Origin: Methanosarcinales archaeon
GTDB taxonomy: Archaea > Halobacteriota > Methanosarcinia > Methanosarcinales > Methanogasteraceae
Assembly (NCBI GenBank): GCA_030604085.1
Contig: JAUVWP010000002.1
Coordinates: forward strand, 1-46,154
Direction: 5' to 3'
DNA length: 46,154 nt
Shown: piece after piece, positions 1 through 46,154 of the stretch
Layout of the letters: the number at the start of each line of letters is the position of its first letter
Position numbering within the stretch: position 1 is the first letter of the stretch
Position numbers and translations under genes: made by a program
Notes under the pieces: model-generated
Database searches by the model: none
Told to the model about the DNA's origin: nothing
What the model saw: the letters and a program-made list of their open reading frames with translations, nothing else

Positions 1-99
1 GTGCGACATCTGATATATTAAACGCTTGGGTGAGGCGGGGAGTCGTGAACCCCCGCCTTGATAACAACATTTATATACCACCACGCAATAATAATTACC

Positions 100-228
100 A
101 TGGACGATATTGATCAGTCACTGGTCTATTTCGGATGCGGTGTGTGTGGGTTCACGTTCCAAGCAGATCCGAACTTCATTCCGGTCACCTGTCCACAGTG
201 TGGGAGCGAGACTGTAGCGCGGACCTGA
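100..228 (+). CDS. small zinc-ribbon protein (42 aa), hypothetical
   Basis: ATG at 100 and TGA at 226-228. The product MDDIDQSLVYFGCGVCGFTFQADPNFIPVTCPQCGSETVART has two CxxC pairs. A TTTATAT box at 70-76, about 24 nt upstream of the ATG, suggests a leaderless mRNA. Too short for the supplied ORF track. Confidence 0.45.
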   Translation: MDDIDQSLVYFGCGVCGFTFQADPNFIPVTCPQCGSETVART

Positions 229-249
229 ACCTGAAATGGAACTATGAAC

Positions 250-1386
250 TCACGCAGGCGGCTTTGCGACCAGATGCACATCCCCGGTTCCGAGATTGAT
301 CGGCTGCCCGACGATTACGTTCTCGGTGACGCCGCTTAACTCATCGATGTCACCGCGTATGCCGGCGTCGATCAGGTGCTTCACGGTCCCCTCGAATGCA
401 GCCCGAGCGAGGATGCTCGCCTTCTCGCCGGATAGTCCGTGCCTTCCGATCTGCTTGACCTCTCCGTCGCAGGTCATCATGTCTGATGCGAGCATGATGT
501 GTTTTACATCCACGTTTAACCCCTGTTCGCGCAGGGTCTCCATGATCTCCTTTACAATTGAGTTTCTGGCAGCCTCGATCCCGAAGACCTCGCACATCTC
601 GCCTGGGTGGTTGGAGATCGTTCGGGCAGGGTCGACGCCCTCGATATCGAAAATCTCCTGAAGTGCCGTGCCTTCGGTATAGAGCACGTATTCAAGACCT
701 TCCTTCTGTATAACCACCCTTGGGATCGCCTCAATGCCTTTGATCAGTACTTTCTTAAGATTCCTGCCCAACTGAACCAGAGAATCAAGATTGGACTTTT
801 TCGGACTGAGGCTGAGCGTGTACCCCTCCACCTTGATCGGACTCTTTAGTTTGGCTTCGAGTTTTTCGATGATGTCGGATAGTGTCAGGTCTCGTTCATA
901 CAGGGTATCCTCATCCACTTCGATTAAGATCACCAAATTTGCGCGGTCTGTAATAATTCCGCCCAGATCTGCGATGGTCGTCTTCTGGAGCTCCCATGCA
1001 ACATCATGGGCTTTCTTTTTGCTTGCGCCGTCTCTCAGATACACGGTCATCACCGGTATACTCGGATTCTTTCGCGCATCAAGGATCTCGATCAACCTCG
1101 GGAGCCCGAGCGTTACGTTGATCTCGGCGACACCAGCGTAATGGAAGGTACGCATCGTCATCTGCGTCCCGGGTTCGCCTATCGACTGCGCGGCAACCAC
1201 TCCGACCGGATCACACGGCTCGATGCAAGCAGCCGCATACCCGCTCATAACGTGGTCGATGATCTCATCCAGTTGTTTCCTGGTCGGTTTGACTTCCAGG
1301 AGCTCCTCTCGAAGGGTATCCCTGATCTTTGGCGGCAATGAGAGCGCGCTCACACTCTTCTCGATACTATCTGCTGTTACGGTCAT
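250..1386 (-). CDS. rpoA2: DNA-directed RNA polymerase subunit A''
   Basis: 378-aa ORF with GEPGTQMTMRTFHYAG and a C-terminal beta'-like region. Its ATG overlaps the rpoA1 stop (ATGA at 1383-1386). Confidence 0.95.
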   Translation of the reverse strand: MTVTADSIEKSVSALSLPPKIRDTLREELLEVKPTRKQLDEIIDHVMSGYAAACIEPCDPVGVVAAQSIGEPGTQMTMRTFHYAGVAEINVTLGLPRLIEILDARKNPSIPVMTVYLRDGASKKKAHDVAWELQKTTIADLGGIITDRANLVILIEVDEDTLYERDLTLSDIIEKLEAKLKSPIKVEGYTLSLSPKKSNLDSLVQLGRNLKKVLIKGIEAIPRVVIQKEGLEYVLYTEGTALQEIFDIEGVDPARTISNHPGEMCEVFGIEAARNSIVKEIMETLREQGLNVDVKHIMLASDMMTCDGEVKQIGRHGLSGEKASILARAAFEGTVKHLIDAGIRGDIDELSGVTENVIVGQPINLGTGDVHLVAKPPA

Positions 1387-4016
1387 TCTGGTGCCTCCAT
1401 CACGTCCTTTACGATTCGCTGTATGTGGTAACGATCGAAGCCGCGTGACGGGTCAACTCCGTCCTCGCCGTATTTTGCCTGCACGATCATGCCACGGGTG
1501 TCCCTGACCGTGCCGTCATGCTGCGCCTCCAGATCCTGAAGCGCATTCACCATCCTACGCTGGAGATACCCTGACTGGGACGTCCTGACAGCAGTGTCCA
1601 CGAGACCCTCCCTGCCACCGATGGCGTGGAAGAAGTACTCGACCGGAGAAAGCCCGCTCTTATACGATGCCTGTACAAATCCGTGCGCCTCTGCGCCGCG
1701 ATCTCCTTTCTTGAAATGCGGAAGCGTTCTACCGGAGTAGCCCCGCTGGATGCGGGCACCCCGCACCGACTGCTGTCCGACACACGCCGCCATCTGTGCA
1801 AGATTCAGCATCGAGCCACGGGCTCCTGATACCGCCATCGCAACCGCAGAGTTATCGATACCAAGATGCAATCCTGCCTTGTCGCCAGCCTCGTCACGAA
1901 CCCTTCCGAGAATCTGCATGATCCGAAGCTCAAGCGTCTCTTCGCTGCTTCGCCCGGGCAGCGACTCAAGCTCGTTATGTTCATACTTGTCGATCAGACT
2001 TGCGATGCTCTCCTTTCCGTACATCGCGTCCTTATTAATCTCCTGTATCTGTTTGACCGCCTCTTTCGGGATATCCTCATCATCGATTCCGAAACTGAAT
2101 CCGTGATACATGATGCCCCGGATCGCAAGGTTTGTCATATTGTCAATAAACGCTGCCCCGGCAGCAGTCCCAAACTCCCTAACTATCTTGTTTACTATCT
2201 TTCCCTTGAACGCGCCGATCGATTTCTCATCGATGGTCCCACAGAGCAGTTCCCCATTACTTATGACGACATACGCATCGTTCGGGCAGTTCTCCTTCTT
2301 GCATTCATCACATTCCTCGCATATCTCTGCATTATATTCGAGGTTTAACCCTTCTGGTAGAATCTGGCTGAATATCTGCTTTCCGGTCCAGTATGGGGTG
2401 CCATCCTCGATATAGTCAGGCTGCGGCAGGTCGCGCACCCCTGATTTCCGCAGGATCTCGAGTGCGCTGTTCTTGTCGATCGCTTTCTCACGCGTCAATA
2501 GGAACATGCCTGTTATGTGATCGTGTATTCCGCCGATGATCGGACCGCCAAATCTTGGCGAGAGGATGTTCTCCTGAACCCGCATCAGTATCGCTGCCTC
2601 TGCCCTTGCCTCCTCGTTCTGCTGTACATGGAGATTCATCTCATCGCCATCGAAATCAGCGTTGTACGGCGGGCAGACCGCTGGATTTAACCGGAACGTC
2701 TTTCCGGGCATGACCCTGACCTCGTGCGCCATGATGCTCATCTTGTGAAGCGACGGCTGCCTGTTGAAGAGCACGATGTCGCCCTCCTTGAGGTGCCGGT
2801 CCACGAACCATCCGTATTCGAGCATATCTGCAATCTCCTCGCGGGTCGTATCGCTGATTCGCAGTCTGTGCCCATCTGTCCGGACCACGTAGTTCGCGCC
2901 CGGGTGATTGACCGGACCGCGGCGCACGTACTCCCTGAGTTCCTCGATGTTTCTCGGCACAACCTTAAACGTGACTGTCAGTTCTCTTGCAATCGCCTCA
3001 GGAATGCCGACCTCGTTGATCGACAAGTTAGGATCCGGCGAGATAACAGTCCTCGCGCTGAAATTGACACGCTTGCCAGAGAGATTGCCCCTGAACCGCC
3101 CTTCCTTCCCTTTCAGGCGCTGGGACAAGGTCTTCAAAGATCTTCCGCTCCTGTGCCTTGCCGGAGGTATCCCTGAGACGCTGTTGTCCATAAAAGTGGT
3201 TACATGGTACTGCAAGAGTTCCCAGAGATCCTCAATGATCAACTGCGGCGCGCCCGCTTCCTTATTCTCCTGGAACCTCTGGTTTATCCTGATAATGTCA
3301 ACGAGTTTGTGTGTCAGATCGTCCTCGCTTCGCTGCCCTGTCTGAAGTATGATCGACGGGCGCACAGTGACCGGCGGCACAGGCAGCACCGTCAGGATCA
3401 TCCATTCGGGGCGCGCGTTGTTCGGGTCTATACCAAAGACAGGGAGATCTTCATCCGGTATGTGCTCGAACCAGTTCCTGATATCGCTTGGAAGCTGTTT
3501 GTCCCCGTCCTCATAATACGTGGTCGGTTTTTCGTACGTGATCTTCAGTTGGTGCTCGCCGCAGTACGGGCACACTTCGACCTTGCTCGCCTCGGCAAAG
3601 ACATATTCAACCGGCGAATCGATGGTCTGCCCCTGACTCCTCCGAGCCGCGATCTGCTCGATATACTCTTTCTTCCGCCCTGCATCCAGAAGCAGTCGGC
3701 TGCAACTTCTGCACGTACTCCTGAGCAGATTCCGTATCTGCTTGGCAAACCCGACGTGCACGCAGGGTGCCACCAGTTCTATGTGCCCAAAATGACCCGG
3801 GCACTCCCCAGCCCTTCCGTTGCAGGTCTTGCACCGCAATCCCGGATCGATGACGCCGAGTCTGGGATCCATGAGCCCCATATCGATCGGAAAACCATCC
3901 TCATCATAAGTATCTGCCGTGATAATCCTGGTGACGCTCATATTCCGGTATTCCCGCGGCGAGATCAAGCCGAATTTTATCCGTGAGATTCTCTTTGGAG
4001 CACTGATCTGTTTCAT
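1383..4016 (-). CDS. rpoA1: DNA-directed RNA polymerase subunit A'
   Basis: The ORF 1383..4100 contains the zinc-binding N-terminus and the catalytic NADFDGDEMN motif. The likely start is the ATG at 4014-4016 (MKQISAPKRISRIKFGL...), because the 28 upstream codons look non-coding. Confidence 0.95.
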   Translation of the reverse strand: MKQISAPKRISRIKFGLISPREYRNMSVTRIITADTYDEDGFPIDMGLMDPRLGVIDPGLRCKTCNGRAGECPGHFGHIELVAPCVHVGFAKQIRNLLRSTCRSCSRLLLDAGRKKEYIEQIAARRSQGQTIDSPVEYVFAEASKVEVCPYCGEHQLKITYEKPTTYYEDGDKQLPSDIRNWFEHIPDEDLPVFGIDPNNARPEWMILTVLPVPPVTVRPSIILQTGQRSEDDLTHKLVDIIRINQRFQENKEAGAPQLIIEDLWELLQYHVTTFMDNSVSGIPPARHRSGRSLKTLSQRLKGKEGRFRGNLSGKRVNFSARTVISPDPNLSINEVGIPEAIARELTVTFKVVPRNIEELREYVRRGPVNHPGANYVVRTDGHRLRISDTTREEIADMLEYGWFVDRHLKEGDIVLFNRQPSLHKMSIMAHEVRVMPGKTFRLNPAVCPPYNADFDGDEMNLHVQQNEEARAEAAILMRVQENILSPRFGGPIIGGIHDHITGMFLLTREKAIDKNSALEILRKSGVRDLPQPDYIEDGTPYWTGKQIFSQILPEGLNLEYNAEICEECDECKKENCPNDAYVVISNGELLCGTIDEKSIGAFKGKIVNKIVREFGTAAGAAFIDNMTNLAIRGIMYHGFSFGIDDEDIPKEAVKQIQEINKDAMYGKESIASLIDKYEHNELESLPGRSSEETLELRIMQILGRVRDEAGDKAGLHLGIDNSAVAMAVSGARGSMLNLAQMAACVGQQSVRGARIQRGYSGRTLPHFKKGDRGAEAHGFVQASYKSGLSPVEYFFHAIGGREGLVDTAVRTSQSGYLQRRMVNALQDLEAQHDGTVRDTRGMIVQAKYGEDGVDPSRGFDRYHIQRIVKDVMEAPE

Positions 4017-4550
4017 TGTATACCAGTCTCTAATGTCTGTGGGATAAAGGTTTTGATTCATAAGGGGTTGTCGTGCCTTCTGGCGTTGACGCCCACGCAC
4101 GGAAACAGGTTTTTATGTGAGTGGGCACAACCCGAATGTCTAGGTGATAGAATAGCCGACAGGATGGACATTCAGGCAGCGTCGGTGAGACGAACGTGAC
4201 ATCCTCTTCACAAATTCCTTTATATCGATGTGACCTCATAATAATTATTACCACGTCTCTTTTTTAATCCGTTCGCGTGGTTGTGACTGTGCAGCCCTTT
4301 TTCACCAGGGCTGCACACTTCAGTTCATCAACCCCTGAGAATGCCTGCTGCGAATCGTGAAATAGTATCTTTCGACACGCGGGTCACGTGCATGACTTGA
4401 ATGCCGATTATCAGGCCAAGCTGCACAGCTGCGGCACAGCCATTAACCCGGGTTCCAACGATTTTATCCACAACTCGGGCAATAAGCCCGGGTTCACGGA
4501 ATATTCTGTAACACCGGATGAGACGACACCATAATGCTTGCGCGGAAGTT

Positions 4551-5867
4551 TCACCCCTCAATCATCATCCCAACCCAGTCCGAGACGTCCGTAGCAGCAT
4601 CCGCGCCGCCATCGCCGCCGCGCAACATGTCGGTCACAGACTTTAGCACCTGAACCGATGTCGGATGCATCATCATAAATAGATCGACACCAGCAAGCGC
4701 AAGCGCTAGTCCCGTCGTTATCTCCCAGATCGGTCCCCTGTATTCGCGGGGTCCCCAGTCCGAGTCCTCTTTGAGTGGCGAAACCGCCATCCACGACTCT
4801 CTCGCGCCCCATGCGTTCGTGGTTCCTGATGACATCGGGAAGTTCAGTTCCTGGTCACCGATTAACCCTGCGAGCCGGATGCGCTCGATGTTTGAGTAGG
4901 CGTAATCGAGACCGTAGCCAAGCGCCGCGGTTGTCGGATCCATCACAATATCACAACGCTCGATGCCACACTGTTTCATCAGTTTGCGGTTGAGTTCCTT
5001 CTGCGCATTGATCTCGAGCTGCGTCCACGAGAGGATCGCGTGACCGTACTCCTTTGCTGCGGCTGCGATCCGCTGGTAGTCCATGTTCAAGTTTGCAGAC
5101 GCGATCAGGCACCGCTCACCTTCGGCAGCCTCTGCCGCCTTCTCAAGAACCTCGGGATCCTTATCAGGATTTCCTGAACCCCCAATGATGAGCGGGACAT
5201 CGACAGCCTGCAAGACATCCTCAACCACCTTCGCTGCATCCGATGCAGACGTGTCCTTGATCGACGGATCCGTGCTTATCAGGTGGATCGTGACCATATC
5301 CGCGCCGAACTTCGAGACCACCTTCTTTGCCCACTCAGCCGGGCTCTCAAGCACATCCTCGTAGTTCATGCGCACAGCGCGTGCCATTCCGATGGGCATG
5401 TCAAAGACATCGATCGAGACGTAGTTCGGATTTGGCATCGGCGCATCGAAGTAGAACGGCAGCGCATGTTCGCCGCCAAGCGTGACCGTCGTTTTGCGTG
5501 TGCCGCCGTCAGAGGATGTTGCACCGAGCACAACCTCCTCGATCCCGTGCTTCCACTCAGAGACCGGGTCCACGTCAAACGATGCCGGGATCAACTCCTG
5601 CGGGATCCGTGATTGTATCGGGGACGGCAGCGTCATCGGCTGCATATACGGCACCTGCCCGGCTGGACCGCCCATCATGCCTGCGACGTTATTCAGCCGC
5701 GCCGCGATCTGCGCAATCTCATATCCTACCGCCTGCAGCAGTTCCTGACCACCGCCCCCGCCCTCAAATTCGATCTCGATATCCCCCTCTATCGTAACGC
5801 CTTTCAGTTCAAGCACGTTCTCGAGCAGTTTATTGAGATCGGATAGCGTGATGGTGGTAGTTGTCAT
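4551..5867 (-). CDS. cdhD: acetyl-CoA decarbonylase/synthase complex subunit delta (corrinoid Fe-S protein small subunit)
   Basis: 438-aa ORF with a CdhD-like N-terminus ([34 protein letters not shown], Gly-rich linker) and a TIM-barrel-like remainder. No other cdh genes are in the window. Confidence 0.9.
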
Positions 5868-5890
5868 GCGGATTCCAATGAGATTACAGG

Positions 5891-5899
5891 TTTATTAAA
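5891..5899 (-). promoter_or_regulatory. TATA-box-like element upstream of cdhD
   Basis: The minus strand reads TTTAATAAA about 24-32 nt upstream of the cdhD ATG (5865-5867). This fits an archaeal TATA box and a leaderless or short-leader mRNA. Confidence 0.4.
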
Positions 5900-6048
5900 T
5901 GTTGCAGATTGCTCAGGTTCGGCAGGGGCAGTCAACTCTTATCCGGTGCATATTACGGACATTGGGGTTGACCGCAGATGACCTTAACGAACACTTATAA
6001 AGGGACGAATATTAACAATAGCTAAATAGAAAGGAAGGTAGTAGAGAA

Positions 6049-6252
6049 ATGGCAAAAATGAAATATTGTGGGAATTGCAAACAATGGGTAACACCAACAA
6101 AGGGAGTTAACTGGGTGATAGCAATAATACTGCTCATATTTTTCGTTATACCGGGAATAATCTACATCATCTGGGCCATGAGCAAAGGCGGAAAGTGTCC
6201 CATGTGTAATAGCACAAATTGGTCTATCCCACCAAAAGAAGAGAATGAATAG
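6049..6252 (+). CDS. small membrane protein with a split zinc ribbon (LITAF-like topology)
   Basis: 67 aa with the layout CGNC - 12 aa (VTPTKGVNW) - about 22 hydrophobic aa (VIAIILLIFFVIPGIIYIIWAM) - CPMC. A purine-rich AGGAAGGT lies upstream and the gene sits in an AT-rich islet. Confidence 0.6.
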   Translation: MAKMKYCGNCKQWVTPTKGVNWVIAIILLIFFVIPGIIYIIWAMSKGGKCPMCNSTNWSIPPKEENE

Positions 6253-6311
6253 GGTGCTAAAATTTCGATAAATTTAAGTGCATAGAGTGATTGAAGCTTA
6301 AGGAGTAGAAA

Positions 6312-6851
6312 ATGGGCAGTGGAAATACAGACCTCTTAGAAATATTGTTATTAAAAAAGCGCACGATTAATTACTCATTGGATAAAATGAAAGACGCATA
6401 TAGCATTATTTTTCCAAAGGTTGAGAAAGGAAAAGAGATTGTTGTGACAATGAAAGATATTGAAGATGGTGCATGGCTTATATCCTGCTACGGGGAGTAC
6501 TTCTTTTTAGAAGTAACCTCTTTTTTCGATGCTTTAGCCAGAAATCTTACAGAAAACCAAGACCTCAAGAAAAACATTAATTTTAAAAAATGGATTGAAT
6601 GGCAATATAAACACAATAATGACGATTTCATTCGTTATTTAAAAAAGCAGTACGATAACTGGTACAACGACTTCAAAAAAATCAGAAACAGAATCGCTCA
6701 TCAATGCCATCTGTATTATGAAATAGATAAAATTTTAAGCATCAATGTCAAGAGTGGTGAGAAAGGTAAAATTGAATTTTGCACGATGACGATAGGTGAG
6801 AATAGAAAAGTGGAACTGTTCGATTACTGTAATGATATTCAAAAAAATTAG
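6312..6851 (+). CDS. hypothetical protein with a HEPN-like Rx4H motif (putative RNase/Abi-like)
   Basis: 179 aa with a strong AAGGAG Shine-Dalgarno 8 nt upstream. KIRNRIAHQ (R125-x4-H130, nt 6684-6701) is preceded by helix-like segments (EYFFLEVTSFFDALARNL, FKKWIEWQY), as in stand-alone HEPN families. AT-rich codon usage. Confidence 0.55.
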   Translation: MGSGNTDLLEILLLKKRTINYSLDKMKDAYSIIFPKVEKGKEIVVTMKDIEDGAWLISCYGEYFFLEVTSFFDALARNLTENQDLKKNINFKKWIEWQYKHNNDDFIRYLKKQYDNWYNDFKKIRNRIAHQCHLYYEIDKILSINVKSGEKGKIEFCTMTIGENRKVELFDYCNDIQKN

Positions 6852-7038
6852 AAGATATGATTGCTTTTATCGAGAAGAATAACTATTGGAAAAAACGATA
6901 CCGATACCGCGTAAAATAAAAGAAATATCTCTCTTACGGCTCGCGGATGCCCCCGAATTCATTCGGAGGTGGAGCGGCTGGGACTTCATAGCGTACATTG
7001 GGGTAACCTATTTGTTTGGGAGTCCCTTACTCCATACA

Positions 7039-8568
7039 ATGGCAAACCGGAAGGAATTTCACGAGTTGATACCGATCGGAAGAGCGGAGGCGCTACTTAG
7101 ATCGATCATCCGCAGCAGCACCGAGGTCGTTCCGCTCGATCTGGCATACCACAGCGTCCTTGCAGAGGATGTTTTCGCGCCTATTGATGTGCCATCGTTT
7201 GACCGTGCAGACATGGATGGCTACGCGGTGCGTGCGGCAGACACCTACAGTGCGCGGGAAGAAGAGCCGGTACAACTTGTGATCGCGGGCAGGATCCCTG
7301 CCGGGGACGTTCCGTCGCTTACGATCTCAGAGGGCACCGCTGCCGAGATATCCACCGGCGCGATGCTCCCCCAGGGTGCTGATGCGGTTGTGATGGTCGA
7401 GTACACAAAGGAAGACGAATCTTCGTCTTCGGTCTCTATTTACCGGGCGGTCCACGTATATGAAAATGTCATGCGGGCAGGAGCCGACATCCGGGACGGG
7501 ACCCGGGTGCTTCCAAAAGGAACGCATCTCGGATCGCGTGAGACCGGTGTTCTTGCAGCCATCGGAGTCTCGCATGTCCGGGTTCGCTCGCTTCGCATCG
7601 GAATCATCTCGACCGGAAACGAACTCGTCCCTGCGGGCGAGAAAATGGAGCCCGGACAGGTGTACGATGTGAATGCGCACACGCTATCTGCTGCGGTGCG
7701 CGAATGCGGGGCAACTCCGGTTGCGTACGGGATCGTTTCAGATGACGAAAAAAAGACGGTGGAAGTTCTCGAGAAAGCCATTTCAGAGTGCGATCTGATC
7801 CTCACATCTGGAAGCACGTCTGCCGGATCCGGGGACATCATGCCCCACATCCTCGAGGAGTGCGGCGAGGTGCTCGCGCACGGGATCAATATCAAGCCCG
7901 GTAAGCCGATGATAATAGCGAAGATGCAAAAACCAGTCATAGGGCTTCCAGGTTTCCCAACATCGGCGCTGAGCATGTTTTATTATCTGGTAGCTCCGCG
8001 AATACGCGATGTTCTCGGCTACGACTCCGGGGCAGCAGCGAGACCGCAGCAGGCTGTGCTCGGATCAATGATCCAGTCGGCAGGAAGGCACCAGCTCCTG
8101 CCGGTAGCGCTGGTGCGGGGGATGGCGTATCCTGTGATCAAGAGTTCAGGCGCGATTACAGCGCTTGCATCCGCGGACGGGTTTATCGAGATCCTTCCCG
8201 AGACCGAGATCATGGAAGCAGGAGAGATGGTCGAGGTTACGCTCTTTGGGGATGCGTCCGCAAATGATCTCGTATTCGCGGGAGCAGCTTGCGATGAGGT
8301 AAACCGGCTCATGGAGGTGCTGCCGTTTCGTGTGCGGATGATCCACACTGGCGTTGCCGCCGGAATCGATGCTCTGCAAAACGGGATAGCAGATATCGCA
8401 GGGATCCCTCTTTCCACAGATGAACTGCCTGATATGGATGGCGTTTCGGTCATACATGAATTTCTGCACGGAGATGGGGCGTATACGCTCATTGTGCTTC
8501 ACGAACGGATCGATTCTGAGGGTGTAAAGGCGTTTCTTTCGGCGATATCTGATTCGTTTAAGGCATAA
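7039..8568 (+). CDS. moeA: molybdopterin molybdenumtransferase MoeA with a C-terminal PBP-like domain
   Basis: MoeA-like core (PSFDRADMDGYAV, STGNELV, SGSTSAGSGD, PGKP, GLPGFPTSA) plus a roughly 100-aa C-terminal extension, as in archaeal MoeA-PBP fusions. The ATG at 7039 is preferred over the TTG at 6886. Confidence 0.85.
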   Translation: MANRKEFHELIPIGRAEALLRSIIRSSTEVVPLDLAYHSVLAEDVFAPIDVPSFDRADMDGYAVRAADTYSAREEEPVQLVIAGRIPAGDVPSLTISEGTAAEISTGAMLPQGADAVVMVEYTKEDESSSSVSIYRAVHVYENVMRAGADIRDGTRVLPKGTHLGSRETGVLAAIGVSHVRVRSLRIGIISTGNELVPAGEKMEPGQVYDVNAHTLSAAVRECGATPVAYGIVSDDEKKTVEVLEKAISECDLILTSGSTSAGSGDIMPHILEECGEVLAHGINIKPGKPMIIAKMQKPVIGLPGFPTSALSMFYYLVAPRIRDVLGYDSGAAARPQQAVLGSMIQSAGRHQLLPVALVRGMAYPVIKSSGAITALASADGFIEILPETEIMEAGEMVEVTLFGDASANDLVFAGAACDEVNRLMEVLPFRVRMIHTGVAAGIDALQNGIADIAGIPLSTDELPDMDGVSVIHEFLHGDGAYTLIVLHERIDSEGVKAFLSAISDSFKA

Positions 8569-8637
8569 TCGGATTTTTGGACAGTGTCCCTTCGCAACAA
8601 AATTAGGGGGTTGTGTCACCCCTGACATCGCGACAGT

Positions 8638-8646
8638 TTTTTATAG
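8638..8646 (+). promoter_or_regulatory. TATA-box-like element upstream of the DUF106-like gene
   Basis: TTTTTATAG lies 26-34 nt upstream of the ATG at 8672. The same box is duplicated at 11376-11384. Confidence 0.45.
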
Positions 8647-8650
8647 ATCG

Positions 8651-9274
8651 GTGAACACAGGTTCGCCATATATGTCCCAATTGAAAGAGACGCTGGAACG
8701 GATCGGGCTTGCACTCGGAATATCGATGCTGCTTGGAGTGCTGCTACTACCGGACTTCCGACCCGCTATTGCCGGGCTCGTTGGTGCACTGCTAGGACCG
8801 CTGCCTGATATGCTGCCGATTCACATCACGCTCTTCGTGATGGCTGCACTCACCGGGCTCTATGCCTCGCTCATCCAGAAGTACACCATCGACTGGGAAC
8901 TGATGCGCACATTCTCTGAAAAGATGAAGGGATTTCAGAAGGAATATCGGGAAGCGCAACTCGCAGAGAACAAACAGAGATTAAAGAAACTTGATGAGAA
9001 GCGTGCTGCCATGATGGGCGATCAGGGTAAGATGATGAAACAACAACTCAAGCCGATGGCATACATCAGCATCATCTCGTTACCGCTCTTCTTCTGGGCA
9101 TGGGCGTATGTCGAAGCCAATCCGGGCTTTGCCATAACATTCCCGTTCTGGGGAGTGAAATCGCTTGGTGAACCCGCTTTTCTTGGCATCCAGTACTGGA
9201 TCGTCTGGTACATGATATGCTCACTACCGGTCAGTCAGGTGATCAGGAAGGCGCTCGATATCGGCGGAGCATGA
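8651..9274 (+). CDS. DUF106/EMC3-TMCO1-like membrane protein (archaeal YidC/Oxa1-like insertase family)
   Basis: About 200 aa with TM segments flanking a charged coiled region (KMKGFQKEYREAQLAENKQRLKKLDEKRAAMMGDQGKMMKQQLKP). The start is either the GTG at 8651 or the ATG at 8672. Confidence 0.75.
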   Translation: MNTGSPYMSQLKETLERIGLALGISMLLGVLLLPDFRPAIAGLVGALLGPLPDMLPIHITLFVMAALTGLYASLIQKYTIDWELMRTFSEKMKGFQKEYREAQLAENKQRLKKLDEKRAAMMGDQGKMMKQQLKPMAYISIISLPLFFWAWAYVEANPGFAITFPFWGVKSLGEPAFLGIQYWIVWYMICSLPVSQVIRKALDIGGA

Positions 9275-9278
9275 TTCA

Positions 9279-9959
9279 ATGCTTGGTATCATCACCGGCA
9301 CAAGTCTGATTGGAAAAGAGTTCAAGGGCAGGAAATGTAGAAAGAAGACCGTCAGGACTGGATATGGCGATGTGGAGATTTTCGAGGGGGGTGACGCCAT
9401 CTTCCTGCCGCGCCACGGCATTGCCATAGATACGCCGCCGCACCGGATAAATCACCGCGCAAACATATCGGCACTCAAAGAATCAGGCGTGGATGGCGTG
9501 GTATGCGTCTGCTCGACAGGCAGCCTGAATCCGGAGATACCGCCTGGCACACTGGTTGTTCCGCACGACTACATAAACTTCGGAATGCCACTGACATTCT
9601 ACGACGATGAGATACGCCATATCGTTCCGGAACTCGATGAGGGATTGCGCAGCAAGATTGTTGAGGCGAGTCACGGAAATGATGGGGGGGTGTATGTGCA
9701 GACGCACGGACCCAGATTCGAGACAAAAGCAGAGATTAGAGTTCTCGGGCAGTTCGCTGATATCGTCGGCATGACGATGGCAAACGAGGCAACCCTCTGC
9801 TGCGAGGCAGGAATCCCTGTTGCAGCGCTCTGCACGGTCGATAACTATGCAAATGGTGTTGCCGCGCAGGAACCGGGCTTGAGCTATGAGGCGATCATCG
9901 GAAATATTGAGAGGAACCGTGAGATGGTCACAGCTATAATCATGAGGCTGATCAGATGA
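9279..9959 (+). CDS. MTAP-family purine / 5'-methylthio(deoxy)nucleoside phosphorylase
   Basis: 226 aa with PRHG, PHRINHRANI, GPRFETKAEI and GMTMANEA motifs typical of the PNP/MTAP family. Confidence 0.85.
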   Translation: MLGIITGTSLIGKEFKGRKCRKKTVRTGYGDVEIFEGGDAIFLPRHGIAIDTPPHRINHRANISALKESGVDGVVCVCSTGSLNPEIPPGTLVVPHDYINFGMPLTFYDDEIRHIVPELDEGLRSKIVEASHGNDGGVYVQTHGPRFETKAEIRVLGQFADIVGMTMANEATLCCEAGIPVAALCTVDNYANGVAAQEPGLSYEAIIGNIERNREMVTAIIMRLIR

Positions 9960-10104
9960 GTCTGCTCCTGAGAGGTACCGAGAATTACGGAAACGTATAC
10001 ATCGAGGACGCCGCGATCGTTGAGATCGGCTGTGTGCCGCGTATGACGCGGATACCGTGATCGACGCGAAGAGAAAGGCGCCTGTCATGGCTTTGTGAAC
10101 ACGC
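9956..10104 (+). pseudogene. 5' remnant of the MTA/SAH (5'-deoxyadenosine) deaminase gene
   Basis: About 149 nt, roughly 85-90 percent identical by eye to the start of the intact gene at 11559-11706. It keeps the ATGA overlap with the phosphorylase stop. A 2-nt insertion after GGCTGT shifts the frame into a TGA at 10058-10060. Confidence 0.75.
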
Positions 10105-10123
10105 GCCAAAAAAGGTGAATAAT

Positions 10124-11248
10124 ATGAATAACAAGATCACAATGTTAGTATTGTCCGCGGTGTTGATCGCTGTGGCGCTTTCGGGAAGCGTGCAGGAAAC
10201 TTCAGAGATTGGAACGCCGGGCGGGGTGCCGCAACCGGGTGTAATGCCGGATGCGACTTCACCAGTGCCCACCTCGGAACTGGCATCATCTGGTGAACCA
10301 ATCCCCCCATTAAATCAGTATTTAGATAATTTGATATCTATAGAAATATTCTTTTCGGATAATGTAACAGAGCCACTCCATGTGAATCAAACATTCAACC
10401 TGACATGGGTTATAATGCCGCATGGCAACATATCAGCAGAAGTAGGGCTAAGTAATCTAAGTAATCTAAGTAATCTGGCATGGGGTAATCTGCGAACATT
10501 CGTTTTATTGGATGGCAATACAACATGGAAGGGTGACCTGATAGCCAATAAATCGGTAAAGCAGAATCTAACTCTAAAAGCGTTAGAGCCGGGGGAATGA
10601 ACAATTACAGCCACTGCCCAGCCAATCACCGGAAAAAAAGAAGAATCCGAAACCGAACCACTTGTAAGCCTGACCCCTCGTCCAATAGCACCGATACTGG
10701 GCAGATGGAGTAAGACTATAACAGTCATAGGAAATGATACCCCTAATGCCTCTATTTCAACCGATAAACTTGTTTATGAAGAGGGAGAACCTGTTAAGGT
10801 TACGGTAACACCAATGGATAAAATTTATACATGGAATTATGCATATTTCACTTTTTATAGATGGGAGGATGGGGGATGGAATATGATACCAATCGAGCCA
10901 TGCGGAGCAGGTGGAATATTGCCTTTTCAGGTGCATAATCATGATGGGTGGTGTATAGATTTTATTTTGAAAGTTGACCACGTCGACCCCATTGTTAAAA
11001 CATGGGATCAAAGAGAGCTTGTCAGACGCGAACTTGGAGAACGCTCAGAGTATGTTTATGAGCCGGCTCCATGTGGAAGGTACAAAGTTGGATATAAATT
11101 TTATATTTATGCAAGCGGTGGCGAGAGAACTGTTGAAACCGAGTTTGAGATAATAGAAAGGACTGATAAGGGAGATCAACGAATGAATTATCCCGATTAC
11201 TTCGAAACACTGATGACCCGGATTAAACAGATTTTCACAGGTTTTTAG
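10124..11248 (+). pseudogene. secreted, N-glycosylation-sequon-rich protein interrupted by one in-frame TGA (10598-10600)
   Basis: AAGGTGA Shine-Dalgarno then an ATG at 10124. Signal-peptide-like N-terminus (MNNKITMLVLSAVLIAVALSGS), a Pro-rich linker and many NxS/T sequons. ORFs 10115..10600 and 10814..11248 share a frame with no other stop between them. Confidence 0.5.
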
Positions 11249-11388
11249 TCAGCTGGTTTCTGCCGCACTCTGATATCAACTGATATCCCGCTTAAGGGCA
11301 GGTACTCAGCCTTTGGCGAAGAGAAGCAGCGATTGGAGCGGATCAAACACTCGGCAAACAGTATATTTCGACAGTTTTTTATAGATCG

Positions 11389-11562
11389 ATGGCACAGGTA
11401 TCGCATATAACTGACTGGAAAGAGACGCTGGAACGGATAGCACCGACATCTCGCCACTATCCTGGATGGCGCTGCCCGAGCAGGAACTATAATATGCAGC
11501 CATCGAAAACGCAAAAAAATTGTGATATGGCTATAACTACAACCGAGAGGATTGTTACATGA
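11389..11562 (+). CDS. 57-codon chimeric small ORF (expression uncertain)
   Basis: The ATG at 11389 sits where the GTG at 8651 sits in the duplicated segment. Product: MAQVSHITDWKETLERIAPTSRHYPGWRCPSRNYNMQPSKTQKNCDMAITTTERIVT. Its TGA overlaps the deaminase ATG (ATGA at 11559-11562). Below the ORF-track size cut-off. Confidence 0.25.
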   Translation: MAQVSHITDWKETLERIAPTSRHYPGWRCPSRNYNMQPSKTQKNCDMAITTTERIVT

Positions 11563-12821
11563 GTCTACTTTTAAGAGATACTGAAAACTACGGAAACATA
11601 TACATCGAGGACGCCGCGATCGTTGAGATTGGCTGTGCCGCGTATGACGCGGATACCGTTATTGACGCAAAGAGAAAGGCACTTGTGCCCGGCTTTGTGA
11701 ACACGCATACTCATGCCGCGATGACACTCTTTCGCGGGTATGCCGACGATCTTCCCTTGCAGACGTGGCTACAGGACTGGATCTGGCCAGCGGAGGCGAA
11801 ACTGACCGGGGAAGATGTCTACTGGGGCACAAAACTTGCGTGCCTTGAGATGATACGGACTGGCACGACTACGTTTAACGATATGTACTGGCACGTTCTG
11901 GAAAGCGCAAAAGCGGTCGATGAGATGGGGATACGCGGCGTTATCAGCAACGTCTTCATCGATGTCGATGGTGGGTCAGGCGGGTCAGATGAGGAGACGC
12001 AGAGGGAGAATAAAAGACTGATCACGAAAATAACGAAGGATTACTCGGATCGGGTGATCCCCGCGCTCGGTCCTCATGCCATCTACATAGTCTCAGAGGA
12101 GAGTCTTCTGTGGATCGCAGAGTTTGCAAGGGAAGAGGATCTGCTGGTCCATATCCACGTTTCGGAGACCGAACAGGAGGTTAAGGATTGCATCGAGAAG
12201 ACTGGCATGCGCCCTGTCGAGTACCTCGACCGGCTCGGATTTCTCGGTCCGAATGTCGTTTCCGCGCACTGCGTCTGGCTCGATGACAACGAGATATCGT
12301 TGCTTGCGAAACATAACGTTAAGATAGCTCACACCCCAACTTCAAACATGAAACTCGCTGTCGGGCAGAAGATGAGATACCCTTGCTTACGCGCCGCAGG
12401 AGTCAGCATCTCGATAGGGACTGACGGGTGTGCATCCAATAACAACTTAAACATGCTCGAGTCGGCAAAGTTCGCATCACTATCGCAGAAATCAGCAACG
12501 AACCAGCCGACCATGATGCCGGCATGCGATGCGTTTTCGATGGTCACGAAGCATGGCGCACAAGCCCTGCGTATAGGGGAAGGAGGCGGCGAGATAATCG
12601 AGGGCGCTCTGGCAGACCTGCTCTTGATCGATCTGCAACTGCCAGGGATGACACCGCTTCACAACCTCGACTCGAACCTGATATACGCGTCCTCAAACTG
12701 CGTTGACACCACGATATGCGATGGCGTCGTGCTCATGGAGGGCGGGGTGGTGGATGGCGAGGAAGAGATTCTTATGAAAGCATCAGAAACAGCTTTTGAC
12801 CTGGTAAACAGGAGGCAATGA
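11559..12821 (+). CDS. mtaD: 5'-methylthioadenosine/S-adenosylhomocysteine (5'-deoxyadenosine) deaminase, amidohydrolase family
   Basis: 420 aa with GFVNTHTHAAMTLFRGYADDLPLQTWL, HVSET and GTDGCASNN motifs of the MtaD/DadD amidohydrolases. Confidence 0.9.
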   Translation: MSLLLRDTENYGNIYIEDAAIVEIGCAAYDADTVIDAKRKALVPGFVNTHTHAAMTLFRGYADDLPLQTWLQDWIWPAEAKLTGEDVYWGTKLACLEMIRTGTTTFNDMYWHVLESAKAVDEMGIRGVISNVFIDVDGGSGGSDEETQRENKRLITKITKDYSDRVIPALGPHAIYIVSEESLLWIAEFAREEDLLVHIHVSETEQEVKDCIEKTGMRPVEYLDRLGFLGPNVVSAHCVWLDDNEISLLAKHNVKIAHTPTSNMKLAVGQKMRYPCLRAAGVSISIGTDGCASNNNLNMLESAKFASLSQKSATNQPTMMPACDAFSMVTKHGAQALRIGEGGGEIIEGALADLLLIDLQLPGMTPLHNLDSNLIYASSNCVDTTICDGVVLMEGGVVDGEEEILMKASETAFDLVNRRQ

Positions 12822-12822
12822 G

Positions 12823-13476
12823 ATGGCTGAATATAAAAACAGAGCTACACCGGAAGAAGAGATCATCGAAGAAGTACCGAAGTGCCAAACCATGCACGCA
12901 TCGATGGAGATATTGACAAAGCACATAGAGCAGGCGCTTAGTGAACTCGATCTCAACTCGGTTTCAGAGATGCTTGACGATATCTTGGGTGCAAAGAACA
13001 TCTTTGTGATGGGGACTGGTAGGTCAGGTCTCGTCGGTAAGGCATTTGCAACACGACTCATGCATCTCGGACTGCGCGTGTATGTGGTGGGCGAGTCAAC
13101 GACGCCAGCGCTGCACTCGGGCGATGTGGTGGTCGCGATCAGCGGATCAGGCGAGACTCTCTCAATCGTCGATCTTGGGCAGGTCGTAAAGAAGATCGGA
13201 GCGTCTCTAATCGTTGTAACCTCGCAACCGGACTCCACTCTCGGGAAAATGGCAGACAAGACCGTGAGAATCTTTGGCAGGGCAAAGAATGGTAAGGGCG
13301 ACTATCTTGTGCAGCATCTCCTCGGGAAGTATGCGAAACTCTCGGAACTTGCGCCGCTTGGCACCACCTTCGAGATCACCGCGCTCGTCTTCCTCGATGC
13401 AGCGATCGCAGAACTGATGGTGCGGATGGGCAAGGACTCAAAGGCACTTGAAGAGATGCACGACAAACTCCAGTGA
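12823..13476 (+). CDS. SIS-domain sugar-phosphate isomerase (6-phospho-3-hexuloisomerase-like)
   Basis: GTGRSGLVGKAFATRLMHLGLRVYVVGESTTPA...VVAISGSGET matches the PHI/SIS signature. An AGGAGG Shine-Dalgarno lies 7 nt upstream, and the start is 1 nt after the deaminase stop. Confidence 0.8.
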   Translation: MAEYKNRATPEEEIIEEVPKCQTMHASMEILTKHIEQALSELDLNSVSEMLDDILGAKNIFVMGTGRSGLVGKAFATRLMHLGLRVYVVGESTTPALHSGDVVVAISGSGETLSIVDLGQVVKKIGASLIVVTSQPDSTLGKMADKTVRIFGRAKNGKGDYLVQHLLGKYAKLSELAPLGTTFEITALVFLDAAIAELMVRMGKDSKALEEMHDKLQ

Positions 13477-13477
13477 C

Positions 13478-14248
13478 ATGATCTCCGCGATCAGGCGATA
13501 TGGCGTCGAGATCACCTCGCTCTGCGTTGCGGTCGTGATCTGGCAGCTAACTGCCCCCTACGTGACGAGGGGCGACTTCACCCTGCCTGGTTTCACCGAT
13601 GTTCTGGCGTCATTTTTCAGTCTATGGGACGTTATGATCACTGATGCTGCGACCAGTCTGCTGCACTTTGGAATCGGCATGGCTGCCGGTATATGCGTTG
13701 CGATACCGCTTGGGGTTGGCATGGGCTGGTTCCGGGTGATCGACAGGATATTTGATCCGATCATAGAGATCCTGCGCCCGATACCGCCGCTTGCATGGAT
13801 ACCTTTTGCAATAGTGTTTATCGGGCTCACACACACATCTGCCGGAACCATCGTGTTTATCGGAGCAGTATTCCCGATCCTGCTCAATACCTATCAGGGA
13901 TTCAGGAATGTGCCGAAGGTTCTTATCGAGGCAGCGATGGTGCTTGGATGCACAAGAAATTATGACCTGATCAGGAAGGTTGCGTTCCCGTCTGCAATCC
14001 CTGATATCGCAACAGGGATCAGGGTTGCGATGGGTGTCGCATGGATGTGTGTGGTGGCGGCAGAGATGTTTGGCGTATCAACAACCGGAATCGGATACAA
14101 GATATCGCACTGGATGCATTTGTACAGGATGGACCACGTCATGGCGTACATGCTCCTCCTCGGGTTCATTGCGCTCTTCATCAACCGGGCGTTTCGGTTT
14201 CTGATAGTCGAGCGGCTCTCCAGGTGGCGCAAAGGGGTTGTCGCGTGA
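13478..14248 (+). CDS. ABC transporter permease (NitT/TauT-like family)
   Basis: Six-TM BPD-type permease with an EAA-like loop (EAAMVLGCTRNYDLIRKVAFPSAIPDI). The ATG at 13478 is preferred. No ATPase or binding protein is adjacent. Confidence 0.85.
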   Translation: MISAIRRYGVEITSLCVAVVIWQLTAPYVTRGDFTLPGFTDVLASFFSLWDVMITDAATSLLHFGIGMAAGICVAIPLGVGMGWFRVIDRIFDPIIEILRPIPPLAWIPFAIVFIGLTHTSAGTIVFIGAVFPILLNTYQGFRNVPKVLIEAAMVLGCTRNYDLIRKVAFPSAIPDIATGIRVAMGVAWMCVVAAEMFGVSTTGIGYKISHWMHLYRMDHVMAYMLLLGFIALFINRAFRFLIVERLSRWRKGVVA

Positions 14249-14310
14249 TGGAACGCAACCTTGATAACGAGCAGCACCAATGCTGTAGCAAAGAAACAGG
14301 AGGTTTGTAA

Positions 14311-14895
14311 ATGGACATTGATAGACCGGTACAAGAGGTCATGTCACCACGCGTGATCACAGCAGACATTGGCGACTCGCTGGTGAATATCGCAAAGGAG
14401 ATGATCAAATATGATAGATCAAGTGCTGTCGTTACAGAAGATGGAAAACCAGTCGGCATCATAACCGAACGCGACATCTCACGCAAGATTATACCTGATG
14501 ACAGGAAACCAAGTACAGTATCGCTTTCTGAGCTCATGACGTCCCCGCTGATCACCGTTGACCAGAATACGCCGGTGAGCGACGCGATTCAGATGATGCT
14601 CTCAAATAAGATCAGAAGGCTACCAGTCTTCCGAAACGATACCTTAATCGGCATCATCACGAGTCAGGACATCGTTGCCGTATCCTCTGAGATGAGCGAC
14701 ACCCTGAGGGAACTCATGGAATCCGAGGGCGAATCCCTACTGACATCAGATTTCGAAGGTATGTGCGATGCCTGCGGGCAGTATTCATACAATCTGACCG
14801 TCGTCGATGGGAGATCGCTATGCGATGACTGCAAGGACGCCAGATGGAGAGAGCCAACCGATTCCAGCCACGACTCTGCATACTTAGAGGACTGA
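14311..14895 (+). CDS. CBS-pair domain protein with a C-terminal zinc ribbon
   Basis: Two CBS repeats (VITADIGDSLVNIAKEM..., ITVDQNTPVSDAIQMM...RRLPV) and a CDACGQ...CDDCKD tail. CAGGAGGT Shine-Dalgarno upstream. Confidence 0.85.
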   Translation: MDIDRPVQEVMSPRVITADIGDSLVNIAKEMIKYDRSSAVVTEDGKPVGIITERDISRKIIPDDRKPSTVSLSELMTSPLITVDQNTPVSDAIQMMLSNKIRRLPVFRNDTLIGIITSQDIVAVSSEMSDTLRELMESEGESLLTSDFEGMCDACGQYSYNLTVVDGRSLCDDCKDARWREPTDSSHDSAYLED

Positions 14896-14898
14896 CGG

Positions 14899-15387
14899 AT
14901 GGATCTCGCACAGAACATACTTGAGATCATCGAAAACGATCCGAAAATCGATATTAGCGAGATTGCTGCCCTCACTGGCAGGTCGGATGAGGAGATCAGG
15001 GATTGTGTATGTCAACTGGAAGGAGACGGCACAATCCGCAAATATAAGACCATCATCGACTGGGACAAAGTAGATAATGGATTTGTTTATGCGATCATCG
15101 AGATAACAGTATCCCTTGAGCGTGAAACCGGATACAATGTGGTTGCAGACCGCATCTCAAAATTCCCTGAGGTTAGATCGGTCAGATTGATATCAGGAGA
15201 TCATGATATCTCGCTCACCGTGCGCGGCAAATCGATGAAGCAGGTTGCGTTTTTTGTCGCAGAGAAGATTGCGACCCTGCCGCAGGTGCAGAGTACTGCC
15301 ACCCATTTCGTTCTGAAGACCTACAAGGAGGATGGTGTGATCCTGCATGAAACAGAGCACGCAGAACGTCTCCCGATTGTTGCATAA
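14899..15387 (+). CDS. Lrp/AsnC-family transcriptional regulator
   Basis: 162 aa with an N-terminal HTH (ILEIIENDPKIDISEIAALTGRSDEEIRDCVCQLEGDGTIRKY) and a C-terminal RAM-like domain. Confidence 0.85.
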   Translation: MDLAQNILEIIENDPKIDISEIAALTGRSDEEIRDCVCQLEGDGTIRKYKTIIDWDKVDNGFVYAIIEITVSLERETGYNVVADRISKFPEVRSVRLISGDHDISLTVRGKSMKQVAFFVAEKIATLPQVQSTATHFVLKTYKEDGVILHETEHAERLPIVA

Positions 15388-16549
15388 AAGGCAAACGCGA
15401 GTCTCAGACACGGTGCAGAGTGTGCCCCCGTCTGGCATCCGCAGGTTCTTTGATCTGGCAAACGAACTTGAGGATGTGATCTCGCTCGGCGTGGGCGAAC
15501 CCGATTTTGTGACTCCGTGGCATATCAGGGAGTCATGCATCCACACGCTTGAGCAGGGACATACCTCGTACACCTCCAACCAGGGACTCCCTGAGTTGCG
15601 AGAAGAGATCGCGGGCACGTTCCGGCGGGATCACTCACTTAACTACGATCCTAACGAGGAGATACTGATCACGACCGGGGTGAGCGAGGGGATAGACCTT
15701 GCGATGCGTGCGATTCTGAATCGTGGCGACGAGGTCATCATCTCTGAGCCGTGCTACGTCTCTTACGTCCCGACCGTGATCTTTGCCGGCGGAGTTCCGG
15801 TTACGGTTGCCACAAGCATCGAGAATGATTTCAAGGTTACGGCAGAGCGGATAGAGGAGAAGATAACAGAAAAGACGCGTGCAATCATGATCAATTACCC
15901 GAATAACCCGACAGGCGCAACAATGGGAACAAAGGATCTCGAAGAGATTGCAGATGTCGCAACCGAGTACGACCTGATCGTCATCTCTGATGAGATCTAT
16001 GATAAACTCACGTACGACGGAAAACATACCTGTTTCTCATCCTTAAACGGAATGATTACGAACACGGTTCTGTTCAATGGTTTTTCAAAGTCTCATGCGA
16101 TGACCGGACTTCGGGTCGGATATGCTCTCGGAAGCAGTGATATCATCGGAGCGATGACGAAGATACACCAGTACTCCATGCTCTGTGCCCCGAGCACCTC
16201 GCAGATTGCTGCAATCGATGCGCTTCGGAACGGGAGGGTGGAGATGGAGCGGATGGTGCGGGAGTACGACCGCAGGAGACATCTGATCATCAGCGGCTTT
16301 AACAAGATCGGGCTTGACTGTTTCTGGGGAAAAGGAGCGTTCTATGCATTTCCATCGATTGCGGGCACGGGGATGACCGCGGACGAATTTGCAGAGCGAC
16401 TGATGCTTGAGAAGCGGGTGGCAGTAGTTCCCGGCAATGTGTTCGGGGACTCTGGAGCTGGATTCCTGCGGTGCTCGTATGCTGCATCGAGGGATGACAT
16501 AAAGGAGGCACTTGCCCGGATCGGGGAGTTTGTTGAGTCGAGCAGATGA
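15347..16549 (+). CDS. class I/II PLP-dependent aminotransferase (aspartate aminotransferase-like)
   Basis: PPSGIRRFFDLA, GEPDF, NYPNNPTG and FSKSHAMTGLRVGY (PLP lysine) motifs. The start is ambiguous: the ATG at 15347 overlaps the Lrp gene by 41 nt, and TTG codons at 15377/15380 are alternatives. Confidence 0.9.
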   Translation: MKQSTQNVSRLLHKRQTRVSDTVQSVPPSGIRRFFDLANELEDVISLGVGEPDFVTPWHIRESCIHTLEQGHTSYTSNQGLPELREEIAGTFRRDHSLNYDPNEEILITTGVSEGIDLAMRAILNRGDEVIISEPCYVSYVPTVIFAGGVPVTVATSIENDFKVTAERIEEKITEKTRAIMINYPNNPTGATMGTKDLEEIADVATEYDLIVISDEIYDKLTYDGKHTCFSSLNGMITNTVLFNGFSKSHAMTGLRVGYALGSSDIIGAMTKIHQYSMLCAPSTSQIAAIDALRNGRVEMERMVREYDRRRHLIISGFNKIGLDCFWGKGAFYAFPSIAGTGMTADEFAERLMLEKRVAVVPGNVFGDSGAGFLRCSYAASRDDIKEALARIGEFVESSR

Positions 16550-16569
16550 TGGGATCGCATGACACTCGC

Positions 16570-16587
16570 GGCACTGGTTTCAGTGCC
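16570..16587. terminator. short GC hairpin between convergent genes
   Basis: GGCACTG-GTTT-CAGTGCC, a 7-bp stem between the aminotransferase stop and the kinase-like gene stop. Confidence 0.3.
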
Positions 16588-16601
16588 CCCTATAAAGAGA
16601 A

Positions 16602-17675
16602 CTATCCCGAAAAATACGAATTAACGTTCTTATAATCGAACTCATCATCCAGAAGCGCGTTTCTTATGAAATTAAACAGCTTCACCCGGACCTCGCGGTC
16701 AAGATTCGGATACCACACAGGACTTGCCACCACGAGTCCGCGAAACGCGTAGAATAACTGGATAACCTTCAAGACATCCCAATCTCCTGTTTTTTCCAGA
16801 TAATTCTCCATGAACCGATCATAAATCCTTTTGAAGTCGTGATCCAGCCGTCCGTGTTCCTGAAGAGAGTAGAAGAGGTAATTGGTGGTCATGCTCGATA
16901 GATCGTCTGCTGCCTCGCCCCATTCACCGCGGCTCCGGTCAAGCACAGTAAAGTCAGTCCCTTCCCGAAACATCACGTTCCACGGGTGGAAATCTCCGTG
17001 AACCATACACAATCGGTCTGTTCTCGATTTTATCTTCCATCTCCAGTCGATACATGATCTCTCGATCTCGGCAAGTTCCTTTCCGGTGATAAAGTCGAGA
17101 TTGTCAGGATAACTGTCCATCAATCCCATGATGCACTCGCCATGCCCGACAAGATCCCTGATCCGCCTTACGTAGAGTTCCCGGTTATCATGCTTCCGGG
17201 CGTGAATGTCAGCCAGATAACCGGATAATGCGCTTGCCCGCGCCACATCCAGTTCGGTTGCACCATTTGAGCGGATCCGCTCAAGATCAAGGAAATATTC
17301 GACACCCTCGACCTCCTCCATCAGCAGGAAATACTCCTCCGCATCGCCTGCCGATTTAAGTTTGCCATCGTGCGTGAAATAGCCGCAATCGATCGATCGC
17401 ACGTGCTCTGGCAGTCTGTTAAATGTTGCATACTGCCAGATCAGGATCTGCGCCCGGTCCGAGAAATGATCGTGCCCAAAACCGCCTTCGGTCCGCATGG
17501 ACGCGAGGACTGCGGATTTGGATTCGCCGTCTGCCAGGAATCTGATGAGGAGTGGCTTGCCGTATCCGAACTCTTTAAGCCCTTCCTCAGTCTCGCCGAG
17601 TTTTCCTGTGCCTGTTACTACGATATCCTTCCGGTATACCTGTTTCAGGTACTCGGCGATGTCGTCTGGTTTCAT
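16602..17675 (-). CDS. phosphotransferase (APH/choline-kinase-like) family protein
   Basis: HGDFHPWNVMF catalytic loop and a downstream D-x-S/R segment. The ATG at 17673-17675 (MKPDDIAEYLKQ...) is preferred. It starts 8 nt after the rpl4 stop on the same strand. Confidence 0.8.
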   Translation of the reverse strand: MKPDDIAEYLKQVYRKDIVVTGTGKLGETEEGLKEFGYGKPLLIRFLADGESKSAVLASMRTEGGFGHDHFSDRAQILIWQYATFNRLPEHVRSIDCGYFTHDGKLKSAGDAEEYFLLMEEVEGVEYFLDLERIRSNGATELDVARASALSGYLADIHARKHDNRELYVRRIRDLVGHGECIMGLMDSYPDNLDFITGKELAEIERSCIDWRWKIKSRTDRLCMVHGDFHPWNVMFREGTDFTVLDRSRGEWGEAADDLSSMTTNYLFYSLQEHGRLDHDFKRIYDRFMENYLEKTGDWDVLKVIQLFYAFRGLVVASPVWYPNLDREVRVKLFNFIRNALLDDEFDYKNVNSYFSG

Positions 17676-17683
17676 ATTTAGAT

Positions 17684-18433
17684 TTACAGCCCTGCAATCG
17701 CGCTCTCGGTCCAGATCGTGAGTCTGCCTGCGTGTGTGCCCGATGCGAGCATTTCGGCATTCAACCGGTCGCACATCACAACATCCACGCCAGAGAGGTT
17801 GCGCGCACCCTTCTCGATGCCGGTGTAATCAGACGTTACAATCAGGATGCTCTTTGGCTTCTTGTATTTCCTGCCACGAAGCTTCCCTCTGCCTGCCCTG
17901 ATATGCTTCCCGGTCTTGGCACGGATCACGTCTTGCCAGAGGTTGATCGCCTGCAAAACCTCGCAAACGTCTTTGGTCTTTGCCAGACTCCCAAACGCAT
18001 CCTCAAGAATGATCGGAAGACCGAGATCTTCCTCGAACCTGTGCCCTCTGCCAGCAACGAGGTCCGGATTGGTTGTGGCTGCAATCGCTGACCTGATCGC
18101 AAACCTTCGCTCCTTCCTGTTGATCTTCTCGCTCCAGTCCTTTTCGCTCTTTGGCGGGTGTGCTTTTCTGCCGCCCTTTGTCTGCGGAACCCGTGCAGCG
18201 CGGTTTGAGTTCACAAGTCTTGGAATCTGCGCTATACCTCTGCCTGATCCGAGCGAGCGCGCCGATGTTCTCATGCCCGCGTACGCTGTTACGCCATACG
18301 GCTGCCTGCGGTTTGCCTGCGCGGCAAGGACTGCCTTTTTGATGAGGTCTGGACGGTATGCCTCGGAAAATACATCCGGAAGATCAATTTCACGTAAAAC
18401 GTCTCCCGATAAACTTAAAACATTAGTTTTCAT
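17684..18433 (-). CDS. rpl4: 50S ribosomal protein L4 (uL4)
   Basis: 249 aa with typical archaeal uL4 sequence ([19 protein letters not shown]). Follows rpl3. Confidence 0.95.
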
Positions 18434-18438
18434 CTAAA

Positions 18439-19395
18439 TCACCCCTGATGCGATTCTTTACTGATATAAGTGATTGCAGGAGCGTCCAATGGCAGCTTGC
18501 CGCGTATGGGCGGTCTCATCCGGACCAATCGCTTCGACGGACCAGGAACGCTTCCACGAATCATCACGTACCCGTTTCTGACGATGCCGTAGTTTATGAA
18601 TCCGCCATCCGGAGTCACCTCAGTCCCGTCAGATCCGATCTTTAAGATCCGTTTGTTAAATTCGGTGCGCTGGTAGTACCCGGTCTGCCCCATCAGCGGC
18701 ACAGTTCTCCGCACATAATGCGGGGTCCATGGACCAAGATTTCCGATGTGTCGCTTCTTTCCGGTGCGGCTATGCTTACCCTTCTGCAGCTGCACACCCC
18801 ATCGCTTCACAGGTCCCTGCGTCCCTTTTCCGGTGGTTATCGCGGCAACATCCACAAACACACCTTCAGCAAAGAGGTCTGCCATCTGATATTCCTTCCC
18901 GAGAATCGATCTTCCATACTCGAGCTGTGCGGCAACGTCCCCGCCAGCGATCAGCGTCTCCATCACGTCAGGCGTCTTCTTTGGAATCCCTGAAACGAGA
19001 TGCGGCATGGTCTGGACGACCGCATGGATCTCGCGTACCGTGCCCTCCTCAAGAGCGCGTTCAATGTTATCGTTATCACGGTCTGCCCACACCTCTGTAA
19101 TCATTTTCATCCCATAGTACCCTCTGTCTGTGTAGGCACGCAGCGCAACAGCGCGCATGACAGGAGTCTCGATGATCGTTACAGGCACCGATATCTCAAT
19201 ACCTGATGTAATACTGTTCGGACGGTCGTCGATCATGAGCACATGGGTCATTCCTGCCTTGTACCCTGCAAAATCCTGTAGCTTCGGCTCTTTTCCATCG
19301 GTCCGCCACGATCGTATCCGTGCGATCGGTTTCTTTGCTTTTTTTCTCGGGCTGAATGCAAGTGACCCTCTTCTTGGTCTGTGTATCGTTGCCAT
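18439..19395 (-). CDS. rpl3: 50S ribosomal protein L3 (uL3)
   Basis: 318 aa starting [20 protein letters not shown]..., with [14 protein letters not shown], typical of uL3. Confidence 0.95.
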
Positions 19396-19577
19396 TTTTC
19401 AAATCCTCTTTCCAGAAGCATCGCTTTATACCGTATTAATGTTAACGTTCAAAAGGGGTTTGTCTGGATTACTCTGGTACAATGGTTGTGGAAAAATCGT
19501 AAATACCAATGGCATCACGCAACTTATCAGCCCCCTACATCGTCGATAGGATTATGTATGATGAACGTCTCGTAATC

Positions 19578-21125
19578 ATGGCGAAAAGTGCTTATACGCT
19601 TCAGACATCCAATATTCGTGGAGGTCTCAATATCACCGACTCTAAAAAAACATCAGACTCACATAAAAGCGCGACGAATGGCGATAAGAAATTGCAATCA
19701 CCGTATCTTGTCATAGGCAGCGGTAACATCGGGTCAGCGGTTGCCAGAGAACTTGTGAATCGGAACAAGACGGTTGTACTGATCGACAGGGATGCTGGGA
19801 AGGTTGAGACACTTAAGGAGCAGGAGTTTGAAGCTATCGTAGGCGATCTCAACGACCCTGGTCTGCTCGATCCGATCGATATCAAGAGCGTTGAAGTGGC
19901 GCTGATCTTGAGTTCTGACGTTTCCGCAAACGAAAACGCAATCATTACCATAAAGCAGGCATCAGAGAGCATTCAGGTGATTGCACGTGCACCAAACAGC
20001 ATCGCAAAGACCAAACTTATAGAGGCAGGGGCTGACAGCGTGATCATGCCGCCAAGGGTCGTTTCCGATGCTACGCTGCGGATACTCGACCGCGTGGAAT
20101 CTGCCAGACATGCCTCGAACGTCCTTAATATCCTGCGCTCGATCGGTAAAGGGAAACTTGCCATCGTGGTTCACGACAATCCGGATCCGGATGCCATGTC
20201 CAGTGCTTTTGCCCTAAAAACGATTGCTGCGAGCGTTGGTATCGAATCCGAGATGCTGTACCGGGGCGAGATCGGTCACCAGGAGAACAAGGCATTCATA
20301 AATCTGCTCCAAATCGATATGTGCAAACTCGATGAACCGAAAGCACATTCTCTTGAAGATTTCAAGAAGATTGCGCTTATCGATTGTTCGATGCCAGGGG
20401 AGAACAACCTGCTCCCGAAGGATTCTGATGTTACTATCATCATCGACCATCATCCTGCCGAGATGAAGGCGGTACATGCTGAGTATATAGATATACGCCC
20501 GAATGCCGGAGCTACAGCAACGATCATGACGAAATATCTCCAGGAACTCGATATTCCGATCAGCAAGGATCTTGCGACCGCGCTATTATACGGCATCCGC
20601 ACCGACACACTCGGATTCAAACGGAATGCCAATCCGATCGATCTGACTGCGGCTGCACTTCTCTATCCTCTCGCAGACCATGATATCCTAAACATGATCG
20701 AAACGCCAGCCATTTCCACAGAAACGCTGGACGTGTTCGGGGAGGCGATAATTAACCGGAAGATCAAGGGCAGTTACTTGATCACGAATGTCGGGATCCT
20801 ACGGGATCGGGATGCGCTTGCACAGGCCGCCGACTATCTGCTGAACCTTGAGGGGATCACAACCGTTCTTGTATACGGGATCGGCGAGGACCAGATATAC
20901 CTCTCTGCAAGAAGCAATGATATCCGGCTGAATCTTGGCAAGTCGATGCAGGACGCGTTCGGGGAGTCCGGTTCGGCAGGAGGGCACTCAACAATGGCTG
21001 GCGCCCAGATCCCGCTTGGAGTCTTCAGCGATGCAAGGGATAGGCAGGCACTGATGAAGATCTCAGAAGAAGTGGTGGTGAAACGGTTCTTTGCAGTGAT
21101 CGGCGTTGAGAATGGGGATGAATGA
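19578..21125 (+). CDS. TrkA-N (NAD-binding) domain fused to a DHH/DHHA1 phosphoesterase
   Basis: Rossmann GSGNIGSAVARELV, then DHH motifs (VVHDNPDPDAMSSAF, IIIDHHP) and DHHA1 (GGHSTMAG). The start is the ATG at 19578 or at 19509. Confidence 0.85.
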   Translation: MAKSAYTLQTSNIRGGLNITDSKKTSDSHKSATNGDKKLQSPYLVIGSGNIGSAVARELVNRNKTVVLIDRDAGKVETLKEQEFEAIVGDLNDPGLLDPIDIKSVEVALILSSDVSANENAIITIKQASESIQVIARAPNSIAKTKLIEAGADSVIMPPRVVSDATLRILDRVESARHASNVLNILRSIGKGKLAIVVHDNPDPDAMSSAFALKTIAASVGIESEMLYRGEIGHQENKAFINLLQIDMCKLDEPKAHSLEDFKKIALIDCSMPGENNLLPKDSDVTIIIDHHPAEMKAVHAEYIDIRPNAGATATIMTKYLQELDIPISKDLATALLYGIRTDTLGFKRNANPIDLTAAALLYPLADHDILNMIETPAISTETLDVFGEAIINRKIKGSYLITNVGILRDRDALAQAADYLLNLEGITTVLVYGIGEDQIYLSARSNDIRLNLGKSMQDAFGESGSAGGHSTMAGAQIPLGVFSDARDRQALMKISEEVVVKRFFAVIGVENGDE

Positions 21126-21338
21126 ATCTGGAGCTCGGCTTTTTGAACATGCTCAGGGCTTGTTGGGGAATAACCTACCTGAATTCGTGCTATTACCCAA
21201 ACGCGTGAGTTCATGACTGTGAGTGCAAGCGAAGCGAAGCCGTTGGCATAAAATCGGCACCAAGGGATGGCTGCGCCTTTGCTTGCGCATCCACGAATAA
21301 ACGAACATATAGGAAAATATAAAAACTATAGAATAATC

Positions 21339-21350
21339 AAAAAATAAAAA
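21339..21350 (-). terminator. oligo-T tracts just downstream of the MC1 gene
   Basis: The minus strand reads T5-A-T6, 10-21 nt after the MC1 stop (21360-21362). Archaeal intrinsic terminators are oligo-T runs. Confidence 0.5.
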
Positions 21351-21359
21351 CAGAATCGC

Positions 21360-21650
21360 TCAGACGTCCTCGAGCGATTCGATACCGATCTTCCTGACGT
21401 TTGGCTTCCATATCTTATCTGGCATCCAGTCAGGCTTGTTCTTTGGAGCGTTAACCTGTTCCCTCCACCCCTCAAAGATGTGTACCTTTTTTGTGCCGCG
21501 TTCACGTAGCATTATCCGTGTAGGATTGGCTTTGGTACTGCCAACCCGATTCGCAACCTTGAGCGCTGCCTGTCGAGGCTGCTTTCCCGAAAAGACACCA
21601 TATTCGCTGCCACCATTGTCCCGCAGTACAAAGTTCCTTGTTTTCTCCAT
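21360..21650 (-). CDS. chromosomal protein MC1
   Basis: TRNFVLRD...GVFSGKQPRQAALKVANR...LRERGTKKVHIFEGW...APKNKPDWMP closely matches the Methanosarcinales MC1 sequence as I recall it. GAGGTG Shine-Dalgarno upstream. Confidence 0.9.
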   Translation of the reverse strand: MEKTRNFVLRDNGGSEYGVFSGKQPRQAALKVANRVGSTKANPTRIMLRERGTKKVHIFEGWREQVNAPKNKPDWMPDKIWKPNVRKIGIESLEDV

Positions 21651-21754
21651 AACTTACACCTCGCGCTATGTTTAAGTCATGCGCAGGTGATACTGAACGT
21701 TCATAGAATATTAAGGTATCGCCTGTATGCGATGATCCGCGGAGATGAGATGCA

Positions 21755-22213
21755 ATGGTAAGTATCATGGAAATCTACCAGTTACTCCCGAAACTGAACT
21801 GTAAGGAGTGCGAAAAGCCCACGTGCATGGCGTTCGCAAGTTCGCTTCTGTCAGGCGAATCCGAGATCGCTGATTGCCCGCCGCTCTACGAGAGCGGGTA
21901 CGAGAGCCAATTGCAGGAGCTGCAATCGCTGCTTGCGCCAGTGAGCGGCGCTACCGAGACCGGTCTGGTCATCCATGAGGAGCTATGCTTCGGGTGCGGG
22001 AACTGTGTCGTTGCCTGCCCCGTAAACGTTGCCAATGATCCGCACGGCGCGGCTCTCGGGCTTGCACCATCCAACGATAAGGTGATCCTCGAAGTGGCAG
22101 GTGGTGTCGTCACTTCGAAGAATGTCGGTGAATGCAGGCGGTTCGGGCAGAACAAGATCCTGTGCGATGTCTGTATCGTAACCTGCCCGTCAAAAGCGAT
22201 CGAGTTTGTGTAA
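21755..22213 (+). CDS. Fe-S protein: N-terminal putative Fe-S cluster domain plus a 2x[4Fe-4S] ferredoxin domain
   Basis: The N-terminus LLPKLNCKECEKPTCMAFASSLL...CPP resembles the PF04060-type Fe-S domain. It is followed by CFGCGNCVVACP and CDVCIVTCP ferredoxin motifs. Confidence 0.8.
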   Translation: MVSIMEIYQLLPKLNCKECEKPTCMAFASSLLSGESEIADCPPLYESGYESQLQELQSLLAPVSGATETGLVIHEELCFGCGNCVVACPVNVANDPHGAALGLAPSNDKVILEVAGGVVTSKNVGECRRFGQNKILCDVCIVTCPSKAIEFV

Positions 22214-22231
22214 CCCAAACTGTTCACCAAA

Positions 22232-22392
22232 CTTTTCACAAAAGTTTGATCAAAAACTGCCCTTCGGGTTGGAGACCGGTTTTTTTCACTTACAAACTTT
22301 CCACAAAGGTTTGATGGTTCCGCTGGTGCTCCGCATTCAAAAACTGGTTTCCGACCCGAAGGGCAGTTTTTACTCGATTTTTTGTGAAAAAA
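22232..22392. repeat. MITE-like element / long imperfect inverted repeat in a convergent intergenic region
   Basis: The arms 22232-22285 and 22339-22392 are reverse complements. The core 18/18 match is AAAAACTGCCCTTCGGGT (22252-22269) against ACCCGAAGGGCAGTTTTT (22354-22371). TTTTCACAAAA modules flank it, and a third copy of the TTTCCACAAAGGTTTGAT module lies in the spacer. Confidence 0.5.
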
Positions 22393-22420
22393 TCGTGTGA
22401 AAGAATCGGAAAAAATAGGC

Positions 22421-24334
22421 TCACGCCACTCGCACGGTCTCGAGATTTCTCGGCACCTGAGTTTTGATGTGATGTTTGTTATAAATCGAACTTGCAAGAC
22501 TCAGGCAGTTTCTCTCATCACCATGCTCGGTCATCACAAGTTCCGGTTTCGGACGCATGTTCTTGATGTATTTTACCAGTTGGTTCCGGTCCGAATGCCC
22601 TGAAAACCCATCGATCGTGCAGACCTCGAGTTTGATCTTGAGCAACTCGGACACGCCCCTCCTTGTTATCGGTATCTCGGTCCGCCCCTTCTGGATGCGC
22701 TGTCCCACAGTCCCCTCTGCCTGATAACCGACAAATATCAGAGTGCTCTTCTCATCTGGTGCAAATGCCTTGAGATATTCCATGATCGGACCGCCGTTCA
22801 TCATTCCCGAGGTCGAGATGATAATCGCGGGATCGATATTGCTCAAAAGATCTTCGCGCATCTTCTGCGAATCCACCTTGACGAAACAATCCGCAAGGAA
22901 TGGATTCATCCCTTTGTGGAAGATCTGATTCCGCAGATCGCTGTTCAGATACTCAGGGTGCGTGGTGTGGATCGCTGTTGCCTCCCAGATCATGCCGTCC
23001 AAATATATCGGAACCTGCTCGATCCTCTTCTTCCGCATCGCCTCTTCGAGAACCAGCATCACATCCTGACTTCGCCCGACCGCAAAAGCAGGGATCAACA
23101 CCTTGCCCCCGCGCTCGACAGTCCTCTTCACGATCTCTGATATGTTCTTCTCTGCAACATTCCGCGGAGGCTGGAAATCGTTCGGACCGCCATAAGTCGC
23201 CTCCATGATCACGGTCTCCGCTCTCGGGAAATTATTGATAGCGCTGTCGAACAATCTCGTCTTTTCGTACTTGAAGTCGCCAGTGAATACCACGTTGTGC
23301 AAACCATCACCGACGTGGAAGTGAGCGACCGCTGATCCGAGGATGTGTCCTGCGTTGTGGAGTGTCAGTTTCATGTCAGGCGCGATATCGGTAACGCTCC
23401 CGTAATCGAGAACGATTGTGTGTTTGAGTGCTTCCCTGACCATATCCGAGCTATACGGGATCCGCCTTCCTTCCTTGTTCGCGACATCGATGTAATCGAT
23501 CTGCAGAAGCGCCATCAGATCGCGGGTGGGGGGTGTGGCATACACAGGACCACGGTACCCGTACTTGAATAAGAGCGGAACAAGCCCGCAGTGGTCGAGA
23601 TGCGCATGTGTCACAACTACGCCATCGAGATGAGTGATAGGGGAGACTTCAGGGATGTACAGGTATGGTGTGCCGCCGTTGTCATCAGCGCCCACATTAA
23701 TTCCGCAATCAATCAATACTCTCGTTTCCGGAGTCGATAGCAAGAAGCAACTCCGTCCAACCTCCCTACAACCTCCGAGTGCTGTTACGCGTATCCAGTT
23801 ATCAGGAGACGTGATGCTGCGATGGATCTTCTCCCCGAGTTCCCGCAGGATCTGTTTGCGCTCGTCAAGACTCTCGCGCAGCATATGTCTGACGTTTTTT
23901 ATCGTCGACGACTCGATCGGCGGGGTGCGCACGACCTTTGGCGTCCAGCCGATGTGTCTCGTAATCTCACGAAGCATTGATCCGTGCTGTCCTATAACGA
24001 GCCCTGGCTTCTCTGCCTCGATCATAACCTCTCCGGTATCGCTATCAAAGCAGTAGTCTGTGATGCCTGCATCTGCAGGCACTATCTTCTCGATTGCAGC
24101 GGTCGCATCATCAGGATCGTACAGCACGCTTTTGTCAGGACGTATCACGATCCGCTTTCGCACATCCTTCGCAATCGACCGCACGATCTCGCCGTTGTCT
24201 GCCAGTTTCCGCGGCTCCTTCGTGTATATCACCAGTTCGGGACCCTCAAACTCCACGTCCGAGATCGTCACTCCAACCGGAAGATTCTTCCGTATCCGCT
24301 GCCTTAATTCAGACAGTGTCTCTTCTATACCCAT
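22421..24334 (-). CDS. fttA: beta-CASP ribonuclease aCPSF1 (two KH domains + metallo-beta-lactamase; transcription termination factor FttA)
   Basis: 637 aa with N-terminal KH domains, the HAHLDHCG motif and beta-CASP motifs. Its ATG overlaps the psmB stop by 1 nt. Confidence 0.95.
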
Positions 24335-24966
24335 TAATTCCCCAGTTCGCCGATTTTCTTCTTAATATCGTCCCCGTGCATCTGAGTATACTGGTCTTTT
24401 GTGATAATTATCACATCGATCCCATCCCCTGATGCCGAGTCCCGCTTCATAACGTTGTGTAGTGCACGCACCGCGAGATCGGCGCCCTCGTCGGTGGTGA
24501 TGTCTTCCCTGTATCGGTCCTCAAGTATTCCGTAAGCAATCGGCGATCCTGATCCGGTGGATACCGCTTTTCGCTCCTCAAGCCTCCCCCCGAGCGCGTC
24601 CAGTGAGTAGATGCATGGACCGGTCTTGTCCACGCCTCCGAGCAGGAGCTGAACATAAAACGGCATCATCCGCTGTGCACCGAGCACGGTTGAGAGCAGG
24701 TTTGCCATTGCCTTGACCGTCATCGGCTCGTGCGTCCGCATCCTGTGCAGACTCGATTCCACCGAGATGACGCGTACAAGCCGCTGGGCATCACCGACAG
24801 CGCCTGCTGTGGTCATGCCGACGGTATCATCGATCTTATATATCTTCTGTGCATCCTTGCTCGCGATGAGATATCCCATCGTTGCTCTCTGCTCACTTGC
24901 GAGAACAACGCCGTCCTTGCAAACTAATCCAATCGTGGTCGTACCTTTTAGTATATTATCGTCCAT
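24334..24966 (-). CDS. psmB: proteasome subunit beta
   Basis: The propeptide is followed by [22 protein letters not shown]. The ATG at 24964-24966 is preceded by GAGGTG with a 6-nt spacer, so it is preferred over the GTG at 24975. Confidence 0.95.
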
Positions 24967-25215
24967 TAGAAGCACCTCATAACCGAAAAAACGAGTTTCT
25001 CAATGAATTGCTCAATTTATAGTGTGATACGTCCGGTATATAAGGCTTTCCATAAAACGGGCTGCAAACTTGCCCGGGTGTCGCATCGAATATCCGGTTA
25101 TTTTAGTGTGATTATTTACCGCGGAATATGTTAGTATCGCCGCAGCGACACTATCTGAAAATACCAGTGAAAACACTTCAGATTTTCAGACAGTGCCTTT
25201 GGGGCGTTTGGGTTA

Positions 25216-25300
25216 CGCCGGGGTTGGGATTCGAACCCAAGTGTTCCAAGGGAACAACAGGTCTCGAGCCTGCCGCGTTAGTCCGCTCTGCCACCCCGGC
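25216..25300 (-). tRNA. tRNA-Ser (anticodon CGA)
   Basis: The reverse complement GCCGGGGTGGCAGAGCGGACTAACGCGGCAGGCTCGAGACCTGTTGTTCCCTTGGAACACTTGGGTTCGAATCCCAACCCCGGCG folds as a cloverleaf. It has a long variable arm, anticodon loop CU-CGA-GA and T-loop TTCGAAT. No encoded CCA. Confidence 0.9.
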
Positions 25301-25429
25301 AGTATGCAACGTCTTGGTGCAGGGTATTGTATTACGGTGACGACTATATTTAATGTATATGGTTCAGGTGGATGAGATGTGGTCATTTGGGTACAAAAAT
25401 CTCGAAAACCACGGATTCGCCCCCCATTC

Positions 25430-26848
25430 TCACTCCACCACCCTCACCGTGATCAGGTTGGTGGTTCCGGAAACGAAGATCGGCACTCCTGTCGTGAGCA
25501 CCACCCGGTCCCCTGCCTTCACGAAGCCGGCGTCCATCGCGGATCGCACCGATGCATCCATCGCCTCATCAGTCGTCCCCACCGCATGGATTTTAAGCGG
25601 GGTAACGCCCCATATAAGTGCAAGTCTGCGGAACGTCGCTTCGTCCGGTGTTATCGCGATGATTGGAGTTTTTGGGCGGTACATCGAGACGACGGTTGCC
25701 GTGCTTCCCGAGTACGTGGTGGTGATGATCGCTGCGGCATTCAGATCGCATGCAAGCTGGCAGACAGCGCGCCCGATGCTGCGCTCGATCGAGAGTCCGG
25801 TCGCATCGGCGTCTGCTTCCATGCGCACCCGCAAGCTAGCAGACTCGGTCGTTCTTGCGATCCGGTCCATCATAACAAGGCTCTCGATCGGATAGTCCCC
25901 GATCGTGGTCTCCCCTGAGAGCATGATCGCATCAGTCCCGTCCAGTATGGCGTTTGCGACGTCTGTCGCCTCGGCGCGGGTCGGGATCGCATCATGGACC
26001 ATCGATTCGAGCATATGGGTGGCTGTGATCACGGGTTTGCCTGATGCATTCGACTCCTTGATAAGCCTCTTCTGCGTAATCGGGACCTCTTCGATCGGAA
26101 TCTCGACTCCGAGATCTCCTCTAGCCACCATGATCCCATCCGCCACCTTTAGTATCTCTGAAAAATTGTCAAGCCCCTTTTTCGTCTCGATTTTGGCAAT
26201 GACCGGGATATCTGCCCCCTGCTCATGGATCATCTGCTTGACACCGGAGATATCAGACGCGCTTCTCACGAATGAAACCGCGATGTAATCGACATCGTGC
26301 TTTATTCCGAATGAGAGATCCTTTTTGTCCTTTTCAGTGACGCTCGGTACTGAAAAATGTGCATCCGGGACGCTTACACCCCTCTTATCGGTGAGAACTC
26401 CTCCGACAACGACCTTCGCCTCGACACACGCACCATCGGTTTCCACGACCACCATCCTGATCCTGCCGTCATCGATCAGGATCGTCTGACCCTCGGATAC
26501 CTCTTTAGCAAAGAGCGAATACCTTACTCCGATATGACACTCATCCCCGATTATATCGCTGGAATGGATGGTCAGATCATCTCCAGCGCGTAGAATGACG
26601 CTTCCACCCTGCACCCGGGAGGTCCTGATCTTCGGACCCTGGATATCCGTCATGATGGCGACAGCACGGTTCTGCTCCTGCGAAAGTGCCCGTACTATGC
26701 GTATCTGTCTCGCGTGCCATTCATGCGTGCCATGGGACATGTTGAGCCGGCAGACATCCATACCGCGTCCGATCAGCTGGCGCAGGGATTCCTCGGATTC
26801 AGTGGCGGGTCCGGTGGTGCAGACGATCTTTGTTCTTCTCAGGATCAT
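25430..26848 (-). CDS. pyk: pyruvate kinase
   Basis: RRTKIVCTTGPA, MDVCRLNMSHG, MVARGDLGVEIP and the C-terminal domain are present. The ATG at 26846-26848 is preferred. Confidence 0.9.
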   Translation of the reverse strand: MILRRTKIVCTTGPATESEESLRQLIGRGMDVCRLNMSHGTHEWHARQIRIVRALSQEQNRAVAIMTDIQGPKIRTSRVQGGSVILRAGDDLTIHSSDIIGDECHIGVRYSLFAKEVSEGQTILIDDGRIRMVVVETDGACVEAKVVVGGVLTDKRGVSVPDAHFSVPSVTEKDKKDLSFGIKHDVDYIAVSFVRSASDISGVKQMIHEQGADIPVIAKIETKKGLDNFSEILKVADGIMVARGDLGVEIPIEEVPITQKRLIKESNASGKPVITATHMLESMVHDAIPTRAEATDVANAILDGTDAIMLSGETTIGDYPIESLVMMDRIARTTESASLRVRMEADADATGLSIERSIGRAVCQLACDLNAAAIITTTYSGSTATVVSMYRPKTPIIAITPDEATFRRLALIWGVTPLKIHAVGTTDEAMDASVRSAMDAGFVKAGDRVVLTTGVPIFVSGTTNLITVRVVE

Positions 26849-27067
26849 GGTTCTGTGCAAGTGTAATAGTCCGGGTTCCAGTCGGTCAGGAATTGCATAT
26901 CACCCCCAACCCAAGTCCGGTTTACTCTTCTGGGGGGCGGCATATAAGGGTTTTGAGACCGCGGGTTTTGCATAATCCGGGCAATGTCTAAAAATCCGAG
27001 TGTTTTTGTAATGGTCAGTTGGATGCACAACAACGCGACTGACCTAAATAACATCGGTAGGAAATAC

Positions 27068-27138
27068 AACCACAGAGGGCACAGAGGGACACGGAGGATC
27101 GATTTAAAAACTCTGTGCTCTTCGTGTCCTCTGTGGTT
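27068..27138. repeat. palindromic element built from inverted triplets of 9-bp units
   Basis: Left arm CACAGAGGG CACAGAGGG ACACGGAGG (27071-27097). Right arm CTCTGTGCT CTTCGTGTC CTCTGTGGT (27111-27137). The outer 11 bp, AACCACAGAGG / CCTCTGTGGTT, pair perfectly. Confidence 0.6.
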
Positions 27139-27216
27139 AAATCCGGTGGCTTTTACCGCTTGTGTGGGATCGATTTGACCACAACAAAATTCGAGTGTTT
27201 TCCGCCGATTTACTCG

Positions 27217-27261
27217 ATTCGTGACATTCGTTAAATTCGTTAAATTCGTGCCATTCGTGAC
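27217..27261. repeat. five tandem 9-bp units (ATTCGTKMM)
   Basis: ATTCGTGAC ATTCGTTAA ATTCGTTAA ATTCGTGCC ATTCGTGAC, in non-coding DNA upstream of rps13. Confidence 0.7.
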
Positions 27262-27397
27262 TGTGAGCATAGCGAGCAGCGCCGTAGGCATAAAACCCAA
27301 CCATATCTGAGCCTCGGGGTCATTCAATACCCCGGGCAACTTGACGCCCCGCGGCACCAAATACTTTATTTACACATAGCCGCCCAAAGGAACCATA

Positions 27398-27877
27398 ATG
27401 ACAGACATCGAAGAAACGCCAGAAGAAACGGCAGAGATAAAACATCTTGTGCGTATCGCAAACGCCGACCTGGATGGACACCAGTCGGTTCAGTACGCGC
27501 TCACAGGGTTGAAGGGCGTTGGTATACGGACATCAAGGATTCTCGCAGACGGTGCCGGGATAGATCCGACATCGGTCATAGGGTCACTGAATGATGCTGA
27601 AGTCGAAAAACTCAAGCAGGCAATCGCGAATTTTGAAGGTACAGTCCCGACATGGATGCTGAATCGAAGGCGGGATCTCCTGACCGGCGAGGATAAACAT
27701 ATCATCGGTGTGGATCTTGGGTTATCTGTGACCGAAGATATCAACACCATGAAGAAGACCCGCAGCTACAGTGGAATCCGGCATGAGCGGGGCTTAAGGG
27801 TTCGCGGACAGCGGATACGGTCGACAGGAAGAAGCGGTGCCACGGTTGGCGTCAGCAGAAAACGCATAGCGAAGTAG
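27398..27877 (+). CDS. rps13: 30S ribosomal protein S13 (uS13)
   Basis: 159 aa with [29 protein letters not shown]..., typical of uS13. Confidence 0.95.
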
Positions 27878-27885
27878 GTGAATTC

Positions 27886-28455
27886 ATGGGACATCCACGC
27901 AAATATCATAAAACATACAGCACGCCAAGACATCCATGGCAGGCAGAGAAACTCGCATTCGAGAGTGAACTGGTCAAGACTTACGGGCTTCGGAACAAGC
28001 GTGAGGTCTGGACTGCCGAGAACATCCTTCGTAAGTACAGGCGCGCTGCACGCAGATTGCTCGCCGAATCCGCAGCAAAGGGAGAACTTGCCGGACATAC
28101 GAAAGATGAGGCAGACCAGATCATTGCATGATTGCAGCGTTACGGAGTTCTGAAGAGTGATACAAATCTGGACGCTATCCTGAGTCTTGAGATCGGGGAT
28201 ATCCTCGAACGGCGTCTCCAGACACAGGTGTACCGGCAGGGACTTGTGCACAGTATGCGCCAGGCGCGGCAGTTCATCACGCACGGACACGTTGCAATAT
28301 CCGGGCGCAGAACGTCGGTGCCGAGTTACATCGTATCAAAGGAAGAAGAGATGCTGATCGACTATTACAAGAACTCTCCACTTGCGCATGAAATGCACCC
28401 TGAGCGTCCGACCAGAGTTCAGGAAGGGGATAGCATACTGGACAAGGAGGCATGA
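27886..28455 (+). CDS. rps4: 30S ribosomal protein S4 (uS4), with an in-frame TGA at 28129-28131
   Basis: ORFs 27886..28131 and 28132..28455 share a frame and together give a full-length uS4: [18 protein letters not shown]...DQIIA*LQRYGVL...[13 protein letters not shown]...[10 protein letters not shown]. Confidence 0.85.
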
Positions 28456-28459
28456 TAGA

Positions 28460-28849
28460 ATGGCAGAACAGAAATGGGCTGTTGCGAACATACATTCATC
28501 GTTTAACAATACACTGATCACGGTCACCGATCTGACCGGGGCTGAGACTATTGCAAAGTCATCAGGCGGCATGGTCACCAAGGTGGCGCGGGACGAGGGA
28601 TCCCCGTACATCGCAATGCAGATCGTCGGTCAGATAGTGGATCAATTGAAGGACAAAGGATTTACAGGTGTGCACATCAAGATCAGGGCGCCGGGCGGCA
28701 ACAAGCAGCGAAGTCCTGGACCGGGCGCGCAGGCGGCTGTACGTGCTTTCGCGAGAGCCGGGATGCGCATCGGAAAGATCGAGGATGTGACACCGCTGGC
28801 GCACGACGGCACCATGGCAAAGGGCGGACGGCGTGGCAGACGAATCTAA
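28460..28849 (+). CDS. rps11: 30S ribosomal protein S11 (uS11)
   Basis: [39 protein letters not shown]..., from the ATG at 28460 just after the rps4 stop. Confidence 0.95.
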
Positions 28850-28863
28850 GATTTAGATTAGAT

Positions 28864-29058
28864 TTAACAGGGCTTGTCGGATCGACAGCACTGTTTCGCG
28901 ACCCATGATTCGAGTGCGCGGTTGAAATCCTCGGCATCCATGTAAATTTTGCCGCAAACCGGGCACTGCGATCCATTTATATCTCTACCGTATCGGTTGA
29001 GAGTCGTTGGCACGGTCAGCGCGCCGCATTCACATCGCATGGTCTGTGGTTCGGGCAT
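28864..29058 (-). CDS. small Cys-rich (zinc-ribbon-like) hypothetical protein
   Basis: 64-aa ORF with CEC...CPVCG and a C-terminal CC...C. It is convergent with rps11 and I recognise no homology. Confidence 0.4.
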   Translation of the reverse strand: MPEPQTMRCECGALTVPTTLNRYGRDINGSQCPVCGKIYMDAEDFNRALESWVAKQCCRSDKPC

Positions 29059-29165
29059 GCTGATGATATGATGCTGGGTGCGGGATTAAACTTGCTGTTC
29101 ATGCTCTGTATCCTGCCATCCTGATTTAGACTATTTTAGATCCGTGCACAGGAGAAGATAAGACA

Positions 29166-29173
29166 TTTAAAGA
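29166..29173 (+). promoter_or_regulatory. TATA-box-like element upstream of tgtA
   Basis: TTTAAAGA lies 24 nt upstream of the tgtA ATG (29190), consistent with a leaderless mRNA. Confidence 0.45.
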
Positions 29174-29189
29174 TAGACGAACCACCATC

Positions 29190-30677
29190 ATGTCCCACTT
29201 CGAGATCACACACAAGGACTCAGCAGGCCGGATCGGAAGATTGCATACCGGTCACGGGAGAATCGAGACCCCGACCGTCATGCCTGTGGTAAACCCGAAC
29301 ATACAGATGATACCCGCGTCCGAACTCACGAAATTCGGGGCAGAGATCGCGATCACCAATGCGTACATCATCTACCAGAACCCGAAACTGAAAGAACATG
29401 CGCTGGACAGAGGCGTGCATTCCCTGCTCGATTTCGATGGTGCGATCATGACCGATTCGGGATCGTACCAGTTATCAGTGTACCACGACATCGATATCTC
29501 TTCAGAGGAGATCATCCGCTTCCAGCAGATGATCGGCTCTGACATCGGTGTACCGCTCGACATCCCGACGCCGCCTGATGTGCCGCGTGAGCGCGCCGGG
29601 TCAGAGATGAGGACGACGATTGAGAGGTGCGAGGCGGCGCACAGGCTTATGGAGTCGGACGGGCTGGCTGGTTCAATGCTCCTTGCAGGCACCGTGCAGG
29701 GATCGACCCATCCGGACCTGCGGTACGAATGCGCTCGCTCGCTCTCCAAAATCGGCTTTGACATCTACCCGATAGGTGCGGTTGTGCCGCTGCTTGTGAA
29801 CTACCGGTTCGCTGATATGGTGGATGCGATCGTGGCGTCGAAGAAAGGGCTCTCTCCGGCTGCGCCTGTCCATCTCTTTGGCGCAGGGCATCCTGCGATG
29901 TTTGCGCTTGCGGTCGCGCTTGGATGCGATCTCTTCGATTCGGCAGCGTATGCGCTCTATGCGCGGGACGGGAGGTATCTCACCGCTGACGGGACCTACC
30001 ATCTGGCTGATCTTAAGTATCTTCCATGTTCCTGCCCTGTATGCGCATCGCATACTGCAGATGAATTGAGAGACGAATTTGCAAGCGGAAATTATATTTC
30101 ACTTGCAGAGCACAACCTGTATGCGACGTTTGAGGAGATCCGGACCATAAAGCAGTGTATCATCGAGGGCAACCTCTGGGAACTCGTCGAGCGCAGGTGC
30201 AGGGCGCATCCGAGACTGCTTGATGGGCTCAAGCGTGCCATCTGTCATACAGACTGGATTGAGAGGTTCGATCCGATCCAGAAGTCGACGTTCTTCTACT
30301 GCGGAAGCGAATCCGCATACCGGGCAGAGGTGCTCAGGTTCGGTGAGCGGCTCGACCGGTTCGATCTGGACGGAACCGTGCTTGTGCGGACCCTGAAAGT
30401 TAGGGAGGAGGCGGATCGGTTCGATCATGTGCTCAATCTGAAAGCGCCGTTTGGTGCATATCCTGTGGAACTTGGCGAGACGTATCCGTTCAATGCAGAG
30501 GTGCCCCGGTCGTCAGAACCGGATTACGAGGCGGCTTCGGTTGCGCTCGGAAACGTGCTTCGCCTGATCCGACAGAATCCCGACGCAAGGTTTACGGTCG
30601 TCTGCGAATGGAAGCATCCGCTCCTTGCAGAGATCGTGGCTTATCCGAATGCCCGGGGAGATTTTACCCATCAATAA
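29190..30677 (+). CDS. tgtA: archaeosine tRNA-guanine transglycosylase
   Basis: MSHFEITHKDSAGRIGRLHTGHGRIETPTVMPVVNP, MTDSGSYQ, and a zinc site CSCPVC...H, typical of ArcTGT. Confidence 0.9.
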   Translation: MSHFEITHKDSAGRIGRLHTGHGRIETPTVMPVVNPNIQMIPASELTKFGAEIAITNAYIIYQNPKLKEHALDRGVHSLLDFDGAIMTDSGSYQLSVYHDIDISSEEIIRFQQMIGSDIGVPLDIPTPPDVPRERAGSEMRTTIERCEAAHRLMESDGLAGSMLLAGTVQGSTHPDLRYECARSLSKIGFDIYPIGAVVPLLVNYRFADMVDAIVASKKGLSPAAPVHLFGAGHPAMFALAVALGCDLFDSAAYALYARDGRYLTADGTYHLADLKYLPCSCPVCASHTADELRDEFASGNYISLAEHNLYATFEEIRTIKQCIIEGNLWELVERRCRAHPRLLDGLKRAICHTDWIERFDPIQKSTFFYCGSESAYRAEVLRFGERLDRFDLDGTVLVRTLKVREEADRFDHVLNLKAPFGAYPVELGETYPFNAEVPRSSEPDYEAASVALGNVLRLIRQNPDARFTVVCEWKHPLLAEIVAYPNARGDFTHQ

Positions 30678-30807
30678 ATGATTTCGGAGCAGGGGCACCA
30701 CTTAAAATCAGCCCCGCCACCCCGGGTAACTTCACAATCATGGCCCCCGATTTGACCCCAATATTTATGATCGATGAGAAGTTTTATACTATGTAAGTGT
30801 GGGGTTG

Positions 30808-31332
30808 ATGTGTATGAATGAAACCGAGTGCACAAATTCCAGAGGGCTATCATGCCATGCACTGGTCGCAGCCGTGGCGAAGGTATCGTATCAGCGGTTC
30901 CGAGACGCGCGTGTGCTCTTTGACCCGATCATCAGGGAGGCGACCCTGATCCGGATGCAGGAGTTGGGTATGGACATGTCGCTCAGGTTTGACCGACCGG
31001 AGGATGCGATCCACCATTTCACCGAGTTCACTCCAGATGTGCACGACTTCAGCATAACCACGACACCGGGTGGTGCTGTCAGGCTTGAGATCGGCAGCAC
31101 CTGCCCATTTCGGGATGCATGCCAGATCGTGGATAAAAAAATCGGGATGGTCAAGGGATGTGCCGAGGCGATCCTACTGCTGCAGGTGATCGAATGCGTA
31201 GGCCCGCAGGGCGAGCCCCTCACATACGACTTCCAGCCGGCACAGCGACCGAGTAAGGCATGTACAATCCATATAGGCACGGTCGAGCAGATCGTACTGA
31301 ATCAGGAAAGCCAAGGGCTGTATACGGACTGA
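30808..31332 (+). CDS. Cys-rich hypothetical protein
   Basis: The ORF 30799..31332 has candidate ATG starts at 30808 and 30814, about 25 nt after a TTTTATAC box. No family recognised. Its 3' end overlaps the sppA 3' end by 113 nt. Confidence 0.5.
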   Translation: MCMNETECTNSRGLSCHALVAAVAKVSYQRFRDARVLFDPIIREATLIRMQELGMDMSLRFDRPEDAIHHFTEFTPDVHDFSITTTPGGAVRLEIGSTCPFRDACQIVDKKIGMVKGCAEAILLLQVIECVGPQGEPLTYDFQPAQRPSKACTIHIGTVEQIVLNQESQGLYTD

Positions 31333-32521
31333 TATATTCCGCACTTTCTTCGCTTCCGAATAACAACTGGGAGAGCGATGGTTTGTTCATATACGTGATC
31401 GTGGGCTCTCCTGTGATATTTCCGAGTTCTGCTGCTATATCGATGGCATCATACATATTACCGGTCTCATCCACCAGCCCAAGATCCATAGCCGCCGCAC
31501 CGGTATATATCCGCCCATCTGACAGGTTCAGCACCTCTTCCCTGGTCATGTTCCTGCCGGCAGCGATATCGTCCACAAACGTCGAGAAGACCTCCATTAC
31601 GACTTCATTGGCATACGCCTGCTCGTCCACAGTCAAGTTTCTCCAGTCAGCACCCATGTCCTTGAATTCCCCTGATTTTGCAACCCAGTGCTCAATCCCT
31701 TCCTCGTCGTAGTATCCGCTCTTGTTCTCAAAGACCCATATCACGCCGATGCTGCCTGTGATGGTGCCTGGATTCGCGATGATCCGGTCGGCAGGCGCTG
31801 AGATGTGGTATGCAGCGCTTGTAGCGATATCGCCCATCGAGATCACCACCGGCTTCTTCTCCTTCGCCTTCTCAATCTCCCTTTTGATCTCCTGCGATGC
31901 TGCTACCGAGCCGCCCGGGCTATTTACCCGCAGAACGATCGCTTTTACATTATCGTCATCTGCTGCAAGTCTCAAGTGCTTGCAGACGCTTTCTGATGTT
32001 GAAACCCCGAATCCATCAGGTATTCCACCTGTAATCATCATTCCCTGCACATAGATCACTGCAACCTGATCTTTGTCGGTATAGACACCGTGCAGATCAA
32101 CGCCACCAAAGATCACTGCAAGACTCACTCCAATGATCAGTATCAGCGAGAACACGATCACAATGTAGGCGAAGAATCCTCTCGATGAACCTCCTTTCGG
32201 TGGTGGGGTGGGAGCGCCCGGCGGGATCGGCGTCTGCGGAGGCGGCGAGTGTGGAGGGGGTGTTTGGGGCGTTGGAGATAGCGGCGCGGGGATGGGTTGG
32301 GGCGACGTATTGTTGCCGAGGTGTCTATCATCGATCCGACTCTCTCGATCCTCCCTATCATCGATCGACGCCTCAATCTGCCCGGTTTTATCACCCAGGT
32401 CCGATCTCTCTGTTTTCGCGCTATCTATATGCTCCTGCCCTGTCATCGTTGATCTATGGTTGTGTGCTATTAAAAGCGTTCTGAAAATTGTGGCGCACTT
32501 CTCATCTTCCGCATCCGACAT
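31220..32521 (-). CDS. sppA: signal peptide peptidase SppA (S49 family) with a Pro-rich N-terminal region and TM anchor
   Basis: It has a Pro-rich linker (PQPIPAPLSPTPQTPPPHSPPPQTPIPPGAPTPPP), a TM helix and an S49 core (VLRVNSPGGSVAASQEI, SMGDIATSAAYHISAPADRI). Confidence 0.85.
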   Translation of the reverse strand: MSDAEDEKCATIFRTLLIAHNHRSTMTGQEHIDSAKTERSDLGDKTGQIEASIDDREDRESRIDDRHLGNNTSPQPIPAPLSPTPQTPPPHSPPPQTPIPPGAPTPPPKGGSSRGFFAYIVIVFSLILIIGVSLAVIFGGVDLHGVYTDKDQVAVIYVQGMMITGGIPDGFGVSTSESVCKHLRLAADDDNVKAIVLRVNSPGGSVAASQEIKREIEKAKEKKPVVISMGDIATSAAYHISAPADRIIANPGTITGSIGVIWVFENKSGYYDEEGIEHWVAKSGEFKDMGADWRNLTVDEQAYANEVVMEVFSTFVDDIAAGRNMTREEVLNLSDGRIYTGAAAMDLGLVDETGNMYDAIDIAAELGNITGEPTITYMNKPSLSQLLFGSEESAEYISPYTALGFPDSVRSARPCLYGLYMPYSVAVPAGSRM

Positions 32522-32567
32522 ACCACCTTAATATGTCATCGTACAATCTATAAGTTACAATCACAAA

Positions 32568-32640
32568 AGCCCCGTAGGGTAGCGGTCAAGCCTGCAGGTC
32601 CTTGGAACCTGCGACGGCGGTTCAAATCCGCCCGGGGCTA
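32568..32640 (+). tRNA. tRNA-Gln (anticodon UUG) with an unusual C at position 33
   Basis: AGCCCCG-TA-GGGT-AGCGGTCAA-GCCT-G-CAGGT-CCTTGGA-ACCTG-CGAC-GGCGG-TTCAAAT-CCGCC-CGGGGCT-A folds as a 73-nt cloverleaf. The anticodon loop is CC-TTG-GA. Confidence 0.8.
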
Positions 32641-32790
32641 TCCAAGCAGGAGTGTCGCATTGCGTGTGTTATTCGTGCTAAAAACGATCATGTAAAATGT
32701 TCAAAACCGTAGTAACACCAGATGGCGTGACACCTCATCCAAGCGATATGATTATATGATTGTACCGTATAATATCGCGGAGTGACCGAT

Positions 32791-33741
32791 ATGCTATCTG
32801 TGAACGAGACTGCACTGGACATCGTGGAGGAGATGATCGACTTAAGCGAGGAGTTTAAAATCAAAGCTCACACGCTTGACAATGGCGCTACGGTCATCGA
32901 TTGCGGTGTCGAGGTCGCAGGGAGTTATGAAGCCGGGCTTGCATTTACTGATGCGTGTATGGGCGGACTTGGGACGGCAACGCTCTGCGTGCGAAGCGTC
33001 GGCAACGTGCCGCTTGCGTTCGTTGATGTCGTTACTGATCATCCTTGCATCGCATCTCTCGGCGCACAGACCGCGGGCTGGCAGATCTATGTCGGGAAGT
33101 ATGTTGCGATGGGTTCGGGACCTGCGCGTGCGCTCGCGCAGAAGCCGGCAGCACTCTTTGAGAGGATCGCATATCATGACGATGCCGACTGCGCGGTCAT
33201 CGCGCTTGAATCGAACAAACTGCCGGACGATGAGGTTATGCAGTTCATCGCTGATAGCTGCGAGGTTGCTACTTCTGATGTCTTTGCACTGGTTGCGCCG
33301 ACCGCATGTATCGTTGGATCGGTGCAGGTCTCAGGGCGCGTGATCGAGACTGCAATCCGCAGGCTGGACGATCTCGGATTCGATACGAGAAAGATAGAGC
33401 GTGCGGTAGGAACCGCGCCGGTCGCTCCAGTGATGCTTGACGAGATGCGTGCGATAGGCGTGACAAATGATAGCATCATCTACTGCGGATCGGTGGTGCT
33501 CACCACCAGGGGATTTGAGGAGGAGATCTTCAAACAGGTGCCTGCCAGAACCTCGCAAGACTATGGCAAGCCGTTTTACAAGACGTTTGAGAGTGCAGGG
33601 TATGACTTTTCCAGGATCGAGCTGGATATATTTGCGCCAGCCGAGATCACGGTCAACGATCTCGATACCGGAAAGACATACCACACCGGGTCTCCGAGCG
33701 AGGAAGTGATACTCGAATCGTACGAAATTAGCGGAATTTAA
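32791..33741 (+). CDS. mch: methenyltetrahydromethanopterin cyclohydrolase
   Basis: MLSVNETALDIVEEMIDLSEEFKIKAHTLDNGATVIDCGV... is a full-length Mch-like sequence. Confidence 0.95.
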   Translation: MLSVNETALDIVEEMIDLSEEFKIKAHTLDNGATVIDCGVEVAGSYEAGLAFTDACMGGLGTATLCVRSVGNVPLAFVDVVTDHPCIASLGAQTAGWQIYVGKYVAMGSGPARALAQKPAALFERIAYHDDADCAVIALESNKLPDDEVMQFIADSCEVATSDVFALVAPTACIVGSVQVSGRVIETAIRRLDDLGFDTRKIERAVGTAPVAPVMLDEMRAIGVTNDSIIYCGSVVLTTRGFEEEIFKQVPARTSQDYGKPFYKTFESAGYDFSRIELDIFAPAEITVNDLDTGKTYHTGSPSEEVILESYEISGI

Positions 33742-33757
33742 TTAAAGAGGAGTTATC

Positions 33758-33979
33758 TTGTTTCCAACAAAGAAAGTTCAGAGCATGATCGGGTTCAGGG
33801 TACAGGTTGAGATGAAAGGCGACACGCATATTCTCGAGGGTGAACTCGAGAGCGTGGACGACTATCTGAATCTGCATATGCTGGATACCGTGGAGATTGC
33901 TGACGGAGAGCGGCTTCGTTCTCTTGGATCGGTCGTCCTTCGTGGCAATAACATCATTCTAATCGTCCCGGTCGAATAA
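33758..33979 (+). CDS. Sm-like (LSm) archaeal protein
   Basis: The Sm1/Sm2 pattern is present (VQVEMKGDTHILEGELESVDDYLNLHM...VVLRGNNIILI). A TTG start follows an AGAGGAG Shine-Dalgarno with a 6-nt spacer. Confidence 0.85.
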   Translation: MFPTKKVQSMIGFRVQVEMKGDTHILEGELESVDDYLNLHMLDTVEIADGERLRSLGSVVLRGNNIILIVPVE

Positions 33980-33997
33980 AAACGGAGATGGCGTTTG

Positions 33998-34330
33998 ATG
34001 GAAGAGATCGAAGAGCGCGCACTTGGATTGATACGTCGCGGCAAAGACGGAATGTTGCAGAACCAGCTACGGCTGGAACTCGGGGTCGACGGCAGAAGAT
34101 GTGCGCGCATCGTCCGCGCACTGCTGGACGCAAAATTTGTTGGACGCGAACTGGTGACGACAGGCGGCGTCCGGACATATCTGGTCAGGTTCACAGGCGG
34201 AGTCGGGAAATACGAACTGCTGATGGCAGGGAGGAAGTTTGATCCATGCGTCGGATGCATCGATGAATGCGATCCTGCCAGATGCGCCAAGCTGAACAAG
34301 TGGATCAGGGAACTAGGCGTGAGTTTATGA
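33998..34330 (+). CDS. winged-helix DNA-binding protein with a C-terminal CxxCx3Cx4C motif
   Basis: wHTH-like segment (MLQNQLRLELGVDGRRCARIVRALLDAKFVGRE) followed by CVGCIDECDPARC. Confidence 0.65.
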   Translation: MEEIEERALGLIRRGKDGMLQNQLRLELGVDGRRCARIVRALLDAKFVGRELVTTGGVRTYLVRFTGGVGKYELLMAGRKFDPCVGCIDECDPARCAKLNKWIRELGVSL

Positions 34331-34542
34331 GTGGGATTCCGATCCAGCTGTATAGTGTCGCAGCAGTAGCAGCGCTGTTATTTGGGTTCTGGGCTGTTAT
34401 GCTGATGGACTGCTTGAAGCGCCATGAACTCGAATTTCACACCGAGATGCCGAATCCAAAGCGTATGTGGACGATACTACTCATCGTCGGGATTCCATGG
34501 TGCGCTATCGTATACTTTTCCGCTGTGAAGCGGAAGGATTGA
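34327..34542 (+). CDS. small two-TM membrane protein (PLDc_N-like)
   Basis: 71 aa. The ATG overlaps the upstream stop (ATGA). The pattern W...ML.DC......P...MWTILLIVGIPWCAIVYF resembles the PLD N-terminal membrane domain family. Confidence 0.55.
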   Translation: MSGIPIQLYSVAAVAALLFGFWAVMLMDCLKRHELEFHTEMPNPKRMWTILLIVGIPWCAIVYFSAVKRKD

Positions 34543-34639
34543 GGGGGCGTTTGGATCGAGGAATGGGATGTGAAGTGGGTTTGAATCTACTTACGTTATG
34601 TAAATCGCGATTTTAAACTGCTGTTTTAACCATGTCAGC

Positions 34640-35779
34640 CTATTCGGTCACCGCATCGATAGCCCGCATTAGCATCCGGTTCTCTTCCCTCGTCCGAACC
34701 GCCACTCTGATATATCGCCCATCCAGGCACTGAAACGTTGCACAGTCCCTGACCAGTATCCCGTTGCCTGCCATTCTCCTTACCATCTCCTGCGAATCCA
34801 TGCCGGTACTGCTGATATCGACGAGAATGAAGTTGACCGCGCTTTCATGCGGAGAGAACCCGCGACTCGTGAACGCTTCCATGAGATACCGCCGCTCCTT
34901 TCGTATCAAGGCAATCGACCGATTGAGATAGTCCCCTTTCATGCATGCGCCCATCAGCTCCCTCCCGATCGCCTCGGCAGGCGCACCGACGTTCCAGACG
35001 AGCCGTGCATGGTTGAACAGTTCGGCGACCTCTGTTGATGTGATCCCGAAGCCAAGTCTGAGCCCGGGCACAGCAAACACCTTCGTAAGCGATCTTAACA
35101 CGACTACGAAATCAGAGTCAAAGACGGCATGAGCAACTGATTGGGCGGGATCTGATAGTTCTATGAACGCCTCGTCCACAAAGAGGAACGTTTCGTTATC
35201 AGAGCAGCGGTCCGCAAACTGTCTCACCGCGTCTCCGGCGATCAGATCTCCTGTCGGGTTGTTTGGATTGCACAGGAATACCGCGCTCGCATCCGAGATC
35301 TGGCTGGACGAAAGTTCGAGGATCTTTGAATAATCATGGTACTGCACGTCTGCTCCGAAGAGCCGGCACTGAAACGCGTATTCATCGAATGTGGGTGCAG
35401 GGATGATCACGCGATCACCGCGCTCGATTACCGTCTCTGCAAAGAGCCTGATGAGTTCTGATGATCCGTTCACAGGCACGATATTCTCTGCCGTGATCCG
35501 GGCAGGGTCGCTTGTCCCTGAACACACCTCAACAAAATCAGCGGATACGGCTCTCAATTTGGGATAGTCGTTGTCAGGATAATGAAAAATTCCCTCGATC
35601 TCCCGGATCGTGGTTGGGACGTCGGGCATGCCCATCGGATTCAGATTTGCGCTGAAATCGATCATCGGCTGGTCTGCATCTATATACTCTGCAATCCTGC
35701 CGCCATGTGCGCATGGAGCGCAGCCCTGTACCTCCTGCCGTACAAATCGCGTAATATCCTGCCGCATCGTAGGCATCAT
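34640..35779 (-). CDS. cobD: threonine-phosphate decarboxylase / histidinol-phosphate aminotransferase family (CobD-like)
   Basis: HGG...IDFSANLNPMG at the N-terminus, CNPNNPTG, and a PLP lysine context (SLTKVFAVPGLRLG). Confidence 0.75.
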   Translation of the reverse strand: MMPTMRQDITRFVRQEVQGCAPCAHGGRIAEYIDADQPMIDFSANLNPMGMPDVPTTIREIEGIFHYPDNDYPKLRAVSADFVEVCSGTSDPARITAENIVPVNGSSELIRLFAETVIERGDRVIIPAPTFDEYAFQCRLFGADVQYHDYSKILELSSSQISDASAVFLCNPNNPTGDLIAGDAVRQFADRCSDNETFLFVDEAFIELSDPAQSVAHAVFDSDFVVVLRSLTKVFAVPGLRLGFGITSTEVAELFNHARLVWNVGAPAEAIGRELMGACMKGDYLNRSIALIRKERRYLMEAFTSRGFSPHESAVNFILVDISSTGMDSQEMVRRMAGNGILVRDCATFQCLDGRYIRVAVRTREENRMLMRAIDAVTE

Positions 35780-35782
35780 GGA

Positions 35783-36232
35783 TCACTGGATGTACTCATC
35801 AAGGCTGCTCACGCCCTCGAGTTCGCTGGACTCGACCGCAACCTGATCAAAGAGACTCTTGCGCACATGGACTGGCGCGTCCGTCCGCACCGCGATCGCT
35901 ATACAGTCACTTGGTCTGGCATCGATCTCCTTATGAGAGTCCTCTGCATCGATGACCAGCCGCGCATAGAATGTGCCCTCGTCCAGATCATCGATCAGGA
36001 TGCGCTCCACCGTTCCGCCGAGTTCACCTATCAGCGAGACTATGAGATCGTGGGTCATGGGTCTCGGCGACAGTTCTTTTCGCAGTGCAAGGTGTATCGA
36101 CATCGCCTCTGCATGACCGACAAAGATCGGCATGATGTTGTCGCCGTCGGCAAGCAGTACCACTGGCGACATCTGCTTCGGGCTGCCAACCATGTATACG
36201 CCCTTGATTGTAGCGGCGATGGTATCCATCAT
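35783..36232 (-). CDS. bifunctional nuclease (BFN/DUF151) family protein
   Basis: PVVLLADGDNIMPIFVGHAEAMSIHLAL...RPMTHDL...GTFYARL...IDARPSDCIAIAVR matches the BFN domain pattern. GGTGAG Shine-Dalgarno upstream. Confidence 0.85.
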   Translation of the reverse strand: MMDTIAATIKGVYMVGSPKQMSPVVLLADGDNIMPIFVGHAEAMSIHLALRKELSPRPMTHDLIVSLIGELGGTVERILIDDLDEGTFYARLVIDAEDSHKEIDARPSDCIAIAVRTDAPVHVRKSLFDQVAVESSELEGVSSLDEYIQ

Positions 36233-36390
36233 CTCACCAGATTAATCGTAATATCCGGTCTCATAACGCCGAAGGCGTCGATGCGGGAGTATGAGTAATT
36301 CCCGCACCGCATTAACACCGAAGGTGTCGATGCTCGAGCTTGAAAGTGTTGACATCGCATTATAATGGTTGCCTGATGTGGGAAAGCGGC

Positions 36391-36975
36391 TTAACCCCGC
36401 TTCCCAAGATGCGCACCGATGCTCGGTCTTGTCTTCTCTGTACCCTTGCCGCGCCCTCGCTGTCCCTTCGACTTCCGCCCGGCACTGGTCAAGCCCCGCT
36501 CTGCCCTGCCCCGTATATTGCAGATCCAGTTGAGACGCGAATCGCTCTTGATCACAGGATGATGCGGATCGACCAGGATGACCTCGTACCATATATGTTT
36601 TCCATCCTCGCCAACCCAGTACGAGTTTAAAACTTCCATATTCACGTATTTCCTGCTCGTGCGCTCCTCTGCGATCAACTGCAAACTTTTCTTCGCAGTT
36701 ATCTTGCGCATCCCCATCCGTTTCGTCCTTCGTCCACGTATGTATCTCGGTTTGCGCCTACTGCCACGCCGCACCCTTGCACGTACTACAATAATACCTT
36801 CCTTCGCCTTATATCCAAGCGATCGTGCGCGATCGATGCGTGTCGGTCTCTCGACTCGGGTAACGCTATTATCTCTGCGCCATTCCTGCAGACGCTGTTG
36901 TCTGAGCTCGCGTACGTATGTCTTGTCCGGATTCTTCCATGCGTCTCTTACATATCTGTAAAACGATTTTGCCAT
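36391..36975 (-). CDS. rpl15e: 50S ribosomal protein L15e (eL15)
   Basis: [34 protein letters not shown]..., from the ATG at 36973-36975. Confidence 0.95.
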
Positions 36976-37171
36976 TGATTTCACCTTTTCTGGTTCAACT
37001 GCTCTTATCACAGTCACATTCCAGCAATTTGGAGTTTAGTCTTATGGTGGGGTCACTATTAAATGTTGTCTGTCACTTCCATAACCCGGGTCACCGGATC
37101 ATGACGTCGGTTTTGGGTGGATCTTTGAAAGATGGGGAAAAGATTGCAAGCGGCATAAGCCGTGGCAGCCC

Positions 37172-39859
37172 CTATAGCTCCAGCGTCACATGCATCATTC
37201 CAGGCTCCTGCCCATGTTCTATCGCAAAACCGCGGCTTTCGCATAACCCGAGCATGTTTGAGTTATCAGAGAGCACCTCACCCCATATCCGCCGTAATCT
37301 GAAGTCTCTTGCGACCTCGATCACCATATCCAGCAGTTTCCCGCCGACCCCACGCCCCTGCCACTGGTCCGTGACCGCCTCCCCAAACTCAGCGGTCTCT
37401 TCAGCAGGCTCGGTGATCAGTCTTCCAACGCCGACCATCCGCGCCTCCCCATCCTCTTTTACAAACGCTGCAATCGCAATCTCACGGTCGTAGTCGATGT
37501 TGCAGAACCGCACAGCCATACTGTGGTCGAAGGACTGCGGTCCGAAGAACCGGTATCGCACAGTCTCCTTGGAGAATGAATTCACGAGATCGATCCAGAG
37601 CTTCTCATCCTCCGGGCGGATCACCCTGAGCACGATCTCAATCCCTTCCTTGTTGACCCACTTCTGCTGGTATTTCGTCGGGTACCTGCTGATGATGAGG
37701 TGCTTTCCTGGTGGTATCGCAGGACCGACCTTCTTTGGGTCGATGATGATGCGTGCATCGAGCGCAATGATCGATTTATCGTCCACGTAGATCGGGTTGA
37801 TATCCATCTCGACGATTTCAGGGAAGTCTATGAGCATGTACGATATTTTAACAAGCATCTCCTCGATAAAAAGGATGTTCGCAGGCGGTTTATCGCGGAA
37901 TCCCTTCAGGAGACTATGGATTTTTGTATCCTTGATCATTCGCCGTGCAAGAACCTGGTTCAGTGGCGGAAAGCCGAGTGTCAGATCCCTGAACAGTTCG
38001 ACAGCGGTTCCGCCCGCGCCAAAGAGGATCGCAGGACCGAATAAGGAATCGAACTTGGAGCCGATGATGATCTCGTAACCCTGATCCTCGTCGATCATCT
38101 TCTGGACTGTTGCGCCGGTGACCAGGGCATCGGGCTGGCTCGCTTTCGTATTCGCAACCACGCGTTCAAACGCGCTTGCCCCCTCCTCCGGCGTCGCCAC
38201 ATCGAGGATCACGCCGCCCACATCGGTCTTATGCGTCACATCAGGAGAGAGGATCTTCACAGCCACCGGAAATCCGATCTCGCTTGCGAGACTGGCGCAC
38301 TCCTCTGCGCTTTTCGCGACAAGCATCCTTGCGACCGGGATCTGGTACGCATCAAGCACGGCTTTTGCCTCAGTCTCGGTTAAGATGGTTCTCTTCTCGC
38401 CGGCAACCGATTTGAAGAGATTTTTCACCTCCTCCTGCCGCGGGGTGAACGTTCTCACGATGTCGCCGGGCGCCTCGTATAGGGATACGATGTTCTTGGT
38501 GTACTGGTACATCTGCAGGTAGACATCGACAGCCTGCTCAGGTATTTCAAAATTCGGGATGCCGTTTCGTTCGAGGATGTCTCTTCCGGACTCCACCGCG
38601 TCCGCACCCATCCACGATGCAAGAAGCGGCTTGTAATATGGCATATTCCCGCTGGCGACCTCTGAAACGAGTTTTGCAGCACCGTCAGGATCGGTCATCG
38701 CCTGCGGTGTCAGAAGCACAATGATGCCATCGACATTCTTATCCTGAAGTAGATACGTAACCGCGTCCCGGTAGCGCTCAGGCGTTGCATCACCAAGGAC
38801 GTCAACAGGGTTCTCGCGGCTCCAGAACGGAGGAAGCACCTTATCCAGAGCTTCCACAGTCTCATCAGAGAGTTCTGCGATAACGCCGCCTTTATCGATC
38901 AGCCGGTCTGCCGCAAGAACTCCAGGACCGCCTGCGTTCGTGATGATGGCAAGACGCGGTCCATGCGGTCTCGTTTGGACTGCAAGTGCTGCCGAGCAGT
39001 CGAAGAGGTCCTCGATCTCAAGCACCCTTATTGCGCCAGCACGCTTAAATGCGGCATCGTAGAAGTTGTCATCGCCGGCAAGGGCGCCTGTGTGCGAGGC
39101 GGCTGCTTTTGCGGATCTTGCGAACCTGCCTGACTTGACAACGATGATCGGTTTATTCTTTGCAAAGTGCCTTGCCGCACTCATAAACTCGCGCACGTCT
39201 TTGAGGGACTCGATGTAGAGCATGATGCTGCCTGTTGCCGGATCCATCCCGAAGTAGTCGATCAGGTCGCCAAAGTCAACATCCAGCATCGAGCCGATTG
39301 ATACGAACGCGCTAAACCCGATATGCCTGTGAGCGCACATATCGAGCACTGCCGTGCAGAGCGCACCGCTCTGGGATATGAATGCGACGCTTCCGTGCTC
39401 AGGCATCAGATGTGCGAAACTTGCGTTTAAGGAAAAGCGCGGCATGATGATTCCGAGACAGTTCGGTCCTATGATCCGGATGCCGTACCTTCTTGCGATT
39501 TTACCGATCCGTTCCTCAAGTTTCCTGCCCTCTTTCCCGATCTCCTTAAATCCCGCCGAGATTATGATGACGCCGCCGACCCCTGCAACTCCGCACTCCT
39601 CCAGAATATCGGGTACATGCGTCGCAGGGACCGCAATGATCGCAAGATCGATGCGTGCCGGAATCTGTGAGATGCTGCCGTACGCGTGTATCCCCTGAAC
39701 GCTCGAGCGTCTGTTGTTAACAGGATACACAACGCCCTCGTAGCCCACGCCGATCAGGTTGTGCAGCAGCATGTAACCGACAGAGCCCTTCGTGTTACTT
39801 GCCCCGATCACTGCGATGCTCTTTGGTTTGAATATCTTGTCGAGACCTTTAACGCTCAT
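37172..39859 (-). CDS. ADP-forming acyl/acetyl-CoA synthetase (alpha+beta) fused to a C-terminal GNAT acetyltransferase (Pat-like)
   Basis: 895 aa. It has a CoA-binding N-terminus (KSIAVIGASNTKGSVG), a phosphohistidine-type segment (AASHTGALAG), an ATP-grasp region and a C-terminal GNAT with QWQGRGVGGKLL. Confidence 0.9.
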   Translation of the reverse strand: MSVKGLDKIFKPKSIAVIGASNTKGSVGYMLLHNLIGVGYEGVVYPVNNRRSSVQGIHAYGSISQIPARIDLAIIAVPATHVPDILEECGVAGVGGVIIISAGFKEIGKEGRKLEERIGKIARRYGIRIIGPNCLGIIMPRFSLNASFAHLMPEHGSVAFISQSGALCTAVLDMCAHRHIGFSAFVSIGSMLDVDFGDLIDYFGMDPATGSIMLYIESLKDVREFMSAARHFAKNKPIIVVKSGRFARSAKAAASHTGALAGDDNFYDAAFKRAGAIRVLEIEDLFDCSAALAVQTRPHGPRLAIITNAGGPGVLAADRLIDKGGVIAELSDETVEALDKVLPPFWSRENPVDVLGDATPERYRDAVTYLLQDKNVDGIIVLLTPQAMTDPDGAAKLVSEVASGNMPYYKPLLASWMGADAVESGRDILERNGIPNFEIPEQAVDVYLQMYQYTKNIVSLYEAPGDIVRTFTPRQEEVKNLFKSVAGEKRTILTETEAKAVLDAYQIPVARMLVAKSAEECASLASEIGFPVAVKILSPDVTHKTDVGGVILDVATPEEGASAFERVVANTKASQPDALVTGATVQKMIDEDQGYEIIIGSKFDSLFGPAILFGAGGTAVELFRDLTLGFPPLNQVLARRMIKDTKIHSLLKGFRDKPPANILFIEEMLVKISYMLIDFPEIVEMDINPIYVDDKSIIALDARIIIDPKKVGPAIPPGKHLIISRYPTKYQQKWVNKEGIEIVLRVIRPEDEKLWIDLVNSFSKETVRYRFFGPQSFDHSMAVRFCNIDYDREIAIAAFVKEDGEARMVGVGRLITEPAEETAEFGEAVTDQWQGRGVGGKLLDMVIEVARDFRLRRIWGEVLSDNSNMLGLCESRGFAIEHGQEPGMMHVTLEL

Positions 39860-40212
39860 CTGATCGCCCCCGTGTTGGTGTTGATTGTTATGGGGCGGTT
39901 CTACTTAAGATGTTTCGATGTTTCCGATTTTAGGCTTCTCGAAAGTCATGGATGAATCGGCTAAGAACCGATCCGAAAAGCCATGCAGCCCTGAACGTCA
40001 CTCTGAACAGCACGAACGGAAAAAATTGAGAGATATATAGCATAAGGATATCCTATATACTTATTAAGGTAAAGTATATGTGTGCCGATCGCCTACGTGG
40101 TGGTGGCGATATCGAAAATGCAGAAACGAACCGTTACACCCCAGAGGATGGTGATTGGCAATTCATCTTAACTCGATTTCGCGCGTGTGCCGCTTACTTG
40201 TAAAATAACTGT

Positions 40213-41103
40213 GTGGATATGAGAATGAAAACCAGCGAGAGAATCATCGAACTCCTTCTCTTCCTCTCGGCAGCGACCGCGGTCACGATCGTTGCGTTGA
40301 TAATTATCTTTCTCTTAAAAGAAGGGCTTCCGGTACTCGTAAAAGTGGGGATCATCGATTTCTGTCTCGGAATGAAATGGAATCCCATCGCGATAGCAGG
40401 AGAACCGTCGTACGGGATTTTCCCGATGATTGTGGCATCGTTCTATGTTGCGATAGGGTCGCTTATCATAGCAGTGCCGCTTGGGCTTGCGTGTGCGGTC
40501 TTTCTTGCCGAGATTGCGCCGTCGTGGGCAAGGTCGATACTCAAACATGCAATCGAACTATTGGTCGGCATCCCATCCGTGATTCTCGGGTTCGTAGGGC
40601 TTGTGCTGCTGGTTCCGTTCATCAGGGACCATTTCGGGGGCTGGGGATTCTCTATTCTCGCAGGATCGATCATACTTGCGATAATGGCGCTTCCGCGTAT
40701 CATCAGCATCTCGGATGATGCGATCAGGTCTGTTCCGCGTGAGTACAAGGAAGCATCGCTTGCTCTTGGTGCAACGCACTGGCACACGATCAGAAAGGTG
40801 ATCCTACCAAGCGCACGATCAGGGATCGTTGCAGCAGTCATACTCGCAATGGCTACTTCCATCGGCGAGACGATGGCTGTCTTGATGGTTGTTGGCAATA
40901 CCCCGATACTCCCGGCTCCGATCTATGATATTCTCGATCCGGTCAGACCGATGACCTCGAATATCGTGCTTGAGATGAGTTATGCGACAGGAGATCACGC
41001 AAGTGCGCTATTTGCGACAGGAATCGTGCTCTTCATCGTTGTTGCTGTATTGAATGTGATATCGCACAGGGCACTGAAATCAAAGATGGGGACCAGACGA
41101 TGA
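40213..41103 (+). CDS. pstC: phosphate ABC transporter permease PstC
   Basis: Six-TM permease with an EAA loop (SVPREYKEASLALGATHWHTIRKVILP). The start is ambiguous among the GTG at 40213 and the ATGs at 40219 and 40225. Confidence 0.9.
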   Translation: MDMRMKTSERIIELLLFLSAATAVTIVALIIIFLLKEGLPVLVKVGIIDFCLGMKWNPIAIAGEPSYGIFPMIVASFYVAIGSLIIAVPLGLACAVFLAEIAPSWARSILKHAIELLVGIPSVILGFVGLVLLVPFIRDHFGGWGFSILAGSIILAIMALPRIISISDDAIRSVPREYKEASLALGATHWHTIRKVILPSARSGIVAAVILAMATSIGETMAVLMVVGNTPILPAPIYDILDPVRPMTSNIVLEMSYATGDHASALFATGIVLFIVVAVLNVISHRALKSKMGTRR

Positions 41104-41948
41104 CCCCATTAATCTCACCGTCAACATCAAACAGGGCCGCAAAGGTGATGCTGTGGGTCTCCGCATCCATATCCATACTGACACTCTTGTTTATTCTCGG
41201 TTATATCGTGGTTCAGGGGCTTTCTGTATTAACGCTCTCGTTCCTGCTCGAATCACCGAGGTTAAGCGGAGCAGAAGGCGGCATCCTCCCAGCGATCGTG
41301 GGAACGTTCTGCCTCATGCTGGTGACGCTACTTTCCGCGGTCCCTATCGGCATCGGCGCTGCGATATATCTCGCAGAGTACGCGCATGAAGGTGCGGTGA
41401 CCCGCATCATCTCATTCGGTGTCGAGTGTCTGGCAGGTATCCCCTCGATCGTGATCGGGCTCTTCGGATACGCATTCCTTGCGATATACCTCGGATTCGG
41501 TTTCTCGATCCTCTCAGGTGGGCTTGCACTCATGTTCATGATACTGCCGTGGATCGTCAGGGTCTCAGAGGAGTCGCTCAAAGCAGTGCCGGGCGGTCTT
41601 CGTGAGGCAAGTTTTGCGCTCGGCGCAACGAAGTGGCAGACCGTGAGCAGGGTGGTGCTTCCGACTGCGATTCCCGGCATCACGACAGGGGTCATACTCG
41701 GGATCGGAAAAGCGATCGGGGAGACTGCGGTCATCATGTTTACAGCCGGGTCATCGCTTCTGATGCCGACCTCCCTTTTCGATCCGGTGCGTGCGCTGCC
41801 GTATCACCTCTATATCCTTGCATCAGAGGGTATCTCTGATAAAATGGCTTATGGCAGTTCGGTTGTGCTGCTTGTGATGGTACTTGTGATCAATCTTGCA
41901 GCGGTTGCGATCCAGCGGCATTACGGGAGGCATCATGTCAGAAATTGA
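41100..41948 (+). CDS. pstA: phosphate ABC transporter permease PstA
   Basis: EAA loop ([27 protein letters not shown]). Overlaps the pstC stop (ATGA). Confidence 0.9.
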
Positions 41949-42693
41949 GATCGAAAGCAGAAACCTGGATTTATGGTATGGCAGCGCGCAGGCGCTAAAG
42001 GCGATAACGATGGCGATGCCTGAAAAGAAGGTGACCGCGATAATCGGACCATCCGGGTGCGGCAAGTCCACGTTCATCAGATGCATCAACCGGATGAACG
42101 ATCTGGTCAAGGACTGCCGCATCACAGGCGAACTGCTCTTCGAGGGCACGAACATCTACGGCAACAGCGTGGACGCGGTCGAACTCCGGAAGAAGATCGG
42201 GATGGTCTTCCAGAAGCCAAATCCGTTTCCGATGTCGATCTACGACAACGTCGCTTACGGACCCCGCGTGCATGGTCTCCGGAACAGAGAGGAACTTGAC
42301 CGGATCGTCGAAGAGAGTTTGAAGGCATCTGCGCTCTGGAACGAAGTTGGAGATATTCTGGATCGGTCTGCGATCGATTTAAGCGGCGGGCAGCAGCAGC
42401 GGCTCTGCATCGCCAGAACGCTTGCAGTGAAGCCCAAAGTCATACTGTTCGATGAGCCGTGCAGCGCGCTCGACCCGATCTCGACTGCGAAGATCGAGGA
42501 TCTAATCAACACGCTAAAGCACGATTACACGATCGTTATAGTGACTCATAACATGCAGCAGGCTGCCCGGGTGTCGGATCACACTGCGTTCTTTTTGCTT
42601 GGCGAGCTCGTAGAGTTCGGGAAGACGAAGCAGATCTTCGAGCTTCCTGAGAAGAAGAGTACAGAGGATTACACAACCGGAAGGTTCGGGTGA
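41935..42693 (+). CDS. pstB: phosphate ABC transporter ATP-binding protein PstB
   Basis: Walker [10 protein letters not shown], signature LSGGQQQR and Walker B ILFDEP are present. The ATG at 41935 ([16 protein letters not shown]) is preferred. Confidence 0.95.
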
Positions 42694-42839
42694 ATGGGGG
42701 TAGATATGCGATCCTGTGCTTTCTGGTAAAATATATGGTTACCGGACCGAACATGAGTTTTTTGGGCAGGAGTTCACCACAGTCGTTGTATATAACGAAG
42801 CATCGTAAAAAAAGTAGAAAATGAGCTCTATAAGCCCGC

Positions 42840-43766
42840 TCATACCTGCGCTGGTGCTGGTGCTTGTGCTGGAATGCCTGCCGCAAGCGTCTCCCTGTCG
42901 AGATATAGGCGCGTCCACCAGACCGTGATAAGCGGCATGAGAATACAGATATTGATCAATGTGACAACGAACTGCCAGATCACGGTCGTAACCGGATGCA
43001 TAAAAAATATCTGCCCGACTGTGAAGATAAGCATAGATATCGCAAACATCACGAGCCACATCAGGAAAACATCAAGTTTATGGCTCGAAAAGAACTTCCA
43101 CCCCCTCTCGATGCCTTCGATCGGACCTTTGTTATCGATGACGAGTGCGTATGTGACCGGCGCCAGCCCGATCGAGAGGACGATCGCATATCCTATCCAT
43201 AAAATAATTCCGATGGCAAAGGCAGCTATAGCCACTTCGCTGCTATCTGGCGCATCGAGCAGCAGGATGCCAGGCACCAGAAATACGATTCCGGCAAGAA
43301 ATATGAGCGCGATCACGATATTGGCAAGAAACAGGCTGACTGTGTTCCGCCTCCCGTACCAGAAGAGATCATTCATCCGTGTGGCGCCAGTCATGGTTGC
43401 GTTCTTTGCCATACCGACCGCCCCAACCTCAAAGAACGTGCGGATCAGTGCGCTCCCGATCCCTAAGATGATGAGTGCGACAACGAAGACTCCGGTGAAC
43501 GGCACTGCCAACTGATAGACCTCGACCATCGCTTCGGCAGCCTCGATCGAGGGCTCTCCTGTGTTCTGTGACGCCTGCATGATCTCTGATATCCCGGATC
43601 CGATCGCCATGAACAGGTCGGTGCCGATGACCGCCACAAGTCCTGCAAGCACGATCATGAAAAATAAAAACCTGACAAAGGTATCAAGAACAAAAGGAGC
43701 ACATAAAATCGGGTTTTGCTTCCAGGTGTATGCGCCGTTTCTCAGTACCTCGCCTATCCGTTCCAT
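42840..43766 (-). CDS. polytopic membrane protein, unknown function
   Basis: 308 aa with about 7-8 hydrophobic segments and a short Ala/Pro-rich C-terminal tail. Overlaps the upstream DUF555 gene by 13 nt. Confidence 0.7.
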
Positions 43767-44095
43767 TCCACAACCTCGATCACGCGCAGGGGCACGCGCT
43801 TTAGTGCACGCCCGATCATCGATTTGGCGATCCGTGCCGCATGTTCCTCGCTTTCCGCATCAAAGACTTTCATCGAGAGTACCAGCCCAACGAGTCCGGT
43901 ACCTGCGACCAGCACCGCTGCATCCGCCTCTTCGCCGCAGTTCGGGCACACGATCGATCCGACCTCGATGTCCACGAAACTGAGTTTCGGGTGAAATCGC
44001 TTGCCCGTCTCCGAGATCGCAACACCGATAGCATCGTCTACAGTCTTTACGTCCCGCACCGTCCATGCCGCTTCCATCGTCACGCTGTAATTCAT
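43754..44095 (-). CDS. UPF0212/DUF555 family protein (archaea-specific, CxxC zinc knuckle)
   Basis: [34 protein letters not shown]...VCPNCGEE...[24 protein letters not shown] matches the DUF555 pattern. Confidence 0.8.
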
Positions 44096-44367
44096 TGTTT
44101 CATCTCACAAAAAACGCCCAGCCGAATGCCTGCATCGATAAATGCATGTCCGTAACTGAAAGCGACCAGCGCATTGACCCGGTCGCCCCCATCGAGGAAA
44201 TGGACGCCATCATTGTAATAGGACTCCGCCATTAATAAATAATCTTCTGCGACGGCGTGGAGGTGCGACGATCTATCAGGCACGATGCTCGTTTTTGAGA
44301 GCGCGTCAGCAAGCAGCCGTCTGTACCGATCTGACTTTTCTGTGAGGTGGTCTTGTGGTTGGGGCAT
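44092..44367 (-). CDS. DUF357 family protein (archaea-specific)
   Basis: 91-aa helical protein ([10 protein letters not shown]...[40 protein letters not shown]). ATGA overlap with the downstream gene. Confidence 0.75.
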
Positions 44368-44563
44368 TATTGTGCTCGATATGGAATTCAGGGTTTTCTA
44401 TCTCTTGCGCTCGTCTGTAATCTACCTTTGCAAGCCAGACTGGACGATCCTGAACATGTTCGATATTGATCCTGAACAATAATTTTGGTATTTGCACAAT
44501 CTGTGCGGCAGTACTTGCCATCAGGTGACTGTGATTTCAGTTGTACCCGGACCCGGGGACAAC

Positions 44564-46154
44564 TCAAACCAATTCTATCGTGCCGGCTGCGGCTTGCAGG
44601 ATCATGAGAGCGTCGAGCGAGATGACGCATCCGTCGCCGCTGACATCGGCTGTGTCGTCGTGTGCGCCGCTGGCTGCGATCCGGAGCGCGATCGCGGCGT
44701 CCGCGGGGGTGATCTGGTTGTCGCCGTTGAGGTCGCCTTTCTGTGGCGTGTCGGCAGTCCATGGGTGCATGAGCGGGTATCGATCCACACTGCTGCCGCC
44801 GGGGATCGGGTACGGGGTGTCGATGATGCCATCATTGCCGGACTGGTTCTGACCCGGTCCCTTGAAATCATCGGCGCCGTCATGATCGCTCCAGTAGTTC
44901 CCGGCGGAGGGGTAGCCGTTGTCCCATGAATTAGAATTGCCATCATCGTTAGCGTTGTAATTGGCATTCTCGATGAAATTATTATGGAAGATCAGGTTAT
45001 CCGACGAAGAATACAAACGCATTCCATAGCCGTTTTTCACGACGCTATTGCCGGCAACGGCTGAATTCGTTGCTCCGGTCAGATAAATACCGTACCGCCC
45101 ACTATCCTCGACCAGGTTGTTCTCTATATCCATCACTCCGCCCGAACCAGCTATGTAGACATATATCCCATCACTGGAAATGCCCGCGTTGTTATCGACT
45201 TTGTTGCTCCTGATGGTGGCACTCTTTCCTTCGGTAAGATCGATCCGTAACCCGGAACCGACATTATTGGTAATGGTGGTGTCTTCCACAATAGCATCAC
45301 CAATGGCGCGATTTCCGCCATATACTATACCACCCCAATCATTTCCATCGATTGTACTATCTCGAATCGCGAAACCTTTTCCAGAATATAAGTAAATGCC
45401 ATAATTACCACTGTCGGTAACCGTGACGTTCTCGATGGTCATGTCTGATGCATCAGCACGAATCCCAGACCCTCCTGACGAACCCTGGACAGTAAAGTTT
45501 GCGATAGTTGAGCCACTATCGACTCCTCTGAGGTAAATCCCACGTCTACCACTCCTCGTGACCGGATTATTCTCTATGGTCATTAGTCCACCTGTGCCGG
45601 CGATGTTAACATAAATCCCGTCACTGGAACCGCCAGCACTGTTATCGATTTTGTTGTTTTTGACAGTGGCACTCTGTCCTTCAGCAAGACTGATGCGCAC
45701 TCCAGAACCGACATTATTGGTGATGATGTTATCTTCTACAATAGCATCACCAGAAGCTGCATAGTAGTATATTATTCCACCAGCATTTCCATCGATCGTG
45801 CTATCTCTAATCGTGAAACCCTTTCCATGAACAAAGTAAATGCCATTGCCCCCGCTGTTGGTGACTGTGACATTCTCGATTTCCAAATCTGAATAATCAG
45901 CACGAAGTCCATGTGAACCGGAATCGTGAACCGTGAAGTTCGCAACAGTGGAGCCAGTCCTAACACCTCTAAGATAAATTCCGCGCTGTCCGCTTTCTGT
46001 GACCGGATTATTCTCTATGGTCATTAGCCCACCTGTGCCGGCGATGTTAACATAAATCCCGTCACTGGAACCGCCAGCACTGTTATCGATTTTGTTGTTT
46101 TTGACAGTGGCACTCTGTCCTTCAGCAAGACTGATGCGCACTCCAGAACCGACA
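44564..46154 (-). CDS. secreted right-handed beta-helix (PbH1/NosD-like) repeat protein with a C-terminal dockerin; 5' end outside the window
   Basis: Repeated units (GIYL..., NNxVxxSG...). NYWSDH...D..PL helix-cap region. Dockerin-like duplicated Ca-binding segments (GDLNGDNQITPADAAIALRIAA...ADVSGDGCVISLDALMILQAAAG). The ORF runs off the window end. Confidence 0.85.
   Translation of the reverse strand, partial: VGSGVRISLAEGQSATVKNNKIDNSAGGSSDGIYVNIAGTGGLMTIENNPVTESGQRGIYLRGVRTGSTVANFTVHDSGSHGLRADYSDLEIENVTVTNSGGNGIYFVHGKGFTIRDSTIDGNAGGIIYYYAASGDAIVEDNIITNNVGSGVRISLAEGQSATVKNNKIDNSAGGSSDGIYVNIAGTGGLMTIENNPVTRSGRRGIYLRGVDSGSTIANFTVQGSSGGSGIRADASDMTIENVTVTDSGNYGIYLYSGKGFAIRDSTIDGNDWGGIVYGGNRAIGDAIVEDTTITNNVGSGLRIDLTEGKSATIRSNKVDNNAGISSDGIYVYIAGSGGVMDIENNLVEDSGRYGIYLTGATNSAVAGNSVVKNGYGMRLYSSSDNLIFHNNFIENANYNANDDGNSNSWDNGYPSAGNYWSDHDGADDFKGPGQNQSGNDGIIDTPYPIPGGSSVDRYPLMHPWTADTPQKGDLNGDNQITPADAAIALRIAASGAHDDTADVSGDGCVISLDALMILQAAAGTIELV

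Follow-up and report, generated by a model that had tools for sequence, protein, structure and literature searches.

The locus raises the question of whether two small genes of an ANME-2c (Ca. Methanogaster-like) contig, flanked by cdhD (Pfam E 8.6e-81) and moeA, form a dedicated toxin or defence module, as the preliminary description of this DNA had proposed, or are neighbours of separate origin. The window, that is the whole stretch of 46,154 nt that was analysed, belongs to a contig with 52% GC, as against 33% for the islet at 5994-6932. Windowed GC drops to 0.30-0.40 across approximately 5850-7050 between flanks of 0.55-0.60, and the 933-bp span 5994-6926 has the lowest GC (0.333) among contig windows of the same size (mean 0.523, sd 0.034). 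GC3 is 0.44 in ORF1 and 0.38 in ORF2, and 0.623 ± 0.039 in the 28 long ORFs of the contig. The AT-rich stretch of about 0.95 kb between cdhD and moeA, as first described, is thus borne out by GC, codon usage and the matches of the flanking genes, and so are its two co-oriented genes, which the ORF list places on the + strand at 6049-6252 (ORF1) and 6312-6851 (ORF2); the count of 19 G+C in the 60-nt line from 6301 had to be corrected to 20. The start of moeA is the ATG at 7039 (509 aa, matching relatives) rather than a TTG at 6886. The reading favoured here, with a probability of roughly 60%, is that of an acquired low-GC mosaic islet of two independent accessory modules, in which ORF2 would encode a stand-alone RNase of the HEPN superfamily that is truncated in this copy and ORF1 would have a separate function.

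The islet is horizontally acquired, since it is absent from close relatives and has a near-identical copy at an unrelated locus. The relatives L027 and L028, with 92.5% nucleotide identity, are syntenic with the window only from 6982 on and carry different genes upstream of moeA, a spot that varies among relatives. The near-identical copy is found in L005 from another metagenome (2804-3738, 90.5% nucleotide identity), where it is flanked by MgtE and radical-SAM genes on either side. The comparison of the cdhD-moeA junction and the second locus therefore agree with the foreign origin that had been proposed. No exact match turned up for the CdhD of the window. MAGs with the labels Bathyarchaeota and Halobacteriota carry homologues at 70-77% amino-acid identity. 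The islet is a record of recent gene flow across phyla into ANME-2c, a methane oxidiser that has not been cultured. Its two modules would have been drawn from an accessory-gene pool common to sediment archaea. The homology between the window and L005 starts exactly at the TTATAAA of 5995-6001; a leftward extension, a 27-nt match with a score of 25 against a shuffle maximum of 26, was rejected as too weak. Both ORFs are real genes as judged by their dN/dS, 0.08-0.16 for ORF1 and 0.28-0.64 for ORF2, and ORF1 is by this measure under strong purifying selection. The coordinates of all features are collected in Table 1.

Table 1. Features of the islet and its borders, in positions of the window.
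Feature	Position	Strand	Basis or remark
13-nt direct repeat, left copy CGGACATTGGGGT	5956..5968	+	right copy CGTACATTGGGGT at 6992-7004
Low-GC acquired islet (core)	5994..6932	.	33% GC; colinear with L005; absent from L027/L028
TTATAAA, TATA-box-like, the islet's first bases, some 48 nt ahead of ORF1	5995..6001	+	read from sequence
ORF1, 67 aa, split zinc ribbon with LITAF-like topology	6049..6252	+	ORF and sequence features
Junction of ORF1 module and ORF2 module, with ORF2's own TATA-like element GATAAATTTA	6262..6276	+	flank comparisons
ORF2 as read in the window, 179 aa, HEPN-like, C-terminally truncated	6312..6851	+	ORF and homologues
A7 run, 1-nt loss shifting the frame	6841..6847	+	relatives read CAAGAAAAATTA or CAAGAGAAAATA
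Displaced C-terminal segment of ORF2 KLEDMIAFIEKNNYWKKRYRYRVK, stop TAA 6917-6919	6845..6919	+ (-1 frame)	alignment with homologues
GC-rich 3' element with hairpin, stem about 6950-6969, TTCA loop	6933..6981	+	common to L005
Native moeA upstream region, where synteny with relatives starts	6982..7038	+	92.5% identity to L027/L028 from 6982

The R-x4-H motif that had been reported in KIRNRIAHQ of ORF2 is present, with R125 encoded at 6684-6686 and H130 at 6699-6701, and both residues are kept throughout the family. When 20 members with identities as low as 20% are compared, the sole invariant residues are K15, D73 (6528-6530), F91, L110, R125 and H130, and the residue following R125 is N in nearly all of them and H or K in three. 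Published criteria for HEPN domains are Rx4-6H with a polar N, D or H right after the R, and an acidic residue on helix 2, often in the form [E/D]x3[K/R] (PMC3710099). R125-N126-R-I-A-H130 agrees with the former, and the invariant D73, lying in the predicted helix 47-80, with the latter; D73-x3-R77 is found in the window and its close family, and roughly half of the more distant members have D-x3-[KR]. In a set of 1.84 billion representatives the family accounts for 24 clusters (50% identity), and it has no model in Pfam, NCBIfam, PADLOC or PHROG. All taxonomically labelled members come from archaeal MAGs (ANME-2c, Bathyarchaeota, Halobacteriota, Nitrososphaerales); a single locus was found in GTDB species genomes, in a Halobacteriota MAG, and four loci in JGI metagenome contigs.

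The HEPN fold has a four-helix up-down core built from two alpha-hairpins; an insert separates helices 2 and 3, and the motif lies where helix 3 ends or the connector starts (PMC3710099). The AF2 model of a full-length ORF2 relative (pLDDT 79, pTM 0.78) has helices at 6-33, 47-80, 105-128 and 131-142, with an insert after the second that carries a short helix (91-101) and a break at 129-130; D73 is in the second helix, R125 at the end of the third long helix and H130 in the break. This predicted topology agrees with the published layout (PMC3710099), but the structure search that the preliminary description had proposed returned nothing significant from the PDB or BFVD (Foldseek, best E 0.3 and 0.09); 7ae6 and 7bxo, both HEPN toxins, came only at ranks 15 and 39 with TM 0.27-0.47. 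Likewise, the ORF2 profile found no HEPN entry among PDB sequences, only spurious weak matches (OTU domain, ferritin). The protein of the window lies below every Pfam HEPN threshold, scoring 16.3 bits for HEPN_Swt1 (cut-off 27.5) and 12.4 for HEPN_Apea (cut-off 24.4), and has no match in PADLOC, NCBIfam or PHROG. Among the 20 members, Pfam matches were to HEPN_Swt1 (6/20), HEPN_Cthe2314 (2/20) and HEPN_Apea (2/20), and the per-member matches that were printed cover the region of the Rx4H motif. One member, P0036, with E 2.9e-23 to the ORF2-family profile, passes HEPN_Apea at 26.3 bits over the cut-off of 24.4. With E-values up to 1 admitted, the PADLOC matches of the 20 members were limited to three weak ones to CARF/Csm2. 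The invariant R, H and acidic residue, the recurrent HEPN Pfam matches and the member over threshold, together with placement in defence islands, argue that ORF2, as judged by sequence, very probably belongs to the HEPN superfamily. The original assignment is supported in this respect, but it missed a frameshift that is described below.

The association of the family with defence islands is based on about six contexts. ORF2 relatives were found near GmrSD_N and a Schlafen AlbA_2 domain (L017), DUF4062 and ParE (L019), ParE, Mrr_N and UPF0150 (L001), an N6_N4 methylase and a TIR protein (L023-25), and two C5 methylases, BpuJI/NOV_C and Vsr (L026), and in L016 the gene is preceded by an Eco57I-type methylase and followed by a zinc-ribbon ORF with a subthreshold Lar-like (restriction-alleviation) match. 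No MNT (nucleotidyltransferase) gene adjoins ORF2 or its relatives in the approximately eight distinct family contexts examined. Being archaeal in all labelled members and repeatedly placed in such islands, the family is a candidate for an archaeal abortive-infection RNase encoded by a single gene. Few defence genes of archaea have been characterised by experiment.

Of the known systems, the single-gene anti-phage system ApeA is a stand-alone abortive-infection HEPN tRNase without antitoxin (bioRxiv 10.64898/2026.01.26.701840), and the ApeA/BMEI1217 family (Anantharaman et al. 2013) is embedded in R-M operons (PMC3710099). ORF2 shares with the Apea-like HEPN (PF18739) the R-N-x3-H at the end of helix 3, P0036 exceeds the Pfam cut-off of that family, and ORF2 relatives also adjoin methylase and restriction genes. 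In contrast, ApeA has a beta-rich N-terminal domain of about 300 aa (ApeA-NTD1) and forms large ligand-activated oligomers, whereas ORF2 relatives are about 200 aa long, all-alpha save one hairpin, and lack an N-terminal sensor domain. The 20 members also lack an ApeA-type PADLOC match (if the library has an ApeA model), the ORF2 of the window reaches only its 12.4 bits, and the family is archaeal. The Swt1-like/Abi2-type HEPN (PF18731) and Cthe_2314-like HEPN (PF18730) families gave the commonest subthreshold matches, those printed lying over Rx4H, but all were under the curated cut-offs (best E 0.0042 and 0.0012), with no similarity beyond the motif-bearing helices. Toxins of the HEPN/MNT type II/VII toxin-antitoxin systems are likewise small HEPN proteins with Rx4H, as ORF2 is, with predicted toxicity, but the ORF2 family has no MNT beside it and its similarity to 7ae6/7bxo is not significant. 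ORF2 probably represents a new family of the HEPN superfamily, a stand-alone abortive-infection RNase, and the family is a very rare and previously unannotated addition to that superfamily. The full-length protein, to go by its sequence, would be an infection-triggered RNase acting alone, of the abortive-infection or toxin type, whose putative active site would bring together D73 on helix 2 with R125, N126 and H130, where helix 3 ends, most likely across a dimer interface by analogy with other HEPN enzymes. The RNase activity typical of the superfamily needs no metal and depends on the R and H. By analogy with ApeA or AbiD/F-type proteins it might be held inactive without a dedicated antitoxin.

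The copy in the window is truncated. ORF2 is 196-206 aa long in 19 of 19 homologues and in 10 of the 11 members of the 90% cluster, and the relatives continue past the stop of the window with KLEDMIAFIEKNNYWKKRY..., so that the last 23 residues are missing here. The cause is the loss of a single nucleotide, by which the A7 run arose. When one A is added back to the A7 run, a protein of 202 aa is obtained that aligns end to end with the homologues. In the AF2 model of the full-length relative the displaced segment makes up the latter half of the final helix (169-189, pLDDT ~93). The ORF2 of the window has probably lost its activity or part of it, unless the frameshift comes from the MAG assembly, which may be the case, or is bypassed by slippage on A7. 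With the copy here truncated and the two-gene system unsupported, the find offers a basis for annotation and a candidate for experiments more than a surprise.

ORF1 had been described as a zinc ribbon of LITAF type, split by a hydrophobic stretch of 22 aa. The stretch is there, with 23 residues (W22-M44, mean Kyte-Doolittle up to 3.2 over 19 residues) and a central Pro-Gly, and the order of elements is CxxC, beta-hairpin, hydrophobic stretch and CPxC, the cysteines being Cys7/10/50/53 (C7xxC10, C50PMC53). Both Cys pairs and the PG are kept in 11 ORF1 homologues. ORF1 and its homologues therefore show the LITAF-like pattern, in which some 22 hydrophobic residues separate CxxC from (H)xCxxC, so that the architecture stood, but the Pfam threshold was missed (zf-LITAF-like, 12.6 bits with a cut-off of 23.8, E 0.16). 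Matches to the same model are found in 6 of 12 members of the ORF1 family, all subthreshold (best E 0.026). The AF2 model of ORF1 (pLDDT 72) places strands at 5-7 and 12-14 and helices at 22-31 and 33-46, and the predicted kinked helices around the conserved Pro-Gly are compatible with a hairpin or a kinked transmembrane helix; Foldseek with this model gave no structural match, including in the PDB. ORF1 resembles the LITAF/SIMPLE-like proteins (PF10601; LITAF, CDIP1, PMC5095921) in having a CxxC, short beta strands, about 22 hydrophobic residues and a second CxxC, and a monotopic or re-entrant insertion, as in LITAF, is suggested because a single zinc ion could be shared only by Cys pairs on the same face of the membrane. 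Domains of the LITAF type bind one zinc ion and insert monotopically with both termini in the cytoplasm. It differs from them as a 67-aa stand-alone archaeal protein with a subthreshold score and no structural match, and the similarity may be convergent. ORF1 would accordingly be pictured as a small monotopic membrane zinc-ribbon protein with LITAF-like topology and a function independent of ORF2, which elsewhere would head operon-like pairs with secreted lipoproteins. Elements similar to its TTATAAA are found upstream of ORF1 homologues in L032, L029 and L014, suggesting that the element acts as a promoter.

That the two genes form a dedicated module, as had been proposed, is quite unlikely in view of their co-occurrence. 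Of the 7 distinct contexts known for ORF2 and the roughly 10 for ORF1, only 2 in each case have homologues of both genes together; these two are islets of about 90% nucleotide identity with equal dS, and by sequence the two count as one evolutionary event. An ORF1-like gene is missing from the five other ORF2 contexts and from all remote family members, and ORF1 homologues of at least 90% identity are elsewhere followed by the gene of a lipoprotein (328 or 248 aa) or of a PGF-CTERM protein. The flanks point to the same junction: the 3' flank of ORF1 (TAGGGTGCTAAAAT..GATAAAT) is common to L029 and L032, and from ~6266-6270 on the match is to the region that precedes ORF2 in L001, L007, L017 and L006. 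The islet shows small promoter-bearing gene modules reshuffled at short AT-rich junctions. ORF2 has its own conserved TATA-like element and elsewhere is preceded by a terminator-like hairpin and a T-run, and the seven-fold difference in dN between ORF1 and ORF2 gives no sign of co-evolution. In favour of a module in which the membrane zinc ribbon anchors, senses for or neutralises the HEPN RNase, the genes are co-oriented and 59 nt apart, no terminator-like hairpin lies between them in the window or L005, and the pair is intact at two loci with a dS of 0.19 and 0.20; the missing hairpin and the shared dS mean that co-transcription and a local functional link may exist. The module could be a split version of bacterial proteins in which HEPN is fused to 2 TM helices and a C-terminal Zn ribbon (PMC3710099, section 15), which likewise combine HEPN, membrane segment and zinc ribbon; these are, in contrast, single polypeptides with their parts conserved together, whereas here two genes co-occur in one lineage only. 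The least likely elaboration, a speculative one, is that ANME-2c recruited both modules into a split system in which a LITAF-like sensor or tether releases or activates the HEPN RNase upon perturbation of the envelope by a virus, A7 being a slippage switch that keeps the full-length toxin low; if true, archaea would have, in two genes, a counterpart of the bacterial fusions. As the pair is confined to two nearly identical islets, the two-gene system is unsupported, and we infer that ORF1 and ORF2 became neighbours by recombination and are functionally separate. A sigma-70 promoter and terminator scan was uninformative for an archaeon.

Two further alternatives concern the nature of ORF2 and of the islet as a whole. 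ORF2 might be no nuclease and instead a helical regulator or a binder of RNA or ligand, with R and H in another role and the islet being ORFan cargo without a defence role; the lack of a significant match to HEPN structures, the subthreshold scores of the window protein for every profile and the existence of non-catalytic HEPN-like domains (PMC3710099) would fit. This is unlikely, in that R and H are among only six invariant residues, at canonical spacing, with a polar N after the R and an invariant acidic residue on the preceding long helix, three separate HEPN Pfam families are recurrently the best matches, and R-M, TIR, GmrSD or ParE genes repeatedly adjoin the relatives. The islet could also be what decay has left of a larger integrated element, be it a provirus, a plasmid or an integrative element, with viral or counter-defence cargo in place of host defence, as ORF1 relatives of 39-66% identity on three IMG/VR contigs, an ISL3 remnant abutting the L005 copy, an IS91-type transposase and PemK nearby in L029, the variable spot upstream of moeA and a weak 13-nt direct repeat on both sides might suggest. 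We regard this as very unlikely: IMG/VR, INPHARED phages and PLSDB plasmids hold no ORF2 relative, no integrase, capsid or replication gene was found near the islet in the window, there is no tRNA gene beside it as a target, and the ISL3 element of L005 is a secondary insertion.

As to how the mosaic islet of two independent modules came to its place, the 13-nt direct repeat is weak evidence for site-specific insertion. An equally good score was obtained in 19 of 2000 shuffles (nominal p ~0.01) and no such repeat was seen in L005, and it was rejected as an att site on these grounds. Integration into a tRNA gene was likewise rejected, the nearest one being at 25215. The GC-rich hairpins 3' of the genes could suggest an integron cassette with attC sites, an idea that was discarded as no GTTRRRY/RYYYAAC-type ends were seen by eye, there is no integrase and the hairpins are unremarkable in their thermodynamics (z of -0.8 to -3.3). 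Rfam gave two matches on 5700-7300, both at chance level. The GC-rich 3' element could act as a terminator or in recombination; it folds with -22 kcal/mol (z only -1.1) and matches L005 4283-4330 at ~82-88% identity with a compensatory A-U to C-G change. No mobility gene had been noted nearby, which holds for the window but not for the sister copy, where a 531-bp ISL3-derived element directly follows ORF2 in L005; its own 8-bp target duplication marks it as a secondary insertion.

An AT-rich islet of two co-oriented genes between cdhD and moeA, as the preliminary description had it, is borne out by composition, with the GC fraction falling to 0.30-0.40 over about 5850-7050 from 0.55-0.60 on either side. 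The 933 bp at 5994-6926 have a GC of 0.333, the minimum among same-size windows of the 46-kb contig (mean 0.523, sd 0.034), and GC3 is 0.44 in ORF1, the LITAF-like gene, and 0.38 in ORF2, the HEPN-like gene, versus 0.62 +/- 0.04 in 28 long ORFs. The islet is a horizontally acquired mosaic in ANME-2c, and its ORF2 is a shortened copy from a rare archaeal family that lacks annotation and is probably of HEPN type. The Cys pairs, hydrophobic stretch and KIRNRIAHQ motif reported earlier are all present, and corrections concern the truncation of ORF2 and the start of moeA. A moeA start at TTG 6886 was rejected in favour of the ATG, which gives a protein as long as in relatives. The window is an entire NCBI contig of 46,154 bp, and its housekeeping proteins cluster at 90% identity with proteins named as coming from ANME-2c, Candidatus Methanogaster or Methanosarcinales MAGs. 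cdhD is solitary beside the RNA polymerase A' gene, with 4100-4551 adjoining, and no further large cdh ORF was found within approximately 0.5 kb downstream, an unusual position for a CODH/ACS subunit gene.

L027 and L028, from close relatives lacking the islet (92.5% nucleotide identity), have the order moeA, EMC3-like gene, MTAP and amidohydrolase in common with the window, and homology starts at 6982, 57 nt upstream of moeA. Upstream of the equivalent point, a DUF3592 gene and two small genes stand in place of the islet and cdhD; the site is variable among ANME-2c relatives and synteny breaks exactly there. In L005, a JGI metagenome contig, ORF1 and ORF2 have MgtE genes on one side and a radical-SAM gene on the other. 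Positions 5994-6926 align with L005 2804-3738 at 90.5% identity and 6933-7025 with L005 4283-4374 at 82%, and the 545-bp gap between these blocks in L005 contains an ISL3-derived element with 22-nt inverted repeats (GGCTCTTTGG...) and an 8-bp target duplication, AGAAATGC. The islet is thus colinear in the two genomes, at unrelated loci. The foreign origin proposed earlier is upheld by the other genes at this site in L027 and L028 and by the second copy in L005. MAGs with the labels Bathyarchaeota and Halobacteriota encode ORF2 homologues of 70-77% amino-acid identity, and most contigs bearing homologues have an overall GC of 36-43%, indicating a donor pool of low GC. No tRNA gene was found near the islet. 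A 13-nt direct repeat, CG[G/T]ACATTGGGGT, matching at 12/13 positions, lies on either side of the islet at 5956-5968 and 6992-7004, and is a weak lead on insertion because its score was equalled in 19 of 2000 shuffles and a counterpart is absent from L005.

Features of the window, of loci bearing homologues (L numbers) and of the AlphaFold2 model of P0001
Feature	Location	Strand or orientation	Details
cdhD	window 4551-5867	minus	flanks islet; Pfam CdhD, E 8.6e-81
ORF1	window 6049-6252	same as ORF2	67 aa
ORF2	window 6312-6851	same as ORF1	179 aa
Hairpin and box	window 6933-7025; L005 4283-4374; L027 1050-1142		TTCA loop
moeA	window, start ATG 7039		other flank of islet; 509 aa
ORF in second insertion	window 10115-10600		161 aa, signal-peptide-like N-terminus
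ORF in second insertion	window 10814-11248		144 aa
ISL3-derived non-autonomous element	L005 3741-4271		just after ORF2; 531 bp
Transposase C-terminal fragment	L005 3803-3961	minus	PF01610, E 9.6e-13
DUF3592 and two small genes	L027 1-1143; L028 1-1277		upstream of moeA; GC 0.42-0.47
Lipoproteins of IAIVAIVAAVIFAGC family	L029 5241-6227; L014 3815-4561; L001 2501-3259; L007 1184-1930; L017 104-571
Gene after exact or near-exact ORF1 homologue	L029-31, L033-35		328-aa lipoprotein
Gene after exact or near-exact ORF1 homologue	L032		PGF-CTERM protein
Gene after exact or near-exact ORF1 homologue	L014		248-aa lipoprotein
P0020, ORF1 variant	L014 3465-3761		98 aa
ORF2-family neighbours	L016		Eco57I-type methylase; subthreshold Lar-like zinc-ribbon ORF
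ORF2-family neighbours	L017		GmrSD_N / Schlafen-AlbA_2 protein
ORF2-family neighbours	L019		DUF4062, ParE
ORF2-family neighbours	L001		ParE, Mrr_N, UPF0150
ORF2-family neighbours	L023-25		N6_N4 methylase, TIR protein
ORF2-family neighbours	L026 (Nitrososphaerales)		two C5 methylases, BpuJI/NOV_C endonuclease, Vsr
ORF after ORF2 homologue	L017 1277-1774		165 aa, immediately downstream
Helices	P0001 6-33; 47-80		second bears D73
Insert	P0001 91-101		position is that of a short helix in the insert
Helix and break	P0001 105-128; 129-130		R125 at helix end; H130 in break
C-terminal part	P0001 131-142		helix, then hairpin and final helix

In the window and L005, ORF2 is followed by a GC-rich hairpin (loop TTCA) and, beyond it, the box GACTTCAnAGCGTACATTGGGGTAACCTATTTGTTyGGGAGTCC; in the islet-less relatives this element lies upstream of moeA. 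The stems of the window, L005 and L027 vary by compensatory changes. The window hairpin is closer to that of L005 and its box to that of L027, which places the recombination junction near 6982. A terminator, a promoter module and an att-like site are candidate roles for the element.

Nineteen ORF2 homologues were found (63-93% identity), being 196-206 aa long save for one ending at a contig edge and one with a longer tail. The homologues extend beyond the stop codon of the window copy with KLEDMIAFIEKNNYWKKRYQY, a peptide present in the window in the -1 frame from 6845 to the TAA at 6917-6919. L005 has CAAGAGAAAATA where the window has CAAAAAAATTA, its A7 run being 6841-6847, and a single A inserted in silico gives a 202-aa ORF2 colinear with its relatives. 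Of the 11 members of the 90% cluster, ten have 200-202 aa and only the window copy has 179. The missing residues are the second half of the final helix (169-189, pLDDT about 93) in the AlphaFold2 model of P0001, a full-length relative 93% identical to ORF2. On these grounds ORF2 in the window is either genuinely truncated or an assembly error.

Assignment of ORF2 to HEPN proteins largely stands at the superfamily level. Direct profile searches gave HEPN_Swt1 (E 0.012) and HEPN_Apea (E 0.22), both subthreshold, and nothing usable from PADLOC or NCBIfam. The family is very small: an exhaustive HMMER search of 1.84 billion cluster representatives with its profile gave only 24 proteins at E <= 1e-3, two of them long repetitive proteins with partial matches in several stretches. 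Twenty members were aligned, the most distant at 20% identity, and the only invariant positions are K15, D73, F91, L110, R125 and H130, the last two spanned by KIRNRIAHQ in ORF2; N follows the R in most members, and D73 is frequently within D-x3-[K/R]. Both HEPN signatures, Rx4-6H with a polar residue after R and a second acidic residue on helix 2, typically in Ex3[KR] (Anantharaman et al., PMC3710099), are found in the family, and inserts between helices 2 and 3 are common in HEPN domains (PMC3710099). When the 20 members were scanned individually, the most frequent Pfam matches were all HEPN families (Swt1 6/20, Cthe_2314 2/20, Apea 2/20), and one member, P0036, exceeded the curated Apea cut-off (26.3 versus 24.4 bits). 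As to the fold, the P0001 model (pLDDT 79, pTM 0.78) supplies the helix order in the table; Foldseek against PDB and BFVD gave no significant match to the family model, and no HEPN entry came up when the profile was run against PDB sequences. We put at about 0.8 the probability that ORF2 belongs to the HEPN superfamily, in which it would represent a new family closest to the Apea/Swt1-type clades.

No MNT gene adjoins ORF2 relatives in the surveyed loci, those with flanks available, and PADLOC models matched no family members save for three weak CARF/Csm2 hits. The neighbourhood of the ORF2 family follows the pattern described for ApeA, a family "embedded in R-M operons" (PMC3710099) and a stand-alone abortive-infection HEPN tRNase (bioRxiv 10.64898/2026.01.26.701840), but ApeA has a large N-terminal sensor domain which ORF2 lacks. 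Pairwise dN/dS of 0.28-0.64 shows that ORF2 is protein-coding, with selection that is relaxed or partly diversifying. Judged by family and context, ORF2 would act as a stand-alone RNase triggered by infection, and its family makes a reasonable single-gene abortive-infection RNase candidate. The 165-aa ORF of L017 (C-terminus ...WWQDYNSVKHDL), without a Pfam match, lies between the HEPN-like and GmrSD/Schlafen genes and may be another uncharacterised defence-island protein.

ORF1 is organised like LITAF, with a hydrophobic stretch of some 22 residues between two CxxC motifs; its cysteines are Cys7, Cys10, Cys50 and Cys53, and its stretch, W22-M44, has 23 residues with Pro-Gly at the centre. The LITAF likeness holds for architecture but not for the Pfam threshold (12.6 bits, cut-off 23.8); 6 of 12 relatives match, all subthreshold, and the mediocre AlphaFold2 model (pLDDT 72) had no PDB match. 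Purifying selection on ORF1 is strong (dN/dS 0.08-0.16). Distant relatives were found on IMG/VR contigs. Two variants were seen, P0020 with an internally duplicated second knuckle region and P0030 with the ORF1 N-terminus fused to a PGF-CTERM tail. The JGI label "flagellar basal body-associated protein FliL" on several homologues is unsupported by sequence.

The two genes had been taken for an undescribed two-gene system, a reading that is not supported. Profile searches of all 36 fetched loci found relatives of both genes together only in the window and L005. Bacteria have proteins that fuse HEPN, 2-TM and Zn-ribbon parts (PMC3710099), which leaves a small probability of a functional pairing here. 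Elsewhere ORF1 precedes lipoprotein or PGF-CTERM genes, and in L008-13 nothing recognisable follows its exact or near-exact homologues. The ORF1 3' flank (TAGGGTGCTAAAAT..GATAAAT) is common to the window, L029 and L032, and from about 6266 on the window corresponds to the ORF2 5' flank of L001, L007, L017 and L006. The pair in the window is therefore a junction of two modules with a promoter-like element in each; in L001, L007 and L017 the ORF2 5' flank is preceded by a hairpin and T-run and holds a conserved TATA-like GATAAAATTTA. Between window and L005, dS is the same in the two genes (0.19 and 0.20) and dN differs seven-fold (0.016 against 0.118); they are co-inherited in this lineage, with no sign of co-evolution.

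A secreted lipoprotein family, with signal/lipobox ...IAIVAIVAAVIFAGC(V/I)EEE, was observed in low-GC contigs. Its genes follow ORF1 homologues and precede ORF2 homologues, which suggests the donor order ORF1, lipoprotein, ORF2, from which the window islet may derive by deletion.

Another insertion of lower GC (0.39-0.46) lies at 10105-11558 in the window, and neither of its two ORFs has a Pfam or PHROG match. It is missing in L027 and L028, whose MTAP and amidohydrolase genes overlap.

Follow-up and report, generated by a model that had tools for sequence, protein, structure and literature searches.

The stretch of DNA analyzed here (hereafter, the window) comprises 46,154 nucleotides of a MAG from the order Methanosarcinales, which the names attached to near-identical proteins identify as ANME-2c, 'Candidatus Methanogaster'. 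It includes a gene for ribosomal protein uS4 (rps4), whose frame of 189 codons is broken at codon 82 by an in-frame TGA. Translation of the frame bore out the preliminary description of this DNA, which had reported it as uninterrupted apart from this one codon. The portion that follows the internal TGA matches the Pfam S4 family (PF01479) with an E-value of 2e-13, and the gene closes on a natural TGA terminator, all S4 sequences of the genus ending in ...KEA and a stop. Upstream of rps13 lies an element of about 190 nt that is MITE-like, each of five congeners containing dozens of matches to it (80-95% identity); contigs of the closest congener and of a second, independent assembly described below (Logan) break at this repeat. 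Dispersed short repeats occur at window positions 27001-27202, about 21150-21300, 22215-22416 and 32671-32738. Downstream, rps11 (28856-29189) is followed by a gene for tRNA-guanine transglycosylase (29190-30677) and not by rpoD; contig C27 carries a gene resembling that of RNA polymerase subunit D where its large ribosomal-protein operon ends (Logan L161:3736-4527).

To place codon 82 in context, we compared the gene with rps4 of relatives, as the preliminary description had proposed. An intact S4 gene that lacked any internal stop was present in 29 of 30 related genomes, and all 19 relatives that were fetched and aligned carry Arg at this codon. When taken as a whole, the uS4 frame of the window exhibits 92-99% protein identity to the intact 189-aa S4 of the ten congeners that possess the gene, and codon 82 is CGA or CGG in every one of them. 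In the closest congener (G003), which is 99.5% identical in the S4 gene, the codons on either side of codon 82 are the same as in the window and codon 82 itself is CGA. This identifies the change as C to T at position 28129, the CGA-to-TGA transition that had previously been guessed. The four JGI metagenome contigs that match the site all read CGG, and seven other assemblies encode residue for residue the same S4 with Arg82, using CGA or CGG and thus having C at 28129. TGA was found at codon 82 in none of the congeners, the four JGI contigs or the seven assemblies. Exact look-ups of the C-terminal S4 fragment, in the window and G003 versions, returned no record. Judged from these alignments, the C-to-T change at 28129 is private to this assembly, and codon 82 of the S4 gene that functions in the organism almost certainly encodes Arg.

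Table. Positions in the window of the interrupted genes, of their in-frame stops and of single-base changes private to the assembly.
Feature	Position	Strand	Remark
Secreted-protein gene, no Pfam family, broken by the second in-frame TGA of the window	10115..11248	+	
In-frame TGA, Trp in congeners (EPGEWTITATA)	10598..10600	+	TGG to TGA, G-to-A transition
Private C to T in the uS13 gene	27816	+	ACA Thr to ATA Ile by frame inspection; neither the same-strain Logan contig nor any of the 14 relatives checked has it
uS4 (rps4) gene, 189 codons, broken at codon 82	27886..28455	+	Sole copy in the assembly
In-frame TGA within uS4	28129..28131	+	Ancestral codon CGA or CGG (Arg82)
Natural TGA terminator of uS4	28453..28455	+	Position common to all genus relatives
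Private G to A	29165	+	Not in the same-strain Logan contig L153, nor in the five congeners compared
Private G to A	30305	+	Absent from Logan contig L153 and from the five congeners compared
Private G to A	30643	+	Absent from Logan contig L153 and from the five congeners compared

The second in-frame TGA of the window interrupts a gene for a secreted protein. Orthologs of this gene in two congeners, G009 (locus L086) and G011 (locus L087), are unbroken across the site and carry Trp there, indicating that the stop arose from TGG. The G011 ortholog bears a CAG-to-TAG change of its own. Exact look-ups of the product in both forms returned no record. The gene resides within a 1.45-kb segment (window 10105-11558) that is missing from five congeners, the flanks overlapping by about 148 nt in G003; its orthologs in G009 and G011 are 80-84% identical. 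Given its absence from the former genomes and the presence of the gene in the latter two, the segment is a cassette that is mobile or that varies in its presence among members of the genus.

We then compared the whole MAG assembly (2.0 Mb, 181 contigs, 94.6% complete) with approximately 290 kb fetched from G003, of which 243.5 kb could be aligned. G003 has C:G where the MAG has T:A at 3709 sites, versus 3202 sites in the reverse direction, an excess of about 500 (roughly 6 sigma), and every class of transversion is symmetric. At the codon level, in ORFs of 200 aa or more (55,086 codons), the C:G-to-T:A excess amounts to +130 at the first codon position, +86 at the second and +126 at the third. 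This even spread indicates a load that is blind to coding; nonsynonymous counts are 642 for the MAG versus 436 for the reverse direction. Private changes were also polarized with five congeners as outgroups. Changes unique to the MAG run from C to T 4.19 times as often as from T to C in the window (28,159 sites) and 4.33 times as often on contig C27 (11,587 sites), and the corresponding ratio in each of the five other genomes is 1.3-2.3. The excess corresponds to 3.9 per 1,000 C:G sites, which extrapolates to approximately 4,000 extra C:G-to-T:A changes in the genome, or about 0.2% of bases and 0.4% of C:G pairs. One of the private changes alters the S13 protein of the window, an exact look-up of which returned no record. 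Within the window, no significant strand-coordinated clusters of private changes were detected (runs test, z -0.71; neighbor pairs). Relative to G003, the C-to-T excess depends on sequence context: it peaks at ACA, ACC and CCC, with 12-15 per 1,000 sites, and the values for TCN, GCC and ACG are close to zero.

A load of this kind is expected to create premature stops, and these were counted in the same set of codons by homology to G003. The MAG has a stop where G003 has a sense codon at 11 positions (six TAG, two TGA and three TAA, in place of Gln, Trp or Arg), 9 of which are clearly internal. All of the clearly internal stops derive from CAG, CAA, CGA or TGG by C:G-to-T:A changes, and among the 11 only a single C-terminal case is not such a transition from one of these codons. 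By the same comparison, G003 has 3 stops in 53,560 codons. The codons compared contain 2,417 sites at which a C:G-to-T:A change makes a stop, so that 9.4 stops would be expected without selection at 3.9 per 1,000. The 9-11 observed match this expectation, indicating that the changes are unselected. Scaled to about 598,000 codons, the assembly would hold roughly 100 premature stops. For these counts only dominant ORFs were used, as a plain tblastn scan was swamped by shadow frames. An alternative scan for split ORFs, based on codon usage, found no enrichment of TGA (32 of 68 candidates, compared with 50% of all same-frame pairs); it was noisy and missed S4, and homology to G003 was used in its place.

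The broken genes include those for Orc1/Cdc6, TiaS, a LeuA-like synthase, CobN and alpha-2-macroglobulin. Ribosomal protein eS4 is likewise affected, its gene being broken by TAG at C27:6573-6575 (locus L115), where all five of five congeners have CAG; an exact look-up of the eS4 N-terminal fragment returned no record. Eight further private G-to-A changes lie within 3 kb of the ribosomal-protein operon on C27, some of them paired at a distance of 5-10 nt (5861/5866, 6076/6086 and 8158/8163). In other MAGs of the genus, transitions have likewise created a small number of in-frame stops (CGA to TGA, TGG to TGA, CAG to TAG), at about one third of the rate seen here; examples are found at G003 loci L101:3221 and L105:8570 and at G011 locus L087.

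An independent assembly of the same strain provided a direct comparison. Exact-protein look-ups identified three Logan contigs of run SRR14872665 (L051, L153 and L161; 8,072 nt in all), which share the strain-specific differences that separate the MAG from its congeners. The two assemblies differ at 15 sites in these 8,072 nt. At 13-14 of them a T:A pair in the MAG stands against C:G in Logan, the congeners siding with Logan; one further site (27425) is a G-to-A change private to Logan. The Logan copy of eS4 is intact and reads CAG. In the ribosomal-protein operon, seven of the nine changes that the MAG alone carries relative to Logan are nonsynonymous and one is nonsense. Written for the plus strand, the differences between MAG and Logan comprise 12 G-to-A and two C-to-T changes. 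At the S4 site itself, L051 ends exactly at 28128, one base before the T, and the next contig of the run starts at 28261; the other end of L051 adjoins a dispersed repeat. Such an end is as expected of a C/T branch at 28129 in a de Bruijn graph, although the two alleles are deduced from the break and not proven. Since the Logan contig breaks here instead of running through with C, some of the DNA molecules sampled may actually have carried the T allele. No literature was found on run SRR14872665 or on the neighboring MAG accessions.

Together, these comparisons reveal an excess that consists of C:G-to-T:A changes only, is private to the MAG, is unselected and is missing from the independent assembly of the same strain. 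We therefore consider it very likely that the S4 TGA is one private C-to-T change within this assembly-wide load, either a deamination-type artifact or an unfixed variant, and that no special decoding is involved. According to this explanation, C:G-to-T:A changes strike the MAG irrespective of codon position and of how important a gene is, and a stop of one of the three kinds results wherever CAG, CAA, CGA or TGG is hit, for a total of about 100 false premature stops. We infer that deamination caused the load, and its origin in the tube, as opposed to the few cells sampled, is a matter of inference as well. Cytosine deamination might have been carried into the consensus through, for example, damaged template combined with low coverage, or through low-input amplification; alternatively, sub-clonal variants could have been picked by the assembler. 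In contigs assembled de novo from ancient DNA, C-to-T change through cytosine deamination serves as the standard signal of damage (PMC8323603), and when low-input samples are amplified, temperature-driven deamination during lysis is recognized as giving rise to false variants (PMC8214697). Several observations weigh against the explanation: the T allele may exist in some of the DNA sampled, private changes in the window form no clear strand-coordinated clusters, the 2-3 stops of this type in G003 point to a low background of real or artifactual nonsense in MAGs of the genus, and the S4 site lies in an ACG context, which does not belong to those with the largest excess.

The preliminary description had listed an error, a very recent mutation and recoding without choosing among them. 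Its last option loses support, for the reasons given below, and the load argues for an error mode. The same division applies to its proposal that the two TGAs of the window have a shared cause, either an error mode or a suppressor: the TGG-to-TGA transition at 10598 fits the former, and the occurrence of TAG, TAA and TGA alike argues against the latter.

Real, unfixed mutations in vivo would account for much of the same evidence. The MAG might derive from few cells or genome copies (a single consortium, or heterozygous polyploid, senescent or dead cells) that had undergone spontaneous deaminations, so that the TGA allele would be natural in some genome copies, beside intact copies or derived from them. 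The independent Logan contig breaks exactly at 28129, five of the six Logan contig ends adjoin C:G sites, which hints at a C/T mixture among molecules, and Logan has the private G-to-A change of its own noted above; a pure C:G-to-T:A load is, in addition, the spectrum of spontaneous deamination. However, damage in vitro fits these same observations equally well, and nothing among them separates the tube from the cell. Moreover, nonsense stands at its neutral expectation even in essential genes, suggesting that these copies were never tested by growth. On balance, mutation in vivo seems unlikely. The more specific form of this scenario appears improbable as well, namely that the load is biological and stems from few copies (one ANME consortium or polyploid cells) with unrepaired deaminations, the S4 nonsense allele residing in living or recently living cells and being buffered by intact copies in the same cell.

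Programmed read-through or recoding, in which a suppressor tRNA, Sec-like insertion or leaky termination would yield full-length S4, is far less probable. Both in-frame stops in the window are TGA, which is the leakiest stop codon and at which near-cognate reading can insert Arg or Trp. Elsewhere in the genome, however, the in-frame stops are mostly TAG, with TAA as well: a search for conserved genes broken by TGA alone, as suggested in the preliminary description, instead recovered stops of all three kinds. The tRNA with anticodon UCA that had also been proposed as a target was not found by ARAGORN, with or without introns, in the 2.0-Mb, 94.6% complete assembly. In intron mode, ARAGORN did report a 'tRNA-Stop(tta)' (C145:25863-25966, minus strand), a candidate ochre suppressor. 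Its loop, c-u-UUU-a with a 28-nt intron after position 37, indicates that the program had misplaced the intron of a tRNA-Lys(UUU), a tRNA otherwise missing from the set, and the candidate was rejected. Rfam elements in the window were limited to two tRNAs, and the 121 nt from the S4 TGA onward fold no better than shuffled sequences (z -0.41). TGA ends 725 of the 1249 ORFs of 200 aa or more (58%) and is thereby the commonest terminator, which excludes the genome-wide reassignment of TGA that had earlier been judged unlikely. Because stops of all kinds occur, no tRNA-UCA was found in the assembly and none of the relatives has TGA at codon 82, the suppressor or read-through option raised in the preliminary description fails.

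A true S4 pseudogene, backed by an unassembled intact copy or by a split S4 that restarts at the TTG at 28132 (a possible start codon) after the TGA, is very hard to credit: although about 5% of the genome is unseen, the assembly has a single S4 match and not the second intact rps4 copy that had been envisaged, just one of the 29 relatives with the gene has a second match and a weak one (E 3.8e-4), the protein is otherwise identical to intact orthologs, implying no decay, and the same kind of stop occurs in many other single-copy essential genes.

For the preferred reading, a private change within a C:G-to-T:A load, the consequences concern data quality and hold nothing new for biology: S4 is not recoded, and the TAG in eS4 and the TGA at 10598 share the same trivial cause and give no reason to follow them up as recoding. 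The assembly apparently represents its species in the GTDB-based genome collection that we searched. Some 4,000 of its transitions and roughly 100 of its premature stops seem to be false, which makes it an unreliable basis for gene calls, pseudogene counts, dN/dS values and leads to 'novel recoding'.

These features can be set against three known systems. In UGA recoding (selenocysteine) and in genetic codes 4 and 25, as in the window, a TGA lies in frame within a conserved essential gene and full-length protein would result if it were read through. Unlike those cases, the TGA here is conserved in no relative, the two sites ancestrally encoded different residues (Arg in uS4, Trp in the secreted protein), and TAG and TAA break other genes in the same manner; TGA is the main terminator, no tRNA-UCA was found in the assembly, and the Rfam matches in the window included no SECIS-like element. 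DNA cytosine deaminases, such as APOBEC-like enzymes and DddA-type interbacterial toxins, would likewise produce a pure C:G-to-T:A load. The TC context is the preference of DddA and several APOBECs. Mutagenesis by such an enzyme was considered and set aside, as there is no excess at TC; the lack of significant strand-coordinated clusters in the window and the absence of the changes from another assembly of the same strain are further points of difference. Artifacts of cytosine deamination offer the closest likeness, since the excess is solely C:G to T:A, blind to codon position and gene function, and private to one assembly. The case described here differs from the usual artifacts of this kind in that the contexts are uneven, with more changes at ACA, ACC and CCC and none at TCN, and in that the changes are found in the consensus of a deposited MAG and not merely in reads.
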